DNA of 64,000 nt from Trueperaceae bacterium (GTDB taxonomy: Bacteria > Deinococcota > Deinococci > Deinococcales > Trueperaceae), in the NCBI GenBank assembly GCA_034521815.1, contig JAXHLW010000011.1, positions 24,312 through 88,311 of the forward strand, given 5' to 3'. The notes below the pieces were generated by a model that ran no database searches, had not been told where the DNA came from, and saw only the letters and a list, made by a program, of their open reading frames with translations. The position numbers and the translations under genes were made by a program. Below are positions 1 to 64,000 of this stretch, piece after piece. Each line of letters starts with the position of its first letter. Positions within the stretch are counted from its first letter, which is position 1.

Positions 1-668
1 GCCAGACGCAAGGTGGTCTCGACCAGCATCGGCGCGGCCGCCGCCGGAAGGACGGCGCCCACCAGCACGCGCATGTCGCGGCTGCCCAGGGCGCGGGACG
101 CCTCCACGAACTGTTCCTCGCGCACCGTCATCACCGCCGCGCGGGCGACGCGCGCGAACGGCCCGACGTACACCACCCCGATCGCGAGGACCAGATTCAC
201 GAACCCGCTGCCCAGGAACGCCAGCAGCGCGATCGCCAGCAGGATCGCCGGGAACGACAGCAGCACGTCGGTGACGCGCATGATCACCGCGTCCGTGACC
301 CCGCGGTAGAACCCCGCGAGCGCGCCCAGGCTGCCGCCCACCAACAGCGCGAAGCTGGTCGCGGCGAACGCGACCGACAACGACGCGCGCCCCCCGAACA
401 CGATGCGCGACAGCGTGTCGCGGCCGTACTGATCGGTGCCCAGCCAGTGCTGCGGCGTGGGCCCCTGCAGCCGAGCGGGCGGATTCAGCGCGATCGGATC
501 GTACGGCGCCACCCACGGCGCCGCCACCGCAGCGACGACGGCGGCCAGCACGAGCAGTAGCCCGATCCCGCCGACACCGAGCAGCAGGCGGCGGGCGATC
601 TCGGCCGTTCGGCCCGCCGGGGCGGCCGCACCCGCGCGCACGGTGTCCTCCCCGGCCGCGTCAGCCAT
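1..668 (-). CDS. ABC peptide/nickel-type transporter permease, DppC/OppC family (3' end cut by window edge)
   Basis: Minus-strand frame is open from ATG at 668 to the window edge. It is absent from the ORF track because no stop lies in the window. My translation: MADAAGEDTVRAG..LLLVLAAVVAAVAAPWVAPYDPIALNP..QHWLGTDQYGRDTLSRIVFGGRASL..VTDVLLSFPAILLAIALLAF, i.e. an N-terminal TM helix, a GTDxxGRD motif and the permease core. The ATG overlaps the upstream permease stop (ATGGCTGA). Confidence 0.85.
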   Translation of the reverse strand, partial: MADAAGEDTVRAGAAAPAGRTAEIARRLLLGVGGIGLLLVLAAVVAAVAAPWVAPYDPIALNPPARLQGPTPQHWLGTDQYGRDTLSRIVFGGRASLSVAFAATSFALLVGGSLGALAGFYRGVTDAVIMRVTDVLLSFPAILLAIALLAFLGSGFVNLVLAIGVVYVGPFARVARAAVMTVREEQFVEASRALGSRDMRVLVGAVLPAAAAPMLVETTLRL

Positions 669-1611
669 AGCGCACCCTCGGATCGATCACCGCGTACAGC
701 ACGTCCACCAGCAGGTTGACCGCCACGAACGCCGCAGCGATCAGCAGCACCGCGCCCTGCACGATCGGGTAGTCGCGCAGGTTGATCCCCTCCAGCGCGA
801 AGCGGCCCACGCCGGGAAGGCTGAACACCTGCTCGATGATCACGGCGCCGCCCAGCAGCTGACCGAACTGCAGACCGACCACCGTCACCACCGGAATCAG
901 CGCGGTCCTGAGCGCGTGCCGGTACACGACCGCCTGCTCGCGCAGGCCCTTGGCGCGGGCGGTGCGGACGTAGTCGCGTCCCAGCGTCTCCAGCAGCGAC
1001 GACCGCACGATGCGCGTGGTGGCCGCCGCCAGGATCAGGCCCAGCGACGCGGCCGGCAACAACATGTGACGAAGATTGTCCAGCGGCGACTCGGCGAACG
1101 GCACGTAGCCGGCCGGCGGGAGCCAGCCCAGCCGAAGCGAGAACGCCAGGATCAGCAGAATGCCCAGGAAGAACCCGGGGATCGACAGGCCCAGCAGCGC
1201 GAACAGCGAGCTGACCGCGTCCGGCCACCGTCCCCGGTGGAGCGCCGCGATCACGCCCAGCGGGACGGCCAGGACAAGGGCGATCGCGAGCCCCAGGAAG
1301 GTCAGCTCCAGCGTGACCGGAAAGCGGAGCGCCAGATCGGTCGCGACCGGCCGGCCCGTACGCAGCGAGCTGCCCAGGTCTCCCTGGAGCGCCGCGGTGA
1401 TCCACTGCCCGAACTGGACGTGGACCGGAAGGTCCAGCCCGAACATGCGCCGCAGCTCGTCCAGACGCTCGGCCGAGACGTTCCCCTCGAGCCCCACCAG
1501 GCTCGTGACCACGTCGCCCGGGATCGCGCGCATCAGGGCGAACACGATCAGCGCGACGCCGAACAGGGTGGGGATCGTCGAGCAGAAGCCGTACGGCCGA
1601 GACGTCGACAT
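661..1611 (-). CDS. ABC di/oligopeptide-type transporter permease, DppB/OppB family (316 aa)
   Basis: Part of ORF 661..1884(-). The likely start is the internal ATG at 1611 (MSTSRPYGFCSTIPTLFGVALIVFALMRAIPGD..). Typical DppB text is present: GLDLPVHVQFGQWI, and an EAA-like region YVRTARAKGLREQAVVYRHALRTALIPVVTVVGL. Ends ..VIDPRVRYG. Confidence 0.9.
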   Translation of the reverse strand: MSTSRPYGFCSTIPTLFGVALIVFALMRAIPGDVVTSLVGLEGNVSAERLDELRRMFGLDLPVHVQFGQWITAALQGDLGSSLRTGRPVATDLALRFPVTLELTFLGLAIALVLAVPLGVIAALHRGRWPDAVSSLFALLGLSIPGFFLGILLILAFSLRLGWLPPAGYVPFAESPLDNLRHMLLPAASLGLILAAATTRIVRSSLLETLGRDYVRTARAKGLREQAVVYRHALRTALIPVVTVVGLQFGQLLGGAVIIEQVFSLPGVGRFALEGINLRDYPIVQGAVLLIAAAFVAVNLLVDVLYAVIDPRVRYG

Positions 1612-1723
1612 GAGCGCGCAGTATCGCACGTCCAGGCCGGCGGTTCGCGACGACGATCGTGCGGACCATCGCGGCACCCCGCGAAGCGCCGCGTCGAGCG
1701 GTTCATGATCGTGTAAGAGCTCG

Positions 1724-4700
1724 GTGGGCAGAATCATCGTATGGAACCCTCGACCGTGTCCGCCCGCTGGCCGCGCCGCGCGGCGCGGGTCGCCGTCACC
1801 GTGGCTGGTGACCCTCTTCCTGTCGCTGATCGTTCTGGCCGCCTGCTCGACGCCGAGCGACGGGAGCAGCGCGGAACGCTTCACGCTTCAGCTGAACGTG
1901 CAGGGCGACGGGGCTGTCGAGGTGAACGGTTCCGAGCGCTCGACGCCGTTCCAGCAGAGTTTCGAGGTCGGCGCCAGCGTCACGCTGCGCGCGGTGCCCG
2001 GCGACGAGGCGCGCTTCTCGTCCTGGACCGGCGACGCGTCCGGCTCGCAGAACCCGGTGACGTTGACGATGAACAGGTCCCGTTCGGTCGACGGCCGTGT
2101 TCGAGCCGAACTCGACCGTCACGCTGTCCATCACCCGCACCGGTAGCGGTGGCGGCGCGATCGATATCGACCCGCCCGGCGTCACCTGCGCGCCGACCTG
2201 CGAGGCGACCGTGGACGAGGGCGCGGAGGTCACGCTCACCGCCACTCCCGACGCCACCTCGACCCTGACGGGCTGGACCGGCTGCGACACGACCGATGGC
2301 GAGACCTGCACGCTGGTCGCGACCGCCGACCGTGCCGTCGAGGTCGCGTTCGCGAGCACCGCGCCCGCGCCTGTCGACGACGACTTCGTGGACGCCATGG
2401 TGCTGGAGGGCGAATCCGGCACGGCGTCGACCACCAACGCCGGCGCCTCGAAGGAACCGGGCGAGCCGGACCACGGCGGCGAGCCGGGCGGCCGTTCGGT
2501 GTGGTGGACGTGGACCGCGCCGAAGGACGGACCCGCCACCTTCGACGCGTCCGGCAGCGACACTGGACGTCGTCGTCGCGGCGTACGCCGGGTCGTCGCT
2601 ACACGATCTGGTGCCGGCTCGGCGAGCCCCTTCGTTCGCTCTCTCATCGACGGCGTCCGCAGACACGGCTTCCGGCAGCGAACGCGGTCGTCGTCGACGC
2701 GACCTACGGAACGACCTACCACGTCGCCGTCGACGGCGTCGCGGCCGCGACCGGAACCGTCCGTCTGGACTGGAACCAAGACGACACCCAGCCACCCCCG
2801 CCCGACGTCGAGGTCGCCTGGACGCTGGACGCGAGCCAGCTCTCGTTCAGCGGCGAGCGCGGCGGAGCGGCGCCCGACAGTCAAGACGTCCAGCTCGGGA
2901 ACGATGGGCCGGACGCAGGCAGCTTCACCGCAAGCGACAACCGCTTCTGGCTATCCGTCTCGCCCCCGAGCGGCGCGTTGGACGCTGGCGCCGAGACGGC
3001 ACTGACGGTGACGGCGGCAGCGTGCCGAACCGTCGGAACGGACTTCGGCACGGTCACCGTCGCCGGGAACGGCGTGACCGCCACGCTGAGCGTCCAGCGC
3101 ACCTGCGACGGTGCGGAATGGCGGCTGACGCCGGACAGCCTCTCCATCGAGGGCGACGTGAACGACGTCGCGTCGTACGCCCGGAGCCTCGCCCTCACGA
3201 ACGACGGCACCCTCGGCGCGGACTTCACCGCAATCGCCAGCGACGGCTGGATCGACGTCGCCCCCGGTAGCGGCAACCTGGACCGCGGCTCAAGAGACGA
3301 CACTGAGCGTGTCGGTCGCCGCTTGCGACACGGCCGGCACCTCCTCGGGGTCGGTCGTCGTCAGTGGCGGTGGGCACGTACGCTCCGTCCCGGTCACGCG
3401 CACCTGCACCGACCCGTCCGCGCAGCCGGCGGTCGCGCTGACGATCGACCGCGTGTACGTCAATCAGTCGGTCCCGGCGCAGGACAGCACGAAGACGCCC
3501 TCGGGCCGCATTCCGCTGGTCGCGAACCGCGGCGGCCTGCTGCGCGTGTTCGCCACCGCCGACGACACGGGGGCCGACCAGGCCTCGGCGACGCTGCACT
3601 ACCGCTACGGCGGCGGCAGCGAGAGCACGCTGCCCCTCGCCGGCCCGTCGTCCGTGCCGACGAGCACCTCGGAGGGCGTCGCGCTCCAGCGTGTACGAGC
3701 ATCTGCTTCCCGAGCGGCCTGATCCAACCGGGCTGGAGATCTACCTCGACGGTCGAGGCGGTCGCGAACGGCAGACGCGGTCGAGCGCGCTGATCCCGCC
3801 TCCGGCTACCGGGCGTGTGGGCTGTCTCGGTTGTAGCGGTGCCTGCCGGCGAACATGACGTTGGTGCCGGTCATCGCGTACGCGGGACACAACGCCGTAG
3901 CGTTGGAGGACGGCAGCGCGTACTTGAGCGACACGGTGCGGGATGCACCCGACTGGGCGACGACACGCGCGGACGTGCAGGTGCACGGCAGTCCGCTGGC
4001 TCGGCGGCGATCTCTTCCAGCGGTGCAGGGATGGGGCGACCTGCTCAACGCGCTCACCACCCGCTGGGAGTCCGATGCCACCTCGCGCCACTACTACGGG
4101 GTGGTCGATCCGAACTACGACTACGGCATCGCCGGCGTCGTCGGATGCGATCGGGCTACACGTCCCGTCGCGGTCGGTTGGTCGCACCTCCAGAGCGGCG
4201 CAGCCAGCGTCGCCGCGCACGAGCTGGGGCACAACTGGGGCCGCGAGCACGCGCCCTGCGGCGTCGACACGGCGACGCTTGTATCCCTACGGCGGCGGCG
4301 GCATCGGCACGTGGGGCTACGACCTGGTCGCAGACGCGCTTCGGTCACCCAGTCTGTACGTGGACCTGATGAGCTACTGCGATCCCACGTGGATCTCCGA
4401 CTACACCTATCGTGGGGTCATGGACTACCGACGCTCGACCGGCTACACGATCGAGACGGTGGCCGCGATGCAACGCGTCCTGATCGTCAGCGGCATCGTC
4501 GGGCCGGACGGTCTGGATCTCGACCCGCTCTTCACGATGACCAGCCGGCCGTCGCCGGTGGCAGCCGGGCCGTACACGCTGCGCGTGTGGGCGACGGACG
4601 GCCGCGAGGTTCTGACCGTGCCGTTCGACGCGCGCGCCGTCAGCGTGCATCCGTTCGAGGCGTTCCACCTGAAGCCTGGCGCTTCCGGACGACGTCACCT

Positions 4701-5002
4701 CGTTCGGACGGGTCCGCGTGGAGCGGAACGGCGAGGTGCTGATCGACCGGACGGCCAGGCCGGCCACGCTCTCGACGCAGGCGACCCTGACGGTCACGGT
4801 CACACCGTCGACCGGCGGCGCCGTCGGTCGAGTGGGACGCCGAGCGGTATCCGTTCCGCCGGGCGCGCGCAACTGGTGTCGACGGCCCGCTCCTGGGCAA
4901 CGGCAGCTCCGGCCATGCCGGACCGTCCAGCCCAGCGGAACGGTCGTGGAGGTCCTTCTCAGCGACGGCCTGAACACCGTGCGAAGCGTCGTTGGACCGT
5001 AG
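1724..5002 (+). pseudogene. Secreted multidomain lipoprotein zinc metalloprotease (zincin HExxHxxGxxH, reprolysin-like), interrupted by at least ten frame changes
   Basis: Sensible protein text is followed only by hopping through ORF-track pieces 1724-2146, 2097-3005, 2296-3270, 2501-3793, 3309-3722, 3855-4742, 3943-5064 and 4718-5002. Lipobox LSLIVLAAC. InlB-B-repeat-like modules (FSSWTGDASGSQNPVTLTM..AVFE; LTGWTGCDTTDGETCTL). TNAGASKEPGEPDHGGEPGGRSVWWTWTAP module. HELGHNWGREHAPCG is followed, after a frame change, by YPYGGGGIGTWGYD..LMSYCDPTWISDYTY. GTG start at 1724 is uncertain; stop TAG 5000-5002. Confidence 0.75.
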
Positions 5003-5167
5003 CCGTACCGCGCTCGTCGCTCGGGACGCGACGCCTCTGCCGCGGCGCCTGGCGCATGCGCTGAAGCGTGCGTGAGGCGTGCGTCCCGAAGGTCGACGCG
5101 CTGGGCACCGCTGGTGCACAGGGCTGGCAGCAGCGGGTTGGATCGGGGGTGGGAGCAGGGGCATCGA

Positions 5168-6650
5168 TCAGCTGTTCGGCCTGCCCCTACCGCTGCGCCT
5201 GGGCGACGGACGCGGCGTCCGGCAGATGCTGCCTCGACCTGGCCCGAGCCGAGCCCCATCAGGACGAACACGATCGGTTCCAGCGCGACCGACGGGAACG
5301 ACGCCTGCGCCCAGATCGCGTACGTCCCGTAGGGCCATCGCGAGGGCGACGGAGGCCGCGGTTCCTGCTCGGACGAGCCGGATCATCAGCAGCACCACGA
5401 ACGTCGCGAACGCCAGCGTCGGAACGGCACCGAAGGCGATCCACAGGTCCAGCAGGTAGTTGTGCACCTTGTCGATCATCACCCTCTTCGCACGCATGTC
5501 TCCGGTAGGTCCAGGGTCGGGGTAGTAGAGAGCGTTCCCGGCGCCGCTCCACGCCGGATCCCGCTCACCCCCTCCGGTAGGCGTTGCCGTGACGAGGGCG
5601 TCGCGGCCTGCCGGTCGTCGCCCGGCCTCGTTCCAGACGACGATGGCGAACGAGCCGACGCCGTAGCGGACGGACGGGCTCGCCGTAGCGCACCGCACGC
5701 AGGGCCACGTCCATGCACAGGCGGCGCGACGCCCAGTTCTCGGCCGGGGCCTCCTTCCGTGGCCGCCTCCGCGAGGGCGGCGACCTTGCCGCGGCCGTAG
5801 TCGCTGGCCGAGGAAGCGAGGCCTGAACCCAGCCAGCTGCGACGGCCGCCACGGCCAGCGCTACCGAGCGCATGCCTCGCTCGCGTCGCTCCCGACGCCG
5901 TGGTCCCGCCGGACAACGCGCTCGCCCCGGCCCACGACGCGAGCGTCGCCACCAGCGCGATCACCGCGGCGGCGGCTGCCGGTCGCGGTAGGCCACGAAC
6001 GCCAGGAAGACCTGCCAGTAGCAGCGCCGCCACGACGACCAGATGCCGGCCTCCAGCGAGTCAGCACGCGGTCGGATCCGAGAAGAGCGGAACGATCGAC
6101 GCGAACGCCATCGCCGCCAGCACAGCGCCAGCACGAAGGCGGGGCTGACCCAGCGTCGCGCCGGGGTTGGCGGATGGCCAGCTCCGCACCCCAGAGCCCC
6201 AACTGACGCCCACTGACGTCGCAGCCACGTCGCCGCCGGCCAGCCGCAGTCCTGCCCACGAGGCGGGCAGGTAGGCGCACGGGCCACAGCCACCAGACAG
6301 GCCTAGCGAACACGGCCGTCGAACCGGAACGGAACCCACCGACCGAGGCGTCTCGGTGCGAGGAAGGGAGCCGTACCCGAACCGCGAGGCCACCGAGCCA
6401 TCGGTCCGCGGCGCCGCCGACGCGGAGCGTTCGCCACCGCCCATGGGCGCGGCCAGCACCAGCATCCTCCCCCGCCCACGAGCGCGACGAGCTTCGGCGC
6501 ACGAGAACTACCGCCCTCTGCGGGATCCCGGATCGGCCGCACGTCGACGGCCAACGCGTGCATCACGATGAAGGCGACGATCACGACGGCGGCCCGCTCC
6601 GATGGTCCGCCCGGCTGCTTCGGACGGCACCGCCAGCCACCACGACGGCT
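5168..6650 (-). pseudogene. O-antigen ligase/polymerase-like (Wzy_C-type) integral membrane protein, fragmented by at least four frame changes; boundaries approximate
   Basis: Pieces of ORFs 6303-6893, 6061-6465, 5961-6293, 5479-6033, 5565-5873 and 5168-5698 (all minus) give hydrophobic text. The C-terminal half reads ..WASRRL..RYGVGSFAIVVWNEAG..GNALYYPD..KVHNYLLDLWIAFGAVPTLAFATFVVLLMIRL. This matches the G-x-G-xF ... aHN-yL..l.e.G pattern of O-antigen ligase family proteins. Start and stop could not be fixed. Confidence 0.4.
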
Positions 6651-7124
6651 ACGTGCCCGGCGCGCAGGCCGCCGAGGCCCTCGTGCGCGTCCTCGCTTCC
6701 GCTTCACAGGCCCGAAGGCTAGCACGCACGCCCCGCATCGTTTTGGCTTGCGCGCCTGACGCCCTTCTTCACCTGATGCGCTCCTGCACCGACACGGATC
6801 CACGCGGAACCTGTCTAGCCGTCCCGACTGTGGAAACGTGCCCGACGCGAGGCAGGGCCGCACCGATCGATTCGCCATGCGTCGTCCCGGCACCGCGTGC
6901 CGTTGCCCGACCGATCATCCACCGCCGCGACGGACGCATCCGTTCTTCGTCGCGCGACCCCTTTGCTCAGGTTACCGGCCTTCGGTGTCGGTCGTGACGC
7001 CGATCAACGCGGCTTACCTCCGCTGGAATCACGACTGCCGTCGATCAACTCCCCCGATACGGGCCTTGCGCGCTCGGTTCCGACCCTCATCATCGCCTCT
7101 CGCTTCGACCGGCCGTCCACAACA

Positions 7125-7152
7125 CTGCACCCCCGCCGAAGCGGGGGTGCAG
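7125..7152 (-). terminator. GC-rich stem-loop (12-bp perfect stem, 4-nt loop) just downstream of the surface-lipoprotein gene
   Basis: ctgcacccccgc-cgaa-gcgggggtgcag. On the minus strand it is followed by TGTTGTGG and lies 17-33 nt after the candidate stop codons. Confidence 0.6.
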
Positions 7153-7184
7153 GACGAGAGGCGAAAGTTTACGAGAAGAGGCGG

Positions 7185-10100
7185 TTAGTCCCTCTGCACC
7201 GAAGTCTCTTCCGTGGCTCCAGAGGCATCGACTGCGACGCGGGCGGGTTGTCGTACACGAGCTGACCGACCATGTCGACCAAGCCCACTTGGTTGGCCTC
7301 CGCTTCGATCACGACGCGGTAGAAATCACCGGCAGGCAGGTCGTACGTTCGGCCGGCTTCGAGGTTGGCCGTGAACGAGAAGGCGTTACCTGGCGTTGTT
7401 CAGCGGGACCTGGGCGATGAAGTCGAGCCGCCGTGAAGTCGCCGTCATCATCGATGTACAGCGATGCCGTGCCGTTGAACCGAACCACGTTGTTGTTGAG
7501 CGTGGCCTCGATCACGATGTCTTCCGCCAGTGCCAGACCAGCGTTCTCGACCGTCATCTTGTACACGAACTCTTCGTCCGGCTGGTAGCCGTCCTTCAGG
7601 TTCGCGTCGACGATCAGCGGCTCGCCCGTCTCGCCCGCGCTCTCGTCGGGGCCCTGGTACTCACCGTTGGTGGTCAGGGTGACGAACGGTGTGGGGGGCG
7701 GCGGGACGACGACGACCTGGGCGCAATCCTCGAGCAGACCCTCGGCGCCGTCGCTGTACGTCGTCACCATTGGGTCGGCATCCGGATCCGCGTCGGACAC
7801 GAGCTCGTTCGGGAACACCGAACTCGCCGTCGATCTGGTACTGCGTCCAAGGCGTGATGCCCTCGTCGAAGTACCACGTCTCCTGGTACTGGCCCGTCTC
7901 TTCGAACGGCTGGTTCAGCTGCGGCGAACCGAGGTACGCGCAGTTTTCCCAGAAGTAGCGCTCGCCGGCGTCCGTCTGGACCGTTTGCAGCGAGTCGCCG
8001 GTGTCGGCATCGGAGTTGTTCTGCGCGACGCCCGTGCCGTCGTCACTGAGGAGGTTGCCGGTGAGCGTGAGGATGGCCTCCGCGGTCGTGCCGCGCGGCA
8101 GATCATCGATGGGGCTCCAGGTCACTTCCTTCTCGACGACCGCGCCGGTGACGTCGATGTCTGCCACCGTCCACGTTGCGTGAAGTCCGTGCCGTTGGTG
8201 AAGTCCAGGCCAACGTCGAACGCGTCGGCCACTTCAACGTCATGCGCGTAGGGGTTGTTGCGCACCGTGTAGGCGTGCGGTTGATCCCCGGTGCCCTCGG
8301 TGTCGTCGTCGAACTCCCACGGGTACATGGTCGCCAAGTCACCGTAGTGGGTCCAGGTCGGATCGTTCGCCGTATCGATCTCGACGCGATCCAGCTGGCG
8401 GACTTCGATCCTAAAGTCGCCGAGGCGCCTTGCGCCATCAGCGGTTGGCTGATCCGTGTCTTGGTGATCTCGAAGAGCGGGCGCACCACCCAGATGTCGG
8501 ATTCGTCCGCCTCTGGCGTGTAGCTGAACACCAGCTGCTCGCCGGTCGTGTCGTCTTCATCGAAGAACCCGGCGGCCGTCACGCTCTGGTTCTGGCTTCC
8601 GTTCGTGACACGGTACGGATCCCCGTACGGCACACATTCCTGCGCGGGCTGCAGTGCCCCTTCATCGGTCGCATCGCCATTCACGCCGAACTCAACGGGC
8701 GCAGCGCCGTACCGTGGCTGCACATTGAAGCTACCGTCGTCCACGCCTTCCCAGCAGTAGCCGGGCTTGTGACGCGCGTACACGTCAAACGTAAACTCTA
8801 CGGTGTCACCCACCGCGATTGTCTCGAGCGAATCTTCCTGGTTGAAGGACCAGGTGACGACGTGGTTCACGGGGTCATAGGTCCCGGAATCCGGCTCGAT
8901 CGAGCCAGTCGACCACGCCCAGTTCAGCAGGCACCGCGTCACGCACGGTGACGTTGTGAATGTCCGAGTTGCTGTCGTTCTCGACGGTCACGTGGACGGT
9001 CGCGAGGTAGTTTTCGTCGCTCACCACGTCGCTCGCGTCGAGCGTGACGTCCTCGCCGTACCAGGTCAGGACGTGCTGCTCGACGTGCTTGTCGACCGTC
9101 AGGAAGCCACCGATCCACTCCTTGGTGAAGGTGTAGTCCTTCAGCGCGAACTCGTACGTCTCATCGCCGTACTGGACCACGAAGTAGTAGGTGGCCGTGA
9201 CGGTCGCTTCGATGGGGAGGTCGTCGAGGTTGATGCCGGACACCGGGTTGAGGCCGACGCCCGAGTTGTTCTCGTCGATACAGGTTTCATCGCCGGGCTC
9301 CGCGTCTTCGCAGAAGGCCTCGATCCACTCGACGGTGGGATCGCCGTTCTCGTCCTCGGTGACGCTGTCGATCGTGTACTCCACGTAGCCGGGGAAGTAG
9401 CCGGCGCACCCGGCGTCGCGGTAGCTGCCAGATCCACGAGGACGCCATTACGGGCCGCCCGGAAGAACGTCGAACCCGCGCCGACACGGAACGGTCCGCG
9501 GCTCGGCTGCTTGGTCAGCGCCCACGTGCCGAAGTAGGTGCGCGTTGCTGGAGATCGCTGCCTGGTGGCGCTCCAGATGTTGTCGACCTGGTGCCGAGGT
9601 CGGCGCCGAGACGCTGATCCGTGTAGGTGAGCAGCGGATCTTCGTCCTCATCCGGATCGGGACACCTCGACAGTCGGTGTCGCTGGTGATCGTCGGCCAT
9701 GGAGGCTTCGGTCAGAGTCTCACCTTCGCCGTACCAGCAGGTGCGACATGTTGGTGAAGAACGACTTGAACTCCGACGCGCTTGGCGACGTTGTTTCCGC
9801 CGACGGCGCTGACGATCAGCTTCGATCGGTTCGAACACGTCGATGACTTCGTCCTGAGCGAACCGTTCGCCCAGCAGGAAGTTGAGGATCTCCTGCCAGC
9901 GACAGATCGGCGTTGGTCGCCTCGATGACGAAGTACGCCATGCCGTCCGCGTCGGTGGACAGGCCCTGGAAGGTCTTGCGCCGCCGCCGTGGAAAGGGTG
10001 CTCGCCCGGCCGGGGTAGATGGCCAGGGCATCGCTGAAGTCGCCGGTCACACTGACGGTGACGGGCGCGTTCGCGATCGGGTCGCCGGCGGCATCGGTCA

Positions 10101-10603
10101 CGAGACCGCCACGCCGACCTGCTCCTCGGTCTGAGCCGCCACGAGGGTGGCGTCCTTGACCGGGTTGCTCCTCGTCGAGGGTGGCGTACGCGTTGCCGTC
10201 GACATCGATGAAGGCCGAGCTCCAACGCTTCGACGTTCGCGAGGCCCGCTTCGACGGACGCCATCTGCGCGAGGTAGGTGGTCGTATCACCCGCGACGAC
10301 GTTGACGGTCTGACCCTCGAGATCGAGGTAGCCGTCCGCGTTGGACACGGCGACCGTGTAGGCGCCGGCTTCGACGTCCCACTGCATTCGTGACTCGCGG
10401 TCTGCGTGTCGACCGCGGTGCCGTTTTGGGTCACCGCGATGTCGGCTTCGACGGCGGCACCGGTGGACGCATCGACGACGTTGACGATCGAACGTGCCGG
10501 TGGTGTCACCGTTCCCGCCACCATTCCCGTCATCGCTGGTTCCGCACGCGACCAAGAACATGGCCGCTGCGATCAGCAACGCGAGATACTTGAAAGTCTT
10601 CAT
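7185..10603 (-). pseudogene. Very large surface lipoprotein (about 1140 codons; carboxypeptidase-regulatory-like and DUF11-like repeat modules), interrupted by at least 15 frame changes
   Basis: Starts MKTFKYLALLIAAAMFLVACGTSDD with AGGAGG 5 nt upstream of ATG 10603. Protein text continues only by hopping among ORF pieces 9515-10603, 9712-10533, 9816-10031, 9141-9437, 8875-9384, 8103-8942, 8122-8337, 7661-8167, 7309-7818 and short unlisted frames. Module text: SIVNVVDASTGAAVEADIAV; VSVTDAAGDPIANAPVTVSV; NVTVRDAVPAELGVVDW..GTYDPVNHVVTWSFN..IAVGDTVEFTFDV. The end is either TAA 7185-7187 (..VDASGATEETSVQRD) or TAA 7169-7171 in the adjacent frame. Confidence 0.7.
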
Positions 10604-10913
10604 TCAATCCTCCTGGATCGTGCTTTATGTCGGACCGTACGTGATTGGCATGCAGGGCGAATCCGCCGTGCCGTGCGTCGTCCGCACGGGGGAGTCGCGC
10701 GAACGGTGGATCGCCGAGCCACGCACAGGACCGTCGACGTCGTACAGAACGAGATGGCATCGTTGGTTCGCGTCCGGGCCGGAGCGCGAGTGGTCCGAGT
10801 TTCCTCTGCCCGGGCTCCGATCACATCCGACGAGCCAAGATGATTGACGTTTGTCGGACCATCGAGTCGCACCCCCCTTCCACGTGGGTCAGACAGCGTC
10901 AATATCCAGGTCG

Positions 10914-10943
10914 ACTATCGCACCGGGGAACCGTCCCTGTCAA
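10914..10943 (-). promoter_or_regulatory. Candidate sigma70-type promoter (TTGACA, 18 nt spacer, GATAGT) about 300 nt upstream of the surface-lipoprotein start
   Basis: Minus-sense TTGACA at 10943-10938 and GATAGT at 10919-10914, in a lower-GC non-coding gap (10604-11097). Pattern match only. Confidence 0.25.
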
Positions 10944-11097
10944 CGAACATTTCACGTTTTCGGCCTCGCGCGTGAGCGAATTCACGTGCATACCGGGGTG
11001 GACGTGGGTATCGCAGCTCGCCCATGACGTCGTCGCCCCTCGATGCGCGCCACCAGCGAGGGTAGCCCCACCACGAAGGCCGCGCCACCACGTTCAC

Positions 11098-12294
11098 TCA
11101 CTCGTAGCGAAGCGCCTCGATCGGGCTCAGCGACGCCGCACGGCGCGCCGGCCACACGCCGAACACGACGCCGGTCAGCACGCTGACCAGGAACGCCATG
11201 CCGACGACCCACGGGTTGATCACGAACACGTCCAGGAACGGCACGAGCTGCACGATCCCCCAAAGCGTGACCAGCGAGAGCGCCACCCCGATCGTCCCGC
11301 CGATCACGGTCAGCACGACCGCCTCGATCAGGAACTGTTGGAGGATCGTGCGCGGCGTGGCGCCGAGCGCCTTGCGCAGCCCGATCTCGCGGGTGCGCTC
11401 GGTGACGCTGACCAGCATGATGTTCAGGATCCCGATGCCGCCCACCAGCAGGCTGATCGCGCCGATCCCGCCCAGCAGGGCTTGCAAGATCACGGTGATG
11501 GTGTCGAACAACGACAGCGCGCCCTCGACCGTCTGGATCTGGTAGCTGTCCGGGGGGCGCCGGCGATCCAGGATCGAGCGGACCTGGTCCTCGACCGCAC
11601 CGGCGTCCCGGTCCAGGTCGATCGAGATCGGCAGGAAGTCGTACTCGCCCCGCGGCACGCCGGGGATGTCGCGATAGAACGCCTCCAACGGCACGTCGCC
11701 CGAGATGTCGTTCGCGAAGGTGCCCAGCGCACCCCCGATCGGCTCCTTGACGCCGATCACGGTGTACGTCGTGCGCGCGCCGCGTGCCTCGAGAAGAATC
11801 TCGCGCCCCACCGGATCGGGCTCGTCCTCGAACAGCTCCTGCCGGGCGTCGGCGGACAGCACGATGACCGCGGCGGCGCGGGCCGCGTCGCGCTCGTCGA
11901 AGTAGCGACCCTGAGCCAGCTCGATCGAGCGATCGACCTCGGGCGCGTCGGGGGTCGTGCCGTTCACCGTCACGCTCTCGCGAACATCGTCCACCACGGC
12001 CGTAACGCGCGTACTCTGCTGACGGAGGATCTGGATGGGCAGGCGCGAGAGCGCCTCGACATCGTCGTCCGTGAACCGTTCCGAATCCGGATCGTCGAAC
12101 ACCCGCTGCACGAACAGCGACTGCGAGCCGAACTCCTGGATCTCGGAGGTGATCCCCGCCGTGGCGATCTCGCCCAGGCTGACCGTCGCGGTGACGGCGA
12201 ACACGCCGATCACGACGCCCAGCAACGTCAGCAGCGAGCGGAGCCGGTTCTCGAACAGCGCCGACAGTGCGGTCCTCAGGTTCTCGAGCAGCAT
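11098..12294 (-). CDS. MacB-type ABC efflux permease (FtsX domain, 398 aa)
   Basis: Intact ORF: MLLENLRTALSALFENRLRSLLTLLGVVIGVFAV.., a large periplasmic loop, then the C-terminal FtsX text ..ERTREIGLRKALGATPRTILQQFLIEAVVLTVIGG..SLSPIEALRYE. Its start lies 1 nt after the ATPase stop. Confidence 0.9.
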   Translation of the reverse strand: MLLENLRTALSALFENRLRSLLTLLGVVIGVFAVTATVSLGEIATAGITSEIQEFGSQSLFVQRVFDDPDSERFTDDDVEALSRLPIQILRQQSTRVTAVVDDVRESVTVNGTTPDAPEVDRSIELAQGRYFDERDAARAAAVIVLSADARQELFEDEPDPVGREILLEARGARTTYTVIGVKEPIGGALGTFANDISGDVPLEAFYRDIPGVPRGEYDFLPISIDLDRDAGAVEDQVRSILDRRRPPDSYQIQTVEGALSLFDTITVILQALLGGIGAISLLVGGIGILNIMLVSVTERTREIGLRKALGATPRTILQQFLIEAVVLTVIGGTIGVALSLVTLWGIVQLVPFLDVFVINPWVVGMAFLVSVLTGVVFGVWPARRAASLSPIEALRYE

Positions 12295-12295
12295 C

Positions 12296-13090
12296 TCATC
12301 TCCCCCACCCGGTCGCGTCGTGCGCGGCGCCGGCGCGCGACTCGGCGGCGTCGCCGACGCTCGGGCGGCGTCGCTGGGCGACGACCTCGGACGACTCGAC
12401 CACGCCGTCGCGGATGTGGATGATCCGCTCGGTGTGCTCGGCGACCTCCTGCTCGTGCGTCACCATCAGGATCGTTCGGCCCTCGGCGTGCAGGGCGCCG
12501 AAGAGCGCCAGGATCTCCTGGCCGGTGCGCGAGTCCAGGTTGCCGGTGGGCTCGTCGGCCAGCAGGATGTCCGGCTCGGTCGCCAGCGCGCGTGCGATCG
12601 CCACGCGCTGCTTCTGACCGCCGGAAAGCTCGTTGGGCTTGTGGTGCAGCCGGTCGGCCAGCCCGACGCGCTCCAAGGCCTCCGTGGCGGTCGCACGCCG
12701 CGCCCGGGGGCCCAGCCCGCGGTACATGAGCGGGAGCGCGACGTTGTCGAGGGCCGACGACCTCGCCAGCAGGTTGTACGCCTGGAACACGAACCCGATG
12801 CGGTGGTTGCGGACCTGCGACAGGCGCTCCTCGCTCAGGTCGGCGACCTCCTCGCCCGCCAGCCGGTACGAGCCCTCGCTGGGCGCGTCGAGGCAGCCCA
12901 GGATCTGCAGCAGCGTGCTCTTTCCGGAGCCGGACGGACCCATGATGGCGGCGTACTCGCCCGCAAGCACCTCGAGATCCAGGCCCCGAAGCGCATGCAC
13001 CTCGACGTCGGCACCCAGACGGTAGATCTTGCGGAGGCCGCGCGCCTCGATGACCGGTGTGCTGCCGCTCGCCTCCTCCTCGGCCGTCAT
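12296..13090 (-). CDS. ABC transporter ATP-binding protein, MacB/LolD type (264 aa)
   Basis: C-terminal part of ORF 12296..14434(-), starting at the internal ATG 13090 (MTAEEEASGSTPVIEARGLRKIY). Walker A GPSGSGKST, signature LSGGQKQRVAIARAL, Walker B ILLADEPTGNLD. ATGA overlap with the adaptor stop. Confidence 0.92.
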   Translation of the reverse strand: MTAEEEASGSTPVIEARGLRKIYRLGADVEVHALRGLDLEVLAGEYAAIMGPSGSGKSTLLQILGCLDAPSEGSYRLAGEEVADLSEERLSQVRNHRIGFVFQAYNLLARSSALDNVALPLMYRGLGPRARRATATEALERVGLADRLHHKPNELSGGQKQRVAIARALATEPDILLADEPTGNLDSRTGQEILALFGALHAEGRTILMVTHEQEVAEHTERIIHIRDGVVESSEVVAQRRRPSVGDAAESRAGAAHDATGWGR

Positions 13091-14434
13091 GATCCGCCTG
13101 GCGGCGTGAACCGCACCGGCGCGCCGTCCTCGAGCTCGTCGATGCCGACGACCGCGAGCGTGTCGCCGTCCGACAGGCCTTCCGTGTCGGCGGGGTCCAC
13201 CGCTGCGACGGTGGCGTTTCGGTCCACCGGATCGACCCGGACCCGTCGGGCGGTTCCGGCGCCCGGCTCGTCGGCCGCATCGATGCGGAACACGAAGCTG
13301 TCGCCGTCCTCGTCCTCGGTGATCGCCTCGAGCGGGATCAGGAGCATGTCCGCGAGGTCCGCGATCCGGACCCGGGCGGTGACCGTGTAGCCCGGACGGA
13401 CGGCCACGTCGCCCTGGAGCGCGGCCGCTCCGAACGCGAGCATCACCTCGACCTGGGCGCTGCCCGCCTCGCGGGCGGCCACCGGCGAGAGCCGGACGAC
13501 CTCGGCGGGAAGGCGCAGGCGCGTGTCGGCGTCCGGCACGATGGCGGCCGGAAGCCCCACGGCCAGCTCGGCGGCGCGGTTCTCGTCGAACGAGGCGCGG
13601 ATCCGCAGATCGCTCGGATCGGCGATCGTCACGACCGACTGCGTCCCGGTCGCGTCGCCCTCCTCCACCGCGAGCGTCGCCACGACGCCACCGAACGGCG
13701 CCGTCAGAACGGCGTCGTCGATGCGGGCCTGCAGGTTCGCGAGGTCGGTCTCGAGCCGAGCGACGTTCGCCTCGGCGCTGGCGCGCTGCGCAGCTGCCAG
13801 CGAGCGCTGATTGGAGAGGCGGCTGCGCGCCGCCGCGAGGCTCAGCTCGGCCTGCTCCAACGCCCTCGCGGCCGAGTCGCGCGCGTCGCTCACGTCGCGA
13901 AGCTCGTCGCGCGAGGCGGCGCCGAGCTCCAACAGCCGTTGGACCCGCTCGACGTCCGCTTCGCGGCTTCGCAGCTCGGCGACGGCTTGCAGGCGCCGGT
14001 CTTCGCCCTGCACGACCACCGATTCGGCGTCGAGCCGGTCGACGTTCAGCTGCGCCAGCGTCCGCTCGAGCTCGGCGCGAGCCGACTGCAGCGAGGCGCG
14101 TGTGGACGCCACGTTGCGCTCCAGCTCGGCGACGTCCAGACGGATCAGCGGCTGTCCCTCGCTCACCGCGTCGCCTTCCTCGACCAGGACGCCCGAGACG
14201 GTGCCGCCGGCGCTGAACGCGAGCCCACGTTCGCGCGTCGCCTCGATCGTCCCGCTGCCGGTCACCTCCCGAACGAAGCGGCCGCTCTCGACCGGCTCGA
14301 CCACGACCTGCTGGGCCGGCGCTCCGCCGCGGCCCCGGAGCGCGACCGGTGGCGACGGCCGCGCTCGCGATCACGATCAGGACGATCCAGATGACGCGGC
14401 GGCGACGCCGTCGCGGACGGTTCTCACGGCTCAT
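13087..14434 (-). pseudogene. HlyD/MacA-family periplasmic efflux adaptor with one frame break near 14346
   Basis: The N-terminal anchor MSRENRPRRRRRRVIWIVLIVIASAAVAT is in the frame starting at 14434. The rest (..ALRGRGGAPAQQVVVEPVESGRFVREVTGSGTIEA.., ORF 13087-14304) is one base out of phase. Removing one base of the CC/GG run at about 14346-14349 joins them. Coiled-coil and beta-barrel adaptor text follows. Confidence 0.85.
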
Positions 14435-15552
14435 GACCCTGCCCCGAGAATCGTCGCCTCGAGCGAGCGGAGCGCGTCGGCCAGCCCGTTGCGTGCGACA
14501 CGAGCCTCGGCCGTCCGGCGCAGCAGGTCCAGCCGGGCCCTTTCCAACGCGACCTCGGCGATCGACCCCGCCTCGAAGCGGACGCTGGCGACCCGCACGT
14601 CCTCCTCGGCGGTCGCGACCTGCTCGCGGGCGCTGGCCAGCCGACCCTCGGCGGCCAGCACGGCGTTGTGCGCCTGCCGAACGGCCAGCGTGAGGCTGCT
14701 CTGCAGATCGTCGGTCCGGAGCCGGGCCGAGGCCAGCCGGTCGCGCGCGGCCTCGATGTCCGCGCGCGCCACGGTGAACGCGACGTCGACGGCCTCGAGG
14801 CGCGCCTGGGCCACCACGACCGCGCGACGGGACGAGCGCAGCGACGCGTTCTCGTCCAGGCGGGACGTCGCCGCGTCCAGGTCCGGCACGACCGGCTCAC
14901 GGTCGGCGCCTTCGAGGGTCGGAAGGTCGCCGACCGCGCCCAGGCGCACCGCCAGCCGATCGAGGGCCAGCTCGAGCGCCTGACCGGCGTCGCGCAGGTC
15001 GCGCTCGGCGCTTCGGACGACGTCCTGAGCGCGCGCCACGTCGCTCTCCGTGGCGGCGCCCGCTTCCAGCCGGATCTCGGCGGCGCGCGCCTCGACGCGA
15101 GCGATACGCAGCGCCACCTCGGCGATGGCCACGGAGTCCTGCGCCTCCAACGCCGCCTCGAAGGCGTCCGCGGCCGCGTCCCGCGCGGACGATTCGGCGT
15201 TTCGAAGCGCGTCTCGGGCCGCCTCGACGTCGTGCCGCGCGGTCAGCGTCGGCACGCGCAGGCTGGTGGGATCCGCCTCGACCCGCGCGGCCTCGCGCTG
15301 GGCCGCGTCCAGGTCGAGTCGCGCCGTACGGACCTCGGCCGACGCCTGGACGGCCCGGTCCATGGCGGTGGCGAGGTCCAGAGCCTCGGCGGGCGCCTGG
15401 CCCCTTGCCGGAGCGAGCATCGGAACGAGCAGCACCAGGCCGAGAAGCAGGCTCAGAAAGCGAGGCACGACTCGGTCGAGCGCGGTTCGGTCAGGCGCGA
15501 TGCGGTCGGGCGCGATGCGATGGGTCACGGTTCGGTCGGTCATCACGGTCAC
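14431..15552 (-). CDS. TolC-family outer membrane efflux protein (short, about 370 aa)
   Basis: ORF 14431..15552(-). Signal-like FLSLLLGLVLLVPMLAPARGQAP, then Ala/Arg/Glu-rich coiled repeats typical of OMF proteins. Start is GTG 15552 (GTGA overlap with the upstream stop) or ATG 15543. ATGA overlap with the adaptor start. Confidence 0.8.
   Translation of the reverse strand: MTVMTDRTVTHRIAPDRIAPDRTALDRVVPRFLSLLLGLVLLVPMLAPARGQAPAEALDLATAMDRAVQASAEVRTARLDLDAAQREAARVEADPTSLRVPTLTARHDVEAARDALRNAESSARDAAADAFEAALEAQDSVAIAEVALRIARVEARAAEIRLEAGAATESDVARAQDVVRSAERDLRDAGQALELALDRLAVRLGAVGDLPTLEGADREPVVPDLDAATSRLDENASLRSSRRAVVVAQARLEAVDVAFTVARADIEAARDRLASARLRTDDLQSSLTLAVRQAHNAVLAAEGRLASAREQVATAEEDVRVASVRFEAGSIAEVALERARLDLLRRTAEARVARNGLADALRSLEATILGAGS
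15473..15532 (-). repeat. Imperfect 15-bp tandem repeat x4 at the 5' end of the short TolC-like gene
   Basis: cggtcgagcgcggtt / cggtcaggcgcgatg / cggtcgggcgcgatg / cgatgggtcacggtt. Encodes DR-x-x-x pentapeptides (TDRTVTHRIAPDRIAPDRTALDR) ahead of the signal sequence. Confidence 0.6.
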
Positions 15553-16991
15553 TCCAGGCTCTCAGGGTCGACGGCGAGTGCGTCGAGGAGGCGGAACACG
15601 GCGAGGCGAAGGTCGTCCACGGCCCGGTCGGCGTCCAGGTCGGCGCGGCGCGTCTCGAGCTCGGCTCGAAGGACGGCCGCTTCGGAGGCGGCACCGGCCT
15701 GGGCCCGCAGCCGCACGACGCGTTCGGTCTCGCGCTGCAGCTCGGCCGCGCGTCGAGCCAGCTCGGCCAGCTCGGTGGCCACCTCGACGTCCGCGTAGGC
15801 CCGGTCGACGGCGATCCGGGCACGATCCGATACGCTAGCGCTGCGCACGCGAGCCTGCTCTTGGCCCGCCCTGACGGCGGACAAGGCGTCGGGCAGCGCG
15901 GGGCTGAACGGGATCTCGACCCGGACGCCGATCTCGAAGCGGCTGAGCGAGCCACCCGAGCCGACGCCCTGCACGCCGTCGTCCGGATCGAACGACGCGC
16001 TCAGGCTGGGCGCCAGGCGGTCGCTGTCGATCGACGCGCCCAAGCTGAACGATCGGTCCTCGTCGCCCCTCGTGAACCCGGTCTCGAGCGAGAGCGTGGG
16101 CAGGACGTCCCGGACGGACGCGGCCGCGCTGCGATCGGCCTCGGCGACGTCACGCAGGGCTGCCCGAACATCCGGCCGCCCGGCCCACGCCTCGTCGCTC
16201 CGCTCCGAAAGGGCGGGGGGCGCTGGAAGCGGCCCTTGCGGCGAAGGCACCTGTCGTCCGAGCACCGTTTCGAGCGCCCGTCGCGCCAGCGCGAGCTGCC
16301 GCAAGGCGGCGTCCCGACTCTGCCGAGCCCTCGCCAGGGCCAGCTCGGCCTCGGCGACGTCCAGGTCGCTCGCGGCTCCCGCCCTCAGGCGTTGGCGCAC
16401 GGCGTCGGCCTCCAAGGCGGCCAGCGTCGCCTCGTCCTCCGCCAACGCGACCGCGGTGCGAGCCCGAATCACCGTCTGGAACGCCTCCACCGCGTCGATC
16501 CGAGCGGATCGCGACGCCGCGGCCAGGTCGTCCCGCGCCGCAGCGACGGACGCCCGGGCCCGTGCCAGCTCGTCCGCCCCGGCGCCGCGCAGCGCCGGAT
16601 CGATGCGCACCGTCAGGCCGATCGGCGCCACGTCGCCTCCGCCGAGGTCCTCCGCAGGGGCGCCGTCGGACGACACGAGCGATCCCACGCGACGGTCGTA
16701 GCCACCGGAGAGGAGAAGATCGAGCGGCACGGCGGTCGCCGACGCTTGGAAGGCGGCCCGTTCCAGCGCCAACGACGCCACCCGGACGCTGGGCGCGTCG
16801 TCCACGAGCCTCAGCAGCTCCGCGTAGCCCAGCGTCTCGCCGACGGCGGGCCCATCCTGAGCGTGAACGCCGGCCGCGACGACCACGAGGGCGACGACGA
16901 CGAGAAGCAGGCGTGCGGGTCCAGCGACGTGGCCACCGCCACGGCCCCGGGGAGGCGGCGGCTCGGTGACGAAGATCGGGTCTTGCAGCAC
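15549..16991 (-). CDS. TolC-family outer membrane efflux protein (about 480 aa)
   Basis: Terminal part of ORF 15549..18581(-). Contains ..GPARLLLVVVALVVVAAGVHAQDGP.. (signal), then two OMF-like repeat halves (..LSLETGFTRGDEDRSFSLGASI..; ..RAELETRRADLDADRAVDDLRLAVFRLLDAL). The start is uncertain: in-frame GTG 16991 or ATG 17096. Confidence 0.75.
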   Translation of the reverse strand: MLQDPIFVTEPPPPRGRGGGHVAGPARLLLVVVALVVVAAGVHAQDGPAVGETLGYAELLRLVDDAPSVRVASLALERAAFQASATAVPLDLLLSGGYDRRVGSLVSSDGAPAEDLGGGDVAPIGLTVRIDPALRGAGADELARARASVAAARDDLAAASRSARIDAVEAFQTVIRARTAVALAEDEATLAALEADAVRQRLRAGAASDLDVAEAELALARARQSRDAALRQLALARRALETVLGRQVPSPQGPLPAPPALSERSDEAWAGRPDVRAALRDVAEADRSAAASVRDVLPTLSLETGFTRGDEDRSFSLGASIDSDRLAPSLSASFDPDDGVQGVGSGGSLSRFEIGVRVEIPFSPALPDALSAVRAGQEQARVRSASVSDRARIAVDRAYADVEVATELAELARRAAELQRETERVVRLRAQAGAASEAAVLRAELETRRADLDADRAVDDLRLAVFRLLDALAVDPESLE

Positions 16992-17161
16992 GATGGAACT
17001 CCGTTCAGGGGGCTCGAGGTGGCGCACGAAGCGCGCAGAGGGGCGTGCGGCGATCGCCACGAGACCGTATCGCCACGAGACCGTAGGGACGAGCATGACG
17101 GATGGATCGGCCGCCGTCCTCCACCCTCCGACGGAGACGGGACCGACAGCGGCACCGGAGC

Positions 17162-18349
17162 TCAGCCCAACACGTCCCGGTGGCGACGGAACACGTGAAC
17201 CGCCAGCAGCGCGGCAGGCACCAGGAACGCATAGCTCGTCGCCAACGCCGGCACGATGCCGACCGCCTGCTGAAGCGCGCCGAAGGCGACGTACGCCACC
17301 CCGGCCACGCCCCAGGTGAAGCCCATCAGCATGCCCGACGCCGTCGCGACCGCGTTGGGCGCCAGATCCTGTGCACTGAGCACCAGCAGCGGGATCGGCG
17401 CGTTCGTGAATCCTCCTGCGGCGGCCACCACGAGGTAGAACGCGACGGTGCCGGGCGTGAGCACGAGCGTGAGCAGCATCAGCGGCAAGGCCAGCGTCAT
17501 CGCGCCGACGATCAGTCGGCCACGACCGACGTACGGCTCCAACGAGCCGGCGATCACCAGCCCCGCCGACGCCGCGATCTGGTACGTGGCCAGCGTGAAG
17601 CCCAGGATGCCGGCGTCCGCCGCGAAGCCACGCACGTTCACCAGGTACAGGGGCATGGCGTTCAGGAAGCTGATGTAGGCGACGGCCCGAAGAATGCCGA
17701 CCCCTGCCAGCAGGCCCACCGGACCGGCGAACAGCTCGCGGTCGAACAGCTTGGGCCTCGCGTGACGTTCCGGCCGGGTCTGCTCCGGCGCGAGCGTCAA
17801 CAGCGCGACGCCCAGCACCACCCCGATCGGAGCGAGCCACGGGATCGCCCAAGGCCCGTAGCTGCGCAGCAGCCACAGCGCGACGACCGGCATGACCGCC
17901 GACCCCAGCGGACCGCCCGAGCCGAACACGCCGATCGCCAGGCCCTTGCGTTTGCCCGCCTGCCGCGCCATGGACGCGGCGGCCGGATGGAACAGCGCCG
18001 ATCCGAGACCGCCGATCGCGAGGACCAGGAACAGCGCCCAGACGGTCGGCACGACCACGAGCAGGCTCATCAGCGAGGAGCCGACGATCAACCCCGCCGC
18101 GGCGGCGCGGCGGCGGCCCCAGCGGTCCGCCAGCGCTCCCGCGAACGCCTGCAGCACGTTCGACGAGAACGAGATCAGGGCGACGAATCCGGCCAGCGCC
18201 GCCTCGCCCAGGCCGAAGCGGATCTGGAGGGTCGGCAGGAACACCGGCAGGATGTTCGCGAAGGCGTCGTTGACGGCGTGCGCCGTGGTGAGCAGGACCG
18301 TCAGGCCGGCGGCCCCCAGGGCGGTGCGGCGAGCGACGAGACGCGTCAT
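17162..18349 (-). CDS. MFS transporter (395 aa)
   Basis: ORF 17162..18574(-), with the likely start at internal ATG 18349 (MTRLVARRTALGAAGLTVLLTTAHAVND..). About twelve hydrophobic segments and the MFS loop motif ALADRWGRRR. Confidence 0.85.
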   Translation of the reverse strand: MTRLVARRTALGAAGLTVLLTTAHAVNDAFANILPVFLPTLQIRFGLGEAALAGFVALISFSSNVLQAFAGALADRWGRRRAAAAGLIVGSSLMSLLVVVPTVWALFLVLAIGGLGSALFHPAAASMARQAGKRKGLAIGVFGSGGPLGSAVMPVVALWLLRSYGPWAIPWLAPIGVVLGVALLTLAPEQTRPERHARPKLFDRELFAGPVGLLAGVGILRAVAYISFLNAMPLYLVNVRGFAADAGILGFTLATYQIAASAGLVIAGSLEPYVGRGRLIVGAMTLALPLMLLTLVLTPGTVAFYLVVAAAGGFTNAPIPLLVLSAQDLAPNAVATASGMLMGFTWGVAGVAYVAFGALQQAVGIVPALATSYAFLVPAALLAVHVFRRHRDVLG

Positions 18350-18572
18350 CCGCGCAGTGTACGCAGGAACGCTGCGAGCCGCTCGTACGTCGGCGACGAC
18401 GGGCACCCCGGCCAGGACTCGTCGGCCGGGACTCGTCGGTCGCCGGGGACGGTCGACGTCGGTCGTTCTCCGGCATACGCTCCGCCGTGCACGCGCTACG
18501 CGTGGGTGCGGCTCGCTCGCGCCAGGCGCTGGCCTGCGCAGACGCGGTGCGGAGCCTTCGGAGGTCGCCTTC

Positions 18573-19535
18573 ATGATCCATCCTCGCTACGTTCGCGTCT
18601 TTCTCACCCTCTCCCTCGCCTCGCTCTGCCTCGTCGCCACGGCGTCCCTCGAGCCGCTACTTCTCGGCGGCCGTCACGAGCTGGCTGCGGCCGAGACGCA
18701 CGATGGCACGGTGACGGTGATCGCCGGCGACCTGACGATCGCGGCGGGCGCCCGCCTGGACGGCGCGCTGACCCTGATCGGCGGCCGGCTGGCGCTGCTC
18801 GGCACGGTGGACGGCACGGTCCACGCGTACGGCGCGACGGTCGAGCTGCGCGACGGCTCGCGCATCGGCGGCTCGCTGGAGCTCACAGCGTCGGAGCTGG
18901 TGCGCGACGGGGGCTCGGTGGTGACCGGCGCCGTCCATCGCGACGCGGACTGGCGTGTGGACATCGACGTTCCGCGCGACTGGGAGCGCGCCCTGCCCCG
19001 CGGCCGCACGCTGCCTTGGACGGTCCCCACCGCCGCGGTCGGTACGGACCTGCAGGCGTTCTGGATCGTGCTGCAGGCCGGGCTGATGGCGCTCCTCGCG
19101 TTCGTGCTGGCGCGCCTGGCGCCGTTCCGGCTGGACCGGATCGGCGACGCGGTCGTGGGCGACCCGGTCCGAGCTGGGCTGAGCGGTCTGCTGGCCGCCG
19201 TGGTGACGGCGCTGGCCGCCGCGCTGCTGGCCGTCACCCTGATCGGCATCCCGGTCGCGATGCTGGTGGCCCTGGCCGCGTGGCTGGCGACGCTGCTGGG
19301 CTTGGCCGCGATGGCGGACCGGCTGGGCCAGCGGACGTGGCCCGAGGGCCGCGACCGGGGAGCCCGCGCCGCCCTGGGCGGATTCCTGTTGGGCCTCGGA
19401 TGGGCGGCGCTGGCCTTCGTTCCGATCCTGGGCGGTCCCGTCCGCTCGGTCGCTGGCCTGGTCGCGCTCGGCGCCGTCGTCCGCACCCGCGTGGGAGAGG
19501 GATCGCGACGGCCGGCGACGTCCCCTGAGCGCTGA
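18573..19535 (+). CDS. Membrane-anchored protein with a bactofilin-like (polymer-forming, beta-helical repeat) N-terminal domain (320 aa)
   Basis: In-frame ATG 18573 within ORF 17892..19535(+), with GGAGG upstream. Signal-like MIHPRYVRVFLTLSLASLCLVATA. Repeats GDLTIAAGARLDGALTLIGGRLALLGTVDGTVHAYGATVELRDGSRIGGSLEL. About four C-terminal TM helices. Confidence 0.7.
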   Translation: MIHPRYVRVFLTLSLASLCLVATASLEPLLLGGRHELAAAETHDGTVTVIAGDLTIAAGARLDGALTLIGGRLALLGTVDGTVHAYGATVELRDGSRIGGSLELTASELVRDGGSVVTGAVHRDADWRVDIDVPRDWERALPRGRTLPWTVPTAAVGTDLQAFWIVLQAGLMALLAFVLARLAPFRLDRIGDAVVGDPVRAGLSGLLAAVVTALAAALLAVTLIGIPVAMLVALAAWLATLLGLAAMADRLGQRTWPEGRDRGARAALGGFLLGLGWAALAFVPILGGPVRSVAGLVALGAVVRTRVGEGSRRPATSPER

Positions 19536-19543
19536 GGCGCGCC

Positions 19544-20326
19544 TCAGCGGCTCGCGGTGGTCTGATTGACGCTGAACACGGCTCCGAACGGGTCGGTGAC
19601 GACCGCGATCCGACCGTACTCGGTGTCGAACGGGCGCACGGAGACCGTGCCGCCCGCCTCTTCGGCCGTACGGGCGGCGGCGTCGCAATCCTCGACCTCG
19701 AAGTACGGCATCCAGTGCGGGGGCACGCCCTCCCACTCGGCGGTCATCTCGAGAATGCCGGCCACCGCCTCGTCGTCCTTCCAGAGCACGTAGTACACGG
19801 TCGGGACGGCGTCGCTCTCCAGCCGGCGGGCCTCGACGCCCATCAGCGCTTGGTAGAACGCCCGCGCGGTCTCGCCGTCGGGCACGTTCACCTCGCACCA
19901 GCCCATCGTTCCGTGCTCGTGCGTGACGCCGAACCCGTCGTGCGCCAACGGCTGCCATAGCCCGAACACCGCGCCTCCGGGGTCTTTGGCGATCGCCATG
20001 TGGCCCATGCCGGGCACCTCCATCGGTCCGTCCAGCACCGATCCCCCGAGCTCGGTCACGCGGTCGGCCATCGCCGCGGCGTCCCCGGCCGCGAGGTACA
20101 CCGTCCAGGCGGGCGGCGTCGTCGCACCGTCGGGCCGCTGTCCGATCCCCGCCGCGGAACGTCCGTCGACGAGCGCCATGTGGTAGTGCCCGTACTCGGG
20201 GCCGCTGACGTCGTACGTCCAGCCGAACAGCCGAGCGTAGAACGCTGCGGCCTCCGCGGCGTCGGGCGCGACCAGATCGAACCAGCAGGGGGTGCCAGGC
20301 GTAGGTGCTCGGTCGTGACGGGTCAT
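19544..20326 (-). CDS. VOC-family (glyoxalase/bleomycin-resistance fold) two-domain protein (260 aa)
   Basis: ORF 19544..20518(-). Start at internal ATG 20326, preceded by AAGGAGG. Text MTRHDRAPTPGTPCWFDLVAPD..FYARLFGW..GHMAIAKDPGGAVFGLWQ..WMPYFEVED..GRIAVVTDPFGAVFSV. Confidence 0.85.
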   Translation of the reverse strand: MTRHDRAPTPGTPCWFDLVAPDAAEAAAFYARLFGWTYDVSGPEYGHYHMALVDGRSAAGIGQRPDGATTPPAWTVYLAAGDAAAMADRVTELGGSVLDGPMEVPGMGHMAIAKDPGGAVFGLWQPLAHDGFGVTHEHGTMGWCEVNVPDGETARAFYQALMGVEARRLESDAVPTVYYVLWKDDEAVAGILEMTAEWEGVPPHWMPYFEVEDCDAAARTAEEAGGTVSVRPFDTEYGRIAVVTDPFGAVFSVNQTTASR

Positions 20327-20343
20327 GATGGTGTCCTCCTTCG

Positions 20344-20359
20344 TCCCGGAGCTCCGGGA
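20344..20359. promoter_or_regulatory. Perfect 16-nt palindrome in the divergent VOC / diguanylate-cyclase intergenic region
   Basis: tcccggagctccggga, 18 nt upstream of the VOC start codon. Possible operator or 5'-UTR hairpin; no family assigned. Confidence 0.3.
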
Positions 20360-20481
20360 GGCCAGCCTACGCTGCGGCGCGCCGGCGCGCCGTGCGACCG
20401 TACGTCGCCCGATCGTCACGACGCGCGCTGGCATCGCACATGTATACGCGCCCTGCCCGTTCGCCGTAGACTGCTCGGACG

Positions 20482-22287
20482 ATGGAGACGAGGGAGCCCC
20501 CGGCGGGACGACGGGCACGACACATCAGCATGCCCTGCGCGAGAGGCTCGAGGTCTTCTCGACGCTGTTTCCCGGTGTCCTGTTCCTGTGGCGGCAGGAT
20601 CCGGACGGCCGCTTCAGCGCTCCGTACGCCAGCGACGGCATCACGACCATGTTCGAGCTGTCGCCCGAGATGGTCGCCACGGACGCGTCGGCGATGATCG
20701 CGAAGATCCACCCGGGCGATCTCGATGCGTTCCTCGCCGCGATCGACGAGTCGCGTCGCACGCTGACGCTCTGGTCGCACGAGTTTCGGATCGTGCACGA
20801 CGACGGGAGCACGCGGGCGATCAGCGGACAGTCGATGCCGGAGCGTGCGCCCGACGGCTCCACCATCTGGACCGGCTTCGTGACCGACGTGACCGAGCGG
20901 CGGTTCATGCACGATCGGCTTCGCCTGATCACCGACGCTCTGCAGGACGTCGTCGTGCTGACGGACGCCGAGTCGAGGGTGAGCTTCGTGACCCCCAGCG
21001 TCCGTACCGTGTTGGGCCGTGACCCCAAGGACGTGACCGGTCGGTCGGTGCTGGAGCTGTTCGAGCAGGGCGGCCGCCAAGCCGTACGCGCGGCACTGCA
21101 ATCGCCGTCCGACCAGGTGATCGAGGCGCGGGGGGCGCACGCGCTGGGGCACGAGGTGTGGCTCGAGGCGACGCTCCACCGCATCGACGGCGAGGGCACG
21201 GTGCTGGCCTGTCGGGACGTGACGCAACGCGTTCGCGACCGACGCGATCTGCAGCGAGAGGTGGCGTACCGTCGGACGCTCGTGGAGCTGACCCGCGACA
21301 TGTTGTCGGCCGAGCTCGACGAGCGCTTCTATCAGCTGCTCATGGAACGCGCGATCGAGCTGGTGCCCGACGCCGAAGGCGGCAGCATGGTGCTCTGGGA
21401 CGAGGAGGATCAGCGCTACGACTTCGTCGCCGCGCAAGGCTTCGATCTCTCCGTTCTCCGGACGATCCGGCTGACGCCCGAGGAGCTGGACCGAAGCGAT
21501 CCTCCCCGCGTCGAGCGCATCGAGGTGCACAAGACCAACGGGCGGCTGGACGCGGCGACCCAGGCTCGGTTTCGCGCCGCGGGCCGCCTGGACGAGCTCA
21601 AGATGACGCTCTCGGTCCCGATCACCTCGCGCGGCAGCGCTGCCGGCTTCCTGAACCTGGACAACTTCCGTCGCGCGGACGCGTTCGGCAGCGAGGCCAT
21701 CGAAGCGGCCGAGGCGCTGGCCGTGCAGGTCGGGCTGGCGTTCCAGCGCCTCCAGCTCGAGGCGTCGCTCCGCGCGGAGCGGACGCGCTACCAGCACCTC
21801 GCCGGGCACGACCCGCTCACCGGCGTGCCCAACCGGCGGCTGTTCCAGGACCGCCTCACGAGGGCCCTGGCGCGAGCGAACCGCCGCGGCGGTCACGTCG
21901 GGCTGATCTACGTGGACTTGGACGAGTTCAAGACGGTGAACGACCGCCACGGCCACGCCGCGGGCGACGCGCTGCTGCGCGCCGTGGCGATGCGCCTTCG
22001 CGACACCGTGCGGGAGGAGGACACGGTCGCTCGGCTCGGTGGCGACGAGTTCGCCGTCGTGCTGTCGGAGCTGACGGTTCCAGGACGACGCCGCGGAGGT
22101 CGTCGACAAACTCCACGGCGCGCTGAGCGACCCGTTCCGCCACGACGGGCTCGAGCTTCGTGTGAGCGCCAGCATCGGCTGCGCCGTCTTCCCCGCCGAC
22201 GGCGCGGACGCCGACGATCTGATGCGGGCGGCGGACGCGGCGATGTACGAGGCCAAGCCCAAGGAGCGTCAGACCCAGCGCGACTGA
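20482..22287 (+). pseudogene. PAS-PAS-GAF-GGDEF diguanylate cyclase with a frame break near 22078-22081 and an unresolved 5' end
   Basis: Main text lies in ORF 20325..22868(+): LEVFSTLFPGVLFLWRQDPDG.. (PAS), ..VTERRFMHDRLRLITDALQDVVVL.. (PAS), a GAF-like middle, then HDPLTGVPNRRLF..NDRHGHAAGDALL..REEDTVARLGGDEFAVVL (I-site RxxD plus GGDEF). After ..SELTV the true continuation QDDAAEVVDKLHGALSDPF..ASIGCAVFP..AMYEAKPKERQTQRD is one base out of phase, with stop TGA 22285-22287. No in-frame ATG or GTG precedes the first PAS domain; ATGs at 20482 and 20530 are in the neighbouring frame. Confidence 0.8.
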
Positions 22288-22309
22288 CCGCTGCGTGGGG
22301 TCGTCGCGC

Positions 22310-22718
22310 TCAGTGCATCCAGGGCGTGTACGCCAGCCCGATCAACAGCCCTTCGGGCCCGGACAGGCGCGCGACGGTCTGGCCCCACGTCTCGGTCTTG
22401 GCGCCGTGGATCAGGCGCTGGCCCTGCGCCTCGAGCTCGGCCGCCGCCTCCGCGACGGCGGCCTCGCTCGGCCATCTCGAACTCGATAGTGGCTTGAGGA
22501 ACGGGGTACGCCTCGGGCCAGTCGTAGGTGCCGAAGCAGGTGTGCGCCGCCATCGACAGCGGCCAGACGCCCAGATGCTTCACGCCTGCGAGCTCCTCGC
22601 TGGACAGGTACTCGCCCTCGCCCTCGAGGGGCAGGCCCAGGAGGTCGCGGTAGAACGCGGTGCCCTGCTGCGCATCGGGGACGATCGGGGTGACGCCGGC
22701 GACGAATTCGATCTTCAT
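22310..22718 (-). pseudogene. Small VOC/glyoxalase-fold protein (about 135 aa) with one frame break near 22462
   Basis: ATG 22718 with AAGGAG upstream. MKIEFVAGVTPIVPDAQQGTAFYRDLLGLPLEG..TIEFEMAER, then one base out of phase ..AAVAEAAAELEAQGQRLIHGAKTETWGQTVARLSGPEGLLIGLAYTPWMH, stop TGA 22310-22312. Total length is 3n+1. Confidence 0.75.
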
Positions 22719-22905
22719 GGTGGGCTCCTTCTGGCCGGGGCTCGCGTCGACCGGCGGCTCGTGGCGTGCGGTCCGCGCCCGACGGTCGGCGCCCGGCGGT
22801 CGGTGTCGAGTGACGGCGACCTGCAGGGTAGCGAGTCTACCGAAAACCATGCCTGGGATTTCCGGTAGACACGGGGACATCCTCGCTTGCAGAAGGAGGT
22901 CCACC

Positions 22906-23037
22906 ATGATCCAGTCCATTCCGACCTCGGCGCTGTTCGACCGTCCCGCTCGACTCCGTCAGGAAGCCCGCCTGGTGCGGGTGCTCCGCGAGCTGCGCGC
23001 CGCAGCGGCGGCCCGCCACGCGAGGACGGACCGCTGA
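22906..23037 (+). CDS. Small hypothetical protein (43 aa) immediately upstream of fhs
   Basis: ATG 22906 with AAGGAGG 6 nt upstream. MIQSIPTSALFDRPARLRQEARLVRVLRELRAAAAARHARTDR. Third-codon positions are almost all G/C, as in neighbouring real genes. No family recognised. Confidence 0.4.
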   Translation: MIQSIPTSALFDRPARLRQEARLVRVLRELRAAAAARHARTDR

Positions 23038-23069
23038 CGAACGACCCGATCCGGTACGCTCGACGCATC

Positions 23070-24695
23070 ATGACCGAGACCCTGCGCACCATCACCGACG
23101 TCGCCCACGAGCTCGGGCTCGATCCCGACACCGTCCGGACGCTGGGCCGCCACAAGGCCAAGGTCCAGCTGCCTCCCGCCGGCACGTCCGACGACCCGGA
23201 CCGTCAAGGCCGGCTGGTCCTCGTCAGCGCGATCATGCCCACCAAGGCGGGCGAGGGAAAGACCACCGTCAGCGTCGGGCTCGCAGACGGCCTCCGCCGC
23301 GTCGGCCGCAAGGTCGCGCTGTGCCTGCGCGAGCCGTCCCTCGGCCCGGTGTTCGGGATCAAGGGCGGCGGCACGGGGGGCGGACGGGCGCAGGTCGAGC
23401 CCGCGGCCGACATCAACTTGCACTTCACCGGCGACATGCACGCCGTCACCGCCGCCCACAACCTGCTTTCGGCGATGATCGACACCGACCTGCACTTCGG
23501 CGGCGCCAGCGGCCTGACGCCGGAGCGCGTCACCTGGCCGCGCGTCCTGGACGTGAACGACCGCGCGCTTCGGAAGGTGATCGTCTCGGCCGGGCGCGAG
23601 ACGGAGCGCACGACCCGTTTCGACATCACGGCCGCCAGCGAGATCATGGCGGTGCTCTCGCTGGCCGAGTCCCTGGACGACCTGCGAAGCCGGATCGCCC
23701 GCATCGTGGTCGGCACCAGCGAAGACGGCGCCGACGTCACCGCGAACGATCTGGGCGCGGTCGACGCCATGGTGGCGCTGCTGCGCGACGCGCTCGAGCC
23801 CAACCTGGTCCAGACGCGCGAAGGCGCGCCCGCCTTCGTCCACGGCGGACCGTTCGGCAACATCGCCCACGGCTGCTCCAGCGTGGTCGCGACCCGCACC
23901 GCGCTGCGCCACGCCAGCGAGGTGGTGACCGAGGCCGGGTTCGGGTTCGACCTCGGTGGCGAGAAGTTCTTGGACATCAAGATGCGCCAGTCGGGACTGT
24001 GGCCGCGTGCGGTGGTGCTCGTCGCGACGGTGCGGGCGCTGGCCGCCCACGGCGACGGCGACGTGGCGCGTGGCTTGGCGCACCTCGACCGGCAGCTGGC
24101 CAACGTGCGCGCCTTCGGTCTGCCGACGGTCGTGGCGATCAACGTGTTCGCCAACGACGACGAGGACGATCTGCGCGCGCTGGAGCGTCACTGCGAGGAG
24201 GCGGGCGTCCCGTCGGCCCGGATCACCTCGTTCGCCGACGGCGGACCGGGCGGCGAGGCGCTGGCGGGAGCGGTGTTGGAGGTCCTCGACGCCACCGACG
24301 CCGATCCACCCCGGCCCCGCTTCCTCTACCGCGACGAGATGCCCCTGGCCGACAAGATCCGCACCGTCGCCCAGCGTCTCTACGGCGCCGGCTCGGTCAC
24401 GTTCCGCGACGCCGCCGAGCGGCAGCTCGAAGCGCTGACGAAGGCGGGCCACGGCCGGCTGCCGGTGTGCATCGCCAAGACGCACCTGTCGTTCAGCGGC
24501 GACCCCAAGGCGGGCGGTCTGGCCGAGGGGTTCGATCTCGAGGTCCGCGCGGTCCGGCTCTCGGCCGGCGCCGGCTTCGTGGTCCCGCTGATCGGTCGGA
24601 TCGTGACGATGCCGGCGCTGGGTCGCGACCCGGCCGCGAAGCACGTCCGGGTCGCGACCGATGGCACGATCTCGGGCCTGATGCAGGGCGAATAG
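23070..24695 (+). CDS. fhs: Formate--tetrahydrofolate ligase
   Basis: ORF 22887..24695(+), ATG 23070. Text ..LVLVSAIMPTKAGEGKTTVSVGL..REPSLGPVFGIKGGGTGGG..FHGGPFGNIAHGCSS..CIAKTHLSFSGDP. The in-frame upstream text ..LTNDPIRYARR resembles the usual Fhs N-terminus but has no ATG or GTG, so the true start may differ. Confidence 0.93.
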   Translation: MTETLRTITDVAHELGLDPDTVRTLGRHKAKVQLPPAGTSDDPDRQGRLVLVSAIMPTKAGEGKTTVSVGLADGLRRVGRKVALCLREPSLGPVFGIKGGGTGGGRAQVEPAADINLHFTGDMHAVTAAHNLLSAMIDTDLHFGGASGLTPERVTWPRVLDVNDRALRKVIVSAGRETERTTRFDITAASEIMAVLSLAESLDDLRSRIARIVVGTSEDGADVTANDLGAVDAMVALLRDALEPNLVQTREGAPAFVHGGPFGNIAHGCSSVVATRTALRHASEVVTEAGFGFDLGGEKFLDIKMRQSGLWPRAVVLVATVRALAAHGDGDVARGLAHLDRQLANVRAFGLPTVVAINVFANDDEDDLRALERHCEEAGVPSARITSFADGGPGGEALAGAVLEVLDATDADPPRPRFLYRDEMPLADKIRTVAQRLYGAGSVTFRDAAERQLEALTKAGHGRLPVCIAKTHLSFSGDPKAGGLAEGFDLEVRAVRLSAGAGFVVPLIGRIVTMPALGRDPAAKHVRVATDGTISGLMQGE

Positions 24696-24764
24696 CGCGC
24701 CGGCTGGGCTCGCCGCCGGCCGCGCGCGGCGCCGGCTGAGCGGCGGGCCCGACCCGCGCCGACC

Positions 24765-25151
24765 TCAGCTGGATTGGAGCTCTCGGCCCCCGTCGCCGTC
24801 CGCGTGCGGCTTGCCGACGTCCGTTTCGTTCTGGCTCGCCTCGGAGCCGGCAGGGTCGGCGACCTTGACCACGCTGATCGTCAGGTTCGCGACCAGCGCC
24901 GCGATCGCGCCGATCCCCGCCCAGACGGGCAGGAGGGCGGTACCGATCACGCCCAGCGTCAGCGGGATCTCGATCAGCGTCTTGCCGTCCTCGTTCTTCA
25001 ACGTGATGCGGCGGACGTTGCCCTCTCGCACCAGCTCCTTGACCTTGGAGACGACCCGCTCGCCCGAGACCTGGAACTCCTCGGTGAAGGTCCGTCCCTC
25101 TTCCCTGCTGCCCGTGTTCGTGTTCGCCTGGTCGTGATGGTCGTCGCTCAT
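24765..25151 (-). CDS. DUF4342 domain-containing protein (128 aa)
   Basis: Intact ORF with GGAGAGGAAGGA upstream. FQVSGERVVSKVKELVREGNVRRITLKNEDGKTLIEIPLTLGVIGTALLPVWAGIGAIAALV matches my recollection of the DUF4342 signature. Confidence 0.75.
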   Translation of the reverse strand: MSDDHHDQANTNTGSREEGRTFTEEFQVSGERVVSKVKELVREGNVRRITLKNEDGKTLIEIPLTLGVIGTALLPVWAGIGAIAALVANLTISVVKVADPAGSEASQNETDVGKPHADGDGGRELQSS

Positions 25152-25429
25152 CGTGATCCTTCCTCTCCGGATCCGTCGGACCCGTGGGGCGTCGCCCCGT
25201 GCACACGATCGTAGGCCCGCGTCGCGAACGCCGCCTCGGCCGAAGGGTGGAGAACGGTCGGCGGCGAGGCCCTCGCGCGAGCCTGCACCGAACGGCGCTC
25301 ATCCAGGCCGAGTCAGACGGCCGTAGCGCCTCAACACCTCGCGAAGCGGCTCGTGCGGGAGCGAAGGGTAGTACGCGCGGTCGACGCCATGGTGGCGCTG
25401 GGCATCGTCGATCAGCTGCCCGGCCCGAC

Positions 25430-26503
25430 TCAGGCAGCGTCCGCCGACGCGTCGCTCGCGCCCACGACGCGGTTCTTGCCCAGACGCTTGGCGCGGTACA
25501 GGCGCCGATCGGCGCGTTCGAGCAGCTCCGCGACGGTCGTCAGCGGCTCGAACGTCGCGACGCCGAAGCTGGCCGTGACCCCGACGCCGCCCGAGTAGAG
25601 GTGGCGCTGAACCTCGTCCCGGACGCGTTCGGCCAACCTCAGCGCCTGTTCGTGGTCCGCGTCGGGAGCGATGATCAGGAACTCCTCGCCTCCCCAGCGG
25701 CCCAGCACGTCGCCGGTCCGTAGCAGCGGTCGCACGCTGCGCCCGACCTGCTCCAGGACGCGGTCCCCGACGTGGTGACCGTGAACGTCGTTGACGCGCT
25801 TGAAGTCGTCGATGTCGAAGAACACGACCGAGAGCGCCAGGTCGTGACGGAGGGCCAGCGAGGCGTAGCGGTGCAGATTCTCCTCGATCCCGCGACGGTT
25901 CGGAAGGTGCGTGAGCGCGTCGAGGTACGCCATCTCGCGCATCTTCTCGGTCTCCATCAGGGCGCTCGCGTGATCGTCCTTGCTGCGCGCCAGCGCGTAG
26001 AGCATCAGCATCGTCACCGCCAGCGCCCCTTCGTACGCGATCAGCTGCGCTGCAGAGCCCACCGGAGCTCCGACCCGCGAGCCCACGACCAGCCAGGCGG
26101 CGGTGATCGCGACCGCGACGGCCAGCTCGGCCGCCGAGAGGATCAGCGCCGTTCGCGTGGCGAACAACAGGTACGCCAGAATCGCGAGCACGATGAAGAT
26201 CATGAACACGTCGGGGGTGAGCCGCTGCGCGACCGGCAGTGCGGCGTCCGACCAGAAGAACCGCGACGCCACGATCCAGACCCAGAACAGGGCGAGGAAG
26301 ACGTACGAGATGCTCATCACGGTCCGGGTCGCCAACCGCCTCCTGGCCAAGGCCCAGAACGCCCAGCACAGCTGGAGCGCCAGCACCGGATACCCGAACG
26401 CCTCCAGCGGAGACGCGGACGCGAACCGTCCCAGCGCCAGCAGCGTCGGAACGGCCAGGGCGATCACGGCGAGCAGGAGCGGACGGTGTCGGTCCAGGTT
26501 CAT
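25430..26503 (-). CDS. Membrane-anchored GGDEF diguanylate cyclase (357 aa)
   Basis: Intact ORF. About five N-terminal TM helices, then DALTHLPNRRGIE..FFDIDDFKRVNDVHGHHVGDRVL..RTGDVLGRWGGEEFLIIA (RxxD I-site plus GGEEF)..RADRRLYRAKRLGKNRV. Confidence 0.9.
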   Translation of the reverse strand: MNLDRHRPLLLAVIALAVPTLLALGRFASASPLEAFGYPVLALQLCWAFWALARRRLATRTVMSISYVFLALFWVWIVASRFFWSDAALPVAQRLTPDVFMIFIVLAILAYLLFATRTALILSAAELAVAVAITAAWLVVGSRVGAPVGSAAQLIAYEGALAVTMLMLYALARSKDDHASALMETEKMREMAYLDALTHLPNRRGIEENLHRYASLALRHDLALSVVFFDIDDFKRVNDVHGHHVGDRVLEQVGRSVRPLLRTGDVLGRWGGEEFLIIAPDADHEQALRLAERVRDEVQRHLYSGGVGVTASFGVATFEPLTTVAELLERADRRLYRAKRLGKNRVVGASDASADAA

Positions 26504-26622
26504 GGGCCCCCTGCACGGGGCCGTGACCGGCAGAAGCAGCGAGACGCTCCGCGACGCTCCGTCATGGTGGCAAGCCCTCGCTCACGGGTCCTGTCAGTCG
26601 CTGCGGTCGCGCCGTGGGCGCG

Positions 26623-27045
26623 CTAATGCGGCAAGCGCGTCTGCAGCAGGCCGTAGGTCAGCGTCCCCAGCCAGGCGGCGGCGAACACGATCGTGAACGG
26701 CCACAGGCCGGCACCGATCAGCGCCGCGATCGGCCCGGGACAGGCGCCGGTCAGCGCCCAGCCGACACCGAACAGGACGCCGCCGCCGGCGTAGCGGCGC
26801 CAGCCGTCGGGCATCGCCTCGGTGACGATCGGACGTCCGTCCACGGAGCGGATCTCGAGCCGGCGCACGATCCACACGCTGAGCGCGGCGACCAGCACGG
26901 CCGTTCCGATCACGCCGTACATATGGAACGCGTGGAACCGGAACATCTCCTGAATGCGGTACCACGAGACGACCTCGCCCTTCATCAGCACGAAGCCGAA
27001 GTAGACGCCGATCGCCAGGAAGCGGGCGTCGGCCGGGATGGTCAC
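26623..27045 (-). CDS. YeeE/YedE-related small membrane protein (DUF6691-like second half, 140 aa)
   Basis: Terminal part of ORF 26623..27633(-). GTG 27045 is preceded by GGGAGG. VTIPADARFLAIGVYFGFVLMKGEVVSWYRIQEMFRF..GVLFGVGWALTGACPGPIAALIG.. Length divisible by 3. Confidence 0.7.
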   Translation of the reverse strand: MTIPADARFLAIGVYFGFVLMKGEVVSWYRIQEMFRFHAFHMYGVIGTAVLVAALSVWIVRRLEIRSVDGRPIVTEAMPDGWRRYAGGGVLFGVGWALTGACPGPIAALIGAGLWPFTIVFAAAWLGTLTYGLLQTRLPH

Positions 27046-27089
27046 GGCGGACCTCCCGGCCTGCTCGTCGGCCAGCCCGTCGGCCGACC

Positions 27090-27662
27090 TCACGATCCCC
27101 CCAGCAGCAGCGGCCACAGAAGGTGCGTGGCCGCCAGCCCGCCGGCGAAGAACCCTGCGACCGCGATCGCCGAGGCGGGCTGAAGCTCCGCCAGCCCCAT
27201 GATCGCGTGGCCCGAGGTGCAGCCTTTGGCCCAGCGCGCGCCGAACCCGACCAGGAAGCCGCCGACCACGGTCGCCACGAAGCCGGCCGGCGTGCGCAGG
27301 CCCTCCCAGGAGAAGATCGCCGTTGGCACGAAGCCTCCGTCCACCGTGACGCCCAGGGCCTGCAGCGCCCGGCGGGTCGCCTCCGAGACGCGCACGGGGT
27401 TCGGATCGCCGAGGACGACGCCGCCCAGCAGGCCTCCGATCGCGATGCCCGCCACGACCAGCAGGTTCCAGGCTCCCTCGCGAAGCCCGTCGTAGCGGAA
27501 GTAGCTCGCCGGCACGTTCGCGATGGCGCAGAGGTGCCGGTACGACGACGACAGTCCGAACCGTCGTCCCCCGAACACCAGCAGCATGGGCACGACCAGG
27601 CCGATGGCGGGCCCGGCGACGTACCAGGGCCACGGGCCGCGTAGAAGATCGAGGAGGTCCAT
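27090..27662 (-). CDS. YeeE/YedE-family (sulfur-compound transport-like) membrane protein (190 aa)
   Basis: ORF 27090..27731(-), likely start ATG 27662. MDLLDLLRGPWPWYVAGPAIGLVVPMLLVFGGRRFGLSSSY..GFGARWAKGCTSGHAIMGLAEL. Confidence 0.8.
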   Translation of the reverse strand: MDLLDLLRGPWPWYVAGPAIGLVVPMLLVFGGRRFGLSSSYRHLCAIANVPASYFRYDGLREGAWNLLVVAGIAIGGLLGGVVLGDPNPVRVSEATRRALQALGVTVDGGFVPTAIFSWEGLRTPAGFVATVVGGFLVGFGARWAKGCTSGHAIMGLAELQPASAIAVAGFFAGGLAATHLLWPLLLGGS

Positions 27663-27670
27663 GGCCAAAA

Positions 27671-27700
27671 GGTTTACCAACACGGTCAACAATGCGTCAA
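27671..27700 (-). promoter_or_regulatory. Candidate promoter (TTGACG, 18 nt spacer, TAAACC) abutting the YeeE/YedE start; would give a leaderless or near-leaderless mRNA
   Basis: Minus-sense TTGACG 27700-27695 and TAAACC 27676-27671, with the ATG at 27662, in a locally AT-richer gap. Pattern match only. Confidence 0.2.
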
Positions 27701-27786
27701 GCGAGCCGGCCCGCTGTCGAGGCCGCGCCACCCGGCGATGCGGTCCAAGGTTCGCGCCACCGCGCTTCGTCTCCGCGCGCCGTCGC

Positions 27787-29208
27787 TCAACGCCACGGGA
27801 AGCCCATCGCCTTCCAGCCGGTCCGCATCGTCCGCAGCAGGTCGCGGGTGCGCCACGAGTCGGCCTCCGGCACCCGGCGCAGCCACGTCCACGCCATCAT
27901 CCGGAGCACGCCCGACACCACGAACAGCCAGTGGTACGCGGTCCAGGTCCCGCCGAACACGGGCGCCTCGAACCTCCCGAGCGTCACGAGCAGCGGTCCC
28001 GAGAGCACGCCCCCCAGGAAGCCGGTGACGCCGGTGCCCAGGCTGTACATGGCGATGAACACCACACGGTTCGTTCGCGGCGCCGAGACCAGGGCCAGGT
28101 TGAAGATCGCGGGACCGATCGCGCCCCACGCCACGGCGTCGAACACGGCCGACAGCCAGATCCACTCGACGCGGCCCGTGAAGCCGGCGACGATCCAGGA
28201 GAAGGGCAACAGCGCCCCGGTCAGGAAGGTGCCGATCGCCAGAACGCCCTTGTTGCCGACCCGGTCGGCGACGCGGCCCCAGCCGCTCGTCGTCCCCAGC
28301 GCGGTGATGGCGGCGATGGACGACCAGACGGCGATCTGCGTGAAGCTGAGACCCAGCTCGCCCAAGAAGTAGGGCATGACGAACGGCGAGGCCAGCATCA
28401 CCACGAACTGCCAGTAAAGCGCGAACACCAGGAAGCGCCGGAACCCCGGCTCCCGCCACGGCAGCGTGACCAGATCGCGCCAACGAACGCGCTCCCGCGT
28501 GGTGGGCGGATCGAGCTGCGCGAGGTAGATCCCGACGCCCACCAGCGCGATCGCGACCGAGGCGACCAACACGGCCTGGAACGAGAACGGCGCACCCACC
28601 CGGTCCAGGAACGCCCCCGCAGCGAGGTTCGCGACCATCGCGACGACGCCGACGATGCCCGCGCGGAGCCCGAAGTAGCGGCCGCGCTCGCGCTCGGGCA
28701 CGACGTCGCCCATCCAGGCGGCCCAGAGCGTGCCGTTCGCCGCCAGGAAGAAGCTGCTCACCAGGACCAGCACGATCAACGCCGGCGGACGCCAATCGTC
28801 CGGCATGGGCACGAGCGGCAGCGAGGCCGCCAGCAGCCAGGTCGTGCGCGAGGCCAACGCCATCGCCACCGTCAACGCCTTGCGGCGCCCCAGCACCGCG
28901 GCCAAGAACGCCACGCCCGGGCTGGCGACCTGCGCCAGCAGCGGCACCGAGCCCACCAGCGCGATCTCGGCCGGCGACGCCCCGAGGTGCAGCATGAACC
29001 CGATCAGCACGCTCCCCGACGTCCAGTTCAGGAACACCTGGGTGAGCGATCCCTCGACGACGGAGAGCCGCATGGTGCGCCGGACCTGGCGCCGAACGCC
29101 CGGCTCGAGGTCGTCCAGCCGAGCCGCGGCGCCCGGGGGCGGCGGCAGCCGGGGAGCGTCGTCAGGAGAAGGGTGAGGAGAGGCGTCGGGAGCAGGATCG
29201 CGCGTCAT
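27787..29208 (-). CDS. MFS transporter (473 aa; the start could be the internal Met about 45 codons in)
   Basis: Intact ORF. Low-complexity Pro-rich N-terminus, then RLSVVEGSLTQVFLNWTSGSVLIGFML.. and about 12 TM segments. Text GDVVPERERGRYFGLRAG. Confidence 0.85.
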   Translation of the reverse strand: MTRDPAPDASPHPSPDDAPRLPPPPGAAARLDDLEPGVRRQVRRTMRLSVVEGSLTQVFLNWTSGSVLIGFMLHLGASPAEIALVGSVPLLAQVASPGVAFLAAVLGRRKALTVAMALASRTTWLLAASLPLVPMPDDWRPPALIVLVLVSSFFLAANGTLWAAWMGDVVPERERGRYFGLRAGIVGVVAMVANLAAGAFLDRVGAPFSFQAVLVASVAIALVGVGIYLAQLDPPTTRERVRWRDLVTLPWREPGFRRFLVFALYWQFVVMLASPFVMPYFLGELGLSFTQIAVWSSIAAITALGTTSGWGRVADRVGNKGVLAIGTFLTGALLPFSWIVAGFTGRVEWIWLSAVFDAVAWGAIGPAIFNLALVSAPRTNRVVFIAMYSLGTGVTGFLGGVLSGPLLVTLGRFEAPVFGGTWTAYHWLFVVSGVLRMMAWTWLRRVPEADSWRTRDLLRTMRTGWKAMGFPWR

Positions 29209-29396
29209 GCAGCGCGAAGTCTACGCCACCTGCGGACGGCGTGCACGGCTCGGGCGATCGACGACCGTCTCACGGTGTCGAAGCGCTCCGGGTCGAGCCC
29301 CGGCTCGAGCAGCCCGCGAACGAGCTCGCCGACGGACGGCGCCGGCAGGGCGGCGGACGCCGGACCGGACGCGCCGATCCCGAGCGCGTCTCGCAC
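29205..29396 (-). CDS. Hypothetical small ORF (63 codons) overlapping the MFS start by ATGA
   Basis: GTG start. High G/C at third positions for most of its length. VRDALGIGASGPASAALPAPSVGELVRGLLEPGLDPERFDTV.. No family recognised; may be spurious. Confidence 0.2.
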   Translation of the reverse strand: MRDALGIGASGPASAALPAPSVGELVRGLLEPGLDPERFDTVRRSSIARAVHAVRRWRRLRAA

Positions 29397-29423
29397 CGCC
29401 GACCGAGCGTGGGCAGGGCTCGC

Positions 29424-30074
29424 TCAGCGCACCGCCATGTCGGGAAGCGACCGGACGACGTGCGGCGTGATGGCGCGCGCCGCGCCTGCGTCGACCACGC
29501 CGTTCGTGACGAACAGGCAGGTCGCTCCCGCCGCGATCGCCGCCCGCGCGCCGGCCTCGCTGTCCTCGACCACCAGGCAGCGATCCGCCGAGACGCCCAG
29601 GCGCCGCGCCGCCAGCAGGTAGCCGTCGGGCTCCGGCTTGCCGCGCGCCACGTCCTCGACCGAGATCCGGACGGGCAGGTGCGCTGCCCAGGCGTGCGGC
29701 TCCAGCGAGGCGCGGATCATCGCGTGCGGCGAGTTCGACACCACCGCCCGCGGCACGCCCGCCGCGGCGACCTCCTCGACCCAGACCGCGGCGTTGGGCA
29801 TCGGACGCGCACGCCCCAGCGCCTCGACGAGGTCCTGGACGACGCGCTCCCAGAACGCGTCCGGTTCGCCCACGAGGCCGTAGCGGGTCTGCAGGATCGC
29901 CGTCGACGTCGCGCGATCCTTTCCGTGCAGCGAGGCGTGGGCGCTCTCCGGCAGGTCGCCGCCGAACTCGGGCACCACCGCGCGAAGCACCTCGAACCAG
30001 ATCGGCTCGCTGTCGACCAGGGTGCCGTCCATGTCGAACAGCACGGCACCGTAGTCACGAGGGTCCAGCGTCAT
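29424..30074 (-). CDS. HAD-superfamily hydrolase (beta-phosphoglucomutase/phosphatase-like, 216 aa)
   Basis: Intact ORF. Motif I AVLFDMDGTLVDSE, motif II VVSNS, motif III/IV ..GKPEPDGYL..CLVVEDSEAGARAAIAAG. Confidence 0.88.
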   Translation of the reverse strand: MTLDPRDYGAVLFDMDGTLVDSEPIWFEVLRAVVPEFGGDLPESAHASLHGKDRATSTAILQTRYGLVGEPDAFWERVVQDLVEALGRARPMPNAAVWVEEVAAAGVPRAVVSNSPHAMIRASLEPHAWAAHLPVRISVEDVARGKPEPDGYLLAARRLGVSADRCLVVEDSEAGARAAIAAGATCLFVTNGVVDAGAARAITPHVVRSLPDMAVR

Positions 30075-30123
30075 CGCGTCGACTCTCCTTCTCGGGCGTG
30101 ACGTCTCGGGACGGCGGTGGGGG

Positions 30124-33100
30124 TCATGCCACCTTCAGGGGAAGCGGTACGCGTCTCGCGAGGAGCCACGCGAAGTCCTCCTCGCTGAGGGGGACGCTGA
30201 AATAGTACCCCTGACCCATCGAGCAGCCCAGCGCGAGAAGCGCGTCGCGCTGTTCTGGACGCTCGATCCCTTCGGCGATCACCGTGGCGCCGATGGACGA
30301 GGCGATCTTCAGGACGGACGCGGCGATGTCGCGGCTGTACGGGTCGTCCGGCAGGCCGTGCACGAACGCGCGATCGATCTTGATGTCGTCGAACGGATAG
30401 TCCTTGAGGTACGCCAGCGACGAGTAGCCGGTGCCGAAGTCGTCGAGAGACAGCTTCACGCCCAGCGCGTGAAGCGCGTCGAGCTGGTCGCGTAGACGGG
30501 CCCGTTCGTCGGCGAAGACGCTTTCGGTGAGCTCGAGCGTGAGGCTGCTGGGCGGCACGCGGTGGCGCGCCAGGATCTCTTCGACGTCCATCAGGAACTC
30601 GCGGTCGGCCAGCTGCTCGACACTGACGTTCACGGCGATCTGGACGATGTCCAGACCGTCGTCCTGCCATGCACGAAGCGTCTTGCAGGCGCGATCGAGG
30701 ACCCAGCGTCCGATCGGCACGATCAGATGGCTCGTCTCCGCGACGGGGATGAACGCTCCGGGCGAGAGGAATCCCCGAGCTGGATGGTTCCAGCGGATCA
30801 GGGCCTCGCCCGCGACGAGGCGACCGCTGGCCAGCTGGACCTTGGGCTGGAAGTGGAGCTCGAACTCGTCGTTCTTGAGCGCTTCGCGAAGCTCGTTGGC
30901 GAGCTCGACGCGACCTCGTGCCGCCCGGTCCAGATCGGACGTGTAGGCCTGACCGTTCGTAGGCGACCCGAAGCGACTGGCGTGCAGGGCCACCTCGGCT
31001 TCGCGTAGCAGCCCACCTGGAGGCCGAGGCTCGGCCCCGAGGCGGGTGTAGCCGTAGTGGGCGCTGACGTCGAGCTCGAACCCGTCGATCACGAACGGCT
31101 CGTCGAACGAGCCGTCCCGGTTTCCGAACAGCTCGACGCTCAGCGACGCCTCAGGTGCGAGGTCCGGGAGGAGCACGGCGAACGCGTCGCCGCCGGTCCG
31201 CGCGACCAGCCCGTCCGGACCGGCCGTGGCCGCCAGCCGATCACCGATCGCCCTCAGCAGGGCGTCGCCGATCGCGAAGCCTTGGGATTCGTTCACGTTG
31301 CGCAGCTCGACGAGGTCCAGCGCGACCAGGACGGCTCGCTCGGGCCACGGGACGCTGGTCCAGGTAGCTGGTCAGCTCGCGAGCGAGCCCGTCGCGCGTC
31401 AGGTAGCCCGTGAGAGGATCCTCGAACGCGATTCGTTCCAGAGCCGCTTCGGCACGCTTGGCTTCGGTGACGTCGATGTGCATGACGACCGCGCCCTCGA
31501 GCTCGGCATCGGTCCGAAGCGGCGTGGCCGCCAGACGGAACCACCGCTCCTCGCTGGGCGAATGGCACGGGTACTCGTACACGAACGACGACCGCTGGTC
31601 CGCGAGGACGGCGCGCAGCCCGGCCGCCACCTGAGCGCCAGAGCCTGCGTCCTTGCCGCGGGCCGCGTCGCATACCTGCAGGTAGCTGACGCCGACCTGA
31701 TCGTCGTCGGCATCGTTGTCATCCGCGAACGTCCGCCAGCGGTCGTTCACGCTGGTGATCACACCCGACGCGTCCAGGACAGCGATGTTGGCGGGAAGCG
31801 AGTCGATGAGAGCCTTCCTGGTCGTGAGCTCATTGGCGAGGTGGGCCTCCTGGCTCCGCAGCCGCTCCACCATGTCCCGGCGTACGGTCACGTCCCGCAG
31901 CCCGACGGCGAGGCCCTCCCCGGTCGGATCCACCCAGATCTCGAGCCAGCGGCCGGTCGTCGGATCGAAATCGTCGAAACGTGTCGAGACGCCGTCGTCC
32001 ATGGCGCGCCTGATCTCGTCGCCGATACGGCTTTTCATCACGCCCGGCAACACGTCGTCGAGCAGCCTGCCGGCGACGGCCGTGTCGTGCCAGAGCTCGG
32101 CGATGCGGATCGCCGCGCTGTTGGCGAAGGTGATCCGCAAGGCGTCGTCGATGAGGACGAAGCCGTCGTTGAGCCGCTCCAGCGTGGCGCGCAGGCGGTG
32201 GTCGAGCTGGTGCGCCCGAAGCTCCGCCCGCTTGCGGGCGTCGACGTCCTGGAACGCTCCCTGCACGCCGGTGATCCGGCCGGAGGCGTCGCGCACCGGC
32301 TCGCCCGTCGTTCGGACCCAGATCCGCCGGCCGGTCGCGGTGACGATCTGCAGCTCTTCGTCGTACGGCACGCCGTCGCGCACGGCGCGCTCGTACGCGG
32401 CCCGAATCCGGTCGCGATGCTCGGGCGCGTAGAACACGATCGCTTCAGCGACCGTCGGCCGCGTGCCGAGCGGCACCTCGTGAATCTCGCAGACCCGGTC
32501 CGACCAGGTCAGCGCCTGCGTCCGGGCGTCCACGTGCCACCCGCCGAAACGTGCGATGCGGCTCGCGATCTCCATGACGCGGCGCTGCTCGTCCAGCGCC
32601 GCCTGGGCCTCGACACGCTCCGTGACGTCCTGGATGACCCCCGCGACGTACATCGGGCGGCCTTCCTCGTCACGCTCGACGTCACCACCGATGTGGACGT
32701 GACGATCCTCGCCCTGCCCGGACCGCATCCGGAACGTGTCGTACGTCGGCCCTCGTCCGCCTGTCACGGTGGCATGCAGCGCCTGATATCGATCCGCGTC
32801 GTCGGGATGGATCATCTCCCGAACCTGGTCCACCGTGGGCGGCGCGGCGTCGGGAGCGAGGCCCAGAATCCGGAGCACCTCGGCAGACACCTCGAGCTGG
32901 CCCGAGTCGACCGTTCGGCGCCACGAGCCGATGCGGCCGATCCGCTGCGACTCGAGCAGCATCGCGGCGTGCCCCTGGAGCTCCTGCTGCCGGTCGTGCA
33001 GCTCCTGTTCGGCCGCGTCGCGCCGATCGAGCATCGCGTTCAGGGCGGCGCCCAGCCGCGCCATCTCGTCGCGGCCCAGCACGTTCGCCCTGGCGGAGGC

Positions 33101-33760
33101 GTCGCCGAGGCCCACCCGGTCCATCACGCGGACCAGCTGCGCCGTGGGTCGCCCGAGGCGCCGATACAGGAACCACGACGCCGCCAGGCTCAGGAACGCG
33201 AACAGCACCGCGAAGCCTCCGAGCGCACGCGATACCCTCGCTACGGTCGCGTCGGCCTCGAGGTGCCGTTCACGGACCAGCTCGGCCACGACGTTCTCGA
33301 TCGTCACGCCGAACGCGGCCATGCGCGTCAATGTGGCGGCCGCCGGCTCCGTCACGCCGAGCACGCCTTGCGTCGGACCGAGGAGCGTGGAACCATTCGC
33401 GCGAGGACGATCGAACGCGTCGGCGGCCAGCTCCGCCATCTCGTCGAGGGCCGCGACCGCTCGCTGGGCCGCAGGCAACGCGTCCTCCATCTCGGTCAGC
33501 TCGGACCGGACCCGCCTGAGCCGGGTCAGGAACGCCGGCAACGACGCCTCGTCGACGGCGTCGACCAGGAGCGCGTCGGCGGCCACCGAAAGCTCCGCGA
33601 CGCGCACCTGCAACCCCGTGAGCGTCTCGACCTGAGCTATGTGGTCGCGCGACTGCTGCGACGCCCAGAGGGCGAGCACGATCAGCGCGACGCAGCCGAC
33701 GAAGCTCAGAGCCGTCACGATCCGGGCGACCGCGACCATGCTGACGGGACGGGCGTTCAC
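30124..33760 (-). pseudogene. Large sensor protein, TM-HAMP-PAS x4-GGDEF(degenerate)-EAL (about 1211 aa), with one frame break near 31350-31375
   Basis: ORF 31241..33760(-) ends in ..IAFEDPLTGYLTRDGLARELTSYLDQ. ORF 30124..31296(-) plus its upstream in-frame text (..PWPERAVLVALDLVELRNVNESQGFAIGD..) continues the GGDEF domain one base out of phase; total length is 3n+1. The A-site reads TGGDAFAVLL (GGDAF). EAL signatures are intact (EALIRW, DDFGTGYSSLAYL, KIDRAF, EGIERPEQ, QGYYFS). Start is GTG 33760 or ATG 33739. Confidence 0.85.
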
Positions 33761-34053
33761 GCGGATCCCGTCACGGGCGTCGTCGTCGACGTCGTCGTCG
33801 GCTTCGTCACGGCCCGCTGGTCCGGTGTCCTGGCCTGCCCGGCGACGCTCACCCCGCCCGTGACGCGTCCGATGACGCGTCGCACGGTGGCGCGGGTGAA
33901 CGCTGACTCGTTGCCATGGTGGACGGACGATATGTCATTCGATGGCACGGAGTCCTTACAAGCGACGCATCTGCTCACGACGCCAGCCTCCGTCCGCTTC
34001 AGGTGGTCCGGTCCACCGCACAGTGCTTTGGCACGTGCTCCACGATTGCGCAT
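33757..34053 (-). CDS. Hypothetical small protein (98 aa) overlapping the sensor start (GTGA)
   Basis: Internal ATG 34053 of ORF 33757..34179(-). MRNRGARAKALCGGPDHLKRTEAGVVSRCVACKD..; the C-terminal half has high third-position G/C and a Thr-rich tail. The 5' part is locally AT-richer. No family recognised. Confidence 0.25.
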   Translation of the reverse strand: MRNRGARAKALCGGPDHLKRTEAGVVSRCVACKDSVPSNDISSVHHGNESAFTRATVRRVIGRVTGGVSVAGQARTPDQRAVTKPTTTSTTTPVTGSA

Positions 34054-34142
34054 CCCCCGCCCGACACGAGCAACGTAGCAACCCGCGGCACCGCCGGGCG
34101 TGGACATGACCACATCGCGACGCCGCCCACGCCGGCATGCGA

Positions 34143-34175
34143 GCACCCCTGCGGGTGTCGTCGCCGCAGGGGTGC
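34143..34175 (-). terminator. GC-rich stem-loop (12-bp perfect stem, 9-nt loop) about 100 nt downstream of the lipoprotein gene
   Basis: gcacccctgcgg-gtgtcgtcg-ccgcaggggtgc. No U-tract. Confidence 0.5.
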
Positions 34176-34270
34176 CCATCGCCTCGCTCAGGCCGCTCGC
34201 TCAGGCCGCGCGCTCATGCATCGAGCGCCCACACGTGTGCAGCACGTACGGACGTTCGACGCGCCGAGGA

Positions 34271-35008
34271 TCAGCCGCCCAGCTTGATCGTGCTTCCCTT
34301 CGACGTCAGCGTGAAGTCGACCGTGTAGCCCCCGATGGTCGTCTCCGACTCGATTTCGATCGCGACGCGGAAGGTGCCACGGTTGGGCGTCTCGGTGTCG
34401 CGAAGCATGAGGATCGACACGAGGCGTTCCAGGTCGTCACGATCGGTCAGCTCCACGTCCAAGACGTCCTCCAGCGGGGCCGATCCGACGTACGCGTAGG
34501 TGCACGCGAATGCACCGCACGTTTCCAGCTCGAACGGCAGGTCCAGATCGACGTCCGTCGTGAACGACACGTCGCCGTTCACGTCGTCCTGCAACGTGCC
34601 TTCCACCACGGCGCGCGTGACGGTGAACCCAGCCGGGGAGTCGGTGGCCAAGGTGCCGGTCGGGACGCTCAGCGTCACCGATTCCTGGAGCCCGGCGTTG
34701 GTGTGGAAACCGGCGAGACTGAAGCCGCGCAGGTTCTCGTCCAAGTCGGGAACGTCGAAGCTGCGGGTCACGTCGAGATGGCTGGTGCTCTGCGCCGAGA
34801 GCCCGCCATCGTCCAGCGTGGCGGTGACCGCCTGGCCGTCGACGCCCAGCGGATCGCCGACCTCCAACGGTGGCACGAACGCGGCCACCAGGCCGCAGGC
34901 GCTGAGCAGCGTCGCAGCGGCGGTGATGCCGATCGCGACCGCGAGCCTTCGCGGACGGTGTTCACGGGTCGTGGATCGTGGTGCGGGTCGTAGTGTCGAA
35001 CGGATCAT
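34271..35008 (-). CDS. Hypothetical lipoprotein (245 aa)
   Basis: ORF 34271..35125(-). Start at internal ATG 35008 with GAGGAGG upstream. MIRSTLRPAPRSTTREHRPRRLAVAIGITAAATLLSACG (lipobox), then an acidic beta-rich body (..DVNGDVSFTTDVDLDLPFELETCGAFACTYAYVG..). No family recognised. Confidence 0.75.
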   Translation of the reverse strand: MIRSTLRPAPRSTTREHRPRRLAVAIGITAAATLLSACGLVAAFVPPLEVGDPLGVDGQAVTATLDDGGLSAQSTSHLDVTRSFDVPDLDENLRGFSLAGFHTNAGLQESVTLSVPTGTLATDSPAGFTVTRAVVEGTLQDDVNGDVSFTTDVDLDLPFELETCGAFACTYAYVGSAPLEDVLDVELTDRDDLERLVSILMLRDTETPNRGTFRVAIEIESETTIGGYTVDFTLTSKGSTIKLGG

Positions 35009-35011
35009 GGT

Positions 35012-35048
35012 GCCTCCTCGGTGGGATGGACATCTCCACCGAGGAGGC
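35012..35048 (-). promoter_or_regulatory. 13-bp hairpin that pairs the lipoprotein Shine-Dalgarno (GGAGG) with an upstream CCUCC anti-SD
   Basis: mRNA sense: G-CCUCCUCGGUGG-AGAUGUCCAUC-CCACCGAGGAGG-C, then ACC-AUG. Arms are 35013-35024 and 35036-35047, perfect complements, with an extra G:C pair from 35012/35048. Confidence 0.55.
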
Positions 35049-35247
35049 CCGTCGCTGGCCGTATCGGCTCGGAACGGGTTCTCTCCTGCGATGGCCGGTT
35101 GCGCTACTGGCTCCGCCTGCTCCAAGCGCCCAAGTACGGAACAGGCTTCATCGCCGCCATCGAACGACGTCCTGTGAAGCTACGCGGCCGTGCTGCTACG
35201 CAGCGCAGGGACGCGTCCACGCTACGCGCAGGGATCGCACGGGCTTC

Positions 35248-35402
35248 TTACATCGGCGCGTGGCCGGCATCGACGCGCTCCCCGTAGTCGCCGGGGCGCA
35301 CGACGCTGGCTTCGAACAGGCGCCTGACATGATCGATCATGACGCGCGATCCGGGTTGGCGTCGGCGCCGACGACGAGCTGCAATGTGGTGACGTCCTTC
35401 AT
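35248..35402 (-). CDS. Two tiny overlapping ORFs (21 + 30 codons, ATGA junction), possibly one ~52-aa gene split by an indel
   Basis: My translation: MKDVTTLQLVVGADANPDRAS* and MIDHVRRLFEASVVRPGDYGERVDAGHAPM*. Both have high third-position G/C. No family recognised. Confidence 0.2.
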
Positions 35403-35649
35403 GGACGGTCCTGTCCATCGTCGCGCGAATCGAGCAAAAACTCAGCTTTTCCGGGTCGCTCGGCTTCCGGGTCGAGGGCGGTCACCTGCCGGTCTTCGCG
35501 AACCGACGACGGCAGCCTCCGAATCGAGTGCCGTTCGCCCCCCTGGAGCGACGTCGAAAGTGTGCCACGTCACGCTCACGTGACTCTTCGTGGTCGAGCC
35601 GGCCGACGAGGACGTGCCACGCGTCGGTCGTTGCCGCGAGTGGTCTTCG

Positions 35650-36779
35650 CTACTCCCCGCGCGGGCCTGTCGCGCCGTCAGGCATGCGGTCAGGCACGCC
35701 GTCGGCCACGACCTGGTTCCGACCACGGTCCTTCGCCGCGTACACGGACAGGTCGCCAGGCGAATCCGGCTGATCGCCGACTCGGTCGGGCGCAGCTCGG
35801 CCACGCCGAAGCTGGCGGTCACGCTCTCCTTGCCGGGGAGACGCAGGTCGAGCTCTGCGATCGCCTGGCGGCAGACGCTCCGCCGTTCAGGGTCCGCGTC
35901 CGCCGGGGACATCCCTCCTCCCGGGAGGACGACGACGAACTCCTCCCCGCCCCAACGGGCCACGGTGTCGTGGCCACGCACCGTCCGCTGCGCGACGTTC
36001 GCGATCGCCTTCAGGACGCGATCGCCGACGCTCGTGACCGTAGCGGTCGTTGACCTGCTTGAAGCGGTCGAGATCGAACCACGCCACCGACATGGGGTGC
36101 TCGTAGCGGCGAGCGCGCTCGACCTCCTGCTGCAGCCGCTCCTCGGCGCCCCTCCGGTTCATCAGGTCCGTCAGCGCGTCGCTGGTCGCCAGCGACGCCA
36201 TCGTCGAGGCCCGTTCCCGCTCCGCGCTCGTGACGCGTACGATTCCGCCGATCAGCACCAACACGCTCGCTTGCACCAGCACCACCTCGATCAACGTCGT
36301 CTGGGTGCCGAGCGTCGAGAATCCGTCGATCGCGAGCAGGGCGACGGAGGCGACGACGAGCGCCGCCCAGGCACCCCACGCCACGAGCCCTGCCGCGCGT
36401 GCCGACAGCGCCAGATGCGCGAAGCCCGCGATGGCCGCGGTCCACATCGCGATTCGGACCGCGCCGTCGACGTCGCCTTCGCCTTGGCCCAGGCTCGCCG
36501 CCACGACCGCGGCCAGCGCCACCACGAAGGCGACGACGGCGGCCGCGACCAGCGATCGCTCGAACGCCCGGGGCACGCTTCGACGCACCGCCATGACGCC
36601 CGCGGACGCCGAAGGAGCACCACGCCGACGATCACCGCGACCAGCCAGTTCGCGGTGGACCGGGAGTCGTCGAACGACCCCGCGATTCCCACCAGGAGCG
36701 CCGCGACGCCCCCGACCGGTAGGACCACGAGGTAGATGCTCCGTTTGAGGACCGCAGTGCGAGACGGTTGCGACGGCAT
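35650..36779 (-). pseudogene. Membrane-anchored GGDEF diguanylate cyclase (about 376 aa) with three frame breaks (about 36615, 36040, 35745)
   Basis: N-terminus MPSQPSRTAVLKRSIYLVVLPVGGVAALLVGIAG..WLVAVIVGVVLL (ORF 36291-36779). Then TM helices and ..SDALTDLMNRRGAEERL..FDLDRFKQVNDRYGH (ORF 35887-36798). Then ..VGDRVLKAIANVAQRTVRGHDTVARWGGEEFVVVL..ASFGVAEL (ORF 35442-35981). Then ..LSVYAAKDRGRNQVVADG.. to TAG 35650-35652 (my translation). Confidence 0.8.
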
Positions 36780-36963
36780 GACGCGCCAAAGGTAGCACGG
36801 GCGCTCCTCGCGCGAAGGGGCGTCACGCTGGGGTGGCGCCTGCTGCCGCCGTCCTGTCTTCTGTGACGCCTTTACGGCGCCTTTACGCGGGCTTCACGCT
36901 TCGCCGCTATGCTGGTGGCGACGTCCGGCGCCGATCCGGCCCGGGACGCGAAGGAGAGCTTGC

Positions 36964-37602
36964 GTGCGCCACGTCCTCATCTGCGACGCCGAACCGATGT
37001 TCCGCTACGGACTCGCCCACCAGCTGGCGCGCCGTGGCTGGACGGCGAGCGTCGCCGAGGCCGGCACGGTGGCCGAGGGGATCGCGTCCGCCCGCGAAGC
37101 TCCGCCTGCCGTGATCGTGGCTGACGCGGTTCTGCCCGATGGCCCCATCGACGATCTGCTGGCGGACCCGTCCGTGCGCAGCGCTGGGCCCCGTGTGATC
37201 GTGGTTCCGTCCGACGCGGACAGCGCCCCGCCCCGCGGCGAGCCGGTTCACGCCGTCCTTCCACGCCACACCGGCGTCGAGCGGCTCATCCGCGCCATGG
37301 GACCGGAACAGGAGGACGGACCTTGCCTGCCCGAACGCCAGCGACAGGTCCTGGCCCTCGTCTGCCGCGGCTGGTCGAACCGTTCGATCGCCGAGGAGCT
37401 GGGCATCCGCGAGAAGTCCGTTCGCAACTGTCTCACGCGGGCCTTCCGCAGCCTCTCCGTCCAGAACCGCACGCAGGCAGCGATGCACGTCCTGAACAGC
37501 GGCCTTCGGCCCGTCGCACCCCCCGCCGCGTCACCCGCCGCGCCACCTTCGGGCGGCGATGGCCGCACGCATCACGCACGGCCCATCCGCTCGATCCGGT
37601 AG
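36964..37602 (+). CDS. LuxR/NarL-type response regulator (receiver + HTH, 212 aa)
   Basis: GTG start. Receiver text VLICDAEP..VIVADAVLPDG. LuxR HTH LPERQRQVLALVCRGWSNRSIAEELGIREKSVRNCLTRAFRSLSVQNRTQAA. The Pro/Ala-rich 30-residue tail after the HTH may be an artefactual extension. Confidence 0.8.
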   Translation: MRHVLICDAEPMFRYGLAHQLARRGWTASVAEAGTVAEGIASAREAPPAVIVADAVLPDGPIDDLLADPSVRSAGPRVIVVPSDADSAPPRGEPVHAVLPRHTGVERLIRAMGPEQEDGPCLPERQRQVLALVCRGWSNRSIAEELGIREKSVRNCLTRAFRSLSVQNRTQAAMHVLNSGLRPVAPPAASPAAPPSGGDGRTHHARPIRSIR

Positions 37603-38773
37603 TCGACGCAGGCTTCGCCTCGCCGGTCGGCGCGTGCGTCCTCAGCGCAACGACGACGTCGACGAAGGCGTCGATCAGCTCCGGATCGAACTGCTCGCCC
37701 GCTTGCGCCACGAGCTCGGCGACGGTCTCGTCGTGCGTCCAGGCTCCCTTGTACGGTCGTTCGCTGGTGAGCGCGTCGTAGACGTCGACGAGGCTGAACA
37801 TGCGCGCCAGCAGCGGAATCTCGGAGCCGGCTAGCCGGTCGGGGTAGCCGTGGCCGTCCCAGCGCTCATGGTGACTACGGACCACCTCCCTGGTACCGGG
37901 CGAGAGGAACGGAATGTCGCGGCACATCTCGATCCCGATGACGGTGTGCCGGCGGATGTGCTCGAACTCGTCGTCCGTGAGCCGGCCCGGCTTCAGCAGG
38001 ATCCCGTCGGGGATGGCGACCTTGCCGAGGTCGTGCAGGTACGCGCCCCAACGGAGCGCCTGCAACGTCGGCTCGTCCATCCCGAGCTTCTCGCCGAACG
38101 CGACCGCCAGCGCGACGACGCGGTCGGTGTGCCCCTTCGTCTCGTAGTCGCGGTACTCCAGGGCGACGCCCAGCGCCCGGAGGGTGGCTTCGTGCTGAGC
38201 TCGCTCCCGCTCGAGCAGGTCGAGATTGCGCACGGCGATGGCGGCCAGCGTCGCCGTCATCATCAGGCCCGGCGTGTGCTGGTCGCGAAAGGCCGCGAGC
38301 TCGGGGCTCTGCACCTCGATCGCGCCGAAGACGCGTCCTTCGAGGCCGAACGGCACGGTCAGGCTGGAGCGTGGCGGGTTCTCTTCGAAATCGCTGCCGG
38401 TGTCGACGCGCGGCAGGCCTGCCGTGGCGACGGCCAGGTCGGGCGTGTTCACCACCTCGCCGCTGCGAATGGCGCGGCTCTGCGGACCCTGGTTGAGCGG
38501 GAGGTCGGGGAACTTGGTGAGATCGACGTTCTCCTCCAAGATCAGGTCGCCAGCGGCGTCGACCACGATGTCGGCCGAGTAGACGCAGCGGCGCATGCCG
38601 GTACCGGGTAGGTAGAGGACGACGAAGATCCCCGTGGCGGGCGAGGTACGAGCAGCGAAGCGCGTCAGGGCGCGGAACACCTCGCGCATCGAGCGCGCAG
38701 CGGCGATTCCCTGCGCGACCGTCGCGACCGGCTCCAGGTCGTTGCTCGGGAGGGGGATGGGCTCGTAGTCCAT
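37433..38773 (-). CDS. GAF-domain HD-GYP c-di-GMP phosphodiesterase (3' end uncertain)
   Basis: ORF 37433..38872(-), start at internal ATG 38773 (MDYEPIPLPSNDLE..). GAF-like half, then ETKGHTDRV..AYLHDLGKVAIPD..HHERWDGHGYPDRL..DVYDALTSERPYK. The Arg/Gly-rich last ~60 codons overlap the convergent LuxR gene. A neighbouring frame would end the protein at about 37572 (..VDYRIERMGRA*). Confidence 0.82.
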   Translation of the reverse strand: MDYEPIPLPSNDLEPVATVAQGIAAARSMREVFRALTRFAARTSPATGIFVVLYLPGTGMRRCVYSADIVVDAAGDLILEENVDLTKFPDLPLNQGPQSRAIRSGEVVNTPDLAVATAGLPRVDTGSDFEENPPRSSLTVPFGLEGRVFGAIEVQSPELAAFRDQHTPGLMMTATLAAIAVRNLDLLERERAQHEATLRALGVALEYRDYETKGHTDRVVALAVAFGEKLGMDEPTLQALRWGAYLHDLGKVAIPDGILLKPGRLTDDEFEHIRRHTVIGIEMCRDIPFLSPGTREVVRSHHERWDGHGYPDRLAGSEIPLLARMFSLVDVYDALTSERPYKGAWTHDETVAELVAQAGEQFDPELIDAFVDVVVALRTHAPTGEAKPASTTGSSGWAVRDACGHRRPKVARRVTRRGVRRAEGRCSGRASLPACGSGRRGCGRPA

Positions 38774-38966
38774 GTCGATTCTCGTAGTGTCCCACGCTCG
38801 GCCCACGCGAGGTTCGGCATCTGCGGGGATCGCCACCGTGCCTTGCAGCGCCGACCCGAAGCACCCGCGCATCGCGCGCCGGTAGCTTGTGCGACACGGG
38901 TGGTACGCTCACCGCCAACGAACCACGAACCACGAACGCAGCGCATTCGACCACCGGGGGTTGAAC

Positions 38967-41266
38967 GTGAACAGGGGTGTCCTGCATGCCGTCGTGACAA
39001 CAGACGGTCGCTGGTTGCAGGTTTCGCCAGCGTTGTCCAGGTTGTTGTGGGGGCCAGGCGGGACCGTGCGTTCCCGCTCGCTGTACGACGTGATCCACCC
39101 CCGAGTCCGTCGCGTCGATGCGGAGGGTCGTGTCGGGCGCGGGCACGTCGAACGACACCTTCGGGTGCCAGCTGGTGCTGCACGACGGGTCGACCGTGTG
39201 GACGTACGTGCGGCTCGCCCGCGTCCACGACACGGCGGACGAAGCGGCAGACGAAGCGGACGACGAAGCGGCGGGCCAGACGCCCGCAGGGCGGGCGCAC
39301 CTTACGTTCTCCTACCCTCTGCTGGCGTCCCGCCTGACGCCCGTCAGGTCCCCGGCGGACGACCGCTTTCGGGCGTTCTTCGAGAACAGCTTCGATGCCG
39401 CGTTCCTCACCGCTCCGGACGGGCGGATCCTCGAGGCGAACCCGGCGGCATCCGCCATGTTCGGCTACACGCTCGAGGAGCTACGCGCCAAGGGCAGATC
39501 GGCCGTCGTCGACACGAGCGATCCGCGCCTCGCCACGATGCTGCGCGAACGGGAGGCGACCGGCGCCACCCGCGGCCACCTGTCGATGCGCCGCAAGGAC
39601 GGGTCGCGCTTCGAAGCGGACCTAGCGAGCAGCGTCTACACGGCCCCAGCGGCGAGGCGCGCACCAGCATCATGGTGCGAGACCTGACCGAACAGATCGA
39701 AGCGGAACAGGCCGACCGCCGCGAGACGATCGAGCTGGCCCGGCGCATCGAAGCGCTGACGGTCCAGACCAGCTTCGCGTCCAGTCCAGCAGCGATCTAC
39801 CGAGCCCTGCTCGACTTCGCCATGGCCGTGTCGCCCGCCGAAGCGATGCTGATCACCGAACGAGGCGAGAACGGCGCGTCCCTCGTCGACGTCTACGCCG
39901 GCTGGAACATGGGCGGCGCCTCCTCCGAGGAAGCGCCGCCACGCATACAGTCCGCCGCGCACGATCCCGCGACGCTCGACGCCGTCCTCAGAGAAGGACG
40001 GAGCACGATCGTGGACGACCTTCTTGCCGGATCACGTCCGGGCTTCTCGCCGGTGCTCGGCCCTGCCAGCGTGGCGGAACGCTCCCGCTCGGCGGTGCTG
40101 CTGCCCATGGCGGTCCTCGGCAAGATCGAGGGCATGGTCGAGTTCCGGTCGTCGCGACCCGGCGCGTTCGCCCAGCACCACGTGGCCCCGCTACGCCTGG
40201 CGGCGACCCTCGCAGCGATCAGCGTGAACGACCTTCGGCACCACGAACGCGAGCGGCAGGCCCGAAAGCGGGCCGAAGCCGGCTGGCGGCACCTCCAGGA
40301 GATCGTCGACCAAGCCCCGGTGATGATGGCGACGGCAGGCGGACCGGAGCACGTCTTCACCAGCGCCAACCGGCTGTATATGGAGACGCTCGGACTCGAG
40401 GACATCGTCGGAAAGCGCGTCATCGACGTGCTTCCCGAGATCGAGGCGCAAGGCATCATCGACATCCTCGACCGCGTATACGACACCGGCGAGCCGTTCG
40501 TCGCGAACGGCATGCCGATGGACCTCGACGTTCAGGGAGAGGTCGACGCGGTTCTACTTCAACCTGGTCTACCAACCGATCCGCGACGGCGACGGCAAGG
40601 TCACCGGCATCCTGGCCAACGTGAACGACGTCACCAGCCTGTTCCGAGCCAACGAGAGGCTGCACGCCCTCAACGTCGAGCTACGCGAAGCGTACGACCA
40701 GACCATCCGAAGCTGGGCCCTGGCGCTGGACATCTGGGACGAGGACACCGCCGGCCACAGCCAACGCGTCACCGACCTCACCGTCCGCCTGGCCACCCGC
40801 CTCGGCATCCACGGCGACGACCTCGAGCACGTCCGCCGCGGCGCGCAGCTGCACGACATCGGCAAGATGGCGATCCCCGACCGGATCTTGTCGAAACCGG
40901 GCACGCTCACGCCGGACGAATGGGAGATCATGAAGACCCACACCACCCAGGGCGCACGGTTCCTGGAACCGATCGCCTACCTCCGGCCCGCCATCGACAT
41001 CCCCCGCCACCACCACGAACGCTGGGACGGCAGCGGCTACCCGGACGGCCTGGCCGGCGAGGCGATCCCCCTACCCGCCCGGATCTTCGCCGTCGTCGAC
41101 GTCTACGACGCGCTCACCAGCGACCGGCCGTACCGCGCGGCGTGGACGCACGAGCAGGCGATCGCGCACATCGAGGCCGGCACCGGCAGCCACTTCGACC
41201 CGCGGATCGCACCGGACTTTCGTCGAGATGATGGCGGACCGCGCCTCCCACGGTATGCGTCAGTAG
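38967..41266 (+). pseudogene. PAS-PAS-GAF-PAS-HD-GYP phosphodiesterase (about 765 aa) with four frame breaks (about 39125, 39640, 40545, 41218)
   Basis: Text runs through ORF 38889-41231 (VLHAVVTTDGRWLQVSPALSRLLWG..), then ORF 39118-39687 (..FRAFFENSFDAAFLTAPDGRILEANPAASAMFGYTLEELR..). It returns to the first frame (..IMVRDLTEQIEAEQ.., GAF, ..QEIVDQAPVMMATAGGPEHVFTSANRLY..), then ORF 40621-41613 (..FYFNLVYQPIRDGDGKVTGILANVNDVT..GHSQRV..QLHDIGKMAIPD..HHERWDGSGYPDGL..). It ends ..FVEMMADRASHGMRQ, TAG 41264-41266. GTG 38967 is preceded by GGGGG. Confidence 0.8.
39238..39273 (+). repeat. 12-bp tandem repeat x3 inside the PAS-HD-GYP gene
   Basis: gacgaagcggca / gacgaagcggac / gacgaagcggcg, encoding DEAADEADDEAA in an inter-domain linker. 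Confidence 0.7.
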
Positions 41267-42271
41267 GTCGGGAGTCCGGAGGCGTTCGCTTTGACGCCGA
41301 ACTCCTCGCGGAAGCGCCGCGTGATCTGGTGGAGCGCGTTCAGGCTCAGGGCGTCCCCGTACTCGCCGTCGCACGCCGCGAGCACCTGCTCGAGCTGCCC
41401 GACGTCGTTGATGCTCACCACCGTGCTGGCGACGTCGGGGCGTCAGCGAGAACCGCAGGGCCAGCTCGGTCCAGGACGTGTCCGGCTCGCCCAGCACGCG
41501 CTTCGCCTCCTCGAGCTGGTCGTAGGCGCGGTCCCATTCGGGCCCGTTCATGCGATCACCGGCGGGCAGCGCGGCGCGGTCGATCCGCTTGTCGGTCAGC
41601 AGGCCGCCCATGAGCGGCCGAATGCCGATGAAGCCCGCCCCGCGGCGTCGCAGCTCGGGGAACAGGTCCAGCATCTCCGTCTCGAGGAGATCGAAGTAGG
41701 CGACGACCCCTTCGAACAGGCCGGTCTCGAGGGCCGCGCGGGCGTACCCGACCGTGTAGGGAAACGTCGCGAGGTGGCCGATCTTGCCTTCGGACGTCAG
41801 CTCCTCGACGACTTCCCCGAGCGGCTCGACGATGCTCGGGAAGGTCGGCCAGCCGCTGCGGCTCGCCCGCCTCCTGGTAGGCCACGCGCGCGGTCCAGCG
41901 CTGCCACGCTGCAGGTGCTGCACCACGGCGATCCGCTCGGCGTGCAGGTCGCGCAGCGCATCCTCCACCTGGGCGCGAAACGCCGCCTTGTCGAAGCGCT
42001 CCTCTCCCCAGTCGGGAACGTTGACCTTGATGACGTGATGCACCTCGTCACGCTTGGGGTAGCGCGCCATGACCTCGCCGGTCGCCCAGCGGGTCCCGTA
42101 CTCGTAGCTCGAGTGGACGCAGTTCACGCCGCGCTCGAGCGCCTCCTCCAGCGCATGCATGCCGTTCAGGCTCTTCTCGTCGCGACCCGGCTCCTTCGCC
42201 GCGAAGCGCATCGTGCCGAAACAGACTTCCGACACGCGAAGGTCCGTGCTTCCGAACTGTCGGTACTTCAT
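41260..42271 (-). pseudogene. Aldo/keto reductase (about 336 aa) with three frame breaks (about 41925, 41845, 41437-41440)
   Basis: ATG 42271 with GAGGAGG upstream. MKYRQFGSTDLRVSEVCFGTMRF..GVNCVHSSYEYG..IAVVQHLQR; an out-of-phase middle WQRWTARVAYQEAGEPQRLADLP; back in phase ..SIVEPLGEVVEELTSEGKIGHLATF..GFIGIRPLMGGLL..ALRFSLTP. Then one base out of phase after a GGGG(+)/CCCC(sense) run: DVASTVVSINDVGQLEQVLAACDG..GLPTY, stop TGA 41260-41262. Confidence 0.8.
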
Positions 42272-42287
42272 GGTTCGCCTCCTCGTT

Positions 42288-43328
42288 TCACGTCCCGTCG
42301 TCGCTGCGCGCGGTGGCTCCGCGCGCCGGGACGGTCGACTGGCGCACTCGTTGACGACCGCGTGCGACCTTCTCACGGTACATGGCCCGGTCGGCGTGCT
42401 CGACGAGATCGTCGACGCTCGTCGCATCGTCGGGATACGTCGCCGACCCGACGCTGATGCCCAGCTCGATGTCGGGCGCCACGGCGAGGACGCGCCCCGT
42501 CGATCGCCGCTCGGATCCGGCTCGATCACGGTCGCGCTACCGTCGCGGCCCCGGAGGAGGACGCCGAACTCGTCACCACCGAGACGAGCCACGGTGTCGC
42601 CGTCCCGGACGGTGGCGAGAAGGCGGATGGCCACCTCCAGGAGAACCGCGTCGCCGACCGAATGACCGTACCTGTCGTTGACCGCCTTCATCCCGTCCAG
42701 ATCCGCCATGAGCACCTGACAGAACACGCCCTCGCGGTCGGACGCGATCCAGGACGAGAGGCGGTCACGGAAGAACGCCCGGTTCGCCAGGCCCGTCAGG
42801 TCGTCCCGCGTGGCGCGACGGAACAGCTCGTTGCCCTGTACGGCCGTGGCGTGGTGAAGCGCCGCGGCGATCAAGCCGGACATGAGCTCCAGCAACGCCA
42901 CGTCCTCCGAGGCGAAGGCGTCGGCACGGGCGGCATAGACCTTCAGGACCCCGACCGGGCTCTCGCTGTACAGTGAGCGGTACCACGACCATCGAGATAG
43001 CGCCCACCTTGCGGGCCGCGACCAGGTCGACCCGCGGATCGGTCGCCGCGTCGTCGCAGACCAGGGTGACGCCCTCGCGCACGCACCGCCCGGAGAGGCT
43101 GGTGGCGGCGTCGAGGCGCAGACCCAGGTGCGGCTCGGCCGTGCCGGCGACCGCCCGGTACACCATCTCATCGCCTTCGAGCAGCTCGACGGCAGCGCCG
43201 TCCGCCTCCGTCAGCGTCAACGCTCGCTTCGCCACGACGTCCATGACGCCGTCGAGATCCAGTCCCAGCCGAGCGATGCTCGTCTGCGTCTCGATCACGG
43301 CCAGAAGCTGATCGGTGGTCGGCTGCAT
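42288..43328 (-). pseudogene. GAF-GGDEF diguanylate cyclase (about 346 aa) with at least two frame breaks (about 42975 and 42500)
   Basis: ATG 43328 with GGAGGG upstream. MQPTTDQLLAVIETQTSIARLGLDLDGVMDVV..VAARKVGAISMVVVPL (ORF 42765-43394). Then ..SPVGVLKVYAARADAFASEDVALLEL..DDLTGLANRAFF..NDRYGHSVGDAVL..RDGDTVARLGGDEFGVLL (frame of ORF 41114-43171). Then ..ELGISVGSATYPDDATSVDDLVEHADRAMYREK (ORF 42288-42482). Confidence 0.8.
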
Positions 43329-43421
43329 GCGAAATCCCTCCGAACGTCGCGAGTCTACCCAGCGGCCATCGGGTACGCTCGTCGTCCTGTGCACGTCCAG
43401 CGGCCCGGTCTTCGTGGGCGG

Positions 43422-43736
43422 TCAGCCGACCAGCCTCAGCCCGACGATGCAGACGATGAGGCCCGCCAGCAGCGCGATCTTCACGAGCGACACCGCATCG
43501 GTGCCGGTCGCCATGCCGTACGCGACCGTGAGCGCTGCACCGACGCCGACCCAGACCGCGTACGAGGTGCCGGTCGGCAAGCTCCGCATCGCGTACGCCA
43601 AGCCCGCCATGCTCGCGCTCAACGCGACGAAGAAGACGACGCTCGGCCCCATGCGCGAGAAGCCCTCGGACCGTCCGAGCGCCGTCGCCCAGACGGCCTC
43701 CAAGACGCCGGACACCAGAAGCACGAACCATGCCAC
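43422..43736 (-). CDS. sugE: SMR-family small multidrug-resistance-type exporter, SugE/Gdx (guanidinium exporter)-like (104 aa)
   Basis: Tail of ORF 43422..45368(-) from GTG 43736. VAWFVLLVSGVLEAVWATALGRSEGFSRMGPSVV..AMRSLPTGTSYAVWVGVGAAL..LIVCIVGLRLVG aligns by eye with E. coli SugE (..[44 protein letters not shown]..). It lies 11 nt after the ATP-grasp stop. Confidence 0.85.
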   Translation of the reverse strand: MAWFVLLVSGVLEAVWATALGRSEGFSRMGPSVVFFVALSASMAGLAYAMRSLPTGTSYAVWVGVGAALTVAYGMATGTDAVSLVKIALLAGLIVCIVGLRLVG

Positions 43737-43747
43737 CTGACCGACCC

Positions 43748-45040
43748 TCAGCTCTCGGAGAACCGGAACGGCAACGCTTCCAGCACCCGCGCGTAGTTCG
43801 CCAGCAGCGTCTCCTCGTCGTCCGCCCCCAGCCATAGCTGCGCGACGGCGTAGCTGTAGCTGTCCTGCTCCGGTAGCTCGCTCAGGCGCATGCCTTCGCG
43901 CACCTGCACGGCGATGCGGGTACCGGGCACCAGCGCTTCGGCGGCTCGGGTCTCGGCCGGCGTGGGGCAGCGTTCGACCGTCGCGTCGCCGGTGAACACG
44001 CGATGGAAGAAGTTCGCCGACACCGCGTACTCGCCCTCGCGGTGCGGCATGGCGGGGCGCCGGCCCAGCCCCAGGTCCACGGTCACCTGCTGATGGCTCA
44101 GCCCGTCCACCTGCTCGAACAGGTCGCAGTGGTCCTTCGCGATGCGCGTGTTGATCTCCAGGAGCCAGACGTGATCCTGCACCTCGTCCCAGAAGAACTC
44201 GATGTTGAACGCCGCATCGTCGTAGCCGACGTGCGTCATCACGCGGCGCGCGAGCTCGCGCATGCGCGCCTGCACCGGCTCCGGCAGCCGGGACGGGTAG
44301 AGGTAGTGGAAGAAGCTCAACACGTGCGGGTAGCGGATGGAATCCACGATGCCGTAGGCGACGACCTCGCCGTCCTGCACGTACCCCTCCAGCGTGCACT
44401 GCCAGCCGCCGATCATCTGCTCGGCCATGCAGGCGTGCCCCGCCACCGCACGGATTTCGGCGGGAAGCTCGGCCTGGGCCAGCACGTGGTCGAACGGCTC
44501 GGCGATCGAACGGATCCCGGCGCGAAGGCGCTCGATCGCCACCGCGAAGTCCTCCGGGCTGTCGATGCGGAACCCGAGCCAGGAGCCCGACGATTTGACC
44601 GGCTTGACGAAGAACGGGAACGAGAGGCCAGCCGCGCCGATCCGGTCGAGGACGTCGTCGTCGAACGGGTCGAACCAGGTGAAGCCGGGGACGGCTTCTG
44701 GAATCACCTCGCGCTGGGCGAGACGGCTCCAGTACTTGTGCTGGCACTTCAGCAGCGCCTCGAGCCGCACCGAGCGGACGCCGAACCGCGGGCACAAGAA
44801 CGGCAGCATGGTCGAGACCGGGAAGTCCATATAGCCGATGATCGCGTCGACCGTTCCCGCCTCGCCGGCGATCCGCGCCTCGGCTTCCGCCAGCATCGCC
44901 TCGATGTCCCATTCGTCCGTGTCGTAGATGGCGGCGGGGTCGATGACGCCGTGGAAGGTCACGTCCTCGACCCCCCGCAGGCGTTTCAGGCGCTCGTGGT
45001 TGAGATCGTTGAGGCCGACGACGAACACGTTCTTGGGCAT
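43748..45040 (-). CDS. Uncharacterised ATP-grasp domain protein (430 aa)
   Basis: ORF 43748..45082(-), start at second ATG 45040 with GAGGAG upstream. MPKNVFVVGLNDLNHERLKRL..AIIGYMDFPVSTMLPFLC..LKCQHKYWSRL..FPFFVKPVKSSGSWLGFRI..MAEQMIGGWQCTLEGYV..FNIEFFWDEVQDHVWLLEINTRIAKDHCDLF. This is an ATP-grasp fold by motif pattern; I do not know an assigned function for this subfamily. Confidence 0.85.
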   Translation of the reverse strand: MPKNVFVVGLNDLNHERLKRLRGVEDVTFHGVIDPAAIYDTDEWDIEAMLAEAEARIAGEAGTVDAIIGYMDFPVSTMLPFLCPRFGVRSVRLEALLKCQHKYWSRLAQREVIPEAVPGFTWFDPFDDDVLDRIGAAGLSFPFFVKPVKSSGSWLGFRIDSPEDFAVAIERLRAGIRSIAEPFDHVLAQAELPAEIRAVAGHACMAEQMIGGWQCTLEGYVQDGEVVAYGIVDSIRYPHVLSFFHYLYPSRLPEPVQARMRELARRVMTHVGYDDAAFNIEFFWDEVQDHVWLLEINTRIAKDHCDLFEQVDGLSHQQVTVDLGLGRRPAMPHREGEYAVSANFFHRVFTGDATVERCPTPAETRAAEALVPGTRIAVQVREGMRLSELPEQDSYSYAVAQLWLGADDEETLLANYARVLEALPFRFSES

Positions 45041-45109
45041 GGCACGCTCCTCGGGTGGCGCGGCGCCGGTGGCCGGCGCCACCGGAAGGGTGCGGTCGAT
45101 ACCGGCCGC

Positions 45110-47732
45110 TCAGTCGGAGGTCGGGGCCTTCGTCCGGAAGGTGCGGCCCTTCAGCCGCGCGATCGTGCCGTCGATGTCGTCCACGAGAAGCAGGAGCAGA
45201 TCGCCGGGAGCCGCGGCGTCCATGGCGCGGCCGATGGCCGCGTACTCGTCCATGACGAACTCCACGCGGGCGCACCCGGCTCGGGAGGCGCCCCGCGCCA
45301 TCAGCTCGGCGGACTCGCCGACGCGCCGGCCGCGCGGGTCCGTCTCGCACACGAAGAGCTCGTCGCACATCGCGGCCAGATGCGCTCCCAACGCCTCCAA
45401 ATCCTCGTCCCGCCGGTTGCCCGGCGCGCTGGCCACACCGATGCAGCGTTCGACCGTCAAGCCCCGGACGAGCGGCTCGAGGGCCCTGATGGCGGGCACG
45501 TTATGCCCGTAATCGAGGAGACAGCGCACGCCGTCGGCCTCGATGAGGTTGGTGCGTCCGGGCAGCTGCGTGGGCGTGGGATGGAAGGTCTGCAGGCCCA
45601 TGCGGATGTCGCCCAGGGTGAGCCCCAGCGCGTGCCCGGCCGCCGCGGCGGCCATCGCGTTCTGGACGTTGAACGGGGCGTGGCCTTCGAACGCGATCGG
45701 TACGTCGTTCACGTCGACGATCTCCGCCTCGACGCGCCCCTGCCGCATCACGATCCGCCCAGAGGCCACGGTGAAGACGGTGCCGTGATCGGCGACATGA
45801 CGGGCCAGGACGTCGGCGTCCGGATCCAGCGAGAAGTAGACGATGCGGCCACGCGACCACGGGACGCCGTGCTCCATCACGCGTGGATCGTCCGCGTTGA
45901 GGACGCAGGTGCCCTCGGGCTTGACGGCGTCCACGACGACGGTCTTGCAGCGGGCGAGCTCGTCGAGCGTCTCGATGTCGCGCTCCCCCAGGTGATCGCT
46001 GTCGATGTTCAGCAGGACGCCGACGTCGCAGGCGTCGAAGCCGAGCCCCCGCCGCATGATCCCGCCCCGGGCGACCTCCAGGACGGCGTGATCGACGGTG
46101 GGCTCGCGCAGCACCACGCCGGCCGCCATCGGTCCCGAGTAGTCGCCGCGCATGACGATGTGATTGTCGATCTCGATGGTCCCCGTGCAGGCCAACCCCA
46201 CCTGGCGCCCCGCCTGGCGCAGCAGGTGCGCCAGCAGCCGCGACGTGGTGGTCTTGCCGTTGGTTCCGGTGATGGCGGTGATGGGGATGCGGCCGTCGTC
46301 CGCGGGGTCCGGGAAGAGCATGTCCACCACGGCCTCGCCCACCGGCCGGCCGGCGCCGTGCGTCGGCGCCATGTGCATGCGGAAGCCGGGACCGGCGTTG
46401 ACCTCCACCACCCCCGCCGACTGCGCCTCGAGCGGCTCTGCGAGCGTCTCGGCCAGCAGGTCGATGCCGATGATGTCCAGTCCGATCAGGCGCGCGATGC
46501 GTTCGGCGGCGTACACGACCTCGGGATGCACGTCGTCGGTGCGGTCGGTCGCGGTGCCGCCCGTGGACATGTTGGCGGTCGACTTGAGCCACACGACCTC
46601 GCCCTCGGGGATCACGTGGCCGAACGTCAGGCCCGCTTGGGCGACCAGGCGGGTCGTCTGCTCGTCGATGTGGATCTGCGTGAGCAGGTTCTCGTGTCCC
46701 ACGCCTCGGCGCGGGTCGGCGTTCTCTTGGTCGATCAGCTCCTGCAGGGTCGCGGCGCCGTCGCCCACCACGTGCGCCGGCCGTCGCCTGGCGGCGGCGA
46801 CCAGCTTCCCGTCGATCACCAGCAGCCGGTGGTCCTCGCCCCGGATGTAGCGCTCGACGACCACGGCGTCGTGACGCTGCCGGGCGGCCTCGAACCCTAC
46901 CGTGAGCGCCTCGGGCGTGCCGATGTCGGTCGAGACGCCACGCCCGTGGTTCCCGGAGAGCGGCTTGGTGACGACCGGATAGCCGATCGCCTCCGCCGCC
47001 GCCAGCGCCTCGGCCAGGTCGTAGCAGATGCGGCCCTCCGGCACGGGGATGCCGGCGTCCCGGAGGATCTGCTTCGTCCAATCCTTGTCGTCGGCGATGG
47101 AGGTCCCCAGGATGTTGGTGCGGTTGGTGACGGTCGCCTGGAAGCGCTGCTGCTTCGTGCCCTGACCGAGCTGGATGTAGCTGGTGTCGCTGGTCCAGTC
47201 GGTAGTGGGGAATGCCGCGTCGCTTGGCGGCGTCGACGATCGCGCCCGTCGACGGTCCCAGCATGTTGGCGTCGCGCACCGCCTTGAGGCGGTCGATGAC
47301 CGGCTCCAGGTCGACCACCGCGCCGTCGAACAGGGCCCGCACCAGCGCGACCGCCTCCTCCCCCGCGGCGAGCCCGCAGGCCTCGTCACGGTAGCGGTAG
47401 ACGACGTTGTAGACGTTCGGCTCGTAGCTGTCGACCGTCTTGCCGTAGCCGACGGAGAAGCCGATCATGTTCTGCAGCTCGATCGCCAGATGCTCGACGA
47501 CGTGACCCGCATACGTTCCCATCGCCACGCGCTGCAGGAAGCCGCCCGGCGTCCCGATCGAGCATCGGTGCTCGTAGATGCCGGGCATGAGCGCACGAAG
47601 GCGATCGGGCAAGCCCGGCACCATGTCGCTGGTGCGATCGTGCAGGTTCTCGATGTCCAGCCGCAGGTAGATCGCCGGATACCGGCTGTAATAGTTGGGA
47701 CCGCGCAGGGCGCGGTGCTCGAGGATCTTCAT
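45110..47732 (-). pseudogene. cphA: Cyanophycin synthetase (about 873 aa) with one frame break near 47192
   Basis: N-terminus MKILEHRALRGPNYYSRYPAIYLRLDI..AAKRRGIPHYRLD in ORF 45501-47783. The rest, SDTSYIQLGQGTKQQR..ATP-grasp..VEVNAGPGFRMH..ITGTNGKTTTSRL..(Mur-ligase-like)..DYGHN.., is in ORF 45110-47389, one base out of phase at a GG(+)/CC(sense) run. Length is 3n+1. An alternative ATG at 47783 would overlap cphB. Confidence 0.9.
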
Positions 47733-47745
47733 TCCTTCTTCGATA

Positions 47746-48591
47746 TCACGCCGGATCGTCTTCGTGAGGTACGGGCCACTCATCGTGTGCGTGAATGAAG
47801 GCGCGCCGCTTCACGTCGTAGCCATAGCCACTGGCGAGTGCGTGCATGATCACGTGCTCGACCGCGACCGGCTCGCCCACCTCGAGATCGACCACGTTCG
47901 TGTGGCGCAGCTGGCTGCTGTCCACGACGATCACCAGGCCCGGCCCGACCGCCTCGAGCACGGGGCCGGGATGGATCACCACGGCGGCGTCTTCCCCGAT
48001 GCCCACCCCGACGTACTCGGGGTTGGTGGTGCCCACCTCCATCAGCCGCGTGAAGCGGCCACGTTCCAGGAAGTGGCTGTCGATCACGATCCCGCGCGCG
48101 AAGGCCAGGCCCGCCGCCATCTTCACCGCGCCCTTGCGGAGCGCGTTGGCGGCGTCGCCGTCGTAGATCATGGTGGCCGTCAGCGCCGCAGCGCCCGCGC
48201 TGGTCCCGGCGACCACGGCGCCTGCGGCATGGCGTTCACGGATCGCCGTCAGGAACGGCGATCCGCCGAGAACGTTGGTGAGCCGCAGCTGATCGCCGCC
48301 ACTGATGAAGATCAAGCCGCACGCGTCGAGGATCGCCAGCTGCGCCGGGTCGTGGGCCGCCGCCCGGTCGGGCACGTCCAGGTGGTGCACGGCCCGTGCG
48401 CCGAACGCCTCGAAGGCGTGGAGGTAGGCGGAGAAGGCGTCGGCGGGATAGCGGCTGGCGGTGGTGATCACGCCGACATCGAACGGCTCTCCGGGCACGA
48501 GGTCGAGGACGCGCTTGAGCACGGCCGACTCGGTGGTCCGGTCCTCGGCGCCGCCGATGGCGATCAGGGCACCGCTCTTTGGAGGGGTCAT
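47746..48591 (-). CDS. cphB: Cyanophycinase (peptidase S51, 281 aa)
   Basis: Intact ORF. GALIAIGGAED..GLIFISGGDQLRL..VVAGTSAGAAALT (Ser nucleophile)..VIDSHFLERGRFTRL..GVGIGEDAAVV. Confidence 0.9.
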   Translation of the reverse strand: MTPPKSGALIAIGGAEDRTTESAVLKRVLDLVPGEPFDVGVITTASRYPADAFSAYLHAFEAFGARAVHHLDVPDRAAAHDPAQLAILDACGLIFISGGDQLRLTNVLGGSPFLTAIRERHAAGAVVAGTSAGAAALTATMIYDGDAANALRKGAVKMAAGLAFARGIVIDSHFLERGRFTRLMEVGTTNPEYVGVGIGEDAAVVIHPGPVLEAVGPGLVIVVDSSQLRHTNVVDLEVGEPVAVEHVIMHALASGYGYDVKRRAFIHAHDEWPVPHEDDPA

Positions 48592-48672
48592 CGGTCGTCA
48601 CGATAGCCCGGACGGCGGGCCGCGGTGGTATGCGACGCGCTAGAGCGCACGACGGGTCGGTCCAGGCACGGC

Positions 48673-49507
48673 TCATTCGATGACGCGGTGGAGAAAGCCG
48701 TCCTTCCCTTTCCGCTTCACCTCGTACATGAGCTCGTCGGCCTGCACGATCGCCGCGGACGGATCGTCAGGAGGGCTTGCGAAGGTGAGGACCCCGACGC
48801 TGAAGGTGACGGGATAGCCTTCGTCTCGCGTCGCGCTCCGCAGCGCCTCCGACAGACGTTCGATCGTGGCGCGTGCGTTTTCCGGCCCGGTTTCGGGCAG
48901 CAGGAGCATGAACTCGTCGCCGCCTAGGCGACCAGCGAGATCGACGTCCCGCACGTGCTCCTGAAGCGTGCGTGCGATGCGCTGCAGCAGCCGGTCGCCG
49001 GCCTGGTGGCCGTACGTGTCGTTCACCGCTTTGAAGTCGTCGATGTCGATGTACCCGATCGTGAGGGGGTGGACGTAGCGTTGCGCCCTCTCTACCTCCC
49101 GCACCAGGTTCTCGAGGAACCAACCGCGGTTGGCGAGTCCGGTGAGATTGTCGGCTGCGGCTATGCACCTCGGCAAGGGCGAGCTGGGTGCGAAGCTCCC
49201 CGACCAGCCAGGCGACCAGTGCGAGCGTGGAGAGGCGCATGACGAGGTTCCAGGCCGGGAGGAGTTCGGAGCTCGACTTGGGAAGGTACGGGACGTGGGC
49301 GACCGTCCAGATGACCGCACCGATCGCGGCCAGCGTCATGCCCGCGGTCCGCGGGCCGCGCCAGCTGGCGATCAGCACCGGCAGGACGTAGAAGCTGGAG
49401 TAGGCCAGGTCCGGATCGGTGACGAGATCGATGAACCCGACCGCTGCCACGATCACGACCGCAGCGCCGACGACCAGCCACGCCGGAGCGTTCGCGATGG
49501 ACGTCAT
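48673..49507 (-). pseudogene. Membrane-anchored GGDEF diguanylate cyclase (about 278 aa) with one frame break near 49160
   Basis: MTSIANAPAWLVVGAAVVIVAAVGFIDLVTDPDLAYSSFYVLPVLIASW..LVGELRTQLALAEVH (frame of ORF 48767-49747). Then ..AAADNLTGLANRGWF..NDTYGHQAGDRLL..RDVDLAGRLGGDEFMLLL..ADELMYEVKRKGKDG (ORF 48673-49320). Length is 3n+1. Confidence 0.82.
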
Positions 49508-49783
49508 GACTCGACGGCTCAGAACGTGCGACTCCAGCTGTCCGGCCAGCGCTCGATGCCGATGTTGCCGGCGTCGGCGCGATACCGGAAGGCGCGTACC
49601 GGAGGCGCGGGCCACGGAGGCGACCTCGATCAGCACCTGTCCCGTCCGACCCGTGGCTCGGGCACCTCGCCCAGCTCGACGTGCCCCGGTCCTCCTGCGA
49701 CGTTCATGACGGCCTGCACATTGAGCCACCTCTCGATCGTCCGTCACGATAGCGCAGCCGCTGGCCGCCGCCCTGTCCTCGGC

Positions 49784-51010
49784 TCACGCCGCTCCGTGCC
49801 GCCGTCCGGGCGGCACGACCGACAGGACGGCGGCCAGCACCGCCGGCGCGGCCGCCGCTACCGTCGCCAGGGGACGTCCCAGCGACGTCGCGACGACGCC
49901 GTAGAGGACCGGGCCGACGGCGAAACCGGCCGCGATGCAGACGATCGTGGCGGTGAAGCCGGTCGTCGGCCGGCCTGGGAACACCTTCTGGCTCCACATC
50001 GCGATGAAGGCGAAGCCGGTGGTGAACGCCACGCCGAACGCCGCGGCGGACCCCAGCGCTCCAGCAGGCGTCCCCGCGAACGCCAGCAGCGAAGCGAGGG
50101 CGGCGACCAAACCCAGCCAGGTGACGGCGAGCGGCCGGCCCAAGGCGAACCGGTCCGCGATTTCGCCGCCGAACGCGCCCACCACACCCCCGCCCAGTCC
50201 GAGCGCACCCCACATGGCGGCCCCGATCCAGGTCGGAAGCCCGGCCGCCTGCGCCGCCTCGGGTGCGTAGGCGAAGTAGGCGCCGGAGGTCATCGACGCC
50301 AGCGCCGCCACCGCGAACAACCGGAGAGCCGCTGGGGCGACCAGGCCGGCCCATCCGTACCCGGCCCTGGTCGCGCGAACCGGCGCACCGGACGGGAGCA
50401 CCGCCGCGTTCACGGCGGCCGCGGCCAGGCCGACGAAGGCGAAGGCGGCCCAAGCGAGACGCCAGGAGCTCCCCGTGACGGCGACGAGCAGGCTGGCGAT
50501 CAGCAATCCGACCGGAGAGCCGGCGTTCACCAGCGCCAACGCCCGCCGTTGGCGGCCGCGCGGAACCTGCTCCGCGATGGCGTCCGAGTACGGGGCCCAC
50601 GCCCCGCCGGCACTGGTCCCGGCCAGGATCATGCCGATCGCGAACGGCGCGGTCGTCTGTGCTGTGGCGACCAGCACGGCGCCCACGGCCAGCAGGACGC
50701 AGCCGGCGACCACCGGCAGCCGCGGCCCGAAACGCGCCTCGATCACCCCGGTCGCGACGGTCGCGACCAGGTAGCCGAGCTGCGCAGCGCCGGCCACGTA
50801 GCCGATCGTGTCCAGGCCGATCGCGAACTCGGTGCGGAACCACGGTACGAACAGGCCGTACGCTTGCCGACCCAAGCCGTAGGTCGCAGCCAGGGCCAGC
50901 AAGCCGGCCAAGCCGACACGGACGGTGGACCTCTCGGGCACGGACGCTCCCGCCTGCGAGCGACGCTGAAGACCCCACGGACGCCTCGCACCGACGAGCG
51001 TACCGCGCAT
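49784..51010 (-). CDS. MFS transporter (about 408 aa; start uncertain)
   Basis: ORF 49784..51073(-), with the probable start at ATG 51010. Hydrophobic throughout: ..VRVGLAGLLALAATYGLGRQAYGLFVPWFRTEF.. Confidence 0.8.
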   Translation of the reverse strand: MRGTLVGARRPWGLQRRSQAGASVPERSTVRVGLAGLLALAATYGLGRQAYGLFVPWFRTEFAIGLDTIGYVAGAAQLGYLVATVATGVIEARFGPRLPVVAGCVLLAVGAVLVATAQTTAPFAIGMILAGTSAGGAWAPYSDAIAEQVPRGRQRRALALVNAGSPVGLLIASLLVAVTGSSWRLAWAAFAFVGLAAAAVNAAVLPSGAPVRATRAGYGWAGLVAPAALRLFAVAALASMTSGAYFAYAPEAAQAAGLPTWIGAAMWGALGLGGGVVGAFGGEIADRFALGRPLAVTWLGLVAALASLLAFAGTPAGALGSAAAFGVAFTTGFAFIAMWSQKVFPGRPTTGFTATIVCIAAGFAVGPVLYGVVATSLGRPLATVAAAAPAVLAAVLSVVPPGRRHGAA

Positions 51011-51146
51011 CGCCCGCGGGTCGGGACCGGCCCGGGTTCTGCCGGCGCTTCGGCGGCGAGGGGAACGAGGCACGCCCGGGCCGGCGACGGTGGGGGCGGT
51101 GCTTGACCTGGCGCCTCGCCGCGCCCTAGCATGGATCCACGCACGA

Positions 51147-51162
51147 GGTGAAACGTTTCACC
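51147..51162. promoter_or_regulatory. Perfect 16-bp palindrome resembling a LacI/RbsR/CcpA-family operator
   Basis: ggTGAAACGTTTCAcc, about 85 nt upstream of the LacI-family gene start. The core TGAAACGTTTCA fits the TGnAANCGnTTnCA-type operator consensus of the LacI family. Confidence 0.6.
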
Positions 51163-51245
51163 GTCGACGCCGTCGGCTCCTTGACGCGACGCTCGGCGGC
51201 GAGGCTCGGTGGCGAGGCTCGGACCGTGTCCAAGGAGGACCCAAG

Positions 51246-52259
51246 GTGGCCAAGCTCGAGGACGTGGCACGCGAAGCCGGCGTATCGATCGCCAGCGCCT
51301 CGTACGCGCTCAGCGGCGGCAAGCCGGTGAGCGCGGCACTCAGGCGCCGCGTGCTGGACGCGGCGACGCGCGTCGGCTACGTCCCGCACCGCCAGGCCCG
51401 CACCCTCCGGACCGGTCGTAGCCAGACGTTCGGCGTCGTGCTCCCCGACCTCGTCAACCCGTTCTTCACGGCGCTCCTGCAGGCGATCGAGCGGGCGGCA
51501 CGCGAAAGCGGCTACGGCACGCTGGTCGCCGGTGGGGGCGGTGACGGCGCCTCCGAAGCGGCGGCGCTGGACCTGCTGGCCGAACACCGCGTCGACGGGC
51601 TGGTGTGGGTTCCCGCCGGCGACCCTGGCGCGATCCCGCAGGTTCCCACCGTCACCGTCGACCGCGCCGCCCCCGACTGCGACGGGGTCGCTGCCGATCA
51701 CGACGAGGCCGGCCGGCTGGTGGCCCGCCATCTCAGAGGCGCCGGTCGGCGCCGTCCCGTGGTGCTGCACGGGCCCTCGGACGTTCCCACCGCACGGGCC
51801 CGGTCCCGAGGCTTCCGGGACGCCTGGACAGGCGAGATCGCCTTCGAGGCCGAGGTGCCGTTCGACCATCGCATTCCTGCCGCCGTGGTCCGCCGGCTGG
51901 CCGACGCCGAAGCCGACTACGACGCCGTGGCGTGCGCGAACGACGCGGTCGCCCTCGGCGTGCTCCGGACCCTTCAACGCAGCGGCCGGCGCGTGCCGAC
52001 GCAGGTGGCCGTCGTCGGCGTGGACGACATCGCCTTCGCCGAGCTGGCCGAGCCGCCGCTGACGACCGTACGGCAGCCGGTCGATGCGCTCGGCGCCGAA
52101 GCGGTCCGCCTGCTGACCGACCGCCTGGCCGGCGTCGGCGGGCCGGCGCGCCGCGTGACGCTGCCGGTACGGCTGGTGGTCCGCGCCTCCAGCCCGGCGT
52201 CGCCCGCCGGGGCGGCCAGGACCGACGGCGGGCCCGGCGCCCGGTGGGCCGCACGATGA
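51246..52259 (+). CDS. LacI-family transcriptional regulator (likely ribose operon repressor, 337 aa)
   Basis: GTG 51246 with AAGGAGGA upstream, within ORF 51090..52259(+). HTH VAKLEDVAREAGVSIASASYALSGG and a periplasmic-binding-fold body. ATGA overlap with rbsK. Confidence 0.88.
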   Translation: MAKLEDVAREAGVSIASASYALSGGKPVSAALRRRVLDAATRVGYVPHRQARTLRTGRSQTFGVVLPDLVNPFFTALLQAIERAARESGYGTLVAGGGGDGASEAAALDLLAEHRVDGLVWVPAGDPGAIPQVPTVTVDRAAPDCDGVAADHDEAGRLVARHLRGAGRRRPVVLHGPSDVPTARARSRGFRDAWTGEIAFEAEVPFDHRIPAAVVRRLADAEADYDAVACANDAVALGVLRTLQRSGRRVPTQVAVVGVDDIAFAELAEPPLTTVRQPVDALGAEAVRLLTDRLAGVGGPARRVTLPVRLVVRASSPASPAGAARTDGGPGARWAAR

Positions 52260-53164
52260 TCGTCGTGATCGGCAGCCTGAACCTCGATCTCGTGGCGCGG
52301 GTGTCGCGGATGCCGGAGCCGGGCGAGACGGTTCTGGCGCTCGGCTACGACGAGCACGCGGGAGGCAAGGGCGCCAACCAGGCGGTCGCGGCGGCACGCA
52401 GCGGAGGGCGCGTCGCGATGGTGGGCCGCATCGGCCGCGACGAGGCCGGACGACGGCTGCGAGCCGGCCTGGAGGCCGACGGCGTCGACGTCGCCGAGGT
52501 GCGCGAGGTCGACGCGCCCACGGGACGGGCCCTGATCGAGGTGGACGAGAGCGGGCAGAACCGGATCGTCGTGGTCGCGGGCGCGAACGCCGCGTGGGGA
52601 CCGGACGACCTGCCGAGCGCGGCGCTCGACGGCGCCGACCTGATCGTCCTGCAGCGCGAGGTGCCGGACGCCGTCGTCGCCGCCGCCGTTCGCCGCGGGT
52701 CGGCGGCGGGCGCGACGGTGGTGCTCAACCTGGCGCCGGCGGGCGAGGTCGCGGCCGAGGTGCTCGCCGAGGTCGGCGTGCTGATCGTGAACGAGAGCGA
52801 GGCGGGGCACCTTCTGGGCGCCGCCGCCAAGACCGTCGCGGCAGGGCCGGTCGCCGCGGCGGAGCGTCTCGCGGAGCGCTTCGGAGGCGACGTCGTGATC
52901 ACGCTCGGCGCGGACGGCGCCGTGCACGCCGGACGGTCCGGGACCGGCACGGTCGCCGGTCTTCCGGTGCGGGTCGTCGATACGACCGGTGCCGGCGACG
53001 CCTTCGTGGGGGCGCTCGCGGCTCGCCTGGACGACGGGGCTGCGCTGGCCGACGCGGTGCGGTTCGGCTGCGCGGCCGGCGCCCAGGCGACCACGCGGGC
53101 AGGCGCCCAGTCGTCGCTGCCGACCCGCGACGAGATCCGGGCTCGCTTGGGAGAGGACGACTGA
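52256..53164 (+). CDS. rbsK: Ribokinase (302 aa)
   Basis: In-frame ATG 52256 of ORF 51605..53164(+). MIVVIGSLNLDLV..HAGGKGANQAVAAAR..VVDTTGAGDAFVGALA. Confidence 0.9.
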   Translation: MIVVIGSLNLDLVARVSRMPEPGETVLALGYDEHAGGKGANQAVAAARSGGRVAMVGRIGRDEAGRRLRAGLEADGVDVAEVREVDAPTGRALIEVDESGQNRIVVVAGANAAWGPDDLPSAALDGADLIVLQREVPDAVVAAAVRRGSAAGATVVLNLAPAGEVAAEVLAEVGVLIVNESEAGHLLGAAAKTVAAGPVAAAERLAERFGGDVVITLGADGAVHAGRSGTGTVAGLPVRVVDTTGAGDAFVGALAARLDDGAALADAVRFGCAAGAQATTRAGAQSSLPTRDEIRARLGEDD

Positions 53165-54609
53165 TGCTCGCGATGCACGACATCGTGGGGCGCTTCGGCG
53201 GCGTGCTGGCCCTGAGCGGGGTCGACTTCGAGCTTCGTCAGGGCGAGGTCCACGCGCTGGTCGGCGAGAACGGGGCGGGCAAGTCGACGCTGATGAAGAT
53301 CCTCTCCGGCGTTCAGCCCCCCAGCGAGGGCCGGATCGTCCTCGACGACCGACCGGTCGCCTTCCGCGGCGTCCACGACGCCCAGGCAGCGGGTCTGGCG
53401 ATGGTCTACCAGGAGCTGGCGCTCGTCCCCCACCTCACCGTGGCCGAGAATCTGTTCCTCGGCCGCCTCTCGCCTTGGGTCCGACACCGCGATCTGGCGA
53501 AACGAGCGAGAGGGCTGCTCGCGGAGGCGGAGCTCGACCTCGATCCGACCAGGCCCGTCTCGTCGCTGCCGATCGGCGAGCAGCAGCTGGTCGAGATCGC
53601 CAAGGCCCTCGGACGACGAAGCCGCGTGCTGATCCTCGACGAGCCCACCGCCGCGCTGTCGTCGCAGGAGACCGACCGACTGTTCAAGATCCTGAGGCGG
53701 CTGAGGGAGGGCGGGACCAGCATCGTCTACATCTCGCACCGGCTGGAGGAGATCTTCGCCATCGCCGACCGCGTCACGGTGCTCCGGGACGGAGCACGGG
53801 TCGCCACGCACGACGTCGCCGAGGTGGACGCCGATCGGATCGTCACGGACATGGTCGGCCGCGAGGTGGCGCGTTTCCACCGCGACGGCACGCGACGGGA
53901 CGCCGTGCGGGCGCGGTTCTCGTACCACGCGCCGGGCCTGGACGCCGGCGAGCTGGTGCTGCACGAGGGCGAGATCGTGGGAGCGGCCGGCGTGACCGGC
54001 TCGGGCCGCAGCCGTCTCTGTCGCACGCTCTTCGGCGCCGACGGCGAGGCCACGCTGGACGGAGCGCAGGTCCGCTCGCCGCGGAACGCGCTGGATCGCG
54101 GCGTGGCCTACGTGCCCGAGGACCGCAAGGGCGAGGGCCTGTCGCTGATCGCCAGCGTCGAGGCGAACCTCGGTCACGCCATCCTGCCGACCCTCGCGCG
54201 CGTCGGCGTGATGCGCCCCGGCGCCGAGCGTGCCAACGCACGGACCTGGATCGAGCGGCTCGGCATTCGCCCGCCCGAGCCGGCGAAGGAGGTCGGCACC
54301 CTGTCCGGCGGCAATCAGCAGAAGGTCGTCGTCGGCAAGGGACTCGCGTCGGGACCGCGCGTGCTGCTGATGGACGAGCCGACGCGCGGCGTCGACGTCG
54401 GCGCGCGCGGCGAGCTGTACGAGGTCCTCGACGAGCTCGCCCGCGAGGGGCTGTCGCTGGTGCTGGCCTCGAGCGACACCGACGAGCTGATCCAGATCTG
54501 CGACCGCATCCTGGTGTTCAGGCACGGTACGGTCGCCGTCACCCTGCACGCTCCCTTCGACCGCGAGGAGGTGGTCGCCCATGTCACCGGCGCGCGCATC
54601 GTGGCGTGA
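53164..54609 (+). CDS. rbsA: Ribose/sugar ABC transporter ATP-binding protein (two ABC cassettes, 481 aa)
   Basis: ATG 53164 (TGATG junction) in ORF 52594..54609(+). GENGAGKSTLMKIL, ..LPIGEQQLVEIAKAL..LILDEPTAAL, and a second cassette LSGGNQQKVVVGKGL..LLMDEPTRGVD. Confidence 0.9.
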   Translation: MLAMHDIVGRFGGVLALSGVDFELRQGEVHALVGENGAGKSTLMKILSGVQPPSEGRIVLDDRPVAFRGVHDAQAAGLAMVYQELALVPHLTVAENLFLGRLSPWVRHRDLAKRARGLLAEAELDLDPTRPVSSLPIGEQQLVEIAKALGRRSRVLILDEPTAALSSQETDRLFKILRRLREGGTSIVYISHRLEEIFAIADRVTVLRDGARVATHDVAEVDADRIVTDMVGREVARFHRDGTRRDAVRARFSYHAPGLDAGELVLHEGEIVGAAGVTGSGRSRLCRTLFGADGEATLDGAQVRSPRNALDRGVAYVPEDRKGEGLSLIASVEANLGHAILPTLARVGVMRPGAERANARTWIERLGIRPPEPAKEVGTLSGGNQQKVVVGKGLASGPRVLLMDEPTRGVDVGARGELYEVLDELAREGLSLVLASSDTDELIQICDRILVFRHGTVAVTLHAPFDREEVVAHVTGARIVA

Positions 54610-55531
54610 GTGGCTGGCCCGTTTCGGGCTGGTCCTCGCGCTGCTCGCCCTGATCGCAGTGCTGTCGTTGCTGTCCGACCGCTTCATGTCGGTCCCCAAT
54701 TTGCTCAACGTGCTGCGCCAGATCGCCATCAACGCCCTGATCGCGTTCGGGATGACCACCGTGATCCTCGGGCGCGGCATCGATCTGTCGGTGGGGTCGC
54801 TGCTGGCCTTCGTCGGCGTGGTCACCGCCACGCTGGCGGTGCAGGGCGTGCCCGCCTGGCTGGCGATCGTGGCCGGTCTGGCGGTGGGAACGGGCCTGGG
54901 CGCCATCAACGGCGCGTTCGTGGCCTACGCCGGGATCGCCCCGTTCATCGTGACGTTGGCCGGATTGACGATCTTCCGCGGCATGGCTCTCGCCTTCACC
55001 GACGGGCGACCCGTCACCGGTCTGCCGCCGCTGTTCTCGGGCATCGGCTACGGCACCTTCCTGGGCCTGCCGATGCCGGTCTGGATCATGCTGGCGTTCT
55101 TGTTCCTCACCCATTTCCTGCTGCGGAACACGGCGCTCGGTCGCGCGATCTACGCGATCGGCGGCAACGAAGAAGCCGCCCGCCTCGCCGGCATCCCCGT
55201 TCGGCGGGTGACGGCGTTCACCTACGCGTTCAGCGGGTTCGCGGCCGCCCTCGCGGCCGTCGTGCTGACCGGTCGCCTCAACTCGGCCCAGCCCACCGCC
55301 GGCGTGATGTTCGAGCTCGACGCCATCGCGGCCGTCGTGGTCGGCGGCACCTCGCTGTTCGGAGGTCGGGGCGGGGTGTTCGGCACGTTGGTCGGTGCGC
55401 TGATCATCGGCGTGATCAACAACGGCATGAACCTCCTGAACGTTCCGAGCTTCTACCAGCAGATCGTGAAGGGAGGTGTGATCCTGGCCGCGCTGCTCAT
55501 CGACCGAGCTTTGACCGCCCGCCGAACCTGA
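54581..55531 (+). CDS. rbsC: Ribose ABC transporter permease (316 aa)
   Basis: Intact ORF. ..NLLNVLRQIAINALIAFGMTTVILGRGIDLSVGS..AIYAIGGNEEAARLAGIPV..TSLFGGRGGVFGTLVGALIIGVINNGMNLL. Confidence 0.9.
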   Translation: MSPARASWREWLARFGLVLALLALIAVLSLLSDRFMSVPNLLNVLRQIAINALIAFGMTTVILGRGIDLSVGSLLAFVGVVTATLAVQGVPAWLAIVAGLAVGTGLGAINGAFVAYAGIAPFIVTLAGLTIFRGMALAFTDGRPVTGLPPLFSGIGYGTFLGLPMPVWIMLAFLFLTHFLLRNTALGRAIYAIGGNEEAARLAGIPVRRVTAFTYAFSGFAAALAAVVLTGRLNSAQPTAGVMFELDAIAAVVVGGTSLFGGRGGVFGTLVGALIIGVINNGMNLLNVPSFYQQIVKGGVILAALLIDRALTARRT

Positions 55532-55575
55532 ACGCTCGCCTCGGGCGCCGACCGGTGCCCGGAAACGGAGATTCC

Positions 55576-56466
55576 ATGCGACGCATCGCACTCGTTTTGG
55601 CCGCCACCCTGCTCGGCGCCGCCCTGGCGCAAGGCACCGTGGGGCTGTCCCTCTCCACCCTGAACAACCCGTTCTTCGTGACCCTGCGCGACGGCGCCCA
55701 GGCGGCCGCCGACGACGCCGGCCTGAACCTGCTCGTGACCGACGCGCAGGACAGCGTGAGCACCCAGGTCTCCGACATCGAGGACCTGATCATTCGCGGC
55801 GTGGACGTGCTGATCATCAACGCGACCGACGCTGCGGCCGTCGTCCCCGCGGTCATGCAGGCCAATCAGGCCGGCATTCCCGTCATCGCGGTCGACCGTG
55901 GCATCGACGGTGGCGAGCTCGCCTACTACGTCGCGTCCGACAACGCCGCCGGCGGCCGGGCCGCAGCGGAGCACATCTGCGAGGCCCTCGGCGGCGAAGG
56001 CGACGTCGTCGAGCTCGAGGGGATCCCCGGAACGACCGCCGCACGCGCCCGCGGCGCCGGGTTCAACGCCTACCTGAGCGAATCGTGCGCCGGTCTGACG
56101 GTCGTGGCCCGCCAGACCGCCAACTTCAACCGCGCCGAGGGCCTGAGCGTGATGGAGAACATCCTGGTCGCCCAGCCCGAGATCGACGCCGTCTTCGCCC
56201 ACAACGACGAGATGGCGCTGGGCGCCTTGCAGGCGATCCAAGCGAGCGGCCGCGACATCATGGTCGTCGGGTTCGACGCGACCGACGACGCGCGGGCCTC
56301 GGTCGAGGCGTGCGAGATGGAGGCCACCGTCGCCCAGCTGCCTGACCAACTCGGGGCGACCGCCGTCGAGCTGGCGGCCGACCTGATCGCCGGTGAGGCG
56401 GCGCCCGCCGAGGTCGAGAACGTGGCGGTCGCGCTCGAGCTGGTCACCGAGCCGGCCTGCGACTGA
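55576..56466 (+). CDS. rbsB: Ribose ABC transporter substrate-binding protein (296 aa)
   Basis: ATG 55576 in ORF 54610..56466(+). Signal MRRIALVLAATLLGAALAQG, then ..VGLSLSTLNNPFFVTLRDGA..IPVIAVDRGI..VFAHNDEMALGALQAI. Confidence 0.88.
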   Translation: MRRIALVLAATLLGAALAQGTVGLSLSTLNNPFFVTLRDGAQAAADDAGLNLLVTDAQDSVSTQVSDIEDLIIRGVDVLIINATDAAAVVPAVMQANQAGIPVIAVDRGIDGGELAYYVASDNAAGGRAAAEHICEALGGEGDVVELEGIPGTTAARARGAGFNAYLSESCAGLTVVARQTANFNRAEGLSVMENILVAQPEIDAVFAHNDEMALGALQAIQASGRDIMVVGFDATDDARASVEACEMEATVAQLPDQLGATAVELAADLIAGEAAPAEVENVAVALELVTEPACD

Positions 56467-56473
56467 CGTCGCG

Positions 56474-56872
56474 ATGAAGGCCGCCGGTCTGCTGCACGCC
56501 GAGCTGTCGCGGATCGTCGCGTCGCTCGGGCATGGCGACACGGTGGTGATCGCCGACGCCGGCCTGCCGGTCCCCTCGGGCGTGCCGGTCGTCGACCTCG
56601 CGGTCGCCCCCGGCGTGCCGTCGCATCTCGCGGTGCTGCGCGCCGTGCTCGGCGAGCTGGTCGTCGAGCGCGGCCTGGCCAACGCCGAACAGTCGACGGT
56701 CGTGCCCGAGGCGGCTGCGGCCCTGGATGCCGCCTGGCCGGACGACGTGCCTCTGGAGCGCATCGATCACGAGACGCTGAAGCTGCGCTCCCGCTCGGCC
56801 CGGGCGATCGTCCGGACCGGCGAGTTCACGCCGTACGCCAACGTGATCGTGGTGGCGGGCGTGCCGTTCTGA
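56474..56872 (+). CDS. rbsD: D-ribose pyranase (132 aa)
   Basis: ATG 56474 in ORF 56393..56872(+). MKAAGLLHAELSRIVASLGHGDTVVIADAGLPVP..TGEFTPYANVIVVAGVPF. Confidence 0.88.
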   Translation: MKAAGLLHAELSRIVASLGHGDTVVIADAGLPVPSGVPVVDLAVAPGVPSHLAVLRAVLGELVVERGLANAEQSTVVPEAAAALDAAWPDDVPLERIDHETLKLRSRSARAIVRTGEFTPYANVIVVAGVPF

Positions 56873-56923
56873 CCTTGCGTCGCACGCGCTGCGCCGCGCG
56901 CCCTGCCCACCTGCACGTCCATG

Positions 56924-56948
56924 CTCCCCGGCGAGGCTCGCCGGGGAG
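56924..56948. terminator. GC-rich hairpin between the convergent rbsD and cupin genes
   Basis: ctccccggcgag-g-ctcgccggggag (about 10 bp of usable stem), followed by ccgatctcttgg on the plus strand. Confidence 0.5.
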
Positions 56949-57043
56949 CCGATCTCTTGGCGCATCGGAACGACCGCGACCACCGTGGTCTCGCGAACAG
57001 GCGGTAGGCGCTCGCTCGGAGCGGCGTTCCACGCGCCTCGACC

Positions 57044-57466
57044 TCAGTGGTCTTCGGCCGCGTCTCCTTCCGCCTTCGTGGCGTGAACGGTGCCGTGCGG
57101 ATGCTCGGGTGGCGCGTAGATCGAGTAGATCTTCAGGGGCTCGTCGCCGACGTTGGTGATGTTGTGCCACTTTCCGGCCGGGACGAGCACGACCCAGTCG
57201 TCCCCGATCTCCTGATCGAAGTCGAGGTCGTCCTCGGCGTCGCCCATCTGGACGCGACCTTTGCCCTCCTCGATGCGGAGGAACTGGTCGATCTCCTGGT
57301 GCACTTCGAGGCCGATCTCGCCGCCCACGGGAATGCTCATGAGCGTCAGCTGGAGGTTCGTGCCGGTCCACAGCGCCGTACGGTAGTTCGGGTTCTCGAC
57401 CGTGGCCGTCTCGATGTTGACCGTGTAGGGGCTGGGCCCGTGATCCTTGAGCTGGACGTCCGCCAT
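57044..57466 (-). CDS. Cupin-domain protein (140 aa)
   Basis: ORF 57044..57523(-), start ATG 57466 with AAGGAGGAG upstream. ..LTLMSIPVGGEIGLEVHQEIDQFLRIEEGKG..VLVPAGKWHNITNVGDEPLKIYSIYAPPEH. Confidence 0.85.
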   Translation of the reverse strand: MADVQLKDHGPSPYTVNIETATVENPNYRTALWTGTNLQLTLMSIPVGGEIGLEVHQEIDQFLRIEEGKGRVQMGDAEDDLDFDQEIGDDWVVLVPAGKWHNITNVGDEPLKIYSIYAPPEHPHGTVHATKAEGDAAEDH

Positions 57467-57602
57467 GGCTCCTCCTTGGAATGAAACGTTGGCGGCCCGC
57501 TCCCCCTTCGGTTCGGACTTCATTGTAGCGCGCGACGGATGCGCCCTTGCCCTCGGACTGGGGGACGTTCGCCTCTGATCTCGGAGCCGGCATGCTGGTG
57601 CA

Positions 57603-59895
57603 ATGTTTCACATGAGTCGTTCCGCACTTCTTACCCCCACCCCCGACGTCCCCGTCGACCCGCCCTCGGGACTCGACGCCTGGCGCGGCTTCGCCCCCGG
57701 TCCCTGGACCGAGGGCATCCACGTTCGAGACTTCATTCAGCGCAACTACGCCGTCTACGAGGGCGACGCCGCCTTCCTGGCGCCCGCCACCGAACGCACC
57801 CGCGCCCTGTGGAAGCGCCTCGGCCTGCTGTTCGAAGAGGAGCGCCGCCGCGGCGTCCTCGACGTGTCGCAGGTGCCCAGCAGCATCACCGCGCACCAGC
57901 CCGGCTACATCGACCGGGACGCCGAGCTGATCACCGGCCTGCAGACCGACGCGCCGCTCAAACGTGCCATCTTCCCCAACGGCGGCTTCCGCATGGTCGA
58001 GGCGGGCCTCACCGCCTACGGCTACGAGGTCGATCCCGGTCCTCCGCGAGATCTTCACCAAGTACCGCAAATCGCACAACGACGGCGTCTTCGACGCCTA
58101 CACGCCCGAGATCCTGGCGGCGCGCCGCTCCGGCATCGTCACCGGCCTGCCCGACGCCTACGGCCGCGGCCGCATCATCGGCGACTACCGGCGCGTGCCG
58201 CTCTACGGCGTCGACCGTCTGATCGAGGCGAAGAAGGCCGAGAAGGCCGGCCTCGACGGGGTCCCCGCCAGCGACGCCGTGATCCGCGACCGCGAGGAGC
58301 TGTCCGAGCAGATCCGCGCGCTGAAGGAGCTCGAGGAGATGGCCGCCGGCTACGGCTACGACCTCTCCGGTCCGGCCACCACGGCGCGCGAGGCGATCCA
58401 GTGGCTCTACTTCGCGTACCTGGCCGCCGTCAAGGAACAGAACGGCGCGGCGATGTCGCTGGGCCGCACCTCGACCTTCCTGGACGTCTACCTGCAGCGC
58501 GACATCGAGGCGGGCCTCCTCACCGAAACAGGGGCGCAGGAGCTGATCGACGACTTCGTGATCAAGCTGCGCATCGTGCGCTTCCTGCGCACCAAGGAGT
58601 ACGACGCCCTGTTCTCGGGCGACCCGACCTGGGTCACCGAGGTGATCGGCGGCGTGGGCCTGGACGGACGGCCGCTGGTGACCAAGACCAGCTTCCGCTT
58701 CCTGAACACGCTGCGCACCCTGGGTCCGGCGCCCGAGCCCAACCTGACGGTGTTCTGGTCGCCCGCGCTGCCGGACGGCTTCAAGCGCTTCTGCGCCGAG
58801 CTCTCGATCGAGACCAGCTCCATCCAGTACGAGAGCGACGAGCTGATGCGCCCCAGCTACGGCGACGACACCGGCATCGCGTGCTGCGTCTCGGCCATGG
58901 AGCTGGGCAAGCAGATGCAGTTCTTCGGCGCGCGGGTCAACCTGGCCAAGTGCCTCCTCTACGCCCTCAACGGCGGCCGCGACGAGATCACCGGCGACCA
59001 GGTCGGCCCCGCGATGGAGCCGCTGCAGGGCGACGTGCTGGACGCGAGCGAGGTGCGTGAGCGCTTCGACCGCATGATGGACTGGCTGGCGGACGTGTAC
59101 GTCGGCGCCATGAACGTCATCCACTACATGCACGACAAGTACGCCTACGAGCGGATCGAGATGGCGCTTCACGACTACGATCCCAAGCGCACGATGGCGT
59201 TCGGCGTGGCCGGCCTGTCGGTGGTCGCCGACAGCCTCTCGGCCATCGCCAACGCCCAGGTGCGACCCATCCGGGACGAGAGCGGCCTGATCGTCGACTT
59301 CGAGACGACGGGCGACTTCCCGACCTTCGGCAACAACGACGACCGGGTCGACGCGGTCGCCTCGGACGTTCTGGCGACGTTCATGGAGAAGCTGCGCCAG
59401 CGGCCCACCTACAGGGACGCCGTCCACACGCAGTCCGTCCTGACGATCACCTCCAACGTGGTGTACGGCAAGTACACCGGCAACACGCCCGACGGCCGTC
59501 GCCGCGGCGAGCCGTTCGCGCCGGGCGCCAACCCGATGCACGGCCGCGACGAGCACGGCTTCCTGGCCTCCGCGCTGTCGGTCGCCAAGCTGCCCTACGA
59601 GCACGCCCAGGACGGCATCTCGTTCACCGCCAGCCTGGTGCCGGACGGCCTGGGCGCGACGCGCGACGAGCGGGTCACCAACCTCTCGAACGTGCTGGAC
59701 GCCTACTTCACCGAGAGCGGCTTCCACGTCAACATCAACGTCCTGGACCGCGAGACGCTGCTCGACGCGATGGACCACCCGGAGAACTACCCGCAGCTGA
59801 CGATCCGCGTCTCGGGCTACGCGGTCAACTTCGTCAAGCTGACGCGAGAGCAGCAGCTGGACGTCGTCAACCGGACGTACCACGGACGGATGTAG
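57603..59895 (+). pseudogene. pflB: Pyruvate formate-lyase (formate C-acetyltransferase, about 763 aa) with one frame break at about 58035-58039
   Basis: N-terminus in ORF 57603-59060 (..[41 protein letters not shown]). The rest is in ORF 57964-59895 ([51 protein letters not shown] glycyl-radical motif). The join needs removal of one base in gatCCCGGtc. Length is 3n+1. Confidence 0.92.
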
Positions 59896-59902
59896 TCCGG
59901 CC

Positions 59903-60736
59903 GTGGAGAGCGTCTGCCCCGCCCTCGCCTCGGCGCGCAGCCCTGCGCCCTCGGCCCGCGCTGACGCGCGGACCGAGGGCGAGCTGGTCAAGGGAGGGGT
60001 GGGCCAGGGCGAGGTGGGCTACGTCCATTCGTTCCAGACCGGCTCGGCGGTGGACGGGCCGGGCCTGCGCTTCGTGCTGTGGACGACCGGCTGCCTGATG
60101 CGGTGCCTGTACTGCCACAACCCGGACACGTGGGACCTGAAGCACGGCCGTCCCCTTACGCTGGACGAGATGATGGCCGAGATCGAGAAGTACGAGCGCG
60201 CCTTGAAGATCACGGGCGGGGGCGTCACGGTGAGCGGTGGCGAGCCGCTGGTGCAGGCACCGTTCGTGACGCGGCTCCTTCGCGCCTGCAAGGAGCGCGG
60301 CCTGCACACCGTGCTGGACACCAACGGCTACCTCGGCGACCGCATCAGCGACGACGGGCTGAACGACGTCGACCTGGTCCTGCTGGACGTCAAGTCGTTC
60401 GACGCGGCCACGCACCAGCACGTCACCGGCATGGGCGTCGACGCCGTGCTGCGGTTCGCGCGGCGCCTCTCCGACGCCGGGAAGCCCGCCTGGATCCGCT
60501 TCGTCCTGGTTCCCGGCCTCACCGACGCGCCCGACAACGTCGACCGCCTCGCCGGCTTCGTCGCGACCTTGGGCAACGTCGAGCGCGTCGAGGTCCTCCC
60601 GTTTCACCAGATGGGCGCCGACAAGTGGACCCTCCTGGGCCGTCCCTATCCGCTGGCCGACACCGCACCCCCCGACCGGGCGCTGATCGCCCGCGTCGAA
60701 TCCCAGTTCGCGGCGCACGGGCTGCCCGTTCGCTAG
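59903..60736 (+). CDS. pflA: Pyruvate formate-lyase activating enzyme (radical SAM)
   Basis: ORF 59903..60736(+), GTG start; the true start may be further in. ..GYVHSFQTGSAVDGPGLRFVLWTTGCLMRCLYCHNPDTW..VTVSGGEPL..LDTNGY..VEVLPFHQMG. Confidence 0.9.
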   Translation: MESVCPALASARSPAPSARADARTEGELVKGGVGQGEVGYVHSFQTGSAVDGPGLRFVLWTTGCLMRCLYCHNPDTWDLKHGRPLTLDEMMAEIEKYERALKITGGGVTVSGGEPLVQAPFVTRLLRACKERGLHTVLDTNGYLGDRISDDGLNDVDLVLLDVKSFDAATHQHVTGMGVDAVLRFARRLSDAGKPAWIRFVLVPGLTDAPDNVDRLAGFVATLGNVERVEVLPFHQMGADKWTLLGRPYPLADTAPPDRALIARVESQFAAHGLPVR

Positions 60737-60749
60737 CCGGAGCCCCTCC

Positions 60750-62060
60750 ATGTCCGTCAAGAACACGTCCGTCAAGAACACGCCCGTCAAGAACAGGCCC
60801 GCCAAGAACCGTTGGCTCATCGTCCTGTCCGCCGTCGTCATCCACCTCTCCATCGGCTCGGCCTATATGTACAGCGTGTTCAAGCGACCCCTGGCCGACG
60901 CCCTGGGCTGGAGCAGCACCGAGACGTCCCTGGCCTTCACGGTCGCCATCTTCTTCCTGGGACTCTCCGCCGCCGTGTTCGGGCCGTTCGTGGAGCGACG
61001 CGGCCCCCGTGCGTCGGCGCTCGTGGCCGCCGTGCTGTTCGCCGGCGGTCACGCCATCGCGGGCGCGGCGGTGGCCGCCGGCAGCCTCTGGCTGTTCTAC
61101 CTCGGTTACGGCGTCGTCGGCGGGATCGGGCTGGGGATCGGCTACATCTCGCCCGTCTCGACGCTGGTGAAGTGGTTCCCCGACCGGCGCGGCATGGCCA
61201 CCGGGATGGCCGTGCTGGGCTTCGGCGCGGGCGCCCTCCTCGCCAGCCCGATCGCGGCGCGGCTGATCCAATCGGTCGGCATCTCGCAGACGTTCTTCGT
61301 CCTGGGCGCCGTGTTCCTGGTCCTGATGGCCTCCGGGGCGAGCTACATCGCCAGGCCGCCGGAAGGCTGGGCGCCCGCCGCGGCGGCGAGCGGGACGAGG
61401 CGGACCCGGGTGACCGAGGACCTGGCCCAGCTCACCGCGCGGGAGGCCCTGCGCACGCCGCGCTTCTGGATGCTGTGGGTGATGATGTTCATCAACATCT
61501 CGGCAGGCATCATGCTGATCTCGGTGGCGTCGCCGCTGGCGCAGGAGCAGATCGGCATGACGGCCGTGGCGGCCGCGGCGATGGTCGGGCTGATGGGCCT
61601 GTTCAACGGCGCCGGGCGCATCGGCTGGGCCTCGGCGTCCGACTACCTGGGGCGCGAGAACGTGTTCATCCTGTTCTTCGCCGTGCAGCTCGCAGCGTTC
61701 CTGCTGCTGCCGATGACCTCGAACGCGCTCCTCTTCCAAATCCTGCTGTTCACGGTGCTGACGATGTACGGCGGCGGCTTCGCGTCGCTCCCCGCCTTCA
61801 TCGGCGACCTGTTCGGAACGAAGCAGCTGGCCGCCATCCACGGCCTCCTGCTCACCGCCTGGTCGATGGCGGGCATCGTGGGACCGATGGTCGTGGCCTT
61901 CGTCCGGGACAGCACGGGCAGCTACGAGCTGTCGTTCTACCTGTTCGCGGGGCTGCTGCTCTTGGCCCTGGTCACGTCGCTCGGCATGGCGGCGAACCTT
62001 CGGAGCATCCGGCAGCGGAACGCGCGGACGGGCACGGAGGGGTCGCTGGTCGAGGCGTAG
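60750..62060 (+). CDS. MFS transporter, oxalate/formate antiporter (OFA) family (436 aa)
   Basis: Intact ORF. ..NRWLIVLSAVVIHLSIGSAYMYSVFKRPLADALGWSSTETSLAFTVAIFFLGLSAAVFGPFVERRGPR..YISPVSTLVKWFPDRRGMATG.. fits my recollection of OFA-family N-termini. It lies directly after pflA. Confidence 0.82.
   Translation: MSVKNTSVKNTPVKNRPAKNRWLIVLSAVVIHLSIGSAYMYSVFKRPLADALGWSSTETSLAFTVAIFFLGLSAAVFGPFVERRGPRASALVAAVLFAGGHAIAGAAVAAGSLWLFYLGYGVVGGIGLGIGYISPVSTLVKWFPDRRGMATGMAVLGFGAGALLASPIAARLIQSVGISQTFFVLGAVFLVLMASGASYIARPPEGWAPAAAASGTRRTRVTEDLAQLTAREALRTPRFWMLWVMMFINISAGIMLISVASPLAQEQIGMTAVAAAAMVGLMGLFNGAGRIGWASASDYLGRENVFILFFAVQLAAFLLLPMTSNALLFQILLFTVLTMYGGGFASLPAFIGDLFGTKQLAAIHGLLLTAWSMAGIVGPMVVAFVRDSTGSYELSFYLFAGLLLLALVTSLGMAANLRSIRQRNARTGTEGSLVEA
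60753..60812 (+). repeat. 15-bp tandem repeat x4 at the 5' end of the OFA transporter gene
   Basis: tccgtcaagaacacg / tccgtcaagaacacg / cccgtcaagaacagg / cccgccaagaaccgt, encoding SVKNT-SVKNT-PVKNR-PAKNR. Confidence 0.8.
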
Positions 62061-62149
62061 CGGACCGCGCGCCATGCCGGCCAAGCTCGAGGCCAGAAGC
62101 GCGACGACAGCAAAGCCGCCGACCAGACATTTCAAATTGCAGGACGCCG

Positions 62150-62382
62150 CCTGCGCATCCCATCGCTGTGCCTCGCGCTGTCTTGCGCCTCCGGAGCGAA
62201 TCCATCACGTCCTCGGACATGTCGTTGCGCGCCCAGATCCGCTCGAGCAGATCAAACCCAGATCCCGACGCAGAGCGGCCTCAGACGATTTCGCTGTCGC
62301 GCCTGCCGGTGCAGGCCGCGCGAACCCTCACGGCCTTCCAGACCTCTTCATCGATCGTTAGCGTCGTGCGGATCTTCGCCAT
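62150..62382 (-). pseudogene. Ribbon-helix-helix (CopG/VapB-like) antitoxin remnant with about two frame breaks; no toxin partner (3' boundary approximate)
   Basis: My translation from ATG 62382: MAKIRTTLTIDEEVWKAVRVRAACTGRRDSEIV*, stop at 62281-62283. Out-of-phase continuations read EAALRRDLG.. and ..FDLLERIWARNDMSEDVMDSLRRRK. This pattern is typical of RHH antitoxins. Only about 100 nt remain before the OFA gene, and no PIN-like text is present. Confidence 0.5.
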
Positions 62383-62575
62383 ACCTGCGCCATAGCATCT
62401 GATGCCGCTAGGTGAGGTCGGCACTCGCTCCCGCCGACTCCACCTGGTTCCCGGACCAGATCACCCCTCAGGTACCCGTAGCGCGTGACGGCGTGGGCCT
62501 CTCCCGAGCTCGCGAAGGCCGATGACCTACCCCCGCCCATGTACACCGTCGATACCGCGTGCTAAGGATGCGAAC

Positions 62576-63156
62576 ATGAGACGCCTCAGCAGCAGTCCTC
62601 GTCCTGGCCCTCGCCACCGGTGCGCTGGCGCAGGGCGGCTATACGCCGAGGAGTACAGCGCCAACGCCCGCACCGCCCTGGCGCGACAGCTGTGCGACGA
62701 CGAACGCGCCGACAGCGACGCGCTTCGCTCCCTCGACCCGGCCGTGTACGTGCTGCAGCTCGGAGAGCGCACGCTGCCGGCGTGCAAGGCCGTGCTGCGC
62801 CTCGACCCGCCACCCCGCCGCCGCGCACGTCCCGAAGCCCCTGCGAAGCCGTCGTCCCCGAGAGCGAGGCAGTCGTGCGGATGGAACGAGCTCGCACGAT
62901 GCCCGACCAGCGTCGACGCGTATCGAGCAGCACCTGAACTACCTCCGTCACGTCACCGAGGCGGCAGGGGGCACGTTCAGCGACGTCGTCACCGACCCCG
63001 GCGAGAACGTCGCGCCCTGGACCGCGGCGGACGCCGACGCGCTCCTGTTCCGCGTCCTGGCGCCGCCCGACATGCGTGCCATCCTCGTCTTCGCCACCTA
63101 CCGCGAGCCCGCGACCGGCGAGACGGAAGTTCCTCGTCACCACCCACCCGTTCTAG
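62576..63156 (+). pseudogene. Hypothetical small secreted protein, broken by several frame changes
   Basis: ATG 62576 with AAGGA 7 nt upstream. A signal-like stretch VLVLALATGALAQGGY appears only in a shifted frame. Later readable pieces: EEYSANARTALARQLCDDERADSDALRSLDPAVYVLQLGERTLPACKAVLRLDP, RIEQHLNYLRHVTEAAGGTFSDVVTDPGENVAPWTAADADALLFRVLAPPDMRAILVFATYREPATG, ..KFLVTTHPF, stop TAG 63154-63156. Confidence 0.3.
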
Positions 63157-63457
63157 CCCGGCGCCCGCACGGCGCTGCCACACCCTCGCTGCGCCCGGCC
63201 TCGCTCGTCGTGTGCAGGACGACACCCGCCAGACCCACGTCGAAGCCGGTGTCGGTCTGGAGCACGGCGAACGGGTAACCGAGGTGCCGCATGGTGATGC
63301 GCGCCATGTGGATGCGCCATCCTCCCGTGGCCAGCATGTCGGAGGCGCAACGACTGGCGATGCGCATCGACAGAGGCACACGCCTCCCGCTACTCCTTCT
63401 TCTTCGATACGAGCGGTCATGGAAGGCCCGTCTTGCAGAGACATTGCGGACTGTCAA
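63137..63457 (-). pseudogene. Possible C-terminal fragment of an RluA-family pseudouridine synthase
   Basis: ORF 63137..63457(-). ..DMLATGGWRIHMARITMRHLGYPFAVLQTDTGFD..GVVLHTTS.. loosely parallels the ..TGRTHQIRVH....GHP..GD..YG....LHA.. C-terminal signature. The N-terminal catalytic part has no room upstream. Confidence 0.25.
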
Positions 63458-63481
63458 CGGCCATTGGTTCGTGGCTCTACG

Positions 63482-63832
63482 TCACTCTTGGTGATCGTCG
63501 ACCGTGAACGGCAGGTTCTGCAACTCGACGAGCCGTTCTAGGTCGTCGGCGGACTCCCACGTGTCGCGCTTGAACGCCTGATGGAAGGCATCGATGCCGT
63601 GCGTGGAGTCACGGGCGACAGTCTGCGAACGCTCGAAATCGTTCGCGGCCATGATGCCGATCAGGTAGTCGCCGTCATCTCGACGATCCATGAAGAAGCA
63701 TTCGAGGATCACGCCTTCATCCCGAAGCGTCTCGAGCGCTTCTTCCTTGCGCCGCATGATTTCCTCGGCCCACGCCCGCACACGGTCACCGGAGTTGGGC
63801 TTGAGTTTGATGCGAAACGCACGCGTCTCCAT
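63482..63832 (-). CDS. Small hypothetical protein (116 aa), DUF6176-like
   Basis: Intact ORF, visibly lower GC than its surroundings. METRAFRIKLKPNSGDRVRAWAEEIMRRKEEALETLRDEGVILECFFMDRRDDGDYLIGIMAAN..STHGIDAFHQAFKR.. The family name is recalled from similar small proteins and is unverified. Confidence 0.6.
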   Translation of the reverse strand: METRAFRIKLKPNSGDRVRAWAEEIMRRKEEALETLRDEGVILECFFMDRRDDGDYLIGIMAANDFERSQTVARDSTHGIDAFHQAFKRDTWESADDLERLVELQNLPFTVDDHQE

Positions 63833-63841
63833 GGCCTTAAG

Positions 63842-64000
63842 CTAGCACGTCACGACGATGGCCCTTCGGATGCGGCAGCCGCGGGAGCAGTACCGCACCT
63901 CGTCCCACACCCCGCGCCGACGCCACTTCCCGCGGTTGGAGAAGGGCCGCCCGCAGGCCGCGCACGTCTTCGTCTCGGTCGGCCTCGCCCGCGGCGTCAT
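63842..64000 (-). CDS. DUF2256 domain-containing small zinc-ribbon-like protein (52 aa; the start coincides with the window edge)
   Basis: My translation: MTPRARPTETKTCAACGRPFSNRGKWRRRGVWDEVRYCSRGCRIRRAIVVTC*, stop TAG 63842-63844. The C-x2-CGRPF...WDEVRYCS..CR pattern matches DUF2256. Confidence 0.7.
   Translation of the reverse strand: MTPRARPTETKTCAACGRPFSNRGKWRRRGVWDEVRYCSRGCRIRRAIVVTC

What the first reader, a model, noticed from the sequence alone, without database searches (positions are those of the whole stretch)
43422..48591. Cyanophycinase - cyanophycin synthetase - orphan ATP-grasp ligase - SugE/Gdx exporter arranged as one tight operon
Four same-strand genes are separated by only 13, 69 and 11 nt: cphB 48591-47746, cphA 47732-45110, ATP-grasp 45040-43748, sugE-like 43736-43422.

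To my knowledge, described cyanophycin loci pair cphA with cphB/cphE and sometimes an isoaspartyl dipeptidase. I do not know of a described role for a separate 430-aa ATP-grasp enzyme of this type (N-terminal PKNVFVVGLNDLN.. Rossmann-like part, FFVKPVKSSGS, LLEINTRIAKDH). It is intact, while cphA itself carries a frame break.

ATP-grasp enzymes ligate carboxylates to amines, which is the chemistry of Asp backbone and beta-Asp-Arg bond formation. SugE/Gdx proteins export guanidinium, and cyanophycin is the most guanidino-rich polymer a cell makes. Possible roles for the ligase are primer or dipeptide (re)ligation, side-chain tailoring (for example an alternative amino acid), or a salvage step. 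The exporter may deal with a guanidino by-product. All of this is inference from adjacency.
Basis: partly seen in the sequence, partly recalled or inferred. Interest (0 to 1): 0.7.

Follow-up and report, generated by a model that had tools for sequence, protein, structure and literature searches.

The report
Extra ligase in halophile cyanophycin loci
A cyanophycin (nitrogen-storage polymer) gene cluster from a salt-loving Trueperaceae bacterium carries an extra, uncharacterised ATP-dependent ligase that sits beside cyanophycin genes in salt-loving bacteria of three phyla, which points to an undescribed step in cyanophycin metabolism, whereas the neighbouring guanidinium exporter is a chance passenger.

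Summary
The four genes are at the stated coordinates with the stated gaps of 13, 69 and 11 nt: cyanophycinase, cyanophycin synthetase CphA1, a 430-aa ATP-grasp protein and a Gdx/SugE-type transporter.

- **cphA frame break:** it is one extra G at 47195/47196. Removing it restores an 873-aa CphA1, the length found in relatives. Neighbouring genes are also frame-broken, so this is most likely an assembly error.
- **ATP-grasp linkage to cph:** the ATP-grasp belongs to a tight family, at least 63% identical across halophiles of Deinococcota, Thermodesulfobacteriota and Pseudomonadota. In 40 of 80 species-level loci, cphA lies within 10 kb, in at least six different gene arrangements.
- **Hydrolase partner:** in 57 of the 80 loci a CocE/NonD (S15) serine hydrolase directly follows the ATP-grasp. 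At most two loci have neither partner. In more distant saline and marine relatives only the ligase-hydrolase pair recurs, and natural fusions of the two exist.
- **Fold:** the predicted fold is closest to L-amino-acid ligases. It is not a CphA paralogue.
- **sugE:** it is absent from all 160 related loci in the two census sets.

The searchable papers do not mention this ligase.

The parts
47746..48591 (-). cphB, cyanophycinase (281 aa, Peptidase_S51)
   Evidence: It matches TIGR02069 at 214.7 bits against a cut-off of 126.6, and PF03575. Its orthologue lies directly upstream of cphA in most linked loci.
45110..47732 (-). cphA, cyanophycin synthetase 1. It is read in two frames because of one extra G at 47195/47196. 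The repaired length is 873 aa.
   Evidence: The N part matches PF18921 and TIGR02068 positions 1-182. The C part matches TIGR02068 positions 179-859 at 881.7 bits, with Mur_ligase_M and Mur_ligase_C domains. The insertion is located by DNA alignment with four relatives. The Cx19HxxEH N-domain motif is present.
47195..47196 (-). Site of the single-base insertion (GG where relatives have one base) that breaks the cphA reading frame
   Evidence: locate it. Neighbouring genes show similar breaks, so it is probably an assembly indel.
43748..45040 (-). Uncharacterised ATP-grasp ligase (430 aa), with an L-amino-acid-ligase-like fold. It belongs to a halophile-restricted clade linked to cph genes and/or a CocE/NonD hydrolase.
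   Evidence: Pfam gives only PF13535 ATP-grasp_4. It is 100% identical to a protein from a Trueperaceae MAG, and homologues are 63-87% identical across three phyla. The AF2 model has pLDDT 80.6 and its best Foldseek matches are RizA, BacD and BL00235. K146, E281, E295, N297 and R299 are conserved across 106 family representatives.
43422..43736 (-). Gdx/SugE-type SMR transporter (104 aa). It is probably co-transcribed here, but it is not a conserved part of the system.
   Evidence: It matches PF00893 at 70.7 bits and NF008512 SugE at 92 bits, below the cut-off of 126. The best solved relative is Gdx-Clo, E 2.9e-17. It is absent from all 160 related loci in the two census sets. No riboswitch was found.

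Best explanation
This is a cyanophycin make-and-break locus (cphB-cphA) of a halophilic Trueperaceae bacterium that carries an accessory enzyme, a stand-alone ATP-grasp ligase with an L-amino-acid-ligase-like fold.

**Shown**
- The ligase belongs to a tightly conserved family that travels with cyanophycin genes in halophiles of three phyla.
- Its ancestral partner is a cytoplasmic CocE/NonD (S15) serine hydrolase.
- The two are sometimes fused into one polypeptide.

**Inferred**
- The ligase uses ATP to activate a carboxylate as an acyl-phosphate and joins it to an amino group. The product is a small peptide or amide.
- The substrates are probably the cyanophycin building blocks or breakdown products: Asp, Arg or beta-Asp-Arg.
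- The S15 hydrolase, where present, breaks that bond again.
- The ligase-hydrolase pair would therefore be a second make-and-break couple attached to the CphA/CphB couple. It would shuttle nitrogen between the insoluble polymer and a soluble small product.

In this window the hydrolase partner is missing and the ligase follows cphA directly. The cphA frame break is most likely a sequencing or assembly indel, so the locus is probably functional. The Gdx/SugE gene is a lineage-specific passenger in a variable slot.
For: **Gene identities and the frame break**
- The frame break is one extra G, the repaired CphA is 873 aa as in relatives, and neighbouring genes are broken too.

**Linkage with cph genes**
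- In 40 of 80 species-level loci cphA lies within 10 kb of the ATP-grasp. In 38 of these it is directly upstream on the same strand, with a median gap of 88 nt between the aligned segments.
- The arrangements differ between lineages:
  - cphB-cphA-ATPg in Trueperaceae and Desulfobacteraceae.
  - cphA-ATPg without cphB in Desulfovermiculus.
  - iaaA divergent from cphB-cphA-ATPg-S15 in Rhodobacteraceae, including Roseivivax halodurans.
  - iaaA-ATPg-S15 convergent with cphB-cphA in Fodinicurvata.
  - iadA-cphA-cphB divergent from ATPg-S15 in Billgrantia.
  - cphB-cphA-iadA-(degenerate ATPg)-S15-M20 convergent with an EctC::ATPg fusion, for a homologue only 46% identical.
- Several Halomonas and Aidingimonas species whose ATPg-S15-MFS locus is unlinked still encode CphA1 elsewhere in the genome.

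**Hydrolase partner**
- S15 directly follows the ATP-grasp in 57 of 80 genome loci and in 68 of 80 saline or marine metagenome loci. It is the only other recurrent neighbour.
- Natural ATPg::S15 fusions exist: P0263 (1115 aa) and 1138-aa open frames in L090, L092 and L093.
- In the Halomonas example the S15 protein has a GISWG nucleophile motif and no signal peptide. It matches TIGR00976 CocE/NonD at 232-248 bits.

**Fold**
- The best Foldseek matches are the L-amino-acid ligases RizA, BacD/YwfE and BL00235, at E 4e-20 to 6e-18.
- ATP-grasp catalytic residues are conserved.
Against: - The substrates are not known. Nothing in the sequence assigns Asp, Arg or beta-Asp-Arg.
- Biotin carboxylases, PurK and PurT score almost as well as the L-amino-acid ligases in the fold search, and TM-scores are only about 0.6.
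- In the wider family (41-49% identical for most members), 0 of 80 metagenome loci carry cph genes nearby. Thirty-six of 80 close-clade loci lack them within 10 kb. No Halomonas elongata CphA1 appeared among the 120 best CphA hits. The pair can therefore probably work without an adjacent cyanophycin system, and perhaps without any.
- CphA and ATP-grasp identities to the window co-vary between lineages. Part of the linkage may therefore reflect co-transfer of one cassette rather than many independent events.
- This window has no S15 gene in 64 kb.
Confidence: 0.5

Rival explanations
1. The adjacency is hitch-hiking. The ATP-grasp/S15 pair would make and break a small peptide or amide unrelated to cyanophycin, for example a salt-stress solute. 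It would sit beside cph genes only because both lie on a cassette that spreads among halophiles.
For: - The pair alone recurs in 68 of 80 saline or marine metagenome loci, with no cph genes and no other conserved neighbour.
- Halomonas has ATPg-S15-MFS away from cph.
- The family is restricted to halophile and marine taxa.
- An EctC (ectoine synthase) domain is fused to one homologue, and ectB/ectC-like genes follow S15 in L022.
- CphA and ATP-grasp identities co-vary, consistent with block transfer.
Against: - At least six different arrangements keep the genes together. These include operons that mix iaaA or iadA with ATPg and S15.
- When S15 is absent, cphA is always the neighbour, and in the 80 loci the ligase almost never stands alone.
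Confidence: 0.25
2. The ligase tailors the polymer. It would add an amino acid or amine to free carboxylates of cyanophycin (the Arg alpha-carboxylates or the chain end), changing solubility at high salt. The S15 hydrolase would remove the decoration.
For: - The ligase lies directly downstream of cphA on the same strand in 38 loci.
- In Trueperaceae and the Desulfobacteraceae/Desulfovermiculus lineages the ligase keeps cphA as its only conserved partner.
- S15-family enzymes typically act on N-terminal aminoacyl or dipeptidyl groups. This rests on established knowledge of PepX and alpha-amino-acid ester hydrolases; the nearest solved relatives are listed.
Against: - The pair occurs widely without cph genes nearby.
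- The best structural relatives are free-amino-acid ligases rather than polymer-modifying enzymes such as RimK or the CphA G domain.
Confidence: 0.12
3. The ligase makes primers. It would build the first (beta-Asp-Arg)-Asp or (beta-Asp-Arg)2 primer that CphA1 needs to start a chain.
For: - The chemistry fits an ATP-grasp enzyme.
- The gene lies immediately after cphA.
- The minimal primer and the primer problem are described in PMC9262961.
Against: - All 40 linked CphA1 proteins, and the window's own, carry the complete Cx19HxxEH N-domain motif. That motif makes CphA1 primer-independent.
- The ligase family is mostly found without adjacent cphA in its wider distribution.
- A hydrolase partner is hard to explain under this model.
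Confidence: 0.06
4. The Gdx/SugE transporter would be a functional component that exports a guanidino by-product of cyanophycin or ligase chemistry.
For: - There are only 11 nt between the ATP-grasp stop codon and the sugE start codon, on the same strand.
- The protein is Gdx-like, with Gdx-Clo as best solved relative and the E13, W16, S42, Y59 and W62 positions conserved.
Against: - sugE is absent from 0 of 80 genome loci and 0 of 80 metagenome loci, including relatives that are 75-87% identical.
- The same slot holds a DinB_2 gene in L004.
- No guanidine riboswitch is present.
- No step of known cyanophycin metabolism releases free guanidine (established pathway knowledge).
Confidence: 0.04

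Closest known systems
Cyanophycin gene clusters: cphA1-cphB with iaaA or iadA (Sharon and Schmeing, Sci Rep 2023, PMC10206079)
   Same: - cphB and cphA1 are adjacent and co-oriented.
- Related loci carry iaaA or iadA.
- The Roseivivax halodurans cluster studied in that paper corresponds to locus L061 of this census.
   Different: The clusters here carry an additional ATP-grasp ligase, and usually a CocE/NonD hydrolase as well. That paper searched only for known genes and never mentions these two.
L-amino-acid ligases (RizA 4wd3, BacD/YwfE 3vmm, BL00235 3vot)
   Same: - They share the three-domain ATP-grasp architecture of about 400-470 aa.
- They are the best structural matches.
- The ATP-grasp motif E-x-N-x-R (E295, N297, R299) is conserved.
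   Different: - Identity is only about 16%.
- A profile search of solved structures finds 3vot at only E 0.3.
- The genomic context differs: known ligases of this type sit in antibiotic pathways, whereas this one sits with a storage-polymer locus and a hydrolase.
- The substrates are unknown.
Glutathionylspermidine synthetase/amidase (bifunctional ATP-grasp ligase plus amidase)
   Same: It is a ligase and a hydrolase for the same bond, encoded together or fused. That is the logic suggested by the ATPg::S15 fusions. This comparison rests on my own knowledge of that enzyme.
   Different: - The families are unrelated: its amidase is of the CHAP type, not S15.
- No sequence or structural match was seen here.
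CphA1 G domain and CphA2
   Same: They perform ATP-grasp chemistry on Asp/Arg-derived substrates within cyanophycin metabolism.
   Different: - BLASTP against the window's own CphA gives E 1.9.
- The ligase has no Cyanophycin_syn N domain and no Mur-ligase M domain.
- No CphA structure appears among the 50 best fold matches.
Gdx/SugE guanidinium exporters (Gdx-Clo, 6wk5/6wk8)
   Same: The alignment spans all 102 residues at E 2.9e-17, and the key positions are conserved.
   Different: - There is no guanidine riboswitch.
- The score is below NCBIfam's SugE cut-off, 92 against 126 bits.
- It is not conserved with the cluster.

Membership tests
Cyanophycin synthetase 1 (CphA1) | N domain plus ATP-grasp G domain plus Mur-ligase M domain, with a full-length match to TIGR02068 | tested here: met
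   PF18921, the ATP-grasp families, Mur_ligase_M and Mur_ligase_C all match. The two frame pieces cover model positions 1-182 and 179-859. The C piece alone scores 881.7 bits against a cut-off of 850.
Cyanophycin synthetase 1 (CphA1) | Uninterrupted reading frame | tested here: not met
   There is one extra G at 47195/47196 relative to four relatives. It is probably an assembly indel, because neighbouring genes are also frame-split.
Cyanophycin synthetase 1 (CphA1) | Cx19HxxEH primer-generating site in the N domain (a feature of primer-independent enzymes, PMC9262961) | tested here: met
   The window has CSIGTPGGFLQRVAMGTYAGHVVEH, and all linked CphA1 proteins carry the motif.
Cyanophycinase (CphB, S51) | Match to TIGR02069 above its cut-off | tested here: met
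   214.7 bits against 126.6, covering model positions 1-248 of 250.
L-amino-acid ligase | Three-domain ATP-grasp fold with conserved ATP and Mg residues | tested here: met
   The AF2 model has pLDDT 80.6. The best Foldseek matches are RizA, BacD and BL00235. K146, E281, E295, N297 and R299 are conserved in at least 93% of 106 representatives.
L-amino-acid ligase | Sequence-level relationship to characterised ligases of this type | tested here: not met
   A profile search of PDB sequences finds 3vot at only E 0.3. The best match of any kind is a biotin carboxylase at E 7.6e-5, over part of the protein.
L-amino-acid ligase | ATP-dependent ligation of unprotected amino acids | not testable with these tools
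   This needs an enzyme assay.
CphA G/M-domain paralogue | Detectable homology to CphA beyond the generic ATP-grasp fold | tested here: not met
   BLASTP against the window's CphA gives E 1.9. The Pfam matches differ (ATP-grasp_4 against RimK and ATP-grasp_5).
Biotin carboxylase (the name some databases give the homologues) | Full-length match to biotin carboxylase models | tested here: not met
   Only the C-terminal ATP-grasp part matches, at 17-34 bits against cut-offs of 597-1304.
ATP-grasp + CocE/NonD two-gene module (defined here) | S15 hydrolase gene directly downstream of the ATP-grasp gene | tested here: not met
   There is no S15 homologue anywhere in the 64-kb window. The same is true of the other Trueperaceae, Desulfobacteraceae and Desulfovermiculus loci.
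ATP-grasp + CocE/NonD two-gene module (defined here) | Orthology of the ATP-grasp to the module's ligase | tested here: met
   It is 63-87% identical over its full length to module ligases in 80 genomes, and 41-49% identical to most of the wider family.
Gdx/SugE guanidinium exporter | SMR fold, closer to Gdx than to EmrE/Qac, with the substrate-site residues | tested here: met
   PF00893 scores 70.7 bits. Gdx-Clo scores E 2.9e-17 against EmrE at 3.6e-9, and E13, W16, S42, Y59 and W62 align. The residue list is from my own knowledge of the Gdx literature.
Gdx/SugE guanidinium exporter | NCBIfam SugE equivalog cut-off | tested here: not met
   92 bits against a cut-off of 126.

The most novel reading that the evidence does not exclude
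The ATP-grasp ligase and its CocE/NonD hydrolase are an unrecognised make-and-break pair for a soluble, zwitterionic Asp/Arg-derived dipeptide, for example free beta-Asp-Arg or a close relative. Halophiles would use this dipeptide as a nitrogen-rich osmotically active solute, with cyanophycin as its osmotically silent polymer reserve. CphA/CphB and the ligase/hydrolase pair would then together form an osmotic buffer that moves amino acids between granule and solute as salinity changes.
Probability: 0.1. Interest if true: 0.85.

Novelty: new variant of a known kind. Interest (0 to 1): 0.62.

Why it matters
Cyanophycin metabolism is thought to be covered by CphA1/CphA2, the cyanophycinases and the isoaspartyl or CphZ dipeptidases. 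This work points to a conserved extra ATP-consuming ligase, usually with its own hydrolase, embedded in cyanophycin loci of halophiles from three phyla. One of those loci is a cluster whose dipeptidase has already been crystallised. That implies a further reaction around the polymer or its building blocks that nobody has assayed.

The question is directly testable with two small soluble enzymes and cultivable hosts such as Roseivivax, Palleronia, Fodinicurvata and Halomonas. The answer could reveal a new peptide product or a modified cyanophycin, which is relevant to cyanophycin bioproduction. It could also link nitrogen storage to salt adaptation.

The ligase-hydrolase pair is also a widespread orphan module in saline and marine metagenomes.

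Tried and rejected
**Negative searches**
- Rfam found nothing between 42500 and 50000, so there is no riboswitch or other RNA element in or around the cluster. The only match in the whole window is a c-di-GMP-II riboswitch far away.
- The promoter and terminator scan and folding of the intergenic regions showed nothing above chance.
- Sequence searches of solved structures with the family profile gave no informative relative.
- Six paper searches, plus term searches inside the two main cyanophycin bioinformatics papers, found no prior description of an ATP-grasp or S15 gene in cph clusters.

**Methods that failed**
- A first unbiased ORF clustering on the high-GC genome loci failed because stop-to-stop ORFs merged genes. 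I replaced it with targeted tblastn and with a clustering on the lower-GC metagenome loci.
- The look-up of the window's own protein in the contig index found nothing, so the source assembly could not be inspected further.

**Ideas rejected or weakened**
- Rejected: the ATP-grasp as a CphA paralogue.
- Rejected: the ATP-grasp as a biotin carboxylase.
- Weakened: a primer-synthesis role.
- Rejected as a conserved feature: a functional sugE link.
- Judged unlikely: cphA as a true pseudogene.

**Not settled**
- Whether Halomonas elongata lacks cphA. It was merely not seen among the 120 best CphA hits.


Full report
**1. Observation**

The window is about 70% G+C. Its ATP-grasp protein is 100% identical to a protein annotated from a Trueperaceae (Deinococcota) metagenome-assembled genome. 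The gaps of 13, 69 and 11 nt were read directly from the sequence.

| Gene | Coordinates | Identity |
|---|---|---|
| cphB | 47746-48591 | Cyanophycinase; TIGR02069 at 214.7 bits (cut-off 126.6) |
| cphA | 45110-47732 | CphA1; Cyanophycin_syn N domain, ATP-grasp G domain, Mur-ligase M domain |
| ATP-grasp | 43748-45040 | Only generic ATP-grasp models match (PF13535, 41.9 bits) |
| sugE-like | 43422-43736 | SMR protein; best solved relative is Gdx-Clo (E 2.9e-17), against EmrE at 3.6e-9 |

The two frame pieces of cphA match TIGR02068 positions 1-182 and 179-859.

**2. The cphA frame break**

- DNA alignment with four relatives shows one extra G at 47195/47196.
- Skipping it joins 179 and 694 codons into an 873-aa protein, the CphA length in relatives.
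- The genes on both sides of the cluster are also split between frames inside single Pfam domains: GAF, GGDEF, and DUF4118 with GGDEF.
- The assembly therefore carries frequent indels, and the cphA break is most likely an artefact. The contrast 'ligase intact, synthetase broken' should not be read biologically.

**3. The ATP-grasp family**

- The protein search returned more than 2000 relatives. The best 120 are full-length proteins of 430-449 aa and 64-100% identical. The named ones come from Trueperaceae, Fodinicurvata, Desulfovermiculus, Palleronia, Aidingimonas, Modicisalibacter and many Halomonas species, nearly all halophiles.
- A scan of one genome per species found relatives in 337 species. 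The best 80 loci were fetched.
- The representative library holds 515 clusters at E below 1e-30, declining smoothly to about 30% identity.
- No curated family model and no solved structure is close by sequence.
- An AlphaFold model (pLDDT 80.6) is most similar to the L-amino-acid ligases RizA, BacD/YwfE and BL00235. Biotin carboxylases, PurK and PurT follow closely.
- The ATP-grasp residues K146, E281, E295, N297 and R299 are conserved in at least 93% of 106 representatives.
- The protein is not a CphA paralogue: BLASTP against the window's CphA gives E 1.9.

**4. Neighbourhood census, close clade (80 genome loci)**

| Context | Loci |
|---|---|
| cphA directly upstream, same strand (median gap 88 nt between aligned segments) | 38 |
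| cphA divergent | 1 |
| cphA convergent | 1 |
| No cph gene within 10 kb (adequate flank) | 36, of which 35 have the S15 hydrolase |
| Neither cphA nor S15 | At most 2, one of them with a short flank |

A gene for a hydrolase of about 675 aa with Peptidase_S15 and PepX_C domains directly follows the ATP-grasp in 57 loci. It matches TIGR00976 CocE/NonD at 232-248 bits, and its nearest solved relative is cocaine esterase. When S15 is absent, cphA is always present.

Annotated examples show different architectures:

| Lineage | Arrangement |
|---|---|
| Trueperaceae | cphB-cphA-ATPg, followed by DinB where this window has sugE |
| Palleronia | cphB-cphA-ATPg-S15 |
| Many Rhodobacteraceae, including Roseivivax halodurans | The same, with iaaA divergent from cphB |
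| Desulfovermiculus | cphA-ATPg, without cphB |
| Fodinicurvata | iaaA-ATPg-S15, convergent with cphB-cphA |
| Billgrantia | iadA-cphA-cphB, divergent from ATPg-S15 |
| Halomonas | ATPg-S15-MFS, away from cph |

Several Halomonas and Aidingimonas species with the unlinked arrangement encode CphA1 on other contigs.

**5. Neighbourhood census, wider family**

- A metagenome scan seeded with distant members gave 80 loci from saline and marine samples. Most of their ATP-grasp genes are 41-49% identical to the window's.
- S15 follows the ligase in 68 of the 80. Six of the 12 exceptions are contigs that end too soon after the ligase to tell.
- No cph, iaaA, iadA, ectC or sugE gene is present in any of them.
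- Unbiased clustering found no other recurrent neighbour.
- Ligase and hydrolase are fused in P0263 (1115 aa) and are read as one 1138-aa open frame in L090, L092 and L093.
- The ancestral unit is therefore the ligase-hydrolase pair. Attachment to cyanophycin genes characterises the halophile clade.
- The cph link is not exclusive to that clade. A homologue only 46% identical lies next to cphB-cphA-iadA-(degenerate ligase copy)-S15-M20. That homologue is itself fused to an ectoine-synthase-like domain.

**6. What it most likely does**

*Shown:* the linkage, the hydrolase partnership including fusions, the ligase-type fold, and the cytoplasmic nature of the hydrolase in the Halomonas example (GISWG motif, no signal peptide).

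*Inferred:* the ligase forms an amide bond in a small product. The product is probably built from cyanophycin building blocks or breakdown products, because isoaspartyl dipeptidase genes share operons with the ligase. The hydrolase reverses the reaction.

The primer-synthesis idea is weakened. Every linked CphA1 carries the Cx19HxxEH motif that confers primer independence. Hitch-hiking on a mobile halophile cassette remains a serious rival, because CphA and ligase identities co-vary between lineages and the wider family lacks adjacent cph genes.

**7. sugE**

The protein is a good Gdx-type transporter and is probably co-transcribed here. It is absent from all 160 related loci in the two census sets. 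It occupies a slot that holds a different gene in the syntenic relative. No guanidine riboswitch is present. It is best treated as a passenger.

**8. Comparison with what is known, and novelty**

- The cphB-cphA core is ordinary.
- The published survey of cyanophycin clusters searched only for known genes and does not mention an ATP-grasp or S15 gene. One cluster it characterised (Roseivivax halodurans) contains both.
- Other searches of the paper library found nothing either. The library does not hold most subscription-journal papers, so an earlier description cannot be excluded.
- I classify the finding as a new variant of a known kind of system: a cyanophycin locus with an accessory ligase, usually accompanied by a hydrolase, whose product is unknown.

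**9. Verdict**

- Interest is 0.62. The conservation pattern is strong and the question is readily testable, but the chemistry is still open.

Noticed in passing
window 35084-35167 (-): A c-di-GMP-II riboswitch aptamer scores 77.4 bits against a gathering score of 53.5. It is the only Rfam match in the window.
   Followed up: no
window 38889-43394 and 48673-49747: The cph cluster is flanked on both sides by c-di-GMP signalling genes: DUF4118-GGDEF upstream, and GAF-GGDEF and PAS/GAF-HD-GYP downstream. Several are split between reading frames inside single domains, which indicates frequent indels in the assembly. The syntenic Trueperaceae locus L004 also has a GAF-GGDEF-EAL gene downstream.
   Followed up: partly
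L169 7166-8851 (+), and L169 12236-13320 (-): A 561-aa gene fuses an ectoine-synthase (EctC) domain to an ATP-grasp homologue. It is convergent with cphB-cphA-iadA-(internally deleted second ATP-grasp copy)-S15-M20. This hints at a link between this ligase family and ectoine-type solute chemistry.
   Followed up: partly
L170 328-3675; L090 9904-13317 (also L092, L093): Natural fusions of the ATP-grasp ligase and the CocE/NonD S15 hydrolase into one protein of about 1115-1138 aa.
   Followed up: partly
L114 6892-9541; L156 2686-5266; L078 10001-11281 and 16317-17585; protein P0241 (881 aa): Tandem or nearby duplicate copies of the ATP-grasp gene occur, and one protein is made of two fused copies.
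   Followed up: no
L022 11738-13290: In Dichotomicrobium, ectB-like and ectC-like genes lie directly downstream of cphB-cphA-ATPg-S15.
   Followed up: no
L001 11445-12800 and most Halomonas loci: An MFS transporter with ATG22-like Pfam matches follows ATPg-S15 in Halomonas. It has no NCBIfam match. It could export or import the ligase's product.
   Followed up: no
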